A DNA stretch of 52,257 nt, taken from the NCBI GenBank assembly GCA_944351395.1, contig CALVPP010000003.1:1-52257 (forward strand), written 5' to 3'. The notes beneath the pieces are model-generated. The model was not told where the DNA came from and ran no database searches. It worked only from the letters and a program-made list of their open reading frames with translations. Shown piece by piece: positions 1 through 52,257 of the stretch (positions are counted from its first letter, which is position 1; the number at the start of each line of letters is the position of its first letter). Both the position numbers and the translations under genes were made by a program. Source of the DNA: an uncultured Bacilli bacterium (GTDB taxonomy: Bacteria; Bacillota_I; Bacilli_A; RFN20; CAG-826).

Positions 1-80
1 ATAAAATGTTCAAATAAATTCACATAAAAACGGTTTAAAACTTAACTCCATTTTTTTGCAAAAACGGGGAACTCAAATAT

Positions 81-109
81 AAAAGAAAGAGAGCCTACAT
101 AAGACTCTC
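81..109 (-). terminator. Intrinsic terminator after tig-lon-engB
   Basis: Minus strand GAGAGTCT-tatgt-AGGCTCTC followed by TTTCTTTT, 20 nt after the engB stop. Confidence 0.75.
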
Positions 110-128
110 CATTCTCTTTACATCTTGA

Positions 129-719
129 TTACAAATGAGATTGAATTATATTGCGTAGTGTCTCTACACCTCTTCCATCATTTGAAGAAGTAAAGACAAT
201 TTCTTCTTTTGGAATGTTATAAATATCCATGAGCATCTTAGTCGCTTTCGCTCTTTCTTTTTGATTACCTAAATCACTTTTAGTGAAGATGAGACGAAAT
301 GGAATGTGACATTTGATTAAGTAATCAATCATCAATTTATCATCTTCGTTTACATGTCTTCTCACATCTAATAAGACGATAGCGAAACGCAAATAATTAC
401 TCTTCTTAAAATAATTGTCCATGAGCATAGCGAACAATTTGTAATGATTTTTGTCGCGCGCACTAAAGCCATATCCTGGTGCGTCGACGAGATAAAAAGT
501 ATCGTCGATGAGAAAATAATTAAGAAGAGTTGTATGGCCAGGCTTTTTGGAAACGAACGCAAGTTGCTTACGATTCGTAATGGCGTTGATGATGCTAGAT
601 TTCCCGACGTTACTTCTCCCTAAGAAAAGAATTTCATTCAAACGAGGAGAAGGAAAATCCATGTCCACAGACACAGATTTTACAAATTTGACATCATTAA
701 AATCTATCATCTTCGCCAT
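129..719 (-). CDS. engB: Ribosome biogenesis GTPase EngB/YsxC/YihA
   Basis: GRSNVGKSS (G1), KKPGHT (G2), DAPGYG (G3), TKSD (G4); directly downstream of lon. Confidence 0.96.
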   Translation of the reverse strand: MAKMIDFNDVKFVKSVSVDMDFPSPRLNEILFLGRSNVGKSSIINAITNRKQLAFVSKKPGHTTLLNYFLIDDTFYLVDAPGYGFSARDKNHYKLFAMLMDNYFKKSNYLRFAIVLLDVRRHVNEDDKLMIDYLIKCHIPFRLIFTKSDLGNQKERAKATKMLMDIYNIPKEEIVFTSSNDGRGVETLRNIIQSHL

Positions 720-723
720 ATTT

Positions 724-3096
724 TCATTGTTTAATTGCTACTTTTAAAGCGTCATCGACATTTTTCATGTAGATGATGTTAAGATTATCTTTCACTTCTT
801 GCGGAAGTTCTTCGACACTCTTTTCATTCTCTTTTGGAACGATGATAGTTTTGATACCGCTTCTTAATGCAGCAAGAGATTTTTCTCTTAATCCACCAAT
901 AGGTAAGGCGTTACCACGTAAAGTTACTTCACCAGTCATCGCGACATTATTATCGACCGGCTTATGAGTAAGACAAGAATAAATGGCGGTAGAAATTGCT
1001 ACGCCTGCACTCGGACCATCTTTTGGAATAGCGCCTTCTGGGAAATGGATGTGGATATCATTTTTTTCAAAGATTTCGCTATTAATGCCGTAACGTGCGG
1101 CATTTGCTTTGACGTAGTCTAAAGCAATAGAAGCACTTTCCTTCATGACATCACCTAATTTACCAGTGAGAATGAGACCACCTTTGCCTGGGAAGTAATT
1201 TACTTCTATCGGTAAAATATCGCCACCGAATTGCGTATAGGCTAAACCAGTGACCACCCCTACTTGAGCTTCTTTTTCTTTCTCGCTCGAATCGAATATT
1301 TCGACACCTAAATATTTTTTTACCGCTTTTTCATCTACATCGACATGTTCGATAGATGGATCGGTGATAAGTTCGACATCAATTTTGCGCATGATGCTCG
1401 CGATTTGACGTTCTAATTCACGGACACCTGCTTCGCGAGTATAACGTTCAATGATGTAAAGTATCGCATCTTTCGTAAATGTTACTTGTTCTTCTTTTAA
1501 ACCATTTTCTAGAAGTTGCTTTTTGACGAGGTGACGCATAGCAATCTCGCATTTTTCTAGTGTCGTATAAGAAGGCACCTCGATGAGTTCTAATCTATCG
1601 CGCAATGGTTCAGGAACATTTTCTAAATAGTTCGCAGTAGCGATGAATAAAACATTACTTAAATCGTATGGTTCTTCTAAATAATTGTCGTTAAAGGCAA
1701 CATTTTGTTCAGGATCTAATACTTCTAATAAAGCACTGCTTGGATCACCTTTATAAGAACTAGATAATTTATCTACTTCGTCTAATAAGAAAACTGGATT
1801 GATCGTTCCACATCTTTTCATACCAGATATGATTCTTCCGGGCATCGAACCGACGTAAGTTCTTCTATGACCTCTAATCTCAGCTTCATCGCTTATCCCG
1901 CCTAATGAAGCCTTGAAAAATTTTCGTCCTAATGCTTTAGCGATGGAACGTCCTAACGATGTTTTACCACATCCTGGCGGACCATAAAAGCATAAAATAG
2001 GGGCTTTTAAATTTCCTGTCATCTTCTTGACAGCGAGATATTCGACGATTCTTTTCTTCACTTTATCAAGACCATAATGGTCTTCATCAAGAATTTTTTT
2101 CACGTTTTCTAAATCGTCATTATCTTCCGTCTTTTGATACCATGGAACATTCATCAAAGTATCGATGTAAGATTTGATGAGCGATGCTTCGAGTGTTCCT
2201 TGCGGCATTAATTCATAGCGTTTTAATTCCGCTTTAACTTTCGCTTTGACATGCTCTGGATAAGGATTCTTTTCTAATTTATCTAGAATTGATTCCTCGC
2301 TATCGTCACCATCGACATCTTCACCTAATTCGCGCTTAATCGCTTTTAACTTTTCGCGCAAATAATATTCTTTTTGCGTCTTCGCGGTCGATTCGCCAAT
2401 TTTCACATTCAGTTCTTTTTCGATTTCTCCCATCGCTTTCTCTTTTTCAGCATAAGAGATGATGAGCTCTAGTCGTTTTGTTAAATTTAACGTTTCTAGA
2501 ACATTCTGTCTTTCTTCATTAGTAATAGAAAGATAATTTGCCACTGCATCAGCGAACATCTCGGGATCGTTCGTCTTCATCATTTGAGCGAGGAAATTAC
2601 GAGGAAAACGAGTGATGTAATCTGGTAATTTCGTCATCGATTCTGAAAGACGTTTGATGAGCATCGCTGTCGTTTTAGCGTCGCCCTCTTCGCTTACGAT
2701 AGTTTCACCAGAAACGGCATAAAAGTTGTTCGCTTCCGTCGGCATGAAAATCTTTTCAATTTTGAAACGACAAAGTGGTTCTAAACGTGTGCGAACATAG
2801 CCTTTATCTTTTACTTGATTGACGTTTACGATACGGCACAAAGTGCCTATTTCATAAATTTCATCTTCCTTAGGAAGATCAATATCGAATTGTTTTTGAG
2901 AGACACTTACGATGAGACTACCTTCAATATCTTTTGCTTTAAGGACAGCGTTCATCGAAAAATCTCGACCCGCTTCGACAGATTGTGGGTTACCATCTGG
3001 AAGGATGACAAGTCCTCTCGTGATGAGGAGCATGAGATCGAGATGGGTTGGTACTTGGGGATGAGAAAATGGGTTGTCATTAAAATTATCAGCCAT
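724..3096 (-). CDS. lon: ATP-dependent Lon protease
   Basis: Walker A GPPGCGKTS, GHRRTYVGSMPG, LLDEVDK, catalytic PKDGPSAG and IGGLREK; RBS AAGGAGG. Confidence 0.98.
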   Translation of the reverse strand: MADNFNDNPFSHPQVPTHLDLMLLITRGLVILPDGNPQSVEAGRDFSMNAVLKAKDIEGSLIVSVSQKQFDIDLPKEDEIYEIGTLCRIVNVNQVKDKGYVRTRLEPLCRFKIEKIFMPTEANNFYAVSGETIVSEEGDAKTTAMLIKRLSESMTKLPDYITRFPRNFLAQMMKTNDPEMFADAVANYLSITNEERQNVLETLNLTKRLELIISYAEKEKAMGEIEKELNVKIGESTAKTQKEYYLREKLKAIKRELGEDVDGDDSEESILDKLEKNPYPEHVKAKVKAELKRYELMPQGTLEASLIKSYIDTLMNVPWYQKTEDNDDLENVKKILDEDHYGLDKVKKRIVEYLAVKKMTGNLKAPILCFYGPPGCGKTSLGRSIAKALGRKFFKASLGGISDEAEIRGHRRTYVGSMPGRIISGMKRCGTINPVFLLDEVDKLSSSYKGDPSSALLEVLDPEQNVAFNDNYLEEPYDLSNVLFIATANYLENVPEPLRDRLELIEVPSYTTLEKCEIAMRHLVKKQLLENGLKEEQVTFTKDAILYIIERYTREAGVRELERQIASIMRKIDVELITDPSIEHVDVDEKAVKKYLGVEIFDSSEKEKEAQVGVVTGLAYTQFGGDILPIEVNYFPGKGGLILTGKLGDVMKESASIALDYVKANAARYGINSEIFEKNDIHIHFPEGAIPKDGPSAGVAISTAIYSCLTHKPVDNNVAMTGEVTLRGNALPIGGLREKSLAALRSGIKTIIVPKENEKSVEELPQEVKDNLNIIYMKNVDDALKVAIKQ

Positions 3097-3134
3097 TATT
3101 TTATCCTCCTTTTTAAATAAAAATTTAATTTGTT

Positions 3135-4412
3135 TTAGTCGTTATGATTAATTAAGAAGTCTTCGATTCGTTTCGTACGGACACTAGAGGTGAAACGATC
3201 CATGTCTTTAGCAATCATCTCTTTTACCTTATCGAATTCCATCTTATAGGCGTCAGCGATTTTAGCAATCTCAAAATCGATTTCTTCTGGAGTGACGTTA
3301 AGTTCTTCTAATTCCGCTACTTTCTCCATGATGAGAACGGTGCGAATGTTCTTATCCGCTTCTTTCTTCAATGTCTCATTTAATTGTTCTTCACTTTGAC
3401 CAGTGATGGAGAGGTATTGTTCTAAATTCATGCCTGCTTGAGCAGCTTGGCGAGCGACGTTATCTTTCATAGCGTGCACTTCTTCTTCGATAATTTCATC
3501 ATCGATAGTCATTTGACTATCTTTGATAATTGCATCGATTAATTTTTCCCAATATGCACGACGCGCATCTTGTTCTTTATGGGATTTAAGATGTGCTTCT
3601 TCGTAGCCTTTTAATGCTTCGACGGTTTCAACACCTTTAATGTCGAGTTCTTTGACCGCTTCATCATTTAATTCTGGCACTTTCTTCGCTCTAACTTCAT
3701 GCACTTTAATTTTGAATGTAGCGTCCTTGCCTTTTAATGATTCGACGTATTGTTCTGGGAAGGTGACTTGGATATCTTTTTCGTCGTCCTTTTTCACGCC
3801 GACTAGTTGTTCTTCAAAGCCTGGAATGAAAGAGTGAGAACCAAGTTCTAGTGAATAATTTTCTGCCTTACCGCCTTCGAAAGGTTTACCGTCGATGAAA
3901 CCTTCGAAATCGATGACGACTGTATCACCTAGTTCAGCTGCGCCTTCTTTTAAGACTAATTCAGCATTTTGTTCCATACGTGCCTTCATCGCGTGTTCTA
4001 CTTCTTCTGGCGTCACTTTTACTTCTTCTTTACCGAGGTGATGTTCTTTATATTTACCGATATTCACTTTCGGTGCGGTAAGAATTTTAAATGATAAAGT
4101 TAAATCTTCGTCGCTAAGCTTTGTCACATCGACGCTAGGACGAGCGAACGGGCGAAGTTTTTCTTCATCTAACACTTCTTTAAAAGTGGCTGGTAAAAGA
4201 TCGTTAATAGCCTCATTAAATAATTGACCTTGATCGATATGTTTTTTAGCAACTTCAGCTGGGACTTTACCTTTCCTAAAGCCTTTAACGCTCACATTTT
4301 TCGCTAACTTTTCTAGCGCTTTCTCTTGAGCTTTTTTCCATACGTCTCTATCGACTTCGACTTCGACGACATAATGTGATTCTTTAATTTGATTGACAGT
4401 TCTTTTAGACAT
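3135..4412 (-). CDS. tig: Trigger factor
   Basis: Ribosome-binding GFRKGKVP, FKBP domain (DFEGFIDGKPFEGG, FIPGFEEQL); RBS AAGGAGG. Confidence 0.98.
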   Translation of the reverse strand: MSKRTVNQIKESHYVVEVEVDRDVWKKAQEKALEKLAKNVSVKGFRKGKVPAEVAKKHIDQGQLFNEAINDLLPATFKEVLDEEKLRPFARPSVDVTKLSDEDLTLSFKILTAPKVNIGKYKEHHLGKEEVKVTPEEVEHAMKARMEQNAELVLKEGAAELGDTVVIDFEGFIDGKPFEGGKAENYSLELGSHSFIPGFEEQLVGVKKDDEKDIQVTFPEQYVESLKGKDATFKIKVHEVRAKKVPELNDEAVKELDIKGVETVEALKGYEEAHLKSHKEQDARRAYWEKLIDAIIKDSQMTIDDEIIEEEVHAMKDNVARQAAQAGMNLEQYLSITGQSEEQLNETLKKEADKNIRTVLIMEKVAELEELNVTPEEIDFEIAKIADAYKMEFDKVKEMIAKDMDRFTSSVRTKRIEDFLINHND

Positions 4413-4471
4413 AAAATTGCCTCCTTTACGCCATACAATATAAAGAAAGCAATTAAAAATGCCTAGTAAAA

Positions 4472-5410
4472 CTAGCGTTTTGTTGAATTATTCGTCTCTT
4501 TATTTATTATTTCATCAATTTCGTGACGGATTTTTGGTAGTAATTTTTCTTGTTCATCATTTAGTTCATATTTGTCTTTAACATTCATCAGTTCGCAAGC
4601 GATACGATTTAAGATGAAGAATGCATCATTAGGTAATAAGACATCGTCATCTAAAAAATGTTCTAGATAATAATTTTGGATGAGTGAAGTCGTAATAGAA
4701 GAAACGCCGACGTCGAAAAGTTCTTTTTGATTAATTTTAATCGCTTGATGCATGTAGGAATTAGGAAGGAAAATATTTTTATCGCTGTGGATGGGAAAAA
4801 ACACTTTTTTACCGTGATAAACGAGTTCTATTTCATCTTTTAATACTTCTGGTGCAGAAAGTAATGATGCGAGTATAAATCTTTTAAGTTCATCGCTCGT
4901 CTTTTCGTCATTTAATCTCATATTTAATTTGTCTAAGAAAGATGGGATGAGATTTTCCTTTAGAGCTAATTCTAAAGATTTAACAAACGAGGTAGAATCA
5001 TCGCTATCGAGTCCTTTTCTTATCGTTTCTAAAGTATCTGGTTTCTTTTCATCCATCGCTTTTAAAATACGTTTCTTATTTTCCATAATTGCATCTAAGA
5101 CAGCAACATTAGTGTAAGGGAGTTCCCTCAAATCTTCGATAGCTTGTAGCGCTAAAGAATAATTATTTTCTTTTAAAAAAGAATCGATGTATAAATCGAC
5201 GAAACGCTCACCAATTTTACTAACGAATAAATAAAGATGATTTCTCACTAAATCATGGAATGCTTCATTTTGTCCTAAATGATAAAACGCTAACGCGCGA
5301 TAGATGATACTTATTTCATCTTCTTTATTCTCGCTTAATCTTATGACATCTTGATATTTTTTATTTTTAAATAAGGTGATAATCATCTTTTCTCTTTCAT
5401 CCATTACCAT
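4472..5410 (-). CDS. Hypothetical alpha-helical/TPR-like protein (position of YsoA upstream of tig)
   Basis: 312-aa ORF; TPR-like segment YRALAFYHLGQNE and YSLALQAIEDLRELPY; overlaps the upstream ORF; family assignment is inference from synteny. Confidence 0.7.
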   Translation of the reverse strand: MVMDEREKMIITLFKNKKYQDVIRLSENKEDEISIIYRALAFYHLGQNEAFHDLVRNHLYLFVSKIGERFVDLYIDSFLKENNYSLALQAIEDLRELPYTNVAVLDAIMENKKRILKAMDEKKPDTLETIRKGLDSDDSTSFVKSLELALKENLIPSFLDKLNMRLNDEKTSDELKRFILASLLSAPEVLKDEIELVYHGKKVFFPIHSDKNIFLPNSYMHQAIKINQKELFDVGVSSITTSLIQNYYLEHFLDDDVLLPNDAFFILNRIACELMNVKDKYELNDEQEKLLPKIRHEIDEIINKETNNSTKR

Positions 5411-6075
5411 ATTTCTTTTTCCTCCACTTCGAAATCATCTGGGTAAAAATCTTCATGCGTTACCGAACCGAAAATAGGCTTATCGTCTTCAAAAAGTTCA
5501 ACATCTTGAAAACAATATATTTTATGTCCCCAATCGTCCACTATTACATCATTAAATATTTTTTTCACTTCTTCATCTAATGTGAAAGTAACATATATCT
5601 CTATTTGACCAACGCGCAAAGATCTTAAACCCTTTAAACATACTTTTTCTATTTTCTTTAAAAGGCCAACTTCATTAAATGCGTCATAGATGTATTTTCC
5701 TTCGCTAAGAAGATAATTTGTACAATCTTCAATAATCGTCGGGAATTCATCATAAAGTTTATAAATTCTTGAGACTATATCTTTTTCAATTACTTCACTA
5801 TTTTCTATGAATGCACTCTCATCTAAATATTTCGCGTACAATTTCTTACCTTTGGTATTGATATAGTGAGTGATGTGATCAATATACTGTCTAAAAGACA
5901 AGTTCTTTTTTAAAAGGTGCTTATATTCTTTTTCTAACTGCTTACGCAAAGCCACTTTCGCTTTTGCAAATTCATTATATGGAGCGAAATCTAATAAATA
6001 GGTGTTAGATAAACTATTATGTAATTTAATCTTATTCGCCGTCGGTCTTTTTTCAAAAATTTCCTTATAAAGCAT
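5404..6075 (-). CDS. Hypothetical protein
   Basis: 223-aa ORF with an extended -10 immediately upstream; no recognised family; C-terminal FQDVELF...FGSVTHE segment. Confidence 0.7.
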   Translation of the reverse strand: MLYKEIFEKRPTANKIKLHNSLSNTYLLDFAPYNEFAKAKVALRKQLEKEYKHLLKKNLSFRQYIDHITHYINTKGKKLYAKYLDESAFIENSEVIEKDIVSRIYKLYDEFPTIIEDCTNYLLSEGKYIYDAFNEVGLLKKIEKVCLKGLRSLRVGQIEIYVTFTLDEEVKKIFNDVIVDDWGHKIYCFQDVELFEDDKPIFGSVTHEDFYPDDFEVEEKEIW

Positions 6076-6081
6076 GAGTTT

Positions 6082-6090
6082 ATTTTAACA
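6082..6090 (-). promoter_or_regulatory. Extended -10 promoter, probable leaderless transcript
   Basis: TGtTAAAAT 6 nt upstream of the ATG at 6075; no SD. Confidence 0.6.
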
Positions 6091-6275
6091 CTTCTTACAA
6101 TAAAAGAAAAAAACGTGAGTACTCTTATAATTAAGTTGCCTATTCGCATAACGACATTAATATAGCCTTAAAGCAAGCGAAACGAAAATGATATAGATTT
6201 TAAACTTTAAGATTCTAAAATTTCTTGGTGCATTAAGAATTTAATATAATTACAAAAAATCTTTCTTTTATAAAT

Positions 6276-6296
6276 AAAAAACGGGAATTTTTCCCG
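6276..6296 (-). terminator. Intrinsic terminator downstream of tRNA-Arg and the small hairpin
   Basis: CGGGAA-aaa-TTCCCG followed by TTTTTT on the minus strand. Confidence 0.75.
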
Positions 6297-6336
6297 CATT
6301 TAGATGGACCCCAGAGATCCTTTCCCTGTGCCCAAC
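6276..6336 (-). ncRNA. Candidate small structured RNA (hairpin plus terminator)
   Basis: GC-rich 30-nt hairpin at 6305-6334, TGGGC-A-CAGGGA-aagga-TCTCTG-GG-GTCCA, in an AT-rich spacer, followed by the terminator. Confidence 0.35.
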
Positions 6337-6400
6337 GTTATAACAATATGATTTTACAAGATTTGCAATGTTTTTATCGATAAAAGTTTTTTAAGATTTG

Positions 6401-6477
6401 TGGCGCCCTCAAAGCGACTCGAACGCTTGACCTACGGCTTAGAAGGCCGTTGCTCTATCCAACTGAGCTATGAGGGC
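6401..6477 (-). tRNA. tRNA-Arg (anticodon UCU)
   Basis: 77-nt cloverleaf: acceptor GCCCTCA/TGAGGGC, anticodon arm ACGGC-CTTCTAA-GCCGT, T arm AAGCG-TTCGAGT-CGCTT, encoded CCA. Confidence 0.98.
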
Positions 6478-6488
6478 GACTAAGCAAT

Positions 6489-6516
6489 ATTATAGATAAA
6501 TTCACATAAATTTCAA
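6489..6516 (-). promoter_or_regulatory. Sigma-A promoter of tRNA-Arg
   Basis: TTGAAA-16 nt-TATAAT. Confidence 0.65.
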
Positions 6517-6666
6517 TAAAACTTTGCGTAGCCATTTAGTTAGTAAATAACTAGGTGTTAGAAGTATCTTTAACTTTTGATTGAAAATAAATTAGTTACG
6601 CAAAAGCATATATAATTTAGTGATATTTTTTTCTAAAAATGTGCATTACTTAAGAACAATTATAAG

Positions 6667-6687
6667 AAAAGCCGTCATTTGACGGCT
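6667..6687 (-). terminator. Intrinsic terminator of the OB-fold lipoprotein gene
   Basis: Inverted repeat AGCCGTCA/TGACGGCT with a T tract on the minus strand. Confidence 0.8.
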
Positions 6688-6712
6688 CTATCTATGATTT
6701 ATTCAAATTAAA

Positions 6713-8938
6713 TTAGTAAGAGAACGCTTGATCGTTATAGATGATTGTACCATCTGTTAGCTCTACATAAATGATGCAAAGTTTATAGAATGTTTTTTCA
6801 TTCCAATTGCATGGTGCAACTGCATAAGTTAACGTTTGCCCACTATAATCTTTTAACCAATTGTATTGATTTGCGCTAGAAGTATAAAGTTCACCTTTAC
6901 CGCTTTCGTCTTCAAGATGACATGAGGTATAGTAAATATGATCTTCCCAAATAAATTGGCCTTCTATGACGTAAACTTCATTGGTGTGGTCTTCGCTGAC
7001 GTCTAATGAACGGATGTAAGCAAAATCTTTATCTAAAATGTAGAAATCAGTTGGTATTTCGTTATCGCCGAATAGATTTAATAATATTTCTCCACTGCTA
7101 ATCGCACATTGTCCTGCGATATTAGATTTTGCACCTTCTTGTATTCTTGTACCTCTTAAAATGACTTCGTCACCAGCTTTAACAGTGTTCATGCTTTCAC
7201 TAGGTACTAAGACTGCGATGATGGCGTGTTCATCTGTCAAATAGAAACCAACTTGGTTGACAAGAGCGCTTAATACGATGCCTCGTACTGTTACTTCACT
7301 ATTCAATTCGCTATCGATCGCTTCGCTTACAGTAATAGTGTCATACATTGGCTCATCATTTACGATGATTTTGTATGTTCTTTCATCTCTGTACGTGGAA
7401 TAATTTACAGTCGCGGTCACGATTACTTCCCCAGTAATTGTGTTATTGACATGCATATAAGTTTTGTCTTCCACAGTGCTAAAATAGAGAGATTCTTCAT
7501 TAGATGATGTATAAGCAATAGTAGCGTTTTCAAAACCTAATAAATCATTACTAACTGAAGTTAAGACTTCCATATTTGGATCACTATAATAATAGTTGAC
7601 CTCAAATTGTTCATCGACATAGTAATCTAAGACCATAGTTGGTGTATTTGAGATATCAAACTGATAATTATTGTCACTCACCTTGACTGGCAAGAATCTA
7701 GATGTCAAACCGCTTTGTTCACTCTTGTAATTTAAGACGGTAATATATACTTCGCAAATTTTGCCATCAAATTCTTTTAGCCAAGAGAAATCTCTGCCGC
7801 TAGCTTGAGAGTATGCATAACTTCCGGTCGTTCCATCAATATCGAAAAAATAGAAGTTCGTAAAATTACTTCCTGGTCTTTCCTCAATAAGAGCGTTTAC
7901 CTTATAAAGTGAAGTCGTGAAGTTAAATTCACTTATATCGTGTTTGACCAAATCTTTGATAGTCGATTCAATAACCCAGGTCGTATCAAATTCGTGATTA
8001 CCATTGTCATTGCTAATGATCGTTGCATCCACGACTTGAACGCAACCATCATAACCATAAAGTTCCGCGTTGTTTTGCTCAGTATCTAAAATCCAATTGT
8101 CTCTCTTTGCAGCAATTTGAATTAGATTCCCAACTTCTACTTGCGGAGCAATTTGATTATCATAAACGTAAATTGAATTTGTTTCATCCACTAAAATAAA
8201 TCCAACAGGATTTAACGCGTCATTATAAGTAAACCTTGCCACGACGCCATCGATTTTGACGAGCGCACCTTCGCTAGCGTTTCTCGCTTCTAAGATAGAC
8301 ATCTCTTCATAATCATCTACGCTAATGTCAGGGCTGTTATGTGTGAAAGAAATAATCCAACCAGAATAGATTTGAGGTGTACCTTTATATGTGTTGATGT
8401 TTCCATAGAGCAAAACATCATCGCCTGCGACTGGTTTTTCTTCTAAATCGCTATAACGAATTTCACCTGTCGAATCATAAGTACCATACACTGCAATTTC
8501 CCCAGTCGCATCACTTATTACCATTTCGCCATAGGTTGGATTAGAGACCGTCTCTATTTTTCCTTCGACATAGTATCTTTCTTGAGACGCGCCATTTGGA
8601 TAATTAGCAGCAAGAGCGATTAACTCATTGATAAAATAATATCGCCATTTCGCGTGTATCGTCATATTAGCGTCGATTATTTCACTAAAATCAAAGGCGA
8701 TAGTAAGATTAGCGTCTTCGTACCATCCATCAAAGACATAACCTGCTTTGGTTGGATCGATAGGTTCGCTAATCGTGTTCCCTTCTTCAACAGTTACGCT
8801 ATCGACCGCAGAACCACCATTAGAATTAAAAGTAACGGTATAGATTTCTGGTTCATCTGCAGGGTCGCCGCAACTGGAAGAAAAAAATAACGTGCCTAAA
8901 GTTACGACACACGCAAGAAAAAAAGGAACTTTTTTCAT
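6713..8938 (-). CDS. Acidic surface lipoprotein with an InlB B-repeat (Listeria-Bacteroides repeat) and several OB-fold-like repeats
   Basis: Signal peptide with lipobox-like FSSSC; YTVTFNSNGGS...PTKAGYVFDGWY...IHAKW repeat; recurring (V/Y)xVxGxV...GFxLxD...IxV...V(E/K)xGxx(V/I) units; RBS GGAGG. Confidence 0.8.
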   Translation of the reverse strand: MKKVPFFLACVVTLGTLFFSSSCGDPADEPEIYTVTFNSNGGSAVDSVTVEEGNTISEPIDPTKAGYVFDGWYEDANLTIAFDFSEIIDANMTIHAKWRYYFINELIALAANYPNGASQERYYVEGKIETVSNPTYGEMVISDATGEIAVYGTYDSTGEIRYSDLEEKPVAGDDVLLYGNINTYKGTPQIYSGWIISFTHNSPDISVDDYEEMSILEARNASEGALVKIDGVVARFTYNDALNPVGFILVDETNSIYVYDNQIAPQVEVGNLIQIAAKRDNWILDTEQNNAELYGYDGCVQVVDATIISNDNGNHEFDTTWVIESTIKDLVKHDISEFNFTTSLYKVNALIEERPGSNFTNFYFFDIDGTTGSYAYSQASGRDFSWLKEFDGKICEVYITVLNYKSEQSGLTSRFLPVKVSDNNYQFDISNTPTMVLDYYVDEQFEVNYYYSDPNMEVLTSVSNDLLGFENATIAYTSSNEESLYFSTVEDKTYMHVNNTITGEVIVTATVNYSTYRDERTYKIIVNDEPMYDTITVSEAIDSELNSEVTVRGIVLSALVNQVGFYLTDEHAIIAVLVPSESMNTVKAGDEVILRGTRIQEGAKSNIAGQCAISSGEILLNLFGDNEIPTDFYILDKDFAYIRSLDVSEDHTNEVYVIEGQFIWEDHIYYTSCHLEDESGKGELYTSSANQYNWLKDYSGQTLTYAVAPCNWNEKTFYKLCIIYVELTDGTIIYNDQAFSY

Positions 8939-9093
8939 ATTTTTTTACCTCCGCTGATTTGATTTTAACATTTAGGCAATACATAAAAATAGCCATGTAT
9001 TTTAACAAAATTTATGTTAAAATATTTTAATGCCATTTATTTAATAAAGTTACGTTTTAGGAGCGCGTTCTTTTATTACTACCATCCCTACAC

Positions 9094-10863
9094 TTACTTA
9101 ACTGAAATATTATCTAGCTTATCTTTAATGCGCTTTGCTACTTCCTTTGGAACAACTTGACTGAGTTCTTCTAAAGACGCCTCCTGGATTTTTTCGACAC
9201 TACCATAAAGAGTGAGTAGTTTCATCTTTCTTTTTTCACCTAATCCTTCGACATCATCTAGAGGCGAAGAGAACAAAGATTTTGACCTTCTTTGATGATG
9301 AAAACTAATAGCGAATCTATGCACTTCATCTTGCATGCGGACTAGGAGGAAAAATAATTTTTGATCGCTATCAAGAGAATAGATATTTTCATTTTGATCG
9401 ATCAAACCTTTCGTATTGTGATGTTGATCCTTAAATAAACCAAAAACAGGAATACGACATTTTAATTCTAAAAGAACTTCGTTTGCTGCTCTTATTTGAT
9501 TCACACCACCATCGACAAGAATGAGATCAGGAAGAGTTTGATTTTCTTCTAATAGACGATGATAACGACGGTAGATGACTTCTTTCATGCTCAATAAATC
9601 ATCCTTCTTAACGATATTTTCTAAATTATATTTACGGTACATCTTTTTATTCGGTAGACCATTTATGAAAGCAACCATCGCTCCTACGGCTTCATCACCT
9701 TGGAGATGCGAGTTATCAAATAACTCGATGCGATATGGTGTGGCTATATGTAAAATTTCACCTAATCTTTCTATCAAGGCGATATTATCATCTTCTAATC
9801 GAGCAGTTTGAAAATGAAGTATCAATCCCTCAACTGCATTCTTTTGAGCCATAAGTAAAATGTCGTAAAGTTTACCACTTTGCGGATGAATAATTTTAGC
9901 ATCGTCACAAAATTCATCTAAAATTCTTTTCAATTCATCATCACCGACGATAATTTCTTTAGGTAATTCATTGTTAAGGTAATATTGTTCGATGAGACTA
10001 GCAACGTCATCATATAGTTCAAAGATGAGAGGTGCGGTAATCGTATTTTTGCCTAACAAGACACCTTTTTTATAAGTTAAAATAGCGATTGTAACGTAAC
10101 CCTCTTTACTAGAAAAAGCGATGATGTCGCGATCGACACGATCATTCATTTCAACCCGTTGTGTATCATTGATATGATCGATGGACAGAATCATCTTTTT
10201 AATGCGATTTGCTCCTTCGAAATCGAGTTTTTCAGATAGCCTTTTCATCTTCTCGATTAGAGAGTTTTTTTCTTCCTTATTATCGCCATTTAAAAAACGT
10301 TTAATTCTTTCGACTAAAATTGCGTATTCTTCCTCATTTATCACATTGATACAAGGGGCGAGACATTCATGCATATGATAGTATAAACAAGGCTTTTTAG
10401 GCAATTTTTGGCATTTTCTTAGTGGAAAGATAGTATTTAGTATATCGATCATTTCATAGCATGCGTTACTTGACGGGAATGGTCCGAAATATATTGTATT
10501 TCTATCATTCTTTTTCCTCGCTATTTGAAGGTAAGGATCTTTATTCTTTTTAAGTGCGATATAAGGATAATGTTTGTCATCTTTTAAAAGAATATTAAAC
10601 TTCGGATAATAGGTTTGAATGAGATTCAATTCTAATATCAAAGCTTCTTTTTCTGAACGCGTCACTATCGTTTCAAAGTCTTCTATTTCTAAGACCATTT
10701 TCATGACTTTTCCAACCTGTGGTCTTAAAAAATATTGGCTAACACGATTCTTTAAATTTTTTGCTTTACCAACATATATGACATGATGTGCTTTATCATA
10801 CATCAAATAGACGCCAGGATTGGTCACTAAATTGTGTATCTTTACTTTCAAATTTTCATTCAT
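9094..10863 (-). CDS. uvrC: Excinuclease ABC subunit C
   Basis: GIY-YIG (PGVYLM..IYVGKAKNLKNRV), Cys cluster, RIELFDNSH, PDLILVDGG, QDEVHRFAI, HhH tail; start re-assigned to ATG 10863 (MNENLK). Confidence 0.97.
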   Translation of the reverse strand: MNENLKVKIHNLVTNPGVYLMYDKAHHVIYVGKAKNLKNRVSQYFLRPQVGKVMKMVLEIEDFETIVTRSEKEALILELNLIQTYYPKFNILLKDDKHYPYIALKKNKDPYLQIARKKNDRNTIYFGPFPSSNACYEMIDILNTIFPLRKCQKLPKKPCLYYHMHECLAPCINVINEEEYAILVERIKRFLNGDNKEEKNSLIEKMKRLSEKLDFEGANRIKKMILSIDHINDTQRVEMNDRVDRDIIAFSSKEGYVTIAILTYKKGVLLGKNTITAPLIFELYDDVASLIEQYYLNNELPKEIIVGDDELKRILDEFCDDAKIIHPQSGKLYDILLMAQKNAVEGLILHFQTARLEDDNIALIERLGEILHIATPYRIELFDNSHLQGDEAVGAMVAFINGLPNKKMYRKYNLENIVKKDDLLSMKEVIYRRYHRLLEENQTLPDLILVDGGVNQIRAANEVLLELKCRIPVFGLFKDQHHNTKGLIDQNENIYSLDSDQKLFFLLVRMQDEVHRFAISFHHQRRSKSLFSSPLDDVEGLGEKRKMKLLTLYGSVEKIQEASLEELSQVVPKEVAKRIKDKLDNISVK

Positions 10864-10870
10864 GATAAAT

Positions 10871-10879
10871 ATTTTATCA
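10871..10879 (-). promoter_or_regulatory. Extended -10 promoter of uvrC, probable leaderless transcript
   Basis: TGaTAAAAT 7 nt upstream of the ATG at 10863; no SD. Confidence 0.6.
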
Positions 10880-10937
10880 CACTTTCTACAATTCATGTGC
10901 CATAGTGATGTTCTTTTTGTGTATTATATTAGTGAGC

Positions 10938-11867
10938 ATGTATACTTTAAAATTTGATGAACAACAGCTTTCAAAATTAAAAGAAAAGTACGAACGTTGG
11001 TTAGATGAAACAGTTCACAGACCGTATCTACTTTACTCTTTTGCTTTGCCAAACGCTAAAATTGACGTTTATAAAAAAAACAAAAAAGGCTATCATAGCG
11101 TCAACTTTTATGGTAGTGATGCATATTCAATAGCGAAAGAATATGATGAAAATATCATTAGTAATAATGATATAACTGATGCAAAAAATGACTCTATTTA
11201 CGATTTAGGCGAACAATGTGGTTCAGATGAGGTCGGTGCTGGTGACTTCTTCGGCCCTCTTATCGTCACCGCGGTTTATCTCGATGAAAAAGAGACGAGA
11301 AAATATATTAAATTAGGCTTTACTGATTCTAAAAAATTAAATGATGCGTGGATTTTAAAGAATGTTCCTAAAATTCTTAAAAGCGTACGCTACTCATCTT
11401 TGACTCTCGATAATAAAAAATATAACGAACTCGTCGCTAAAGGTTTAAATCTTAATGAGTTAAAAGCTATATTGCATAATCGGGCTTTGTATAATCTTCA
11501 TGAACGATATCCTGAAGTAAAACATTTTTATGTCGATAAGTTTTGCAGTGAACAACTTTTCTATAAATATATTAAGGATGAAACTAAGCAAATGAATTCT
11601 ATCGTGTTTAAAGTTCATGGGGAGTCTCATTATCCTTCTATCGCAATTGCGAGTTGTATCGCGAGATATTCATTTTTGAAACATAAATCTGAGATGGAAA
11701 AACGATATCATTTTTCTTTTCCAAATGGTGCTAGCGAAAAAGTGATTCAAGCCGGTATATCTTTTAAAAAAGAATTTGGGCGAGAAAAATTTAATGATGT
11801 AGCAAAGCTACATTTTAAAACTTTAAAGACGATTTTAGAAAGGGATGAAAATGATGAAAATAACTAA
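10938..11867 (+). CDS. rnhC: Ribonuclease HIII
   Basis: GSDEVGAGDFFGP, DSKKL, YVDKF, AIASCIAR, AKLHFKT, plus the N-terminal extension typical of RNase HIII; probable start ATG 10938. Confidence 0.93.
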   Translation: MYTLKFDEQQLSKLKEKYERWLDETVHRPYLLYSFALPNAKIDVYKKNKKGYHSVNFYGSDAYSIAKEYDENIISNNDITDAKNDSIYDLGEQCGSDEVGAGDFFGPLIVTAVYLDEKETRKYIKLGFTDSKKLNDAWILKNVPKILKSVRYSSLTLDNKKYNELVAKGLNLNELKAILHNRALYNLHERYPEVKHFYVDKFCSEQLFYKYIKDETKQMNSIVFKVHGESHYPSIAIASCIARYSFLKHKSEMEKRYHFSFPNGASEKVIQAGISFKKEFGREKFNDVAKLHFKTLKTILERDENDENN

Positions 11868-13392
11868 ATACATCGCTATGTTAATCTTTTCATTAGCGTT
11901 AAGTGGCTGTGAGCCGCCTTTACCACCTACACCGCCACCTGATGAATTAACTGTAAATATTTTAAAAGATGAAGCTAATCTTCGACCAGGTTTATCTTAT
12001 GTTCTAGATTACGAGATTGAAGGCGAATACACGCTCGATGAAATTACTATTACTTCTAACGATGAAAATATCGTAGATATTGATGAGAAAAATAAATTAA
12101 TCGCTAAAAATGAAGGTAATTCAATAGTCACTGTTTCTGTTGGCAATGTGAGTGATTCTATTTCACTTCACGTCTTAGACCAAACTACTAATTCCGATTA
12201 TGAGAAACGAATTTCTTCGATGAAAAAAACGAACGCTATTCCAACGATTGATGATGTGAGTCCTTTAATTATCACGACGCTAGACAAATCTTTTAAACTT
12301 TCAAGCCTTCATAATCCATTGAGTCATGAAGAAATTAAGACAATAGAAATTATCACGGTTGAGCAGCCAGTCGAATATGGTGATGCTTATATCATCTCGC
12401 TAGATGATATTTCTATTGTGATGGACATGGGAAACTATAGTAGCAATTATTTTGACGATGGAACGAGATATGGCGATTATCTTAAAGATTTATATGATCA
12501 ATATATCCCAGACCACGAATTAGATTTACTCATCACTACTCACCCCCATAGCGACCATTACGGCGGATACGACGCTTTGCTTTCTTCCATAAACGATATT
12601 CGCTTCATCGTCGATTATGGATATTCTGATGCCTATAGATACATAAACGATGTAAGAGAATATTACGTAAGTAAGGGCGCTACATACTTCTCAATATATG
12701 ACTGTGTCCATGAAAAAAATGGTGCACAAAAAAGATTTTATCTTGCTCCTAACTGTTTCATCGATTGGTTAGATACTGGTTTATATACTGAAAACATTGA
12801 AAGTCCAACTAAATATAGCGATGAAAATGTCACTTCCACTGTCGGTATACTTACTTTTAATAATTTTTCTTTCCTCTTCAATGGTGATTTACAAGGTGAA
12901 GCAAGTTATGGCGATCGTGGGGTAGATGGTGAAGCTAATTTAATTAAAATGAACGCTGATAATGAGAATTTTCATCAAGTGACAATGTTAAAAGTAGCTC
13001 ATCATGGTTCTTATTTGGCAACTAGCTATAGCCTATTAAATATTTTAAATCCACAACTCGCTAGCATCTCTGCTGGTGGTCCAAGTGATGATGAATATTA
13101 TAATGGCGAATATGGTATTTGTGGCGGCCATCCGCATGATCAAACAATCGAAAGATTATATAATTATGGAAATAGAAGGCATACGGAAGTATATCTTAAC
13201 TACGTTAACGGCACGACTCATTTTATAAGTGATGGTCTAGATAGCGTCTACATGTCCGGTAGTCCATTAAAAAGTGACCTTTGGGGGTCACGCAACGGGA
13301 TGGAAGTTAATTACACAGTAACAGAGACGACAGACATGTTCAACGAGCTTCGCGATACTAAATATTACGAAACGTGTTTTCTTTCACGTTAA
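11845..13392 (+). CDS. Lipoprotein with an Ig-like domain and a ComEC/Rec2-type metallo-beta-lactamase (putative nuclease) domain
   Basis: Lipobox LALSGC, Pro-rich linker, Big_2-like segment (TSNDENIVDIDE...GNSIVTV), DMG, THPHSDHYGG, NGD, KVAHHGS, GHPH; true start may be ATG 11851 or 11854. Confidence 0.85.
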   Translation: MKMMKITKYIAMLIFSLALSGCEPPLPPTPPPDELTVNILKDEANLRPGLSYVLDYEIEGEYTLDEITITSNDENIVDIDEKNKLIAKNEGNSIVTVSVGNVSDSISLHVLDQTTNSDYEKRISSMKKTNAIPTIDDVSPLIITTLDKSFKLSSLHNPLSHEEIKTIEIITVEQPVEYGDAYIISLDDISIVMDMGNYSSNYFDDGTRYGDYLKDLYDQYIPDHELDLLITTHPHSDHYGGYDALLSSINDIRFIVDYGYSDAYRYINDVREYYVSKGATYFSIYDCVHEKNGAQKRFYLAPNCFIDWLDTGLYTENIESPTKYSDENVTSTVGILTFNNFSFLFNGDLQGEASYGDRGVDGEANLIKMNADNENFHQVTMLKVAHHGSYLATSYSLLNILNPQLASISAGGPSDDEYYNGEYGICGGHPHDQTIERLYNYGNRRHTEVYLNYVNGTTHFISDGLDSVYMSGSPLKSDLWGSRNGMEVNYTVTETTDMFNELRDTKYYETCFLSR

Positions 13393-14289
13393 TTTATTAA
13401 GTACTTCTAAGAAATATTGAGGTAAGGGTATTTCGAATATCATCTCTCTTTCGTCTTTTGGGCGTTTAAAGACGATTTTATAGGCATGGAGCAATTGCCC
13501 ATTATCGTAAAGTGAGGATTTACCGCCATAAAGATTATCTCCGACAATTGGATGATCGATAAATGCCATGTGTGCACGAATTTGGTGCGTTCTACCAGTT
13601 TTTAAATCAAGAGACAATAAAGTATAACCGTGATATCTTTCTTTCACCTCGTAACGCGTTATTGCCTCTTTTCCGCCTTTTTTGACTTTCATACGTAGGC
13701 GATTTTTTTCATCGCGACCAATTGGAGCGTCAATTTCACCAAAATTATTCGTAAAATTACCTTTGACGAGAGCGAGGTAGCTCCTATGCATAGTATGCGT
13801 TTCTAATTGTTTGGCGATATAATGATGTGCTTCATCGTTTTTACACACTAATAATAGTCCAGACGTTTCTTTATCGATACGATGGACGATACCAGGGCGA
13901 AAAGTACCATTAATTTTAGAGAGACTAGAAGAATAATATGCAAGAGCGTTCGCAAGTGTATGTTCTTTGTTTCCAGCACCTGGATGCACTACTAAACCTT
14001 TAGGTTTATTGATTAGTATAAGATCTTCATCTTCATAGACAATATCTAGAGGAATGTTTTCTTTTTTTAAGTCGTATTCTTTCTTTTCTTCTTTTAAAGG
14101 GTCGAAATTTAAACTGATTTCGTCTCCCTCTTTTAATTTGTAACCATTTTTTGAAGAATTACCGTTTAAAAATATTTTTCCATCGTCAATCAAAGTTTGA
14201 ATGACTTGACGTTTCATTCCTAATTTATCTTTAAGATAATTATCTAACCTAAGACCGACGTCTTCTTTACTTACTACTATCTTCTCCAC
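13384..14289 (-). CDS. rluD: RluA/RluD-family 23S rRNA pseudouridine synthase
   Basis: S4 domain (RLDNYL), NKPKGLVVHP, GIVHRIDKETSG, TGRTHQIR; follows lspA. Confidence 0.93.
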   Translation of the reverse strand: MEKIVVSKEDVGLRLDNYLKDKLGMKRQVIQTLIDDGKIFLNGNSSKNGYKLKEGDEISLNFDPLKEEKKEYDLKKENIPLDIVYEDEDLILINKPKGLVVHPGAGNKEHTLANALAYYSSSLSKINGTFRPGIVHRIDKETSGLLLVCKNDEAHHYIAKQLETHTMHRSYLALVKGNFTNNFGEIDAPIGRDEKNRLRMKVKKGGKEAITRYEVKERYHGYTLLSLDLKTGRTHQIRAHMAFIDHPIVGDNLYGGKSSLYDNGQLLHAYKIVFKRPKDEREMIFEIPLPQYFLEVLNKLT

Positions 14290-14956
14290 TATTGTCTTCC
14301 TCTTTTAAATCGAGATTTTTCGTCACTTTTTTCTCTTCTTCGAGTTGTTTAGACATCTTTTCAATTTCATCAGATGTATAAACACGTCTGATTTCTTTTC
14401 GGCTACTAGGATTAGACGCTTCTAAATCTTTTTTCTCTTTCGCTTTCTCCATGTAGTCTTTAATTTCTATGACGATGAGATAGATGACGATGATGATGAT
14501 ACCTACGACGAGATATGCATCAGCTAAATTGAAGACCGGGAAGAAATAATCACCAAATTGGAAGCCAATCCAATCGATGACGCCTAATTCATAAAATGTA
14601 CGATCGATCATATTACCCATCGTACCTGCTAAAATTAAAGCTAACATTGCTTTATAAAATTTATTGAGTTTTTTGTACTTCCAGACGTAGAAAGCGATGA
14701 TGATAGCGCTGGCAAGCCAAGAGACGACAGTGAGAATGATATGCCCGACTTCACCACCAAAAAGCCCCCAAGCCATGCCAGTATTATAAGTTAAGGTGAC
14801 ATAAAGAAAGTTTGGGATTAAATAAATTTTATCTCCTAAAGGAATGTAATTTTGACATAATAATTTCGTCATGAGATCGATTAAAAATGCTAAGACGAAA
14901 AGCCAAACAAAAGAGAAGAAGAACCATTTTCCGTAAGTTTTAATTTTATTATTCAT
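14267..14956 (-). CDS. lspA: Lipoprotein signal peptidase II with a charged C-terminal tail
   Basis: YNTGMAWG, GTMGNMIDR, VIDWI, FPVFNLAD; ATG 14956 preceded by GGAG. Confidence 0.94.
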   Translation of the reverse strand: MNNKIKTYGKWFFFSFVWLFVLAFLIDLMTKLLCQNYIPLGDKIYLIPNFLYVTLTYNTGMAWGLFGGEVGHIILTVVSWLASAIIIAFYVWKYKKLNKFYKAMLALILAGTMGNMIDRTFYELGVIDWIGFQFGDYFFPVFNLADAYLVVGIIIIVIYLIVIEIKDYMEKAKEKKDLEASNPSSRKEIRRVYTSDEIEKMSKQLEEEKKVTKNLDLKEEDNSGEDSSK

Positions 14957-17714
14957 GTTTTTCTCCAATATTGTTTAAAACCTCATAGCATCTATCGCAG
15001 ACGACTTCTCCGTCGACGAGATGCGTCTTATTTTCATCGACATAATTCCAACAACGTACACATTTTTTCGTATGTTTGAGATCGTTAGAGCATGAAGAAG
15101 ATACTTCCCCTTCATACATTCCTTCATTTTTCTTATCCTCTAGCGTCAACTTGCTCACGATAAAAAGTCTCGCTAATTCAGCCTCGTCTAATCGTTTTAA
15201 CTGAGAACGTAATTTTTCGTCTTTGACGAATAAATGTACTTCTGCTTCTTGACTAGAGCCAATCAAACCTTGATGGCGTTTCATCTCAAGTTCTTTTAAG
15301 ACATCATCTCGCACTTTTAAGAAAGAAGAATATAATTCGCTCAAACGTTCATCAACCGCTACTTTTTCTGGATATGGATAGTAGGTAGGGTTGTCTTTTG
15401 TATGACCTGGTAAATATTTATTTACTTCATACATCGTAAATGGAAGAATCGGATTAAGTAAACGCATGGAAGTGTATAAGACCTCATAAATTGTCGCTTG
15501 CACTTCTTTTCTTCTCACTGAATTTACATCTTCGCAATATAAAATATCTTTCGTAATATCAAGATAAAAACTCGACATATCAAAACTCAAAAAAGTGAGC
15601 ATTTTTGACATTGCACTTGCAAAATCAAAATTGTTCATCGCATCGATGAAATCATTTTGCACTATATGCAATTTGTTCAAGATGAGAGAATCTATGAAAC
15701 TACGAGATGTTATCATGTTCTTAGGATCAAAACCTTCATTTAGATTGCCGAGTAAAAAGCGGAAAGTATTGCGCAATTTACGATAAATCTCACTACACTG
15801 CTTGATGATATCATCGCTAATACGCATATCTTGGTCGTAACTTATGGTCGAGGTATATAATCTTAAGACGTCCGCACCATAGACATTGACTATTTCGTTT
15901 GGATTTACACCATTGCCTAAAGATTTAGACATCTTACGTAAATTTTCATCGACGACCCAGCCATGTGAAATGACTTGTTTATAAGGGGCTTTATCAAAAC
16001 AAGCGACAGAACAAATTAAAGAAGAATTAAACCATCCACGATACTGGTCGCTGCCTTCTAAATATAAATCAGCAGGATAATGTTCTTTTCTATCGATTAA
16101 AGCATAAGCAAAAGAAGAACCGCTATCGAACCAAACATCCATGATATCTTTTTCTTTATGGAATTCACCATTAGGTGAATGTTCATTTTTATAACCTTCT
16201 GGTAATAATTCCTTCGCTTCTTTTTCAAACCAGACGTCAGAGCCGTATTTATCAAATAAATCAGAGATGTGATCAAACACCTCTTCTTCCATGATTGGCG
16301 TTTCATCCTCACAATAGATGATAGGAATCGGCACACCCCAAAGTCTTTGGCGAGATATGCACCAGTCATTACGATCTTTAATCATGTTAGCCATGCGTGT
16401 TTCGCCCCAACTTGGTTTCCATTTTACTTCTTTTATCGCATCCAACAACTTTTCTTTTAAAGGTTCGATTTTGAAGAACCATTGAGGTGTAGCGCGGAAG
16501 ATAAGAGGTTTTTTCGTCCTCCAATCGTGTGGGTATGAGTGGACGAATTTAGAGACAGCAAGTAAAGAATTATTTTCTTTTAGCATCTCTAACACTACTT
16601 CATTCGCGTCCTCGTAAAATAATCCTTGTAGTCTAGGACCCACTGAATCATCAAATTTGCCGACGCTATCGACTGGACAATAGATGGGAAGATGATATTT
16701 TAAGGAGACGACATAGTCTTCTAGACCATGTCCAGGTGCGGTATGAACGAGTCCAGTACCAGCATCATCCGTCACGTGTTCCCCGACGATGACGAGCGAT
16801 TCTTTATCGCTATATAAAGGATGATAGCACGTGATACCTTCCAATTCTTCGCCTTTAAATCTCTTTAATAATTTGACATTTTCTAGTCTTAATTCTTCGA
16901 TTAATCTATCTTTAAATTTCTCTAAAATGAGAATTTTTCCTTTATTAGTTTCATAAAGCCCATAGACGAAGCGAGGATGGACGCTTATCGCTAGATTAGC
17001 AGGGATTGTCCAAGGTGTAGTCGTCCAAATGACGAGTTTAGAGTCATTATCTAATAAACCCTTTCCATCTTTTACATCGAAAGCCACATAAATTGAATAA
17101 GATTCGACGTCATGATATTCAATCTCCGCTTCCGCTAGAGCAGATTCACTACTCGGTGACCAATAAACAGGCTTAAATCCTTTATAGATATAGCCTTTAA
17201 GAGCCATGGTTTTAAATAAACGTATTTGCGTCGCTTCATAATGCTTATCGAGCGTAAGATAAGGATGCTTAAAGTCACCAACGACGCCAAGTCTTTGGAA
17301 TTGATTGCGTTGTACATCTACTTGACTTAAAGCATAATCGTGACAATGTTTTCTAAATTCGTTCACCGGTGTCGTCTTACGATTCACGCCACTTTTCGTC
17401 ACTTTCACTTCGATCGGTAAGCCGTGTGTATCCCAACCTGGAACGAAAGGAGTATAAAAGCCACTCATATTGCGATGACGAATGATGATATCTTTTAAAA
17501 TACGATTGACCGTCGTCCCGCAATGAATCGCCCCATTAGCGTAAGGAGGGCCATCGTGAAGAACGAAAGATAAATCTTTTGATTTATTTTCATTCATTTT
17601 AAAGAATAAATCATCCTCTTCCCATTCTTTTAAGAAAATAGGCTCTTTTTTACTAAGATTACCTCTCATCTCGAAATCAGTCTTCGGCATCTTTAACGTC
17701 TCTTTGATGTTCAT
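14949..17714 (-). CDS. ileS: Isoleucyl-tRNA synthetase (type 1)
   Basis: DGPPYANG, PGWDTHGLP, WTTTPWT, DWCISRQR, EGSDQYRGWF, KMSKS, C-terminal CxxC...CxxC; upstream T-box has an Ile specifier. Confidence 0.98.
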   Translation of the reverse strand: MNIKETLKMPKTDFEMRGNLSKKEPIFLKEWEEDDLFFKMNENKSKDLSFVLHDGPPYANGAIHCGTTVNRILKDIIIRHRNMSGFYTPFVPGWDTHGLPIEVKVTKSGVNRKTTPVNEFRKHCHDYALSQVDVQRNQFQRLGVVGDFKHPYLTLDKHYEATQIRLFKTMALKGYIYKGFKPVYWSPSSESALAEAEIEYHDVESYSIYVAFDVKDGKGLLDNDSKLVIWTTTPWTIPANLAISVHPRFVYGLYETNKGKILILEKFKDRLIEELRLENVKLLKRFKGEELEGITCYHPLYSDKESLVIVGEHVTDDAGTGLVHTAPGHGLEDYVVSLKYHLPIYCPVDSVGKFDDSVGPRLQGLFYEDANEVVLEMLKENNSLLAVSKFVHSYPHDWRTKKPLIFRATPQWFFKIEPLKEKLLDAIKEVKWKPSWGETRMANMIKDRNDWCISRQRLWGVPIPIIYCEDETPIMEEEVFDHISDLFDKYGSDVWFEKEAKELLPEGYKNEHSPNGEFHKEKDIMDVWFDSGSSFAYALIDRKEHYPADLYLEGSDQYRGWFNSSLICSVACFDKAPYKQVISHGWVVDENLRKMSKSLGNGVNPNEIVNVYGADVLRLYTSTISYDQDMRISDDIIKQCSEIYRKLRNTFRFLLGNLNEGFDPKNMITSRSFIDSLILNKLHIVQNDFIDAMNNFDFASAMSKMLTFLSFDMSSFYLDITKDILYCEDVNSVRRKEVQATIYEVLYTSMRLLNPILPFTMYEVNKYLPGHTKDNPTYYPYPEKVAVDERLSELYSSFLKVRDDVLKELEMKRHQGLIGSSQEAEVHLFVKDEKLRSQLKRLDEAELARLFIVSKLTLEDKKNEGMYEGEVSSSCSNDLKHTKKCVRCWNYVDENKTHLVDGEVVCDRCYEVLNNIGEKHE

Positions 17715-17729
17715 AGCTCTTCCTCCTCA

Positions 17730-17985
17730 TCAAGAAATAAAACGTCCTCGCATACGCTAAGGACGTTAATTTTAACGCGGTACCACCTTAGTTCTATATC
17801 TAAAAGATATAGCACTCATTTAAGAATATATAACGGATTCTACCCGGATCGCCTAGTAAGAATTAAATCTTTTCAGCTTTCGGCTAAGAAGTGATACTCA
17901 TTCGATGGCTTAATTACTAGGCTTTCACCAACCCTAGCTCGCTATAAATTAAGATGACATCCGAGCGTGTCTTCTATCATCGCCT
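17730..17985 (-). promoter_or_regulatory. T-box riboswitch (Ile, AUC specifier) with intrinsic terminator
   Basis: AAGGTGGTACCGCG at 17776-17789; Stem I with AGCGA and GGTGAAA motifs; specifier ATC at 17893-17895; terminator AACGTCCTT...GAGGACGTT plus T tract. Confidence 0.95.
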
Positions 17986-17990
17986 TATTG

Positions 17991-18018
17991 ATTATACATG
18001 ATACTAATTGAGATTCAA
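17991..18018 (-). promoter_or_regulatory. Promoter of the ileS leader, overlapping the ftsZ 3' end
   Basis: TTGAAT-16 nt-TATAAT just upstream of T-box Stem I. Confidence 0.6.
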
Positions 18019-19125
18019 ATCTTTTAAATAGCTAGGAAGAATATCATCTTCCTCCTTCTCTTCTTCACATTCATCGTCTTTATCTTCGTCATCGAGATTT
18101 AACGGCTCAATTGGTCGCGAAGAATAAGGCTTGATAGGTGCTTGATATTGCGGGACATTAGTAAAATCATATTCTTCTTGGAAATCGCTCGCGATGACGC
18201 TAGCGAGAATTTGATCATCTAATTCAGCATTGATAGAAACGCCAAATTTGATATCGATTGTCGAACCTGCTGCTTCTATTAATCTATCGACTGTCTCTTG
18301 TGCTTCATATAAAGACACCATCGGTCCACAGGTGATGCTCACGATAGCTTTTCTCGCTCCAGCGATAGAAGCTTCTAATAGAGGTGAATTAATAGCGTTT
18401 TGTGCAGCATCTTGAGCACGATTTGGACCTTCTCCGACACCGAAACCGATAAGAGCGACACCACTATCTTTTAAAGTGTTTCTCACGTCAGCAAAATCGA
18501 GATTGATAATCGCTGGCATGAGGATGAGATCGGTTACCGTCTTCACGGACTGCGCTAAGACGCGATCTGATTCACTAAACGCTTCGCTTATAGCGGAATT
18601 GCCATTGACCATGAGCAATTTATCGTTGCTGACGACGATGATTGCGTCTACTTCTTTTCTTAAATTATTTAAGCCTTCAACGCTATGAGCGATACGCTTT
18701 TTACCTTCAAAGGTAAATGGACGTGTGACGATGGCGATGACGAGAGCGCCTGCTTCTTTTGCGATACGCGCTATGACTGGTGCAGCACCAGTTCCGGTAC
18801 CACCACCCATACCAGCAGCGATGAAGACCATATTCGCCTTATCGACAATTTGTTTGATATCTTCTTCACTCGCTTCGGCTGCTTCTTTTCCGACGCTTGG
18901 TTCACCGCCAGCACCTAGACCATTCGTAATCGATTCACCGAGGATGAGACGATTTCTCGCTCTCGATGTCGATAAAGCCTGTTTATCGGTATTAGCGACG
19001 TAAAATTCGACGTTAGAAATATTTTCGTCAATCATACGATTAACTGCATTATTTCCTGCACCACCAACACCGATGACGATGATACGTGCTGCCGGTTCAA
19101 AATTATCTAAATTGTAACTATCCAT
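18004..19125 (-). CDS. ftsZ: Cell division protein FtsZ
   Basis: GVGGAGNNAV, GMGGGTGTG, RPFTFEG, NLDFADV, C-terminal DILPSYL peptide. Confidence 0.99.
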   Translation of the reverse strand: MDSYNLDNFEPAARIIVIGVGGAGNNAVNRMIDENISNVEFYVANTDKQALSTSRARNRLILGESITNGLGAGGEPSVGKEAAEASEEDIKQIVDKANMVFIAAGMGGGTGTGAAPVIARIAKEAGALVIAIVTRPFTFEGKKRIAHSVEGLNNLRKEVDAIIVVSNDKLLMVNGNSAISEAFSESDRVLAQSVKTVTDLILMPAIINLDFADVRNTLKDSGVALIGFGVGEGPNRAQDAAQNAINSPLLEASIAGARKAIVSITCGPMVSLYEAQETVDRLIEAAGSTIDIKFGVSINAELDDQILASVIASDFQEEYDFTNVPQYQAPIKPYSSRPIEPLNLDDEDKDDECEEEKEEDDILPSYLKDLNLN

Positions 19126-19140
19126 AATTGTTCATCCTCC

Positions 19141-20370
19141 TCATAATTCGTCGTCCAGTTCACTATAACTACGCGTCTCGCCACCTTTTCTGTTGAGCGG
19201 GCTAACACGTATACGCTCATCTTCTAGTGTACCGCGATAGATACTCGCTGCTTTGATGAGCCCTAAACAATTGAAGTAAGAGGCATCTCTTGCTCCTAAT
19301 GATGTCGGAACGACGATGCGAACAGCATTATCAGGATATTGCTTTTCTAAATATTTGTCTAAACCGTTAAGTTTTGATGCGCCACCGACGACGATGATGG
19401 GCAACATGTAATAACGTTCGTCATATTCTTTAAGTAACGTATTCGTCGCAAGTTTTAAATCACGGACGAAATCGTCGAGCCAAGAAGCAATTTCTTTTTT
19501 AAAATCATCGAGATAAATTTTAGTTTTTGTACTCTTATTTTCGACGATAGAAATATGCGGAGAAACACGCGATTGGTCTAGACCGTAAAGTTCTTTCAAT
19601 TGACTTGCCACTTCGCTATCGATATGGAATTTATCGGCGAGATAATTCGTGAGATCATCTCCACCTTTTGATAAATAAGTTGAAGCAAATAAACGAGATT
19701 TTTCACCCATGAGAGAAATAGTCGTGAGTTTTGCACCAAAATCGAAAAGTAAATAGTTGTCTGGAATATCGCGATAAGTTTTTAACACTTCCCCTAGAGC
19801 GTAAGGTGTCACCATGAGGCGCTTGACGCGTAAGTTCGCATTTTCACAAACTTTCAGATAACCAGCGATGATAGAACGAGGCAATGTATGTACTTTAGCG
19901 TTCAAAGCTAATGAATTCGAAGTTTGACCGATAGGTGGGGTAAAAAATATTTGATTGCGATCTAAGATGAAGACGTCAGGTATGATGTCAACTATGACGT
20001 CATTCGTCTTAATTTGTTCTTTTTTCACGAGTGAGATGACGTTTGAAATGTCGATGCGTGAGATACGACTATCTTCACTCACGACGTTGGTCACCTTGTC
20101 GTTTTGATAAACTTCTAAGCCGATAGGAGGCAAACCTAAGACGACTTCAGAAATATTAATTTTTAATTTTTTTGATTCGTCTTTAATATTAGCTAAAGAT
20201 TTGAGAACGTTTGTCACTTTTTCAAAATCTCTAATTTCCCCGTCGACGACCGCACCATCTAAAGGTAAAGAATCAGCGTAAATGACGATGACTTCGTCAT
20301 CTATCACATAACCGACTAATATTTTGGCGGCTTTTGACGTTATTTCGAGGGCTGCTAAAGGTTTATCCAT
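19141..20370 (-). CDS. ftsA: Cell division protein FtsA (divergent)
   Basis: Actin-like motifs ALEITS, LLFDFGAKLT, GGDDLT, VGGASKLNGL; directly upstream of ftsZ. Confidence 0.88.
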   Translation of the reverse strand: MDKPLAALEITSKAAKILVGYVIDDEVIVIYADSLPLDGAVVDGEIRDFEKVTNVLKSLANIKDESKKLKINISEVVLGLPPIGLEVYQNDKVTNVVSEDSRISRIDISNVISLVKKEQIKTNDVIVDIIPDVFILDRNQIFFTPPIGQTSNSLALNAKVHTLPRSIIAGYLKVCENANLRVKRLMVTPYALGEVLKTYRDIPDNYLLFDFGAKLTTISLMGEKSRLFASTYLSKGGDDLTNYLADKFHIDSEVASQLKELYGLDQSRVSPHISIVENKSTKTKIYLDDFKKEIASWLDDFVRDLKLATNTLLKEYDERYYMLPIIVVGGASKLNGLDKYLEKQYPDNAVRIVVPTSLGARDASYFNCLGLIKAASIYRGTLEDERIRVSPLNRKGGETRSYSELDDEL

Positions 20371-20388
20371 AATTTTATAACTATAAAA

Positions 20389-20417
20389 ATTATAATCACT
20401 AAACTATCGACTTACAA
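20389..20417 (-). promoter_or_regulatory. Sigma-A promoter of ftsA-ftsZ
   Basis: TTGTAA-17 nt-TATAAT; short AU-rich leader without SD. Confidence 0.7.
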
Positions 20418-20474
20418 ACAAAATTTGAAGCATGGCAAAAAAACAGTTAAAAAACTACTAATTTTTAACTAATT

Positions 20475-20508
20475 AAAGATAAAAGGCTAGCGGAGGTCAC
20501 TAGCCTTT
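20475..20508 (-). terminator. Intrinsic terminator ending mraZ-rsmH-small ORF
   Basis: AAAGGCTAGTG-acctc-CGCTAGCCTTT then TATCTTT. Confidence 0.85.
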
Positions 20509-20604
20509 AATATTGAACAGACGACAGAGTAGAATGAGCAAGTTGAGTATTTAACAGGGGTTGGAGGGAGGAGAGAATGTTACTTGCAATAAAGTGAGGT
20601 ATAG
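20475..20604 (-). ncRNA. Candidate 3'-UTR-derived sRNA with a C/U-rich anti-SD loop
   Basis: GCAAG-TAACA-[TTCTCTCCTCCCTCCAACCCC]-TGTTA-bulge-CTTGC hairpin; further ACCTC motifs including the terminator loop. Confidence 0.45.
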
Positions 20605-20826
20605 TTATTCTACGCTGTCTAATGTCACAAACGATTTCAGCATTGTTTCATCGTCTACCACTTCAGCATTTTTTTCTTCATTAGCCTTAACTGCATCCAT
20701 GATAGTTACTGAAACAGGTAAGACGACGCTTAAAGAGAAGGCGAATAAAAAGACGAAAGCTATGCCAAAACTACGCATGCGGTAATAGATGGCTTTGTGA
20801 TTGAATTTGACGAGTTTATCTTTCAT
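20605..20826 (-). CDS. Small single-pass membrane protein in the ftsL position
   Basis: RBS GAGAGG before ATG 20826; 73 aa with basic N-terminus, one TM helix (FGIAFVFLFAFSLSVVLPVSV) and a short acidic tail; follows rsmH. Confidence 0.75.
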   Translation of the reverse strand: MKDKLVKFNHKAIYYRMRSFGIAFVFLFAFSLSVVLPVSVTIMDAVKANEEKNAEVVDDETMLKSFVTLDSVE

Positions 20827-20848
20827 AGCTTTTACCTCTCTTTCTTTT

Positions 20849-21829
20849 CTATAAGCGTTCGATGATACGCAATTTTGCGCTTTTAGCACGTGGATTGCGT
20901 TCTATTTCTTCATCAGTCGGGAGAATCGGCTTTTTCGTCACGAGAGCAAATGTCGGTTTTTCTACATTTTTCGGATCGATAGGTGGTCCGTTTCTCGACC
21001 CTACTACAGTCGATAAGGATTTGTAGTAAGATTTGACGATACGATCCTCCCCTGAATGGAAGGTGATGATAGCAATTCTTCCAGAAGGTTTAAGTCTTTT
21101 TGTCATGACGTCGATAGCGTCCTTAAGTGCGCTAAGTTCGTCATTGACTTCAATTCGTAAGGCTTGGAAGACTTGTTTGGCGGGATGACCGATTTTTTTA
21201 AGTTCGCGATTCGGCTTCGCGTTTTTTATTAGCTCCACTAATTGGAAAGTGGTGACTATCGGATTTTTTTCACGAACTTTGACGATGTTTCTAGCGATAC
21301 TTCTCGCATATTTTTCTTCACCATATTCTTTGAATATGCGGTTTAGTTCATCTTCGCTATAAGTGTTTACGACATCGTAAGCAGTGAGTTTTTGTCTTTG
21401 ATCCATACGCATGTCGAGTCTCGCATCGTAACGATAAGAGAATCCGCGTTCAGGATCATCAAATTGAGGAGAAGATACACCTAAATCCATGACAGCCCCA
21501 TCAATTTTCCGTACATTTAGTTCGTCTAAGATAGTGCCTATGTCTTTGAAATTAGCGTATCGAATGAGATAACGATTCTTTGATTTAGACAAAATATTCT
21601 TCGCTTCTTTAATCGCTTCATTATCACGGTCGATACCGATGAGAAGTCCATTTGGAAGATGTTCAAGAATCGCTTTGGCGTGTCCAGCTCGGCCTAACGT
21701 CAAATCGACGTAGATGCCATCTGGTTTGATGTTTAATCCAGAGATAACTTCCTTTAATAAGACTGGAACATGAGGGAGTGAGCGAGGCTTATCAGTTGAT
21801 GTCGCTTGGGAGTTTTTCAGCGTTATCAT
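20849..21829 (-). CDS. rsmH: 16S rRNA m4C1402 methyltransferase RsmH (MraW)
   Basis: HVPVLL, DLTLGRAGH, DLGVSSPQ, RGFSY, LDMRMD, FQALRIEVN, ITFHSGEDR, NPRAKSAKLR. Confidence 0.98.
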   Translation of the reverse strand: MITLKNSQATSTDKPRSLPHVPVLLKEVISGLNIKPDGIYVDLTLGRAGHAKAILEHLPNGLLIGIDRDNEAIKEAKNILSKSKNRYLIRYANFKDIGTILDELNVRKIDGAVMDLGVSSPQFDDPERGFSYRYDARLDMRMDQRQKLTAYDVVNTYSEDELNRIFKEYGEEKYARSIARNIVKVREKNPIVTTFQLVELIKNAKPNRELKKIGHPAKQVFQALRIEVNDELSALKDAIDVMTKRLKPSGRIAIITFHSGEDRIVKSYYKSLSTVVGSRNGPPIDPKNVEKPTFALVTKKPILPTDEEIERNPRAKSAKLRIIERL

Positions 21830-22223
21830 CGAAGGATTCCTCTTCGCTCTTGAGATAATTTAGCCATCTTTCGCGTGACCACACTTCTATGTGATCATAG
21901 ACGCCGATGATGGCGACGTCTTTATCGATTTGATAATCGTTAAGTACTTGGTTAGGAATTTGTACCCTCCCCTGCTTATCGACATCTAATTCGTAGACGC
22001 TTGCGAGGCTAAGACGAATAAAGTCTCTTGCACTCTTATGGTTGTAAGGTAGTTTAGATATCTCTTCCATCTTTTTATCGAAAGTCTCCTTGCGATAGAT
22101 GGAGATTGATCCTTCGTGCCCACGCATGATGTAGACGCGTAAACCAGCTTCATCTCTCATCTTGCTAGGGATGACGAGACGGCCTTTATCGTCTAGGTTA
22201 TGGAAATAGGAACCGAAGAACAT
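21792..22223 (-). CDS. mraZ: Transcriptional regulator MraZ
   Basis: Two DxxGR motifs (LDDKGRLVIP, VDKQGRVQIP), IEVW; start re-assigned to ATG 22223 (MFFG). Confidence 0.97.
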   Translation of the reverse strand: MFFGSYFHNLDDKGRLVIPSKMRDEAGLRVYIMRGHEGSISIYRKETFDKKMEEISKLPYNHKSARDFIRLSLASVYELDVDKQGRVQIPNQVLNDYQIDKDVAIIGVYDHIEVWSRERWLNYLKSEEESFDDNAEKLPSDIN

Positions 22224-22248
22224 ACCACTTTCTACCACTTTCTACCAA
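22224..22248 (-). promoter_or_regulatory. MraZ-binding direct repeats (10-bp period)
   Basis: TTGGTAGAAAGTGGTAGAAAGTGGT between promoter and ATG; matches the GTGG-type repeats bound by MraZ. Confidence 0.85.
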
Positions 22249-22257
22249 TGTATCTAA

Positions 22258-22287
22258 ATTATAGTGCCTCTTATTAGCGTTTGTAAA
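22258..22287 (-). promoter_or_regulatory. Promoter of the mraZ operon
   Basis: TTTACA-18 nt-TATAAT. Confidence 0.65.
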
Positions 22288-22329
22288 TAGCAAAAACTCG
22301 AATTTTAAATTTTATTTTTTACGCCGTAT

Positions 22330-22367
22330 AACAAAAATAGATACTTATGTATCTATCTTGTTTTTTT
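22330..22367. terminator. Terminator after pheS-pheT-yceD, possibly bidirectional
   Basis: AACAAAAATAGATAC-ttat-GTATCTATCTTGTT with flanking A/T tracts. Confidence 0.7.
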
Positions 22368-22398
22368 ATCTAATTTTTGGTTTCAAGTGGTAGAAATT

Positions 22399-22905
22399 TT
22401 ATGAATTTTCCTCATCATCGAAACTAAATTCGTCTAATGCGGACAGACGAGAATTTTTTTTCTTAATATCAGCAAATTCATCCTCGCTCAAAATCTTATA
22501 TTTTTTCAACATTTTTTTATCGATATTTGGATCGATAGGAGCATAACCCACTTCTCCTTCGATGAAAGGAAGTAAGAAAGATCCATCAAGTTCTAACTTC
22601 CCATTTTCACAATAAATAGTTTCTCCATCGTCTAAAAACTCATCGCTGAGATAAAAGGTGTCATCGCTATGTATTTCCATCGGAAAGCATTTTAAAGATA
22701 GCGAACAAGAAACGATTAATTTTGCTTTTATATCAAGATGTAATTCATAGATATTTCCACCAATATTTTTGATAGTAGCGTCAACTTTTACTTCTTTTGC
22801 TTCATTTACGCTAGAAGTAGGAAGAAGTTTATTCACCTCGTAAGCAAAATCGCTATTGATAAATAGTGGTTCATTTTTCTTAATTTGTGCAAGATGGATG
22901 ATCAT
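22399..22905 (-). CDS. YceD/DUF177 family protein
   Basis: CSLSLK (compare CxRxL), acidic core, C-terminal NSRLSALDEF (compare DPRLAxL). Confidence 0.72.
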   Translation of the reverse strand: MIIHLAQIKKNEPLFINSDFAYEVNKLLPTSSVNEAKEVKVDATIKNIGGNIYELHLDIKAKLIVSCSLSLKCFPMEIHSDDTFYLSDEFLDDGETIYCENGKLELDGSFLLPFIEGEVGYAPIDPNIDKKMLKKYKILSEDEFADIKKKNSRLSALDEFSFDDEENS

Positions 22906-22911
22906 GATTAA

Positions 22912-25311
22912 TTATCCTCTTAATTCGATGCCTAATTCCTTACGTAAGGCATATTTAATGTCATTTTCAACGCGATTTACTTCTTCGTCCACTAGCGTCT
23001 TCTTATTATCGCCGTAAGTGATAGTAATCGCTAAAGAATGATATCCGTTTGCTACACCTTCACCGAAGTAGAGATCGAATGGTTCGACATCTAAAATAAT
23101 TTGATGTCCGCTCGTCTTGATGACTTTTTTAATCATTTGATAGGTAACGTCATCTTTTACTAATAGTGCTAAATCTCTCTTCACTACTGGGAATTTATTG
23201 ATTTCTTTAAAAGTAATAGGCGAAGTCATCACTTCCAAAATAGCGCTGAGATTAAGTTCCATAACGACGATATTTTCTTTACCAAAATCGTAATCTTTCC
23301 TTAATCTTGGATACATTTCACCTAAGACACCGACGAGCCGTTTGTTAAGCTTTATTGCTGCGCTTCTACCAGGATGAAACTCTTTTTTATCACTAACTAA
23401 TCTTTCGATTTGATAACGGGAACTATCGATATGAAGTAAATCGAGGATTGCTTCTAAATACCCTTTAACAGTGAAATAGGAATAAGGCCTAACGTCCATT
23501 TTGGATTGTAATTCTTCTTTGCCAACTAAGACGACTGCTAACCTTGTTTCCTTTGTGTTTTCATCGAGATAGACATCGCTCACTTCAAAAAGCGCTAAGT
23601 CTTTGTTTTGATGTGTATAATTATAAGAAGCAGACTCTAATAATGAAGGTAGAACATTTGTTCTAATATATTCGTGTTTGTCCGTCAAAGGATGAAGAAG
23701 TTTAACGGGTTGCCAATCATTTAGATAAGACCAACTATCTTTCTTTTTCGCATCGACTAGAGAATAAGTTATACATTCATCTAATCCGCGTCCTAAGAGC
23801 AAATTACGAATATCATTAATTTTTTTCTCCTCTAATGACACACCACCAACCCGTTCAGGACCTTTAAATTCTTCCTCTTTCACGCGTGAAAAACCGACGA
23901 AGCGGATAATTTCTTCGCTGATGTCGCATGGTTCTTTTAAATCGAGACGATAATGAGGTACTTCAATATGAAGTTTTTCACCTTCTGTCTCCACTCCTAA
24001 ACTTTCTCTTTTTAATATATCTAGCACTTCTTCTAAACGTAAATTTGTGGCGAGGCGATTATTTATGTAGCTTAGTGTCGTATCAATCGCTGTCAATTCA
24101 TCCTTTTCAGTAGTGTAAGATACGATATTAGAAATCTTATTAGCGTCCGCTAATTTTTGTACCAAAGAAGCGACTAGATCTAAGACAAATTGCGATTGAA
24201 AGTGATTCGTGCCTTTGATGAAACGCGTGCTCGATTCGCTTGCTAAACCAAGGCGACGAGATGTATGCCTTATAGAAGCGTGATAAAAAGAGGCTGATTC
24301 GATAGCGATGTTTTGTGTCTTTTCATCCACTGCACAACACTTAGCACCCATGATGCCTCCTAAACACATAGTCTTGCCATCATTAGTGATGCATATATCA
24401 CCTTTTTTAACTTCGTAATGATTATCGTTTAGAGCGACGAAATCTTCTTCGATATCATCACGGGCGATGAGAGCGTGTGAATGAAGTTTATCTAAGTCAT
24501 ACATGTGGAGTGGTTGACCTGTCAAAAGCATGACATAATTTCCTATATCTACGATGTTGTTGATGCTGCGATATCCAGAAGCGAGCAAAGCGAACCTAAG
24601 TTCACGTGGTGAAGGTTTTACTTTTACTCCATTGACGATTCGTATAGCCAATTGCGGACATTTGTCCGTCTCGCTACTTACGACAAAATCAGTCTTAAAA
24701 TTTGTTAAATCATCTATTTTTAGGTCTTTAATTTTTCTATTAGCAAGTGCTGCTAATTCTTTCGCTAAGTTAATGATGGACAAACAATAACTACGTGAAG
24801 GGAGTAATTCTATATCATAGATAAAATCATCTAAACATAAGTATTTCAATACTTCTTCTTCTCCGATTGGAGCGTCTTCATCTAATTCGATAATGCCAGC
24901 ATTCTCCTCATCAGTGAGGTATTTATGTTCTATGCCTAATTCCTTATAAGAACAACACATGCCAAAGGATTTCAATCCCATGATTTTTGCTTCGTTAATT
25001 TTGCCATCTTTTAAAGAACAACCTACTCTTGCAACGACAGTGTTAAGACCTACGCGCACATTAGGCGCGCCACAAACGACATCAAATGTGCCTAGTTTAT
25101 TACCTTCGTCTACTTTAAGATAATGGAGATGGTCACTTCCTTCAACAGGGTGCACCTCTAAGATTTTCGCGATGACGAGTTTATCACCTTGTGCTAAAGG
25201 TCTATAGCCTGTCACTTCGATGCCACCTTCGCATAAGATATTTTTAATATCTTCTGGATTTAAGCCATCTAGATCGACGAAACGTCTTAATAACTTATCA
25301 CTAACTTGCAT
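22912..25311 (-). CDS. pheT: Phenylalanyl-tRNA synthetase beta subunit
   Basis: VVCGAPNV, SFGMCCS, INNIVDIGNYV..GQPLH, RLDL...DISEE, FHPGRSA, FPVVKRDLA. Confidence 0.97.
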   Translation of the reverse strand: MQVSDKLLRRFVDLDGLNPEDIKNILCEGGIEVTGYRPLAQGDKLVIAKILEVHPVEGSDHLHYLKVDEGNKLGTFDVVCGAPNVRVGLNTVVARVGCSLKDGKINEAKIMGLKSFGMCCSYKELGIEHKYLTDEENAGIIELDEDAPIGEEEVLKYLCLDDFIYDIELLPSRSYCLSIINLAKELAALANRKIKDLKIDDLTNFKTDFVVSSETDKCPQLAIRIVNGVKVKPSPRELRFALLASGYRSINNIVDIGNYVMLLTGQPLHMYDLDKLHSHALIARDDIEEDFVALNDNHYEVKKGDICITNDGKTMCLGGIMGAKCCAVDEKTQNIAIESASFYHASIRHTSRRLGLASESSTRFIKGTNHFQSQFVLDLVASLVQKLADANKISNIVSYTTEKDELTAIDTTLSYINNRLATNLRLEEVLDILKRESLGVETEGEKLHIEVPHYRLDLKEPCDISEEIIRFVGFSRVKEEEFKGPERVGGVSLEEKKINDIRNLLLGRGLDECITYSLVDAKKKDSWSYLNDWQPVKLLHPLTDKHEYIRTNVLPSLLESASYNYTHQNKDLALFEVSDVYLDENTKETRLAVVLVGKEELQSKMDVRPYSYFTVKGYLEAILDLLHIDSSRYQIERLVSDKKEFHPGRSAAIKLNKRLVGVLGEMYPRLRKDYDFGKENIVVMELNLSAILEVMTSPITFKEINKFPVVKRDLALLVKDDVTYQMIKKVIKTSGHQIILDVEPFDLYFGEGVANGYHSLAITITYGDNKKTLVDEEVNRVENDIKYALRKELGIELRG

Positions 25312-25322
25312 AACCTTACCTC

Positions 25323-26381
25323 CTACTTACGATATTCCTCTTGGAATTGTTTTAAGAAACGGACATCGTTTTGATAAAAACGACGGATGTCATCAATGCC
25401 ATAACGTAACATGGCGAGTCTTTCTACACCGACTCCAAAAGCAAAACCGCTAAAACGATGTTCGTCGTAACCACACATCCTTAAAACGTTAGGATGAACC
25501 ATGCCAGCACCTAAAACTTCGATAAACCCTGTTCCCTTGCACATATTACAACCTTTACCGTGACAGTGAGCACAACTCACATTTACTTCGAAACTCGGCT
25601 CAGTAAATGGGAAATATGATGGAACAAATTTAATCGTTCTCTTTGGGCCAAATATTTTGTGCATAAATTTTTCTAAAGTTGATTTAAGATGGGCAAGATT
25701 TATACCTTCATCTACTACTAAACATTCAATTTGCATGAATTGATGGGAGTGAGTTAAGTCGTCGTCGTCTCTTCTAAAAGTTTTTCCAGGAGCAATCATT
25801 TTAACAGGTGTGTTTGGATGTTTGAGCATAGTACGCGCTTGCACAGGAGAAGTGTGTGTACGTAACAAAGTTCTCTCATCGATATAAAAACTATCTTGCA
25901 TATCACGAGCAGGATGGTCTTTTGGTGTATTCAATAATTCAAAATTGTAATGATCATTTTCAATTTCTGGACCAGAATAGACATCATATCCTAAATCAGT
26001 GAAGAAAGAGATGATTTCATCGCGTATGAGATAAAGAGGATTTTTATGCCCTTTATAGAAATTTTCTCCTGGTAGAGAAATATCAATTTGTTCCGCTAAA
26101 AGACTAGCTTTTTCTTGTTCTTCTCTTAGAACTCTTTCTTTATTTTCATAATGCGAAAGAACATCGTTTTTTACTTCATTAATGAACGCGCCAAGAGCTT
26201 TTTTCTCCTCTACTGGTGCTGTTCTAATAAGTTGATTAAGAGATTCTAATGCTTCGCTCATGAACTTCGATTTTTTACCAAGCTCACTATTTTTGACTTC
26301 GATTAATTCTTTCATGTCTTTTGCTACATCAATTTTTTCTTTAATACTAGCTAATAAAGATAAGATTTCCGCTCTTTCCAT
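25323..26381 (-). CDS. pheS: Phenylalanyl-tRNA synthetase alpha subunit
   Basis: HPARDMQDSF, LLRTHTS, HSHQFMQ, YFPFTEPS, GFAFGVGVER. Confidence 0.99.
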   Translation of the reverse strand: MERAEILSLLASIKEKIDVAKDMKELIEVKNSELGKKSKFMSEALESLNQLIRTAPVEEKKALGAFINEVKNDVLSHYENKERVLREEQEKASLLAEQIDISLPGENFYKGHKNPLYLIRDEIISFFTDLGYDVYSGPEIENDHYNFELLNTPKDHPARDMQDSFYIDERTLLRTHTSPVQARTMLKHPNTPVKMIAPGKTFRRDDDDLTHSHQFMQIECLVVDEGINLAHLKSTLEKFMHKIFGPKRTIKFVPSYFPFTEPSFEVNVSCAHCHGKGCNMCKGTGFIEVLGAGMVHPNVLRMCGYDEHRFSGFAFGVGVERLAMLRYGIDDIRRFYQNDVRFLKQFQEEYRK

Positions 26382-26384
26382 GAT

Positions 26385-26630
26385 TGGACCCCCTTAAAAA
26401 ATAAAAAGATGATGCCTAAGGGCGAAAGCGATGAACTTCCGCGGTACCACCTTACTTCGTACATCGTCATGAATGCGATGCACCTTCATTATTCCTATAA
26501 CGCAGGAGACGGGATGACATTTCATCCATGCTAAGAGGTGAATTCACTAGGCTTTCCTTAGATGTTCTCACTCACTCATCTATCCCTTTGAAGAAAGTGA
26601 TCTAGTTACTACTTCTCTTTTAAAACGCAA
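26385..26630 (-). promoter_or_regulatory. T-box riboswitch (Phe, UUC specifier)
   Basis: AAGGTGGTACCGCG at 26440-26453; antiterminator GCGGAAG/CTTTCGC and AAGG/CCTT; specifier gaaTTCa at 26540-26542. Confidence 0.95.
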
Positions 26631-26634
26631 CTAA

Positions 26635-26663
26635 ATTATGAAAGATATTTATCTTTTTGTAAA
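26635..26663 (-). promoter_or_regulatory. Promoter of the pheS leader
   Basis: TTTACA-17 nt-CATAAT immediately upstream of Stem I. Confidence 0.6.
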
Positions 26664-26682
26664 TAGAAACTCCTTCAAACGG

Positions 26683-27429
26683 TCAAGAATTGAGTTTATC
26701 TAAACAAAATAATGTTATCGCTGATGCACTAGCGACATTTAAAGAATCGATGTTTTTTATATTTATTTTGATACGCAAATCCGCTAAAGCATCGATGTTT
26801 CCATTAACGCCGTGTCCTTCATTAGAAAAGACGATGACAAACTTAGAATTTATCTTTTTTACTGCACTCTCTAAATCGATACTATCTTTTCCTAAAGTTG
26901 TAACGATAATTTTATATCCAATTTTTTTAAGATTTTTTAAGTAACTTATATCAACTTTTCTAAAATCGAGATGGAATAAAGCACCTTCACTCGCCTGAAT
27001 GACTTTACTATTCGTCCATTTAGCAGTATCGCCAAAAGAATAAACATGTTTAAAAGAGAACGCTAAAGCGTTGCGATAAATAGTGCCAACATTGCCTGGA
27101 TCTTGTACGTTATCTAGTAAGACAATATTTTCGTCATTCAAAGGGTATTCTGGTTCATCAAGTGCAACTACCCCTATCGCTCCACTAGGAGAAACATGGG
27201 CGGATAATAACTTAATAATATCTTCGCTAACTAAAGTATTGGTAACATCGCTAAATTCTTCCATTTTTTCTAGACAAATAATCTCTTTTAAAAGTCCTGA
27301 TTGATGTGCCATCCTAATCGAATTTAAACCGCTCACTAATGTGAGATTGTCGTCATTCTTCCCTTCTTTTATAAGTCTAAGTTGTTTAATATGCTCGTTT
27401 TTTCGTGAAGTGATTCGTATTTCTTTCAT
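26683..27429 (-). CDS. TrmH/SpoU-family RNA 2'-O-methyltransferase
   Basis: LDNVQDPGNVGTIYR, SEGA, NEGHGV, DSLNVASA; upstream of pheS like B. subtilis ysgA. Confidence 0.92.
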   Translation of the reverse strand: MKEIRITSRKNEHIKQLRLIKEGKNDDNLTLVSGLNSIRMAHQSGLLKEIICLEKMEEFSDVTNTLVSEDIIKLLSAHVSPSGAIGVVALDEPEYPLNDENIVLLDNVQDPGNVGTIYRNALAFSFKHVYSFGDTAKWTNSKVIQASEGALFHLDFRKVDISYLKNLKKIGYKIIVTTLGKDSIDLESAVKKINSKFVIVFSNEGHGVNGNIDALADLRIKINIKNIDSLNVASASAITLFCLDKLNS

Positions 27430-28028
27430 TCGTAAATACCTCTTAAAATTTTATGCCTTAACGACTTATAGTCTGGACAGTATGACAATAATATACGATA
27501 GAAATTGGATGAATGGTCAAAATAAAAATAGTGAGTTAGTTCATGATATATGACGCTGTCGATGATAGGTTGGCTATAATGCACTAGTTTCAAAGCTAAA
27601 GTGATCGTATTCGTCCGACGGGAATTAGAACCTAATCGCGTTGCTACATCTTTAATTTTAAGTTTATATTGTAATGGTATATGCATCTCCGCTTCTAACT
27701 CACGGAGCCTTCTATTAGCATACTTATAAAGTTCATCTTTCAAATCAACCTTACACGCGTCTTTATCAAATTGAAGCGGCATCGTCTCTTTCTTTCCAAA
27801 AAAATAGATGTAATCATCACCAATAGGAGGTTCCTTAATGCACCTTTTCATGAGACGTGCCGCATGCTTATCGAGAAGGTTAACTATAGACTTTTGAGTT
27901 GTTAAATATGGTGCAGATATATGAAAGGCTCCATTTTTAAAGCGGATGTAAATGGCCTTAATTCGCTTGTACGTAATGTGCGCTTCATAGGTGGTATCAC
28001 CAATTTTTACAACTATCGTTTTTTTCAT
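27426..28028 (-). CDS. YgjP/DUF45-like HExxH zinc metallohydrolase
   Basis: RLGSNS, IDSVIYHELTH..FDHSSNFY. Confidence 0.88.
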   Translation of the reverse strand: MKKTIVVKIGDTTYEAHITYKRIKAIYIRFKNGAFHISAPYLTTQKSIVNLLDKHAARLMKRCIKEPPIGDDYIYFFGKKETMPLQFDKDACKVDLKDELYKYANRRLRELEAEMHIPLQYKLKIKDVATRLGSNSRRTNTITLALKLVHYSQPIIDSVIYHELTHYFYFDHSSNFYRILLSYCPDYKSLRHKILRGIYE

Positions 28029-28156
28029 ATGTTTAATTATAAAATCTTTCGTAATATTTTTATATATTCAAAGTGTAAGAATATGCAATGATGACCATGT
28101 TTATTACTATTTTTTTACTATTTATCTACTATTACACCTTTTAAGCTTAAATTAGA

Positions 28157-28185
28157 TTGAAAATTATAATATAAAATATCATAAT
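28157..28185 (+). promoter_or_regulatory. Promoter of the DUF523 gene, probable leaderless transcript
   Basis: TTGAAA-17 nt-CATAAT, 6 nt before ATG 28192; no SD. Confidence 0.6.
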
Positions 28186-28191
28186 CATGAT

Positions 28192-28635
28192 ATGAAAAAA
28201 TTACTCATATCACGTTGCTTAATTGGTGATAAATGCCGCTATGATGGATTGAATAAACCACTACCAGCATCCACTTTAGAAGCACTAAAAAAGAAATACG
28301 AACTCATCCCAATTTGCCCTGAGGTAATGGGTGGTCTAACTACTCCTCGAATAGCTAATGAACGAAGAGAAAATAGAGTTATAAGAAAAGATGGAGTAGA
28401 TGTTAGTAAGGCGTTTTATGATGGGGCTAACCAATGCTTAGATATCGCTAAAAAAACGCATGTTGATATTGCTCTTTTAAAGGAAAAGTCTCCTTCTTGT
28501 GGCGTTCATTTTATTTATGATGGTTCTTTTTTAGGACGTTTGATACCTGGAGAAGGCGTCTTTAAAGAACTCTTAAGAGAAAAAACTGATATTAAAATTT
28601 ATAGCGAAGAAGAAATTGATCAATTGTTAAAATAG
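28192..28635 (+). CDS. DUF523 / 2-thiouracil desulfurase (TudS)-family Fe-S protein
   Basis: SRCLIGDKCRYDG, PICPEVMGGL.TPR, LKEKSPSCG. Confidence 0.92.
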   Translation: MKKLLISRCLIGDKCRYDGLNKPLPASTLEALKKKYELIPICPEVMGGLTTPRIANERRENRVIRKDGVDVSKAFYDGANQCLDIAKKTHVDIALLKEKSPSCGVHFIYDGSFLGRLIPGEGVFKELLREKTDIKIYSEEEIDQLLK

Positions 28636-28646
28636 AAAATTAAATT

Positions 28647-28675
28647 AATAAAGGACCATTAGGTCCTTTATTTTT
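28647..28675. terminator. Bidirectional terminator between DUF523 and M42 peptidase
   Basis: AATAAAGGACC-atta-GGTCCTTTATT between convergent genes. Confidence 0.85.
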
Positions 28676-28699
28676 GAAAATAACAATAGTTAGAAAGGA

Positions 28700-29779
28700 T
28701 TAACGTTCACGTAATTTTTTAAGCGTTTCGTTATCGATAGCTTTCACTACTTCTACCATGAGATTAACAGCGTTTACATAGTCTTCATAATTGATTAATG
28801 AGACATGTGAATGGAAATAACGACATGGTAAGGAAATAGTCATCGTGATGATACCATCGTAATTTAGATGGATATTGCCAGCATCTGTGCCGCCAGCTTC
28901 CATGAGGTCGTAAGTATATTTAATGTTATGCTTTTTAGCAATCTTTTCGACAAAGTCGAATAAGCCGCGATGAGCGATGACGCTTCTATCCATGATTGAC
29001 AATGCGACACCACTACCAAGTTTCGTAGGATTATTGGGTGAATTAGGTAAATCGTAACTTAAAGTGACGTCAGTTGCAAAAGCGATGTCAGGGTGGACGT
29101 GATAACTTGCTGTTTTAGCACCGCGTAAACCAACTTCTTCTTGCACAGTTCCAGCCACTACTAAATTAGCTTTATGATTTACACCTTTTAGGGCTTTCAT
29201 CGTCTCCATCGCAATAGCGAGACCACTACGATCATCCCAAGCTTTGCCTAATAAAGTTTCTCCATCATTCATGACGCGGAATTCAGTATATGGGGTAACT
29301 GTATCGCCAACTTGAATACCTAAATCTAAGATCATTTTTTTATCTTTGACACCCATGTCGAGATATAAATCACTAGTCGCTAAGACTTTCGCACGTTGCT
29401 CAGCACTCAAGCCATGTGGAGGTTGGGCACCGATAACACCTTTATATTCTTTACCATCACGCGTCTTTACGGTCATGATCTCAGCGAGAACGACATGATT
29501 CCACCATCCTCCGATAGGAGCGAGGCGTAATAGACCACTATCTTCGATACGCGAGACGAGAAAACCAACCTCATCCATATGGCCACAGATGAGAACGGTA
29601 GGTTCCCCTTCTTCGCCTTTTTTATAGGCTATGATAGAGCCCAAATTATCATATTCAAAGTGATCAGCGACATCACTTAACTCGCGCTTTACGAGTTTTG
29701 CTACTTCATTTTCGGCACCGCTTATGCCGTCGACTTCTGAGATGTTTTTAAGAAAATTTAATCTTTCTTCGCGATTCAT
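28700..29779 (-). CDS. M42-family aminopeptidase
   Basis: GHMDEVG, KAWDDR, QEEVGLRGA, GGTDAG, RYFHS. Confidence 0.95.
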   Translation of the reverse strand: MNREERLNFLKNISEVDGISGAENEVAKLVKRELSDVADHFEYDNLGSIIAYKKGEEGEPTVLICGHMDEVGFLVSRIEDSGLLRLAPIGGWWNHVVLAEIMTVKTRDGKEYKGVIGAQPPHGLSAEQRAKVLATSDLYLDMGVKDKKMILDLGIQVGDTVTPYTEFRVMNDGETLLGKAWDDRSGLAIAMETMKALKGVNHKANLVVAGTVQEEVGLRGAKTASYHVHPDIAFATDVTLSYDLPNSPNNPTKLGSGVALSIMDRSVIAHRGLFDFVEKIAKKHNIKYTYDLMEAGGTDAGNIHLNYDGIITMTISLPCRYFHSHVSLINYEDYVNAVNLMVEVVKAIDNETLKKLRER

Positions 29780-29800
29780 AAATAAAACCTCTACTTTCTC

Positions 29801-30289
29801 TTAATAGCCATTCTCCTGTCGCTCATAATTAATTTTGAGCTTTTTAAGATAGGCTTCTTCAATTTCTTCTTCGCTCAACGAGAGCATCTTTCCAAGAGTT
29901 AGAAATTCTTGGAATGCTCTAATATATAACTTATCAAAAGGATTTGCAACGAATATAGTAAAGGAATTGTAAGTAGCGACAAAGGCGTCAGTTAAAGTTT
30001 GATAACTCTCTTGACCTTCGCCGCGTAAGAAACTCGTCTTAATGATATTGCCGATGCTAAGTAAGAAATGTAGACCATCCGCATATTCATCAAGTATTCT
30101 TTCCTTCGGGCTCATTCCTTTAGAAGACCAATATTTGAAACAACGTGTCTCGTTAGCGAGTTCTCCGAGTTCGACAAGAAAAGCTAAACATCTTTCTTCT
30201 AGCGTTTCTTCGACTCCAATTCCTCGTTTGGAAGCAATAGTCATGTCAAGTTGACTTTGTTTTTTATAAAGTTCGCTTAGTTCAATCAT
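29801..30289 (-). CDS. Dimeric all-alpha dUTPase (dUTPase_2 family)
   Basis: VELGELANETRCFKYWS, ILDEYADGLHF, KINYERQ. Confidence 0.92.
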   Translation of the reverse strand: MIELSELYKKQSQLDMTIASKRGIGVEETLEERCLAFLVELGELANETRCFKYWSSKGMSPKERILDEYADGLHFLLSIGNIIKTSFLRGEGQESYQTLTDAFVATYNSFTIFVANPFDKLYIRAFQEFLTLGKMLSLSEEEIEEAYLKKLKINYERQENGY

Positions 30290-32726
30290 CGAATTCTTTA
30301 AATGTTTTGAAGGAAGTGATCTTCTTCATCTTCCAGATATCTTTATTATATTGTTCGATCGTGCGATCAGAACTGAAGAATCCAGAACCAGCGATGTTGT
30401 AGATGCACATCTTCGCCCATTTCTCCTTATCTTCGTATAATTTTTCAATTTCTTCTTGTGCTTTGACGTAACTATCAAAATCGAGCAAATTCATGAATTC
30501 ATCATTACGATTCATAATTTCTTCGAAAATTTGACGGAATTTGTTCGGATCATCTTCCGCCCAAGGACCAGTGAACAATGAATCGATAATATTTTTGACA
30601 CGAACATCATTGTTGTAGACGCCCCATGGATTATAAGCACCACGGAATTTGATATCTTCAACTTCTTCTTCTTTAAGACCGAAGATGACATTATTACCTT
30701 TTCCTGCTCTTTCAGCGATGTCGATATTTGCACCATCTAGAGTTCCTAAGGTAATAGCTCCATTCATCATAAATTTCATGTTGGAAGTACCGCTAGCTTC
30801 TTTGCCTGCTAAAGAAATTTGTTCACTTACGTCAGCAGCAGGAATCGTAATTTCCGCTAAAGAGACGCTATAATTTTCTAAGAAAATAACTTTGATGAAT
30901 TTAGAAACATAAGGATCTTCGTCGATGACTTTAGCCACGGCTAAGATGAGTTCTATAATCTTTTTAGCGTATTCATAACTCGGTGCAGCTTTTGCTCCGA
31001 AGATGAAAGTGCGTGGATGAATCTTGAAATTTGGATCATTTTTCAATCTTTGATAGAGATACATGATGTGGAATACATTCATGAGTTGACGTTTATAAGC
31101 GTGTAAACGCTTAATTTGGACGTCGAATATTGAATCTGGATCGACTTTTAAATTGAAACGTTTATAGTAAGATTCGATATATTTGATGAACTTCTCTTTG
31201 TTTTGACGCTTAATTTTCATAAGATGTGTTTGAACATCTTTATCGTCAGCAAATTGAGCAAATTCTTTTATATCTTCCATATGGCGAATCCAATTATCAC
31301 CAATTTTAGAAGTAATCAATTTCGCTAATTGAGGGTTGGAATAAAGGAGCCAACGACGATGAGTGACACCATTGGTCTTATTATTAAATTTCTTAGGATA
31401 TAATTCATAAAATTCCTTGAATGTATTTTTCTTAAGAATTTCTGTATGCAATGGAGCAACACCATTGACGGAGAAGCAAGCGTAAAGAGCAATATTTGCC
31501 ATGTAGATAAGCCCGTCTTTAATGATGACCATCGCACGTTTTTTGTCTTCAGGAACGTTCTTTTCATTCATCTCTAAGATGAAGCGACGATTAATTTCTT
31601 CGATAATCATGAAAATACGTGGGAATAATTTTTGTACGTAGTGAATTGGCCACTTTTCTAACGCTTCTGGCATGATTGTATGCGAAGTGAAAGCGATACA
31701 TTTTTTCACTTGTTCCCATGCTTCATCCCAACCAAAACCATATTCATCCATGAGAAGACGCATCATCTCAGGAATAGCCAAAATTGGATGGGTATCATTT
31801 AATTGGAACACGTAATAATCGCTGAAGTCTTTAAGAGTTTTATATCGACCAATATGACCTCTCATCGCGGATTGTAAGCCAGCACTGACGAGGAAATATT
31901 GTTGTCTTAGTCTTAAAATTCTACCTTCTTCTGTCGAATCATCAGGATAAAGACCGTGGCAAAGTTCTTTTAATGTACTAAGATAATCTGAGAAAGATTG
32001 ATTAGTAGGTAAATTATTTTCACTTGGTTCTGCCGACCATAATCTTAATGTATTAGCGACACCATTGCGGTAACCGACGATAGATACGTCATATGGAACT
32101 GCCTTGACGCACACTGCATTGACCGTACGGGAAGCATATTCACCATTGGGTTTAAGATAAGTTTCGGCATTGCCGTAAAACTTTACTTCCACTGCATGTT
32201 TTGGTTTTCTTACTTCCCAAACATAACCATTTGTTAGCCAAACATCAGGGAGTTCAACTTGTTTACCATCAGTCAATTTTTGTTTGAAGAAACCATATTC
32301 ATAACGAATGCAGTTTCCATGGCCTGGATAACCTAGAGTCGCTATTGAATCCATGAAGCAAGCTGCTAAGCGTCCTAAACCACCATTCCCTAAGCCGGCG
32401 TCAGATTCTTGATCTTCTAATTCATTGATATCGATGCCAAGATCGTGCAAACCTTCCTTTACGACAGAATAAATGCCGAGATTCATCAAATTATTGACGA
32501 GTAGACGACCGATTAAAAATTCCATCGAAAAATAGATGAGTTGCTTAGGCTTATTAGCTAATATCGCTTCCCTTGTCGAACGCCAGTTGTAACCTGCATA
32601 ATCTCTTACCATTTCACCGAGGATATTGTATCTTTCGGTAATGTGTGAGTCAGCGACACCTTTACCATATTTTTCGCTGAGTCGACGTTCGAATTCTTGT
32701 TTAAATTCTAGTTTGTTGCTAAACAT
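30282..32726 (-). CDS. glgP: Glycogen/alpha-glucan phosphorylase
   Basis: SMEFLIGR, GNGGLGRLAAC, QLNDTHP, KRLHAYKRQ, PLP site EASGTSNMKF. Confidence 0.97.
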   Translation of the reverse strand: MFSNKLEFKQEFERRLSEKYGKGVADSHITERYNILGEMVRDYAGYNWRSTREAILANKPKQLIYFSMEFLIGRLLVNNLMNLGIYSVVKEGLHDLGIDINELEDQESDAGLGNGGLGRLAACFMDSIATLGYPGHGNCIRYEYGFFKQKLTDGKQVELPDVWLTNGYVWEVRKPKHAVEVKFYGNAETYLKPNGEYASRTVNAVCVKAVPYDVSIVGYRNGVANTLRLWSAEPSENNLPTNQSFSDYLSTLKELCHGLYPDDSTEEGRILRLRQQYFLVSAGLQSAMRGHIGRYKTLKDFSDYYVFQLNDTHPILAIPEMMRLLMDEYGFGWDEAWEQVKKCIAFTSHTIMPEALEKWPIHYVQKLFPRIFMIIEEINRRFILEMNEKNVPEDKKRAMVIIKDGLIYMANIALYACFSVNGVAPLHTEILKKNTFKEFYELYPKKFNNKTNGVTHRRWLLYSNPQLAKLITSKIGDNWIRHMEDIKEFAQFADDKDVQTHLMKIKRQNKEKFIKYIESYYKRFNLKVDPDSIFDVQIKRLHAYKRQLMNVFHIMYLYQRLKNDPNFKIHPRTFIFGAKAAPSYEYAKKIIELILAVAKVIDEDPYVSKFIKVIFLENYSVSLAEITIPAADVSEQISLAGKEASGTSNMKFMMNGAITLGTLDGANIDIAERAGKGNNVIFGLKEEEVEDIKFRGAYNPWGVYNNDVRVKNIIDSLFTGPWAEDDPNKFRQIFEEIMNRNDEFMNLLDFDSYVKAQEEIEKLYEDKEKWAKMCIYNIAGSGFFSSDRTIEQYNKDIWKMKKITSFKTFKEFDD

Positions 32727-32749
32727 GTGTTGTTCCTTTCTTCATTACA

Positions 32750-34642
32750 TCATTTAATTTTTTTGAAGATACACGCACCAAAAGAAGCGAGCTTAATTGT
32801 CATCTTATGTGGTTTACCTTCTGGACCAAATTCGCTCGAAGTAACTGGTAGGCCATTATACTGGTTATAGCCACCATATACGTCTTTATCCGAATTGAAT
32901 ATTTCTTCATAGACACCTTCTTCCATGAGAGGAATATCGTAATATTCATAATATACTGGCGTCATATTGAAGACGAAGACGAGCAATGAATCACCGACTT
33001 TCCTTTGGAAAGCAAAAACGCTTTGGTCGTGATTATCGACCATGAGCCATTGAAAATGGAAAGGATTATATTCCTCGAAATGCATCGCTGATTCATAACG
33101 ATAGATGAGATTTAAATCTCTCACTAAACGAACTACGGAATCATGTTTTGGGAAAGTTCTAAGATTCCAAGGTAGAGATTTGTTCTCATTCCATTCATCA
33201 AAACTGGCAAGTTCATTACCCATGAAATTCAATTTCTTACCTGGATGAGCGAATTGATATGTGTAAAGATTACGTAATTGGGCAAACTTATCGTCATAAT
33301 TGCCATAAATCTTATTGATGATCGTTCCTTTGCCGTGTACGACTTCGTCGTGACTTAAAGGCAAAAGGAAATTATCACTGTAGAAATAAGCCATGGAAAA
33401 AGTGAGCGTATTGTGCTCATACTTACGATAAATCGGATCTTTTGAATAATACTTTAACGTATCGTTCATCCAACCTAAATCCCACTTGTAATCGAAACCT
33501 AGACCACCAGACCAAGTCGATTTCGTGACATTAGGGAAATCAGTACTATCTTCTGCAATCATCATGACACTATCGTGACGGTCGTGAATGCGGCCATTAA
33601 GTCTCTTTAAAAATTCGATAGCTTCTTCATTGCGTCCTAAACCTTTATTTCCTTGGTAATACACCATATTCGAAACAGCATCGATTCTAATGCCATCGAA
33701 ATGAAAAACTTCGAGGAAATAATTCATTGCAGACATGAGGAAGGAGCGAACCGGATCTTTACCTAAATTAAATTGACAAGAACCCCATTGTGAATAGCGT
33801 CTATCATCGCTATATTCGAAAAGACAAGTGCCATCATATTCTGCTAATGCCCAACTATCAGTAGCGAAATGAACGGGAGCGAAATCTAAGATGACACCAA
33901 TGTTTGCTTGATGGAGTCTATCGATGAAGGACATGAGTTGCATCGGATTGCCATAACGTGAATCTGCTGAATAAAAGCCAGTGCCTTGATAACCCCAACT
34001 ACCCTCAAATGGATATTGAGTGACAGGCATGATTTCAATATGGGTGTATCCTAAATCACGTAGATAAGGGATTAAATCATCAGCAATTTCTTCATAAGAT
34101 CTATAACGACCATCCACTTTACCATTCCATGAACCAAGATGCATCTCATAAATTGACATCGGAGCATCAAAACAGCGTGAACGATTCTTTAACCAAGCAT
34201 CGTCATGCCAAATGAAATTGCGGTAATCGAACAAGCGCGAACATGTGCCTGGACGTAATTCGCTAAAGAAAGCGAATGGGTCAGCTTTATCGACATATTG
34301 TCCGTGTGCATTCTTAAAATGGAATTTGTAGGATTGATAATTTTCTAAACGTGGAATAAATACTTCCCAAACGCCACTATCGTCGATACGATTCATTTTA
34401 TGAATAGTTGGGTCCCAATTATTCCATTCGCCGATGACGCTCACATCGCTTGCCATTGGAGCGTATAATCTGAAGATGACACCTTTTAAAACTGCATCTT
34501 TTTTAATCGTACGCGGTCGGCCATTTTTTTGTTGGATGACGTGAACTTCAGTTACAGCGCGTTCTTCGAAATGAGCTCCAAAATAATGGTATGCATCAAT
34601 CGTTTGTCCCATGAGGAAATCATAAAGTAATCCATATGCCAT
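32750..34642 (-). CDS. glgB: 1,4-alpha-glucan branching enzyme
   Basis: IYEMHLGSW, SWGYQ, DGIRIDAV, IAEDST, KWDLGWMND, LSHDEVVHGK, HPGKKLNFMG. Confidence 0.97.
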   Translation of the reverse strand: MAYGLLYDFLMGQTIDAYHYFGAHFEERAVTEVHVIQQKNGRPRTIKKDAVLKGVIFRLYAPMASDVSVIGEWNNWDPTIHKMNRIDDSGVWEVFIPRLENYQSYKFHFKNAHGQYVDKADPFAFFSELRPGTCSRLFDYRNFIWHDDAWLKNRSRCFDAPMSIYEMHLGSWNGKVDGRYRSYEEIADDLIPYLRDLGYTHIEIMPVTQYPFEGSWGYQGTGFYSADSRYGNPMQLMSFIDRLHQANIGVILDFAPVHFATDSWALAEYDGTCLFEYSDDRRYSQWGSCQFNLGKDPVRSFLMSAMNYFLEVFHFDGIRIDAVSNMVYYQGNKGLGRNEEAIEFLKRLNGRIHDRHDSVMMIAEDSTDFPNVTKSTWSGGLGFDYKWDLGWMNDTLKYYSKDPIYRKYEHNTLTFSMAYFYSDNFLLPLSHDEVVHGKGTIINKIYGNYDDKFAQLRNLYTYQFAHPGKKLNFMGNELASFDEWNENKSLPWNLRTFPKHDSVVRLVRDLNLIYRYESAMHFEEYNPFHFQWLMVDNHDQSVFAFQRKVGDSLLVFVFNMTPVYYEYYDIPLMEEGVYEEIFNSDKDVYGGYNQYNGLPVTSSEFGPEGKPHKMTIKLASFGACIFKKIK

Positions 34643-34774
34643 AAATGTAAATCCTTCTTTTTAATGTAGCCTGTGTGCATACATCCACGTTGCATTTTAT
34701 CATTTATTAAATGCTATGTCATTGCAAAATTTATATCTTATTTAAAAATATTAAATAGATTACGTTTTTCTTAA

Positions 34775-35560
34775 CTAATAGGAGTGATAGCCATTTAAAT
34801 CTAAAGTTACTTTCTCAAAGTTCAATTCTTTTAAATTTCGCAATAAATCTTCATCTTGTACAATCTTTGAAAAATATTTTTTTAGAGTTTCAATTCTTAA
34901 AGTTCCATCTTCACACCTAGCACGAACGAAGCAAATTCCTGCCTCTTTTAATAATCGTTCCGCTTCTGCAACTTTCTTCATTTGGTTAACATCAAGTTTA
35001 GTTCCATAAGGAAACCGCGTCGCAAGACATGTATTCGATGGTTTGTCATATTGTGTAATTCCTACATTTTTAGCTAATTCAATTATTTCTTTTTTGCGAA
35101 AACCTAGTTCCATGAGAGGGCTTAAAATGTCAAGTTCCTTGACTGCTCGCATGCCTGGTCTATTTTGGCTTAAAGAATCGTCGTAGTTTTGACCATCTAA
35201 AACATATGGAATTTGGTTTAATTTGGCTCTAACTACTATTCTATTCATCATCATTCTTTTACATTTATAACAACGGTTTTTGCTATTAGTAGATATTTCT
35301 TCGTCATCCAATGGATTAAAGGTCACGACATCATAATTGATTTTATTATTTTTTAAATAAGAAATTGCTTCTTCAAATTCGTAAGGATCGAATAAAACAC
35401 TATGAGCGATGATAGCTAAAACATTATCACTACCTAAAACTTCTTCTGCTCTATTCAATAAAAATAGAGAATCAATACCTCCAGAATACGCAATAGCGAC
35501 TTTTCCTAGTTTAGACAAATAATTGTCTAGTATGGCCAATTTATCTTTTTTTACTTGCAT
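34775..35560 (-). CDS. larE: NPN cofactor sulfur transferase LarE (tri-Cys type)
   Basis: PP-loop AYSGGIDS, RCYKCK, RPGMRA, SPL, TCLATRFPYG, VTLDLNGY; start re-assigned to ATG 35560, overlapping the larB stop. Confidence 0.93.
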   Translation of the reverse strand: MQVKKDKLAILDNYLSKLGKVAIAYSGGIDSLFLLNRAEEVLGSDNVLAIIAHSVLFDPYEFEEAISYLKNNKINYDVVTFNPLDDEEISTNSKNRCYKCKRMMMNRIVVRAKLNQIPYVLDGQNYDDSLSQNRPGMRAVKELDILSPLMELGFRKKEIIELAKNVGITQYDKPSNTCLATRFPYGTKLDVNQMKKVAEAERLLKEAGICFVRARCEDGTLRIETLKKYFSKIVQDEDLLRNLKELNFEKVTLDLNGYHSY

Positions 35561-36294
35561 GCGAGTGTGTTTATTTGATGAGCGACATAACCCGCTCCAA
35601 AGCCATTGTCTATATTGACGCATGTAACGCCATTTGAGCAAGAATTTAACATAGTCAACAAAGCACTTAATCCTTCAAAATTACTACCATAACCAACTGA
35701 TGTAGGACAAGCGATGACAGGCACTTTTACTAAACCTGCTACTACGCTTGCCAAAGCACCTTCCATACCAGCGACGCATATGATAACGTTCGCTTTCTTA
35801 AGTGTTTCTTCAAAAGCGAGAAGACGATGAATGCCACTAACACCAACATCATATATTTTTTCTACAAATGAACCTAAAAAAGTAGCAGTTTCATACGCTT
35901 CATCCGCTACTTTAATATCAGCAGTACCAGCGCTCATGACGATGATGTGTCCTTTTAATTCCTTCTTTTTTGCTACTTTTAAAATGCGGGAAGTCTCATC
36001 ATATGTAGCAGATGGAATAACTTCTTTTACTTTTTGGAATTGTAGTTCATTTGCTCTCGTCCCCAAAACCTCGCCGTTCTGTTCATAAAGGTATGAAAAA
36101 ATTTTCTTAACTTTATCAGCGTCTTTATTTTCACAATAGACAATTTCATTTGCTCCAGTCCTGTTTTTTCTATCATCGTCAATTTTAGCAAAACCCATAT
36201 CGAAAAAGTTTATCGACTTAATGCACGTTATAGCGTCTATAAGGCTTAATTTACCATTTTTATATTCGTTTAAAATATCTTCAATCTTCTTCAT
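35551..36294 (-). CDS. larB: NPN cofactor biosynthesis carboxylase/hydrolase LarB
   Basis: AGTAD, DVGVSGIHRL, VAGMEGALASV, PTSVGYG, LNSC, VNIDNGFGA. Confidence 0.96.
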   Translation of the reverse strand: MKKIEDILNEYKNGKLSLIDAITCIKSINFFDMGFAKIDDDRKNRTGANEIVYCENKDADKVKKIFSYLYEQNGEVLGTRANELQFQKVKEVIPSATYDETSRILKVAKKKELKGHIIVMSAGTADIKVADEAYETATFLGSFVEKIYDVGVSGIHRLLAFEETLKKANVIICVAGMEGALASVVAGLVKVPVIACPTSVGYGSNFEGLSALLTMLNSCSNGVTCVNIDNGFGAGYVAHQINTLACK

Positions 36295-37447
36295 AATCTT
36301 TCACCAAATCATATAAGTCTTTTAAGGGTATGTTCTTTTCATCCGACACTTTCTTTAATGACTCAAATTCAGTATAAATTTTATCACCTTTTGGATGATG
36401 AACTTTCTTAAAAAGTAACGGTCCGTATTTTGTTTGGATACTAACTATTTCTCTAGGCAAAATATTGCGATGTTTCACAGTATATCTAATTCCGATTGCA
36501 GTCGTTTGAGTAAAGATGATATCACACATTTTTTCTAAATCTTTTAATTGGGCGATAACGGAGAGTTTATAAGCGGGACGATTTTTCTTCATGTATATGG
36601 GAGTGTAGAAAACATCTAACGCACCTGCTTTAAATAATTTTTCCATAGCAAAGGAAAGAATTTCACCGCTACAGTCATCGATATTCGTCTCTATTTCCAA
36701 GATGTCTTCATCTTTTTCATCTATCTCGCCATAAATTATTCTTAACATATTAGGAATAGATAAATCTTTTAATCCAGCACCATATCCTATTTCTTCAATT
36801 TTAAAAGGAAAGATGGGAATACATTTTTCTACGAGCGAAGCAAGAATTGTCGCCCCAGTAGGAGTAATTAATTCCGTATCAATATCGATGACATTAAATG
36901 CTATTTTATGATTTTTAAAAATTTCTAAAGTTGCTGGCACTGGTACCATCATCTTACCGTGTGCGCATTCTATGTATCCTTTGCCTTCATTAGGAATATT
37001 AGAATAAATGTGGTCTGGGTTAATTTTATCGATTAAAATTGCTGTTCCGACGATGTCGACAATGGAATCAATCGCTCCAACTTCATGAAAATGTACTTCT
37101 TCTAAATTTATGTTATGTACTTTGCTTTCAGCTATTGCAACATTAAGAAACATCTTTTTAGCGAGGTCTTTAACATTAGATGATAAATCGCTATCATCGA
37201 TGATTTGATAGATGTTAGAAAGATGACGATGTTCATGTGAATGATCATTTTCAGTCAAAATTACATTAACATAAGTGCCAAAAATACCATGTTTTTCCGT
37301 CTTTTCTATAGAAATCTTATATCCATTTAAATGTAATTTTCCTAATTCGTTAAGAAAATAAGCATCATCTTTAACAATTTCTAATAAAGCGGCGATAGTC
37401 ATATTTCCGCTTATACCGCTTTGACAATCAAAATATAAAATTTTCAT
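36281..37447 (-). CDS. larC: Nickel insertase LarC (full-length C1+C2)
   Basis: YFDCQSGISG, His patch HSHEHRH, VHFHEVGAIDSIVD, PVPAT, ELITPTGA, ETNIDD, MKKNRP. Confidence 0.96.
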   Translation of the reverse strand: MKILYFDCQSGISGNMTIAALLEIVKDDAYFLNELGKLHLNGYKISIEKTEKHGIFGTYVNVILTENDHSHEHRHLSNIYQIIDDSDLSSNVKDLAKKMFLNVAIAESKVHNINLEEVHFHEVGAIDSIVDIVGTAILIDKINPDHIYSNIPNEGKGYIECAHGKMMVPVPATLEIFKNHKIAFNVIDIDTELITPTGATILASLVEKCIPIFPFKIEEIGYGAGLKDLSIPNMLRIIYGEIDEKDEDILEIETNIDDCSGEILSFAMEKLFKAGALDVFYTPIYMKKNRPAYKLSVIAQLKDLEKMCDIIFTQTTAIGIRYTVKHRNILPREIVSIQTKYGPLLFKKVHHPKGDKIYTEFESLKKVSDEKNIPLKDLYDLVKDYEED

Positions 37448-37454
37448 AATTTCA

Positions 37455-37830
37455 TTAACCTATATTAATTAATTCATAATCTAAACTGCCTACTCCATAC
37501 ATTTCGGCAGTATCGATAATCAAGTGGCCTTTTTCATCTAAGATGTCAACCTTAAAATATTTTGTCCATTCGTGTTCATTCATGAGTACCCAATGTTTCT
37601 TACTATCATCTTTTGCTCCGTCATAAGCGGTATTGCACTCAACAATTGTGCCGTTAACTCGTTCCACGATATTTTTAAAAAAAAGATGGTCGTAGAAAAT
37701 TGTTATTGCCTTTTTCCCATGAATGTACCTTAACTGCGACATTACCTTTCAATGGTTTATTGAAATAATCATAAAGTTTAACTAATGTCGACTCATCGAT
37801 TTTACTACTAAAATAAACCTTGCCAGCCAC
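37455..37830 (-). pseudogene. Disrupted DUF362-family gene heading the lar operon
   Basis: RBS GGAGG plus GTG 37830 gives MAGKVYFS...GNVAVKVHSWEKGNNNFLRPSFF-stop; removing one T from the T8 run (37677-37684) joins KNIVERVNGTIVECNTAY...DILDE and a C-terminal-type GVGSLDYELINI; repaired length is only 124 aa. Confidence 0.8.
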
Positions 37831-37991
37831 GTAATAAGCCTCCAAAAAATTGAAGTTTTAACAATTTTTACTTTATATGCTTTTTTATAAAGTTGCAAAC
37901 ATTCTTTTCATAAAAATTATGCTTTGCATACCAATTTCACTCTTTTTTGTTTTATAATACTAGCGTTGATTAATTTAATAAGGAGAAAATA

Positions 37992-39191
37992 ATGTCAAAA
38001 GTCATGGCAGTTAACGCTGGTTCATCCAGTCTTAAGTACAAACTTTACGAGATGCCAGAAGAGACAGTTATCTGTTCTGGTATCGTCGAACGCATCGGTT
38101 TTGAAGATGCAATTTTTACATTGAAGAAAGGTGATACGAAAAAAAGTTACGTTACACCGATTAAAGACCACCAGGTCGCTATTAATCTTCTTCTAGAAGA
38201 GATGATAAAAATGCACGTTGTCAATCATATCGATGAAATAGTTGCTGTCGGCCATAGGGTCGTTCAAGGCGGTAAATATTTTTCGAAGACAACTGAAATT
38301 GACGATGAAGTCATTTCTATCGTCGAAAAACTTATCCCATTAGGTCCTTTACACAATCCAGCGAGTATCATTGGTATCAAAGCATTTAAAGAAGTTTTGC
38401 CTAATGTCAAAATGGCTATCACTTGTGACACTTCTTTCCATCAAACGATAGAACCCGTTGATTATCTATATCCAATCCCATACGAATTTTATGAAAAATA
38501 TGATCTTAGACGTTATGGTGCTCATGGCACATCCCACCGCTATTTGGCAGAACGTGCTAGTGCTATGCTTTCAAAAGAAAAATTAAACTTAATTACTTGC
38601 CATTTAGGTAGCGGCTCATCTATTACCGCTATTAAAGATGGGCGTTCAATCGCTACATCGATGGGTCTAACTCCTCTCGGCGGCATCATGATGGGTACTC
38701 GTTCTGGTGATATCGATCCTTCCGTCTATTATTACATTCAAAAAGTAACTGGAAAAACTAATGATGAAGTCTTTAGACTTCTCAACAAAGAAAGTGGTCT
38801 AAAAGGAGTAAGTGGCGTCTCAAGCGATTCACGCGATATTTTAAAGGCGATGGATGAGGGTGACGAAAGAGCAAAACTCACCATGGATCTATTCGCACGA
38901 CGCACATTAGATTTCATCGGACAATATTTTGTAAGATTAGGTCATGTCGATATGATCATCTTCAGTGCTGGCATCGGTGAAAATGATCCTTACATTCGCA
39001 AAGTCGTTTGCGATGCCTTAAAACCTTCACTTGGCATCGAAATTGATGATGAACTAAATACAAATGCAAGAGGTAAAGAAATAATCATTTCTAAGCCGTC
39101 TTCAAAAATTAAAGTGGCAGTCATACCGACAGATGAAGAAATTATGATTGCAAGAGATACTTACAAAATTTACCTTGGAGAAAAATTATGA
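37992..39191 (+). CDS. ackA: Acetate kinase
   Basis: NAGSSSLK, GHRVVQGG, PLHNP, RRYGAHGTSH, HLGSGSS, MGTRSGD, AGIGEN, PTDEE; RBS AGGAG. Confidence 0.98.
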   Translation: MSKVMAVNAGSSSLKYKLYEMPEETVICSGIVERIGFEDAIFTLKKGDTKKSYVTPIKDHQVAINLLLEEMIKMHVVNHIDEIVAVGHRVVQGGKYFSKTTEIDDEVISIVEKLIPLGPLHNPASIIGIKAFKEVLPNVKMAITCDTSFHQTIEPVDYLYPIPYEFYEKYDLRRYGAHGTSHRYLAERASAMLSKEKLNLITCHLGSGSSITAIKDGRSIATSMGLTPLGGIMMGTRSGDIDPSVYYYIQKVTGKTNDEVFRLLNKESGLKGVSGVSSDSRDILKAMDEGDERAKLTMDLFARRTLDFIGQYFVRLGHVDMIIFSAGIGENDPYIRKVVCDALKPSLGIEIDDELNTNARGKEIIISKPSSKIKVAVIPTDEEIMIARDTYKIYLGEKL

Positions 39192-40198
39192 AAAACACTT
39201 TACCACTAGAAATTAAAAATTACGGTGCACAATATCGCACTATTTATAAGAAAATTTTGAACAAAATAAAAAAACATGATGACATCGTCATCTTTCGCCA
39301 TATCATGCCTGATTTTGACGCACTAGGCTCTCAATTTGGTTTGTACACTTGGCTAAAAGATAACTTCCCAAATAAATCCATCCACGTCGTCGGCGATAAT
39401 CATGTCACTTTTACCCCACGAATTTATCCAGAAACGGATAAAATTGATGAATCATATTTTAAGGATCGAAAACCACTCGCCATTATTTTAGATGTTTCTA
39501 ATGCATCGCGTATCGCTGATCCACGTTTTAAAAAATGCCGTACAAAAATTAAGATAGACCACCATCCAGATATTGAAAATATGGCAAAAATTTCTATAGT
39601 AGATACGAGTGCAGCGAGCACTGCAGAAATTATCGTCGATTTCATTTTGAATGTTTCTATTAAAGAAAATTATATTTTATCAAAAGAAGCTGCTTCTTAT
39701 TTTTATAGCGCTATAGTCGGTGACTCGGGGCGTTTCCAATATTCTTCCACTAGTAAGCATACTTTTGCCATCGCGATGGAATTGCTCAATACCGGCATCA
39801 ATATTAGCGACATATATAACGCTATGTATCTTAAAAAAATTGATGATTTGAAAGTTACAGCCTATATTTTGAATCACTTTTCAGTTTCAAAACATGGCGT
39901 AGCGTATTATGTTTTACCTCTAGATGTGCAAAAAGAATTGAACATCACTACTGAACGGGGTAAAGAAAACGTCAATATCTTTTCCAACATCGAAGGTATT
40001 AATGCTTGGTGTTCTATAACAGAAGATAACAAAGAACCATGTTTTAGAATTTCTATTCGCTCAAAGAAACAAGCGATTAATGGCGTCGCCACTAAATGGG
40101 GAGGCGGGGGCCATGCTCAAGCATCAGGAGCAAAAATAAATTCTCTCGATGAATTAGATGCATTTATTAAAGATTTAGATGATTTATTCGTTGAATAG
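39188..40198 (+). CDS. nrnA: DHH/DHHA1 phosphoesterase (NrnA nanoRNase/pAp phosphatase)
   Basis: RHIMPDFDALGS, IDHHP, GDSGRF, SIRS, GGGGHAQASG; typical position upstream of dnaE. Confidence 0.9.
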   Translation: MKNTLPLEIKNYGAQYRTIYKKILNKIKKHDDIVIFRHIMPDFDALGSQFGLYTWLKDNFPNKSIHVVGDNHVTFTPRIYPETDKIDESYFKDRKPLAIILDVSNASRIADPRFKKCRTKIKIDHHPDIENMAKISIVDTSAASTAEIIVDFILNVSIKENYILSKEAASYFYSAIVGDSGRFQYSSTSKHTFAIAMELLNTGINISDIYNAMYLKKIDDLKVTAYILNHFSVSKHGVAYYVLPLDVQKELNITTERGKENVNIFSNIEGINAWCSITEDNKEPCFRISIRSKKQAINGVATKWGGGGHAQASGAKINSLDELDAFIKDLDDLFVE

Positions 40199-40206
40199 AG
40201 GTTAAT

Positions 40207-43200
40207 ATGACTTTCATCCCTCTTCACCTTCGTTCCACTTATAGTTTTCTAAGAAGTGGTTTTTCGATGAAAAAAATTGTGAAGATGATGATGAAAAATA
40301 ATCTTAAATCATTAGGACTATGTGATATATCAGTCATGCACGGAATTCCCGTTTTTTATAATACTTTAAAGGATTATGGTTTCAATCCAATACTTGGGAT
40401 GGAAATAGATGTCGATAATCTAAATTTTTCTTTTTTTATAAGCGAAGAGGACGGTTATCAAAATCTCTTAAAAATTCATGAACTGTACAAACTAAAGAAA
40501 TTAAAATTAAGTGACTTAACTAGTCTAAGCACCGGTTTATTTGTAATTTTAGAAGGAAACGAGACTTTTTTAGAAAACATCAAAAACACTAATTTTTTAA
40601 AAACATTAGCAATAATTTCTACTAAAGCGAAAGGTTTCTTCATCGGAATAGCGATTTATGATGAACGAGATGAACTCATCGCTTCAGAAGTAAGAAAATT
40701 TAAAGATGCTCATAATTACAAAACAATCGCTTTTCCATTGATACTTTACGAGACGAGTGAGGACGCTATAACGTTAGAAATATTAAACGCCATTAGGAAT
40801 GATGAAAAGCTTACTATCAAGGAAAAAAGAGGGCCATATCATCTTCCAAACGAAGAAAATCTTAAGCGATATACTGAAGAAGAGATAAATTCCACTGCCG
40901 ATATTGCGAACTCCATCAATTTTGAACTAAATGTCAAAAGAGGTGAATTATTTCACACGAGTAAGTTCGATTCTTCAAAAAGTGCTGATGAAAAACTTAA
41001 ATTGCTTTGTTTAGATGGACTAAAAAATAAGCATTTATCTAAAGATAAAAACGAATACATTGAGCGTCTAAATTATGAATTAAGCGTTATAAATCAAATG
41101 GGCTATAGCGACTATTTCTTATTAGTGAGTGATTACGTCAATTTCGCAAAGAAAAACAATATTATCGTCGGTTCTGGTCGTGGAAGCGCAGTCGGAAGTC
41201 TCGTTAGTTATCTTACAAACATCACTGATGTCGATCCTTTAAAGTATGACCTCCTTTTTGAAAGATTTTTGAATCCGGAAAGAAAGAGCATGCCTGATAT
41301 TGATATCGATTTTGCTGATGTCCATCGCGAGGAAGTTATTAATTACGTAAAAAATCGTTGTGGCGAGGATCATGTCGCTCATATAGCGACTTTTCAAACT
41401 ATCGGGGCAAAGCAAGCATTGCGTGACATAGGACGAGTTTACGATATTGACACTCGCATCATTGACACTCTTTCAAAACTCATCATCGATCCGAGATGGA
41501 ATTTAGGTGATGCATATCGAAAAAACGAGAAATTTAAACATTACGTCGATAACGACCCTATCTATTTTGATGTCGTGCGGCTTGCTAATAAAATTGAAGG
41601 ATTAGTGCGTCAATCATCGCTTCATGCATCTGGTATCATCATTAATGATGATCCATTAGATAAAATATTACCTATCATGCATGATGAGCACGTAGGTTAT
41701 GTGAGCGAATACGAAATGGGAGCGTTAGAAAGACAAGGTTTCTTAAAAATGGATTTTTTAGGCATTACTAACCTCACGACCATAAATGATATTCTATCTT
41801 TACTAAAAGAAAGAGAGGACGTTTTACTTACTTTTGATGAAATACCGTATGACGATATAGCAAGTATCGAACTAATAAAAAATAACTTGACCATGGGTAT
41901 TTTCCAATTAGAACAAAGTAGTATGAAACAAGCTATACAAAAGATAAAGCCATCCACATTTACTGATGTCGTCGATGTCCTTGCTTTAGGAAGACCTGGC
42001 CCTAAAAATGAAATAGAAAAATATGTAAGAAGGAAAAAAGGCATAGAAAAAATTACTTATTTAGATGAGTGTTTAGAACCGGTTCTTCGTTCCACTTATG
42101 GAATACTCATTTACCAAGAACAAATTATTCAAATAGTTCGAATATATGCAGGACTTAGCTTAGGCCAAGCGGATTCTTTTAGAAGAGCAATTTCAAAGAA
42201 AAAACCAGCTGAACTCATCGCTTTAGAAAAAATGTTTTTAGATGGTGCAAAGAGAAACGGAAGAGACGAAAACCAAGCAAAAACTATATTCAATCTCATC
42301 AAAGATTTTGCTGGTTATGGTTTCAATAAATCACACTCGGTAGCTTACGCGATGATTGCAACGAAAATGGCTTATCTAAAAAAACATTATCCGTTATATT
42401 TTTATAGTGCGATTTTAGATAGTAAAGGGGCAGAGGCTGAATCTAAATTCCTCAATTATTTACAAGAATTAAAAGAAATACATATCCCTTTAAAAAATCC
42501 AAATGTCAATTTATCAACTTCGCATTTTCTAGCTGCTGATGATGGACTTTTATTCCCGCTAAGCGCGATTAAAGGAATCAATACCAAAGTTAGCACCTCA
42601 ATCATTCAGGAAAGAGAAGCGAATGGCAAATATTTAGACGTATACGATTTTTTCAAAAGAATACATTCTTATAAACTCGATAAGAAGGAATATCTTTCCC
42701 TCATCGATGGCGGGGCTTTAGATTGTTTCAATATCAATCGTGAAACTTTAAGAGATAATAATAATTTAGACGATCTTATTCGCTACGGCGATGTCGCCAG
42801 TGCCGAAGAAGGAGGTTTTTTACCTTTAGAACCACCGCTACTAGAAAATATTGCGCCTGATGATAGCGAGACTTTATCTCGTGAATTAGATGTTTTGGGT
42901 GCGGTGATAAGTGGTAAATTCCTCACTTCCTTAAAGCGAGATGAAAGTTATCGACATCTCATAAGTTTAGAAGAACTTAAAAATGATGGTAAAGAACATG
43001 AAGTCATAGCGTTAATTTCAGCTAAAAAAATCATAAAGACAAAACGTGATGAAACTATGGCTTTTGTCACTCTCATCGATGACACTATGAAGATGGATGG
43101 AGTACTTTTCCCTGAAACTTTTAATAAATATCAATTACTTCTCAAAAAAGATATGCTCGTCATCATCAAGGGAAAACTAGACCATAAAGGCAGCCTTATA

Positions 43201-43227
43201 ATTTTAGAAATGAAAGCAGGAAAATGA
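40207..43227 (+). CDS. dnaE: DNA polymerase III alpha subunit (DnaE)
   Basis: PHP domain, GRGSAVGS, LLFERFLNPER, MPDIDIDF, HASG, KMDFLG, YQEQ, YGFNKSH, C-terminal OB fold. Confidence 0.97.
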   Translation: MTFIPLHLRSTYSFLRSGFSMKKIVKMMMKNNLKSLGLCDISVMHGIPVFYNTLKDYGFNPILGMEIDVDNLNFSFFISEEDGYQNLLKIHELYKLKKLKLSDLTSLSTGLFVILEGNETFLENIKNTNFLKTLAIISTKAKGFFIGIAIYDERDELIASEVRKFKDAHNYKTIAFPLILYETSEDAITLEILNAIRNDEKLTIKEKRGPYHLPNEENLKRYTEEEINSTADIANSINFELNVKRGELFHTSKFDSSKSADEKLKLLCLDGLKNKHLSKDKNEYIERLNYELSVINQMGYSDYFLLVSDYVNFAKKNNIIVGSGRGSAVGSLVSYLTNITDVDPLKYDLLFERFLNPERKSMPDIDIDFADVHREEVINYVKNRCGEDHVAHIATFQTIGAKQALRDIGRVYDIDTRIIDTLSKLIIDPRWNLGDAYRKNEKFKHYVDNDPIYFDVVRLANKIEGLVRQSSLHASGIIINDDPLDKILPIMHDEHVGYVSEYEMGALERQGFLKMDFLGITNLTTINDILSLLKEREDVLLTFDEIPYDDIASIELIKNNLTMGIFQLEQSSMKQAIQKIKPSTFTDVVDVLALGRPGPKNEIEKYVRRKKGIEKITYLDECLEPVLRSTYGILIYQEQIIQIVRIYAGLSLGQADSFRRAISKKKPAELIALEKMFLDGAKRNGRDENQAKTIFNLIKDFAGYGFNKSHSVAYAMIATKMAYLKKHYPLYFYSAILDSKGAEAESKFLNYLQELKEIHIPLKNPNVNLSTSHFLAADDGLLFPLSAIKGINTKVSTSIIQEREANGKYLDVYDFFKRIHSYKLDKKEYLSLIDGGALDCFNINRETLRDNNNLDDLIRYGDVASAEEGGFLPLEPPLLENIAPDDSETLSRELDVLGAVISGKFLTSLKRDESYRHLISLEELKNDGKEHEVIALISAKKIIKTKRDETMAFVTLIDDTMKMDGVLFPETFNKYQLLLKKDMLVIIKGKLDHKGSLIILEMKAGK

Positions 43228-43228
43228 G

Positions 43229-45823
43229 ATGGAAAAAGTAATTATTATCGATGGAAACTCGCTCCTCTTTAGAGCGTATTATGCAACCGCCTATCCTGGC
43301 GCTAATATCATGCGGACGAAAGACGGCACACCGACAAACGCCATTTTTGCTTTTTCAAACATGATTTTAAAAATTATCGATAAACTCAAAGACGGGGATA
43401 AGATTTTTGTCGCTTTCGATACTGGCAAAAAGACATTTCGCCATGAACAATTGGAGACATACAAAGCTAATAGAAAGCCTGCTCCACAAGAACTAGTCGA
43501 ACAATTTCCCCTTGCACGTGAACTCCTAAAATCTTTAGGCATTTACACATTCGAAGAAGAAGGATATGAAGGTGATGATCTAGCTGGTAGCGTCGCTACT
43601 ATGGCTAGCAAAAAAGGATATGACGTCACCATTTATACGAGCGATCGCGATTTCCTTCAACTAATCGATGATAATATACATGTCGACCTTCTCATCAAAG
43701 GCATGTCAGACATTCGAACCATGCACGCAAAAGAAGTCTTAGATACTTATGGGTTTGCTCCTTCTCATATTACCGATTTTAAAGGATTACGCGGAGATAG
43801 CAGCGATAATTTACCAGGAATTCCTTCAATTGGAGAAAAAACAGCCTCTAAACTCATCGAAACTTATGGCACGCTAGACAACATTATCGAAGCGGCTAAA
43901 CAAGGCAATATTAAAGGTAAAATTGGTGAGATGATTATCGCTCATCAAGAACAAGGTAGATTGTGTAAAGAACTAGCCATCATTCAGACTGATATACCTT
44001 TACCTTTTTCTTTAGAAGATTTAACTTACAATGGTTATTTATTCGAAAGAGCGAGTGATTTTGCTAACAAATTAGAATTTAAAACATTACTAGCGAAACT
44101 TCCTAAGAAATGGGCTCATCATCAACAAGAAAATTTAGATTATGAGAAAATTAGCAACACTTCTCACTTATCATTAAGCGATAATGTTTCTTTCGTCCTC
44201 GCTATGAATTATCAAAATTACCATCTCGATGATGTTTATGGACTCGCTTTTACGTTCGATAATCATAATTACTACATCGATATCGATGATTTAAAAAAAG
44301 ACGAAAAACTAAAAACATTTCTAAAAGATGGAACAAAGAAAAAATCATTCTATGATTACAAGGCTACAAAATGTGCTTTAAATCGTTTTGGTATCACCGT
44401 TAACGGAAACAATTTTGATCTTTTACTCGCTACTTACTTATTAGATTCCTCCTCAAGACTTGACATCGATAGCGTCTTTGCAACAAGAGGTATTTCGTTA
44501 GAATGCGAAGAGGAAGAGATGAGCATCTTTCAATCTATTAATCCACAGCGTTACATCAAAGCAAGTTTCCATCTCCACCGTCTCATCCCATCTATTTTAG
44601 TAGAGCTTAACAAAATGCATTTACGCTCATTATTTCTAGACGTGGAACTACCATTATCTGACATCCTAGCGAGAATGGAAATTGAAGGAATTGAAATACA
44701 CGCTAAAACGTTAGATGAGTTAGAATCCACATTTAGAAAAAAATTAGAGGATGATGAAAATCGAATCTATGAGATTGCCCATAAAAAATTTAACATCTCC
44801 AGCCCTAAGCAAGTAAAAGAGGTTCTATATGATGAACTACACATCGGCGATCCTAAGAATAGCTCCACTTCTAGCGATGTATTGAATCAATACGCCGAGG
44901 AACATGAAATAGTTCGACTCATTCTTGATTATCGAAAATACTATAAATTGATTAGCAGCTATACTGATGGCTTAAAAAATCATATTTTTCCCGATGGCAA
45001 AATTCACGCTATATTCAATCAAGCCGTGACCACTACTGGTAGACTTTCCAGTTCTGAACCAAATTTACAAAATATTTCAGTGCGTGATGAAGAAGGAAAA
45101 ATGATTAGAAAAGCATTCTATTATTCTGACCCTAATACTTACTTGTTATCCTTAGATTATTCACAAATCGAATTACGAATACTCGCGCATTTTGCTAATT
45201 GTCCTAGTCTCATCGAAATCTTTAGAAACGATGAAGATATTCATGAAGCGACAGCTAAAAAAATATTCCATATAGAAACGATTACTTCTCTTGAACGTCG
45301 AAAAGCAAAAGCTGTTAATTTTGGAATTGTCTATGGTATAAGTGAATGGGGTTTATGCGAACAATTAGGTATATCAAGAAAAGAGGCTAATGAAATTATT
45401 TCTTCTTTCTATCTCGCGTTCCCGGAAATAAAAACATATCTTAATAAAATCGTAGAAGATGCAAACCAATTAGGATATGTCGAGACGATATTAGGAAGAA
45501 GGCGTTACATTAGAGAAATTCATGACACTAATTACCAACGAAGAGAATTCGCTAAGCGTGCTGCGATGAACGCACCAATACAAGGAAGCGCTGCTGATCT
45601 CATAAAGATGGCGATGATCGAAGTCGACAAATTATTAAAAGAGGGAAACTATAAAACTAAACTCATTTTGCAAATTCATGACGAACTCCTTTTTAAAATT
45701 CCAAAAGATGAACTCGATTCTCTTCCACATCGAATTCAAGAAAAGATGGAACATGCATTGAAATTAAAAGTACCATTAAAAACGAGCCTTGCGATTGCAA
45801 AAAGTTGGGATGAGGTGAAATAA
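43229..45823 (+). CDS. polA: DNA polymerase I
   Basis: 5'-3' exonuclease (IDGNSLLFRAY, GDSSDNLPG), TGRLSS.EPNLQN, DYSQIELR, KAVNFGIVYG, QIHDEL. Confidence 0.98.
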   Translation: MEKVIIIDGNSLLFRAYYATAYPGANIMRTKDGTPTNAIFAFSNMILKIIDKLKDGDKIFVAFDTGKKTFRHEQLETYKANRKPAPQELVEQFPLARELLKSLGIYTFEEEGYEGDDLAGSVATMASKKGYDVTIYTSDRDFLQLIDDNIHVDLLIKGMSDIRTMHAKEVLDTYGFAPSHITDFKGLRGDSSDNLPGIPSIGEKTASKLIETYGTLDNIIEAAKQGNIKGKIGEMIIAHQEQGRLCKELAIIQTDIPLPFSLEDLTYNGYLFERASDFANKLEFKTLLAKLPKKWAHHQQENLDYEKISNTSHLSLSDNVSFVLAMNYQNYHLDDVYGLAFTFDNHNYYIDIDDLKKDEKLKTFLKDGTKKKSFYDYKATKCALNRFGITVNGNNFDLLLATYLLDSSSRLDIDSVFATRGISLECEEEEMSIFQSINPQRYIKASFHLHRLIPSILVELNKMHLRSLFLDVELPLSDILARMEIEGIEIHAKTLDELESTFRKKLEDDENRIYEIAHKKFNISSPKQVKEVLYDELHIGDPKNSSTSSDVLNQYAEEHEIVRLILDYRKYYKLISSYTDGLKNHIFPDGKIHAIFNQAVTTTGRLSSSEPNLQNISVRDEEGKMIRKAFYYSDPNTYLLSLDYSQIELRILAHFANCPSLIEIFRNDEDIHEATAKKIFHIETITSLERRKAKAVNFGIVYGISEWGLCEQLGISRKEANEIISSFYLAFPEIKTYLNKIVEDANQLGYVETILGRRRYIREIHDTNYQRREFAKRAAMNAPIQGSAADLIKMAMIEVDKLLKEGNYKTKLILQIHDELLFKIPKDELDSLPHRIQEKMEHALKLKVPLKTSLAIAKSWDEVK

Positions 45824-45824
45824 A

Positions 45825-47207
45825 ATGCCAGAATTGCCAGAAGTTGAAACAATTAAAAACGCTCTTTTGCCGCTCATCAAAGGCAAGAGAATTTCTTCCA
45901 TCGATATTTTGAAACCAAAACTTATCAAAAGCGATATCGATGTTTTTAAAACTAAACTCATCGGTAAAACTTTTCATGATTTAACAAGACATGGTAAATA
46001 TTTATTTTTTCATCTAGATGAAAATTTAGTCATTATCGTCCATCTTCGCATGGAAGGAAAATTCCAATATATGCATCGTGGTGATGACATATTAAGCCAC
46101 GCTCGCATCATTTTTCATTTCGCTGATGGTGAGGCGTTAGTTTACCGTGATTCTCGAATGTTCGGACTTTTCTATTTGAGTGATGAAGATCATTATCAAT
46201 CGTTGGATTTTGTGAGAAAAGTTGCTAAAGAACCTTTTGATATGAATGAAAATGAATTGTTCCAAAATATTAATAAACATCAACATCTCGCCATAAAAAC
46301 TGTTTTATTAGACCAAAGTGTCCTCGCAGGATTAGGCAATATTTATGTCGATGAAACATTATTCCGCGCTCACATCAATCCGATGACAAAAGCTAAGTAC
46401 ATAACGCTTGAAGACACTATTCGAATTTTAAAAGAGGCAAGAATCGTCTTAAATGCAGCTATTAAAAAAGGCGGATCGACAATAAAAACTTATCATTCCA
46501 TCGATAATGTTGATGGTCATTTTCAAAATGATTTGCTCGTCTATGGTAAAGCTAAAGAACCGTGCCCAACATGTCATAAACCTTTGAAATTTACTAAAGT
46601 AAATGGTAGAGGAACGACGTATTGCTCCTCATGTCAATATAAACGTGGTCCAAAAACGATTGCCATCACAGGTCTATATGGTTCTGGCAAGTCTAGCGTT
46701 CGCGAAATATTTAGGAAAAGAGGATATCTCACCTATGATTGCGACGCAATTGCAAAAGACTTATACGAATTAAAATCGGTTAAAGATAAAGTATTAAGTT
46801 TGTTTCAAATGAATGAAATAGATTTTAACTATATGAGATTAGCAATAAGAAATGATGCTAATTTAGATAAAAAATTGAAAAAGATTCTTTATCCAGAATT
46901 AAAAAAATATGTAAAATCCATCATATTAAAACAGACTAATAGACATCTCGTCTTCGAAGTCGCATTGCTCTTTGACGCTAAGATGGAAGATATGTTCGAC
47001 TTTGTCATCGGCGTTAAAACATCTGACTCCATAAGGGAAAAAAGACTAATAAAACGTGATGCTAATAAATATTACGAGCAAAATTACGATCGTGATAATC
47101 ATTTTTTCGAACACGAAAAAGAATGCGATATCATCATTATTAACGATGGAGATATTTCAAATTTAGAAAAGAAATTAGAGCCAATATTTGATAAATTAAA
47201 TATCTAA
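45825..47207 (+). CDS. mutM: Fpg/MutM DNA glycosylase fused to dephospho-CoA kinase CoaE
   Basis: PELPEVET, HLRMEG, GLGNIYVDE, zinc finger CPTC...CSSC, then in frame IAITGLYGSGKS, DCD, EVALLF. Confidence 0.93.
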   Translation: MPELPEVETIKNALLPLIKGKRISSIDILKPKLIKSDIDVFKTKLIGKTFHDLTRHGKYLFFHLDENLVIIVHLRMEGKFQYMHRGDDILSHARIIFHFADGEALVYRDSRMFGLFYLSDEDHYQSLDFVRKVAKEPFDMNENELFQNINKHQHLAIKTVLLDQSVLAGLGNIYVDETLFRAHINPMTKAKYITLEDTIRILKEARIVLNAAIKKGGSTIKTYHSIDNVDGHFQNDLLVYGKAKEPCPTCHKPLKFTKVNGRGTTYCSSCQYKRGPKTIAITGLYGSGKSSVREIFRKRGYLTYDCDAIAKDLYELKSVKDKVLSLFQMNEIDFNYMRLAIRNDANLDKKLKKILYPELKKYVKSIILKQTNRHLVFEVALLFDAKMEDMFDFVIGVKTSDSIREKRLIKRDANKYYEQNYDRDNHFFEHEKECDIIIINDGDISNLEKKLEPIFDKLNI

Positions 47208-48083
47208 CGGGCCAAAATCTATTTTAATACTATTTTTAAACATATCTTGAATTTGTTTAACGCGCGGCTTAGAAGCATAACTCAAACTATACATCTCGGC
47301 TACTTCTTTTGCGGAGAATGCACTAATAAAAATGGTGACACCGCGATTTTTTCTTTCACGTAACAAAGGGATAAAAACATTATCACGTGAACTCTCATTT
47401 TTATATTCATCGCCAAAATCTAAAAAGACAAGTATAGGAATTTGACACAAATTATCAAATTCTACATCGAAGCGATTTTTGTCTTTAAAAAATAAATCTG
47501 AAAGTCTCTTGATAAGATTACTCGTAGATACAGACGCTACTTCTATATCACTATCTAAAACTATTTGATTGACAATGCCTGCAACTGATTGAATTTTTCT
47601 ATTGTTTGAAGCCCCCAAAACATATATCCAAGTTCCACTATCATCTTTTATTCCATTCGCGATGTTACTTGCTAATTCACCGATATAATCTAAGGAATAA
47701 ACATCGATATCGTTTATATTTACATATTTAAAGCGGGTCGGAAAATCATTATATAGATAATGATTATCGATTTTATTCTGCTCTTTTTTTAATTCGCATT
47801 CTGCGATTTGTCGTTCGATGATTTTGCCTAAATTGACGAGTTTAATTTTAGTTCCTTTTGGTCGTTTAGGACACGTTTCTAGACCCTTACAATTTTTACA
47901 CGTATGAAAATCATCAGCAAAAGCTGAAATGGTCGCTAAATTGTTTTCGATCGTAGTCTCATCGATGTTCAATTTATTAAGTTCATCGACTAAAGCGACA
48001 TCATCTAAAATCTTTCTAAGAAGTTTTTTCTGCTCGTCTTTCATAGATGTGTATGATAATTTATTCAAAACGTCGTAGTCCAT
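47196..48083 (-). CDS. dnaI: Helicase loader DnaI-like protein with degenerate ATPase motifs
   Basis: CKNCKGLETC...C zinc region, AAA+-like order of segments, LDFGDE, RDNVFIPLLRER; directly downstream of dnaB. Confidence 0.75.
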   Translation of the reverse strand: MDYDVLNKLSYTSMKDEQKKLLRKILDDVALVDELNKLNIDETTIENNLATISAFADDFHTCKNCKGLETCPKRPKGTKIKLVNLGKIIERQIAECELKKEQNKIDNHYLYNDFPTRFKYVNINDIDVYSLDYIGELASNIANGIKDDSGTWIYVLGASNNRKIQSVAGIVNQIVLDSDIEVASVSTSNLIKRLSDLFFKDKNRFDVEFDNLCQIPILVFLDFGDEYKNESSRDNVFIPLLRERKNRGVTIFISAFSAKEVAEMYSLSYASKPRVKQIQDMFKNSIKIDFGPLDI

Positions 48084-48087
48084 AAGC

Positions 48088-49395
48088 TCATTTTTTACCC
48101 CTAATGATATCTAAAATGCGTTGTCTTTTTTCTTCATCGGTGAGAGATGTTTCAGTTTGTTTTGTATTTTCGGTTTCAATTGTTGAAGTCGTGTCTTCAT
48201 TCTTATCCATATCAATCTGTTTGTTTTCTACATTCTTTTTCTTGCGTGATTTTTTGTCGTAATCATATAAATAATTCATTGTTTCCACTGCATTTTTAAT
48301 ATTTTCCCTCACTAACGAAGCAGCGATTTTTTCCACGTAAGAACGAGACAGAACATTGTTATTTTTCGTAAGACAATAATCTATCAAGACGTTTATGACG
48401 CTGGGAGCGAGATGTAAATTTTTCGATAAATCATCGATGAGATTTAAATCAGCTTGAACAGGTGGACGGTCATTTTGCAAAATTCTTAGAAATTGAGAGG
48501 GAGGGGTTTCTTCCATAAGTTTAACTTTTTCTCCAAGAGGGTTATTAGAAAAATAATTGAAGTAAGTTCTATTTTTCTTACGCACGGAAGAAGGTATGTG
48601 ACCTACTTGCCATTTCAAATCTTTGCTAAATTTCGCTAAATCGACTTCACCGCTATCTAAGTCGATGTCATTAACGATAATTTCAGCGCTACTAACTTCA
48701 TCGACGCCAAAAAGTGTCGACAATCTCGCTATTTCATCGAATCGTTCATCACTCACAAAACTATCTTTGATATTCGGCAATAATTCTTTAACCTTATTCA
48801 TGAAAGTTGTTTTATCAAAAGTAATATCTAATTTTCTAACGCTGCGTTTTTTGCTATTGAGTATCTTACAATTTTTCGGATCAAAATTATCGATGTCACC
48901 GACGTAAACCTCGATGAAATCCTTGCTCATTTTCTTCATATCTCTCGGCAAATCCTCGTTTTTATAGAAGAGACGAAGACGATTAACTTCTCTCTCTCCT
49001 AACGCTTTCAAAAGCAAGCCAGAGAGTAAATCATCATGAAAAAAATCGATAGGTAAAAGAGGTGACTTAAGATAAAATGCAATTTCTTTTCTATCGCTAT
49101 CATTATCACGAACATAAGTCTCTAAGAGATTAATACCTTCTAATTTATGTATCGCTTCTTCTAATCTTGATGTGCTAATATTTAGTCTCATCAAAAGACT
49201 ATCGATAGGTAAAATTGGCGATAACGCTTTATCTTCGCCAATTCCTTTAAGTGCGAAATATAAGCTAAAAGCGTCGGAACCGATAATTGGCAAATATAAA
49301 TTAGCGAGTAAAGATACGTCGCTATCTGACAAGTGATGAGCGAAGCGAACTTCAAAGATGTCATTTTGATTCGATATTAAACTACTAATAATCAT
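48088..49395 (-). CDS. dnaB: Replication initiation and membrane attachment protein DnaB (Firmicutes type)
   Basis: LYLPIIGSDAFSLY, KLEGINLLETY, PL.PIDFF, VINVLIDY, YVEKIA. Confidence 0.9.
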   Translation of the reverse strand: MIISSLISNQNDIFEVRFAHHLSDSDVSLLANLYLPIIGSDAFSLYFALKGIGEDKALSPILPIDSLLMRLNISTSRLEEAIHKLEGINLLETYVRDNDSDRKEIAFYLKSPLLPIDFFHDDLLSGLLLKALGEREVNRLRLFYKNEDLPRDMKKMSKDFIEVYVGDIDNFDPKNCKILNSKKRSVRKLDITFDKTTFMNKVKELLPNIKDSFVSDERFDEIARLSTLFGVDEVSSAEIIVNDIDLDSGEVDLAKFSKDLKWQVGHIPSSVRKKNRTYFNYFSNNPLGEKVKLMEETPPSQFLRILQNDRPPVQADLNLIDDLSKNLHLAPSVINVLIDYCLTKNNNVLSRSYVEKIAASLVRENIKNAVETMNYLYDYDKKSRKKKNVENKQIDMDKNEDTTSTIETENTKQTETSLTDEEKRQRILDIIRGKK

Positions 49396-49627
49396 AATTG
49401 TTCTAGGCGATAAAAATAACTTTAAATCGCTAATAAATTATAACTTTGTTATTTGCTTTTTTTAACATCAAATAAATTGAAAAAATATTTTGTCATCAAT
49501 GTTTATAAATAATTCAAGTCTGGCACTAGAAAAAGATGAATTATACACATTTTCCACAACTTTTAAATATATTCATATATTTGAGATAATCGGTTATAAT
49601 GTATACAACAAATTGGGGATTAAAATA

Positions 49628-51457
49628 ATGGATAATAATAGCATTCTAGAGCCACGTAAAATGTATTTTGGTAAAATCAAACAAGAAGTCGTAGATGCTT
49701 CGACCAAATATTTTGATGATTTAGTCAAAATTGCAAATGTAAACGAGGACGAAAACGATGTCCTTTCAAAAAAATACGAGAAAAATATTAAAAATAGAGA
49801 ACAAAAACAAAAGAAACTAAACGTTAGTAAAGGTGTAAGAACTTTATTTATATTCCTCGTCATCGTCGGTCTCATATGTTTTGGCGTCGGAATGTATTTT
49901 ACAATCGTCCCACAAAATTTGCCAATTGGTCTTAGTTTACTAATTCCTGGCATCGCTGTCGCCATCTTATTTTTCACTCTGATTTTCACTTACTCAAATA
50001 AACTTATAAAGCATAATCAAAAATTGTTTAATGAGGCAAAAAAAGAAGAAGAACAATCTTTTAACGAAGTAAAAAATAACATCGCTCCACTCATCGCAAG
50101 ATTCGATGAGACGATTCCGACGAAAATTATTCGTTCTAGCGTTCCTCTCATTCAAATCGATGATTATTTCGACATTAAAAAATTTGAATATATGAATGAA
50201 AAATATGGCTTCATGGATAACGAAGACCAAAATAGTTCTACCACTTTCGTCATGAGCGGATCAATCGTAGGCAATCCTTTCTTGCTCTTAAGAAATTTAA
50301 ATAAGACTATGTATGATAAACTTTACACTGGCTCAATCGTCATTTCTTGGTCTGAAACCGTATCCGATGGAAAAGGCGGCACGCGCACGATAATGAGGAC
50401 GCAAACACTGACGGCAAGTGTGCGTAAACCTGCTCCGCGATATGATTATTATACGCATCTAGTATACGCAAATGATGCTGCTCCTAAACTAAGCTTTTCC
50501 AGGAAACCATCAGGCGTTACTCCTGATGATGAAAAAGCTATTGAAAAATTTGTTGAGAAAAAAGCTGAAGAAATTAGAAGTTACGCTGATAAAGCTCTCA
50601 AACAAGGCAAAAAATTCACTCCATTCACCAATGAAAAATTTGAGGCTCTCTTTGGTGGAACTGATCGCGATAACGAAGTAGAATTTAGATTGCTCTTTAC
50701 ACCTCTTGCACAACAAAATCTCATCGATCTCATCACTCATAAAGAACCATTCGGCGATGATTTTACTATCATAAAACGAAAATGTTTAAATTATCTTTCT
50801 AGTAACCATTCTCAACAATTTGACATTTCTGGTGACCCCACCAATTACGTCCATTATAGCGTCAAAGAAAGTAGAAAAAAATTCGTCGAATATATCTCAA
50901 ATTACTTTAAGGGATTATATTTTGATCTCGCTCCACTTATTTCCATACCGTTATATCAACAAAATAAACCTTTCGAATACATTTATAAAAAGGATTATGG
51001 TCGCAATTACACGAGTTATGATGAAGAAGCGCTTGTCAATCATTTTGATCAATCGCTTTTCCTACATCCAGCTAGTAGAACTCACGCTATTTTGAAAATC
51101 GTTGACGCTTATAGACAAGGTAAAACCGATCAAGTGACAGTTCGCGCTCATTCTTATCGCACCGAGCCACGCGTCGATTACATTCCTGTTTTAGGTGGTG
51201 ATGGTCGTACTCACGCGGTGCCTGTTCATTGGGATGAATACATTCCTTTAGAACAAGATACAGCAGTGAATATTAAACGCATTGGAAAGACGCGCCACGA
51301 ATTCAACGACCAAAGCGATAAAATGATGAACAAATTCGGTGAGTTTATATCAAAAGATAATTCTACTTATAATCGCGGATATTTTGGTTATGTATCTACT
51401 GATAATAGGAATATAGATAGTGAAATTGACGAAATATTCCGCTATAATGATAATTAG
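49628..51457 (+). CDS. Two-TM membrane protein with a large soluble domain, LemA-associated (resembles the Mycoplasma MAG1210-like family)
   Basis: ATG 49628 after GGGG; coiled coil-TM-TM-coiled coil, then SGSIVGNPF, FSRKP, DRDNEVEFRLLFTPLAQ, GGDG..H.VPV.W; family name recalled, not searched. Confidence 0.7.
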   Translation: MDNNSILEPRKMYFGKIKQEVVDASTKYFDDLVKIANVNEDENDVLSKKYEKNIKNREQKQKKLNVSKGVRTLFIFLVIVGLICFGVGMYFTIVPQNLPIGLSLLIPGIAVAILFFTLIFTYSNKLIKHNQKLFNEAKKEEEQSFNEVKNNIAPLIARFDETIPTKIIRSSVPLIQIDDYFDIKKFEYMNEKYGFMDNEDQNSSTTFVMSGSIVGNPFLLLRNLNKTMYDKLYTGSIVISWSETVSDGKGGTRTIMRTQTLTASVRKPAPRYDYYTHLVYANDAAPKLSFSRKPSGVTPDDEKAIEKFVEKKAEEIRSYADKALKQGKKFTPFTNEKFEALFGGTDRDNEVEFRLLFTPLAQQNLIDLITHKEPFGDDFTIIKRKCLNYLSSNHSQQFDISGDPTNYVHYSVKESRKKFVEYISNYFKGLYFDLAPLISIPLYQQNKPFEYIYKKDYGRNYTSYDEEALVNHFDQSLFLHPASRTHAILKIVDAYRQGKTDQVTVRAHSYRTEPRVDYIPVLGGDGRTHAVPVHWDEYIPLEQDTAVNIKRIGKTRHEFNDQSDKMMNKFGEFISKDNSTYNRGYFGYVSTDNRNIDSEIDEIFRYNDN

Positions 51458-51478
51458 ACCAAAGGAGGTTATAAATAT

Positions 51479-52135
51479 ATGGCTAATGCATTAGACGAGA
51501 TGAGTGGTCCGACTTTAGAAGAAGGACGTGATACACGAGTCATCGCTAAACAAGTTCCTGTATCGATTGGTAAAGGCAGTAAAGCACTCGTCGTTTTCCT
51601 TTACATCATCACTTTCGGTATATATCTTATCGTCAAGAAGAAAACGGAGAGTCATTTCTTACAATTAGAACAAAAAATTAACACGAACGCTTCCGAAATC
51701 GACAATTATCTAGAACAACGCGTCATGATTTTGCAAAATGCAGCAAAATTGTTAGATAAAGCTATCGATCTCGACAAGACGACGATGACAGAAATTGCTA
51801 AATATCGTTCTGGCAACGCAAATAATGATAACGTGCGTAATGATATCGCTACAAAGATGGAAGCTATCGGTCATCAAATTAGTGTCGCTTTCGAACAATA
51901 TCCGGATTTAAAAGCACACCAAGAAATTGCTGATTGTTTGCAACAAAATTCTTATTTGCAACGCGAAATTACTGCTGCTAGAACTGTTTATAACGATTCT
52001 ATCAATCAATGGAATCGCGATGTCAATCAATGGCTCATCAAACAATATGTGGCAGCAAAAGCTGGCTATACGACACGTATTCCGTTTGCTACGACGAGCG
52101 AAATTAGAGAAAAGGCTCGTGACGTCTTCTTTTAA
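51479..52135 (+). CDS. lemA: LemA family protein
   Basis: N-terminal TM, SEIDNYLEQR, FEQYPDLKA, EITAARTVYND; RBS AAGGAGG. Confidence 0.93.
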   Translation: MANALDEMSGPTLEEGRDTRVIAKQVPVSIGKGSKALVVFLYIITFGIYLIVKKKTESHFLQLEQKINTNASEIDNYLEQRVMILQNAAKLLDKAIDLDKTTMTEIAKYRSGNANNDNVRNDIATKMEAIGHQISVAFEQYPDLKAHQEIADCLQQNSYLQREITAARTVYNDSINQWNRDVNQWLIKQYVAAKAGYTTRIPFATTSEIREKARDVFF

Positions 52136-52257
52136 TCGCTAAGTAAATAGTTATTTACACCCGCTTCTCTTAGTTCAGAAATGAGAGGTACCCAGTTTCC
52201 TAGACATTAAATGTTTGTTAACTGGATTATATCATAAGACTAACATGGATGCTTCCC
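52110..52257 (-). ncRNA. ssrS: Probable 3' two-thirds of 6S RNA, truncated by the window edge
   Basis: Minus strand GGGAAGCATCCA can pair with TGGGTACCTCTC; downstream AGCGGGTGTAAA and GACGTCAC resemble the GGGCACCC...AGCGGGTTCAAA...ACGGCAC blocks of Bacilli 6S-1 RNA in the same order and with similar spacing. Confidence 0.5.

Follow-up and report, generated by a model that had tools for sequence, protein, structure and literature searches.

The locus described in the present paper raises the question of which protein has nickel-pincer nucleotide (NPN) as its cofactor in a genome that carries larC, larB and larE. The window, i.e. the whole stretch of 52,257 nucleotides that was analysed, comes from a bird-gut bacterium with a genome of 1.05 Mb. 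Four genes on its minus strand, annotated as DUF362-like, larC, larB and larE, form a cluster (Table 1) in which a 7-nt gap separates the DUF362 stop codon (37455-37457) from the larC start (37447), with overlaps of 14 nt between larC and larB and 10 nt between larB and larE. The tight coupling claimed in the first-pass annotation was thus reproduced, and glgB-glgP and ackA were found as the flanks that it named. That annotation took the DUF362 gene to be a repairable reading frame and the client of the cofactor, with a chemistry different from that of LarA.

Table 1. Features of the DUF362-lar locus, in window positions
Feature	Position	Strand	Description or basis
DUF362 (PF04015) pseudogene remnant	37455-37830	-	Approximately 100 N-terminal and 23 C-terminal residues kept of an approximately 289-aa protein
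TGG (Trp) replacing invariant Gly	37717-37719	-	Alignment of intact homologues
+1 frameshift in homopolymer run (T8 then A5, coding strand)	37672-37684	-	Contig sequence
In-frame deletion junction	37527/37526	-	Approximately 169 central codons gone; alignment to intact homologue
larC	36281-37447	-	PF01969, 8e-138; full-length, LarC1 and LarC2 fused, intact; predicted nickel insertase (cyclometallase)
larB	35551-36294	-	NF033503, 276.9 bits (cut-off 175); intact; predicted NaAD carboxylase/hydrolase
larE	34775-35560	-	TIGR00268, 251.5 bits (cut-off 150); intact; predicted ATP-dependent sulfur transferase

Three intact lar genes under purifying selection

Absences were judged over the whole genome, which is 99.47% complete. 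The lack of larA first noted for the window holds at this scale, as the Lar_N profile (PF09861) matched nothing in the genome at E<=10 and a full-length LarA profile matched nothing at E<=1 among 7187 six-frame pieces of it. The reported lack of a nickel transporter was likewise borne out by CbiM and NicO profiles, neither of which had a match in the genome, and the OCD family profile gave no match there either. No Rfam family was found at E<=1 between positions 34500 and 38100, and a scan for promoters and terminators, in which 17.2 promoter-like sites were expected, returned 13 of these and no terminators.

The three NPN biosynthesis proteins, LarB, LarC and LarE, all pass their equivalog cut-offs in intact frames, the fused LarC scoring 198.7 bits for LarC1 (cut-off 90) and 138.7 bits for LarC2 (cut-off 50) with the NCBIfam models, and approximately 2.8 kb of lar genes contain neither a stop codon nor a frameshift. 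The larE ATG at 35560 is the start position used in orthologues, and the translation has both the SGGXDS P-loop and the CXXC-C motif, which assigns it to the [4Fe-4S]-dependent type as this is defined in the available part of PMC9283937. In addition, nadD and cysteine-desulfurase-like genes are present in the genome. In contigs of other strains, all nine of the larC substitutions listed fall at third codon positions (p=5e-5), and among three other members of the genus (G051, G052 and G053) dN/dS for larC, larB and larE is 0.06-0.18; values of dS between the genome of the window (G000) and these relatives are saturated (1.3-2.3), and that dN/dS comparison was left out. These data show all three lar genes to be intact and subject to purifying selection, and the equivalog scores, third-position larC changes and low dN/dS together indicate that the lar genes are functional.

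The DUF362 copy of the window is dead

The gene at the head of the cluster survives as two open frames, 37675-37845 and 37455-37742, with a likely GTG start at 37830 preceded by GGAGG (37839-37843). Neither frame matches Pfam on its own. When the frames are read through the break they match PF04015 with 26 bits (cut-off 24; E=1.1e-5), the match covering no more than positions 1-65 of the 200 in the profile. The read-through remnant shares 88% identity with an intact DUF362 protein of 289 aa, and across the whole genome DUF362 profile matches are confined to its two frames. The damage is more than the one-base lesion that a repairable frame would imply: the deletion covers alignment columns 107-275 and with them the invariant His-Lys-His and Cys-Asp-Cys motifs, so that His134-x-Lys-x-His138, Lys148, His164 and Cys213-Asp-Cys215, which do not vary in 66 of 66 family rows, are all absent. 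The DUF362 copy in the window is therefore dead, its active-site core having been deleted.

We also compared the region with sequencing-run contigs of related strains (X3, X4, X6 and X9, of which X4, X6 and X9 come from three other studies). In X4, X6 and X9 the frame is preserved, one base being absent at 37677, and position 37719 is C, giving GGG (Gly); both the frameshift and the Trp are specific to the strain of the window. The X3 contig (depth 3.6) has one base more in the homopolymer run. X4 spans the deletion junction without an insert and thus carries the same deletion, X6 has approximately 488 extra bases there, corresponding to an intact allele, and X9 skips 37481-37613, a further loss of 133 nt. 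All 19 differences between X4 and the window were listed: 15 fall within the 376-nt remnant, distributed 6/5/4 over codon positions 3/2/1, i.e. without codon bias, whereas 548 nt of larC hold a single change, at a third position. The seven larC changes listed for X9 are all at third positions as well. One species thus offers a natural experiment, with intact, truncated and further-deleted DUF362 alleles next to constrained lar genes.

A second loss is seen within the genus. In G053, DUF362 is reduced to a 31-codon stub ahead of intact larCBE, and as this genome groups with the DUF362-intact G051 and G052 (82-90% amino-acid identity, G000 being at 41-68%), DUF362 was lost independently in G053 and G000. 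All four genomes keep larCBE; DUF362 alone is found in G051, both DUF362 and a fusion of an aldo-keto reductase with a ferredoxin domain (AKR-Fer4) in G052, and AKR-Fer4 alone in G053 and G000. On the G053 branch, dN is not raised for larC or larB, and for larE it is 0.062, the highest of three (the others being 0.044 and 0.053). Two independent losses with larCBE still constrained argue against DUF362 as the NPN user, and the retention of larCBE despite a dead DUF362 points to some other protein as the user of the cofactor in this genome. The window accordingly represents gene decay in a streamlined genome and not a working new enzyme system.

Distribution and fold of DUF362 and a candidate user of the cofactor

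The linkage of DUF362 with lar genes was surveyed in 299 genomes of one phylum, a sample in which relatives are non-independent and only 11 genomes are LarC-positive. DUF362 occurs in eight of these 11, with remnants in two more, compared with 33 of the 288 LarC-negative genomes (p=8e-6 by Fisher test and p=0.005 by permutation within families). It lies in lar operons in Acholeplasmatales genomes, L021, L054, G011 and G216, a linkage that needs at least three changes on the tree and so at least three separate lineages, and none of the six cassette genomes yielded a LarA; the DUF362 of G216 is fragmented and 2.6 kb away from a lar cluster in which larC is split into two frames. However, 33 of the 41 DUF362 genomes are without LarC, which argues against DUF362 as the NPN user, and LarB was found in none of the five of these tested. 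A DUF362 subfamily profile run over 80 diverse metagenome LarC loci found DUF362 nearby in none (0/80), and where a lar gene was present at such a locus, none of the nearest neighbours, 110 in total, was DUF362. The neighbourhood evidence therefore cuts both ways, the linkage recurring in several LarA-less lineages and failing in most DUF362 genomes and in all 80 unrelated loci. The Protein Atlas returned DUF362 clusters only, with nothing usable once those were excluded. We found no published link between DUF362 and the nickel-pincer cofactor, DUF362 appearing only as an outgroup, and titles and abstract openings name no function for the family.

The suggested kinship of DUF362 with LarA fared better, as both DUF362 and the LarA N-terminal family are placed in one Pfam clan, CL0471, in the accessible text of PMC11770544, and a structural model supports this. 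The model of an intact homologue (P0002; pLDDT 95.7) gave 18 Foldseek matches at E<=0.001, all to LarA-family structures (best E 2e-6), and VIA-align gave Z values of 13.1-15.2 over 199-226 residues with five LarA-family chains, the next best being 4.9. These data, modelled from this intact homologue and not from the remnant in the window, show the LarA fold in DUF362 proteins that are intact. Sequence comparison gave weaker signals: hhalign of DUF362 against LarA reached a probability of 13% (E=0.002), and the DUF362 profile matched LarA-like chains in the PDB weakly, with E values of 0.026 and 0.11. In a weak alignment, the invariant DUF362 residues His138, Lys148 and His164 align with the catalytic His174 and the NPN-binding Lys184 and His200 of LarA, and LarA His108, likewise catalytic, has no DUF362 counterpart. 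All 66 aligned family rows, 35 of them from LarC-negative genomes, show the His-Lys-His triad without variation, so that it is no marker of NPN use; no residue among these rows is exclusive to lar-adjacent members.

Aldo-keto reductases are proven NPN enzymes according to the part of PMC13524815 that is available, which describes NphT (PDB 9YEB) as an NPMN-dependent member encoded by a non-LarA gene next to larBCE in larA-less genomes. In the genome of the window, AKR-Fer4 is intact and single-copy, on contig C16 (PF00248, 8e-41); it is also intact in G052 and G053 and was not found in G051. It occurs in ten of 11 LarC-positive compared with 61 of 288 LarC-negative genomes, sits within the lar cluster of L021 and, in G333, has an 8-nt overlap with a copy of larC. 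AKR-Fer4 is also the strongest co-occurrence partner of DUF362, being present in 35 of 41 genomes with DUF362 compared with 36 of 258 without it (p=8e-20), and our data thus tie an uncharacterized AKR-ferredoxin fusion to both DUF362 and the lar genes. His158 and Lys215 of the G000 protein have a spacing similar to that of NphT His144 and Lys200, a likeness of spacing and not of alignment with NphT; the His is conserved without exception, with or without lar genes, and Arg stands in place of the candidate Lys in G052 and G053, both lar-positive. NphT was absent from the PDB sequence matches of two AKR queries, and a complex prediction for G333 AKR-Fer4 and its neighbouring DUF362 scored 0.00, which weighs neither way. 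In this genome, AKR-Fer4 is the best candidate for the present NPN user.

Explanations and comparison with known systems

We tentatively favour a reading in which LarB would carboxylate and cleave NaAD, the [4Fe-4S]-type LarE would add two sulfurs and LarC would insert nickel, with DUF362 acting as one optional NPN user or binder among others in lar-carrying genomes. DUF362 would be dispensable in the lineage of the window and hence repeatedly lost, and the product of the pathway may be used by another protein, the likeliest being AKR-Fer4, for which larCBE would be retained. Weighing against this reading are the LarC-less DUF362 genomes, the invariance of the triad in them and the 80 LarC loci without DUF362, and, for AKR-Fer4, its presence in 61 LarC-negative genomes, an invariant His irrespective of lar genes, the Arg in G052 and G053 and the failure to find it in G051. 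The claim that DUF362 is an NPN client of different chemistry is partly supported: it has the fold, the triad, the operon linkage and the enrichment in LarC-positive genomes on its side, and against it the dead copy, the LarC-less majority, the independent losses, the 80 LarC loci and the presence of AKR-Fer4.

An alternative that is only slightly less likely is that DUF362 was never an NPN user and forms a separate, often MerR-linked module with AKR-Fer4, holding another metal or cofactor at its His-Lys-His and Cys residues; adjacency to larCBE would then reflect co-transfer or shared regulation, and NPN would serve AKR-Fer4 or another protein. Such a module would suit the 27 LarC-less genomes among the 35 that have both DUF362 and AKR-Fer4, the adjacency or proximity of the two genes in G081, G333, G059, L041 and L021, and the MerR-type regulator that is the commonest DUF362 neighbour (approximately six of 64 loci, with a MerR-DUF362-AKR-Fer4 operon in G333), as well as a triad that is invariant without lar genes and larCBE that are still constrained after the DUF362 losses. 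It is less easily reconciled with DUF362 running in the direction of the lar genes, closely packed with them, at no fewer than three places on its tree, in genomes in which no LarA was found, with G051, which has larCBE and DUF362 and in which neither an AKR nor LarA was found, with the identical four-gene order in three differing chromosomal contexts, or with the enrichment for LarC that persists within families; moreover, the fold and triad of DUF362 are those of the sole enzyme family in which Lys and His are known to tether NPN.

We consider it less likely than not that intact DUF362 proteins of this approximately 290-aa subfamily are compact LarA-fold nickel-pincer enzymes with flexible cofactor use, which together with larBCE would tether NPN via Lys148/His164 and form a redox pair with AKR-Fer4 (itself perhaps an NPN user too), the cassette being mobile as a unit. 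Least probable is the first reading in full, with DUF362 as the sole NPN enzyme of the cassette and larCBE as orphans too young to decay: the LarA fold, triad and head-of-operon position of DUF362, the six LarA-less cassette genomes, a possible joint decay of DUF362 and larC in G216 and a remnant similar enough to the intact protein that its loss may be recent all speak for it, but the unbiased changes of the remnant set against the near-unchanged larC of X4, the exclusively third-position larC changes in X9 despite its greater DUF362 loss, the unbroken lar frames, and the low larCBE dN/dS with only a slightly raised larE branch dN alongside the independent loss in G053 all run counter to it.

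According to the available part of PMC11796402, LarA is missing from approximately 15% of the genomes analysed there even though these make the nickel-pincer cofactor. Returning to the reading that we favour, intact DUF362 relatives are a plausible third non-LarA candidate user and a structural cousin of LarA. To our knowledge, only two non-LarA NPN users are in print, the aldo-keto reductase NphT and an ornithine cyclodeaminase, the latter reportedly described by Desguin in 2025.

In Lactiplantibacillus plantarum the lar operon comprises larA-larB-larC-larD-larE, together with larR and nickel transporter genes. The locus described here resembles it in that equivalogs of larB, larC and larE share an operon with translational coupling, and differs from it in a genome without detected larA, CbiM or NicO, in a larC that is one frame and not larC1/larC2, and in a LarE of the CXXC-C [4Fe-4S] type instead of the sacrificial single-Cys type. 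Compared with NphT, the leading candidate client is likewise an AKR-family protein, found in or next to lar genes in L021 and G333; however, NphT is a plain AKR of approximately 290 aa, whereas AKR-Fer4 has two 4Fe-4S motifs in an additional domain at its C-terminus, and its putative His/Lys match is one of spacing, with Lys replaced by Arg in two lar-positive relatives. LarA itself is longer than DUF362 (approximately 424 compared with 289 aa); DUF362 has no Lar_N profile match, possesses Cys-Asp-Cys as an additional invariant motif and is a candidate NPN user only, most of the family occurring in genomes without larBCE, and the copy in the window lacks the entire motif region. With the LarA superfamily (Lar_N/DUF2088, e.g. 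PDB 5HUQ), DUF362 nevertheless shares its clan and its fold, with a triad that aligns weakly, and just as larA heads its own operon, DUF362 heads the lar operon in genomes without detected larA.

Decay of DUF362 beside a maintained lar cluster

In the window, a decaying DUF362 (PF04015) gene precedes a maintained NPN (nickel-pincer nucleotide) pathway, and the coordinates of the cluster give the same spacing as the first-pass annotation had claimed, i.e. a 7-nt gap followed by 14- and 10-nt overlaps. The start of larE was set at the ATG at 35560, because the orthologues start at the same place, and the encoded LarE carries an SGGXDS loop and the CXXC-C motif linked in PMC9283937 with a [4Fe-4S]-dependent, non-sacrificial mechanism. 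The cluster is flanked by glgB and glgP on one side and by ackA and nrnA on the other.

Features of the lar cluster and the AKR-Fer4 gene of the same genome (G000)
Feature	Position	Strand	Evidence
larE	34775-35560	minus	251.5 bits (cut-off 150)
larB	35551-36294	minus	277 bits (cut-off 175)
larC	36281-37447	minus	PF01969, 8e-138; LarC1 and LarC2 NCBIfam models both matched
two short frames upstream of larC	37455-37742 and 37675-37845	minus	
AKR-Fer4 (only aldo-keto reductase of G000)	contig C16, 12113-13246 (L074:1231-2364)	minus	C-terminal domain with two 4Fe-4S motifs

The DUF362 copy in the window is a pseudogene. Neither short frame alone matches Pfam, and a PF04015 scan across the whole G000 genome gave no match. 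The break lies in a T8A5 run, and reading through it gives a 129-residue product that matches PF04015 with 26 bits (cut-off 24), the match being confined to positions 1-65 of the 200-position profile. Two intact 289-amino-acid proteins share 88% and 84% identity with this product, and the best 120 of the product's 1470 longer relatives at E<=0.001 have 268-302 amino acids. Alignment with intact relatives indicates that approx. 169 residues are missing in frame (junction 37527/37526) and places a tryptophan where the family has an invariant glycine. The deleted segment contains His134, His138, Lys148, Lys160, His164 and Cys213-Asp-Cys215, all invariant in 66 of 66 aligned family members.

Variation among strains and within the genus

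The DUF362-larC stretch is present in chicken and bird gut metagenomes, and we compared contigs from four runs (X3, X4, X6 and X9, from four studies) over window positions 36900-38300. The X4 contig covers all of this with just three one-base gaps, so X4 has the DUF362 deletion as well; X6 has approx. 488 extra bases at the junction, representing an intact allele, and X9 lacks a further 133 bases (37481-37613). At 37677, X4, X6 and X9 have one base fewer, and the same three read glycine, not tryptophan; therefore the frameshift and the tryptophan are confined to the strain of the window, unless the frameshift arose in assembly. At a depth of 3.6, X3 shows an additional base instead.

X4 differs from the window at 19 positions, all listed. 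The 548 nt of larC account for one of them, the 376-nt remnant for 15 (six, five and four at codon positions 3, 2 and 1 respectively) and the sequence beyond the remnant for three. Across the runs, all nine larC changes displayed fall at third codon positions (binomial p=5e-5), the counts for X9 and X6 being partial, with 40 of 141 differences displayed. The base difference from X4 is 4% in the remnant (37455-37830) compared with 0.2% in adjoining larC (36900-37447), which exceeds the prediction of neutral decay alone, so that recombination between alleles is possible.

In a set of 41 genomes from the order, LarC is found only in the window's genus, in all four members (G000, G051, G052 and G053), and intact DUF362 is found in G051 and G052 and also in the LarC-negative G059, G081 and G087. 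In G053, a 31-codon DUF362 stub precedes intact larCBE. As G053 clusters with G051 and G052 at 82-90% amino acid identity, with G000 at 41-68%, the DUF362 losses in G000 and G053 are independent. The dN/dS values among G051, G052 and G053 are 0.06-0.18, and on the G053 branch larC and larB are no faster and larE is slightly faster. The identical four-gene order occurs in three contexts (the window, G051-G053 and another genome, G002). The genus sheds DUF362 yet retains larCBE.

Candidate partners of the lar genes across genomes

Lar genes share an operon with the DUF362 orthologue at five of 64 loci (L001-L003, L021 and L054) and lie 6 kb from it at one (L028). In addition, G011 has a second DUF362 copy, cut by the contig end, followed by a permease and larBCE, and G216 has a fragmented DUF362 2.6 kb from its lar cluster. 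The order in the latter (L178, G216:C2, 3976-12898) is DUF362 fragments, a shikimate-dehydrogenase-like gene, larE, DUF3842, CbiM-CbiQ-ABC ATPase, larB and larC in two frames. On the tree, DUF362 rows adjacent to lar genes require three changes, and a single change is permitted by none of 200 bootstrap trees. Lar_N (PF09861, DUF2088), the LarA N-terminal family, is found in none of the five genomes with the DUF362-larC-larB-larE cassette and was not found in eight of 14 other genomes positive for both LarC and DUF362. In a phylum sample of 299 genomes (completeness at least 90%), LarC is present in 11, DUF362 in 41 and both in eight, with remnants also in G000 and G053; the DUF362 rate in LarC-negative genomes is 33/288 (Fisher p=8e-6, within-family permutation p=0.005). 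We tentatively favour the reading that DUF362 was one optional NPN partner, lost in this genome.

A somewhat less probable reading is that DUF362 has no relation to NPN. Against a tie between DUF362 and the lar genes, LarC is absent from 32 of 50 DUF362 genomes in one survey and from 33 of 41 in the phylum sample, and LarB was found in none of five DUF362-positive, LarC-negative genomes tested. DUF362 is found at none of 80 metagenome LarC loci, and the 110 nearest neighbours at 79 such loci holding a lar gene include two AKRs (aldo-keto reductases), with no DUF362 and no Lar_N. The lar-adjacent DUF362 rows have no distinguishing residue in the 66-row alignment. Overall, the DUF362 family functions without NPN.

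At L163 (G017:C8, approx. 6481-8305, Atopobiaceae), one long open frame (785 amino acids in one scan) resembles both LarB and LarC and may be a fusion of the two genes. The Muribaculaceae cluster L021 has the LarC1 part only (5560-6291, 243 amino acids), LarC2 not being found in its genome at E<=1e-5, and a CbiM-type transporter gene between larC and larE.

Another candidate is AKR-Fer4, an aldo-keto reductase fused to a ferredoxin domain. The G000 protein shares 37% identity with the L021 cluster's first gene and 47% with a G333 gene overlapping a larC copy by 8 nt. That copy, which overlaps the AKR-Fer4 start, is a second, shorter larC-like gene (333 amino acids, query residues 1-311), and the two genes together span L182 (G333:C72, 5848-7963). 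G052 and G053 carry intact AKR-Fer4 orthologues; in G051 none was found, and this genome gives no PF00248 match at all. By intersections counted by hand from tables, AKR-Fer4 occurs in 10/11 LarC-positive against 61/288 LarC-negative genomes of the phylum sample, and in 35/41 DUF362-positive against 36/258 DUF362-negative genomes. DUF362 adjoins AKR-Fer4 in G081 and G333, with a MerR gene upstream, and is near it in G059, L041 and L021. In G333, which is LarC-positive and in which LarA was not found, L181 (G333:C110, 3907-6259) is a minus-strand three-gene operon MerR-DUF362-AKR-Fer4; a MerR-type regulator is the commonest DUF362 neighbour (approx. six of 64 loci). Every lar-positive genome of the genus (n=4) retains at least one of DUF362 and AKR-Fer4, which agrees with the two as alternative users. 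That DUF362 was the sole client and larCBE is now orphaned is unlikely.

Comparison with LarA and NphT

The clan link given in the first-pass annotation is borne out, PF04015 and DUF2088 both belonging to CL0471 (PMC11770544, in which DUF362 serves as outgroup). A profile of 32 family members gave weak matches at the Lys-His motif to LarA-like chains of the PDB, with E values of 0.026 and 0.11, and hhalign against seven LarA homologues gave a probability of 13% (E=0.002, 96 columns). One of the seven maps to 5HUQ with an offset of 5, and by this mapping and the alignment, which is weak, DUF362 His138, Lys148 and His164 would correspond to His174, Lys184 and His200 of LarA. PMC7583248 and PMC12611868 describe what these LarA residues do; for LarA His108 the alignment offers no counterpart. 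An AlphaFold2 model of an intact DUF362 protein (pLDDT 95.7, pTM 0.93) gave 18 Foldseek matches at E<=0.001, all 18 to LarA-family structures, and VIA-align gave Z values of 13.1-15.2 for five LarA-family chains, the next best being 4.9. The fold and linkage arguments that the first-pass annotation made for DUF362 as an NPN-dependent client hold for intact relatives. Separately, a 382-amino-acid DUF362-like protein (G343:C32:8495-9604) has a Lar_N match at the Lys-His motif that stays below threshold (22.1 bits, profile 143-194), and it may be intermediate between DUF362 and Lar_N.

PMC13524815 counts 427 instances of AKRs alongside lar genes, and its main text mentions neither DUF362 nor 4Fe-4S. 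The AKR NphT tethers its cofactor via Lys200, with His144 (PMC13524815), and the G000 AKR-Fer4 has His158 and Lys215 at a spacing that resembles this pair. This AKR-Fer4 histidine is invariant in lar-negative genomes too, and the lysine is replaced by arginine in G052 and G053.
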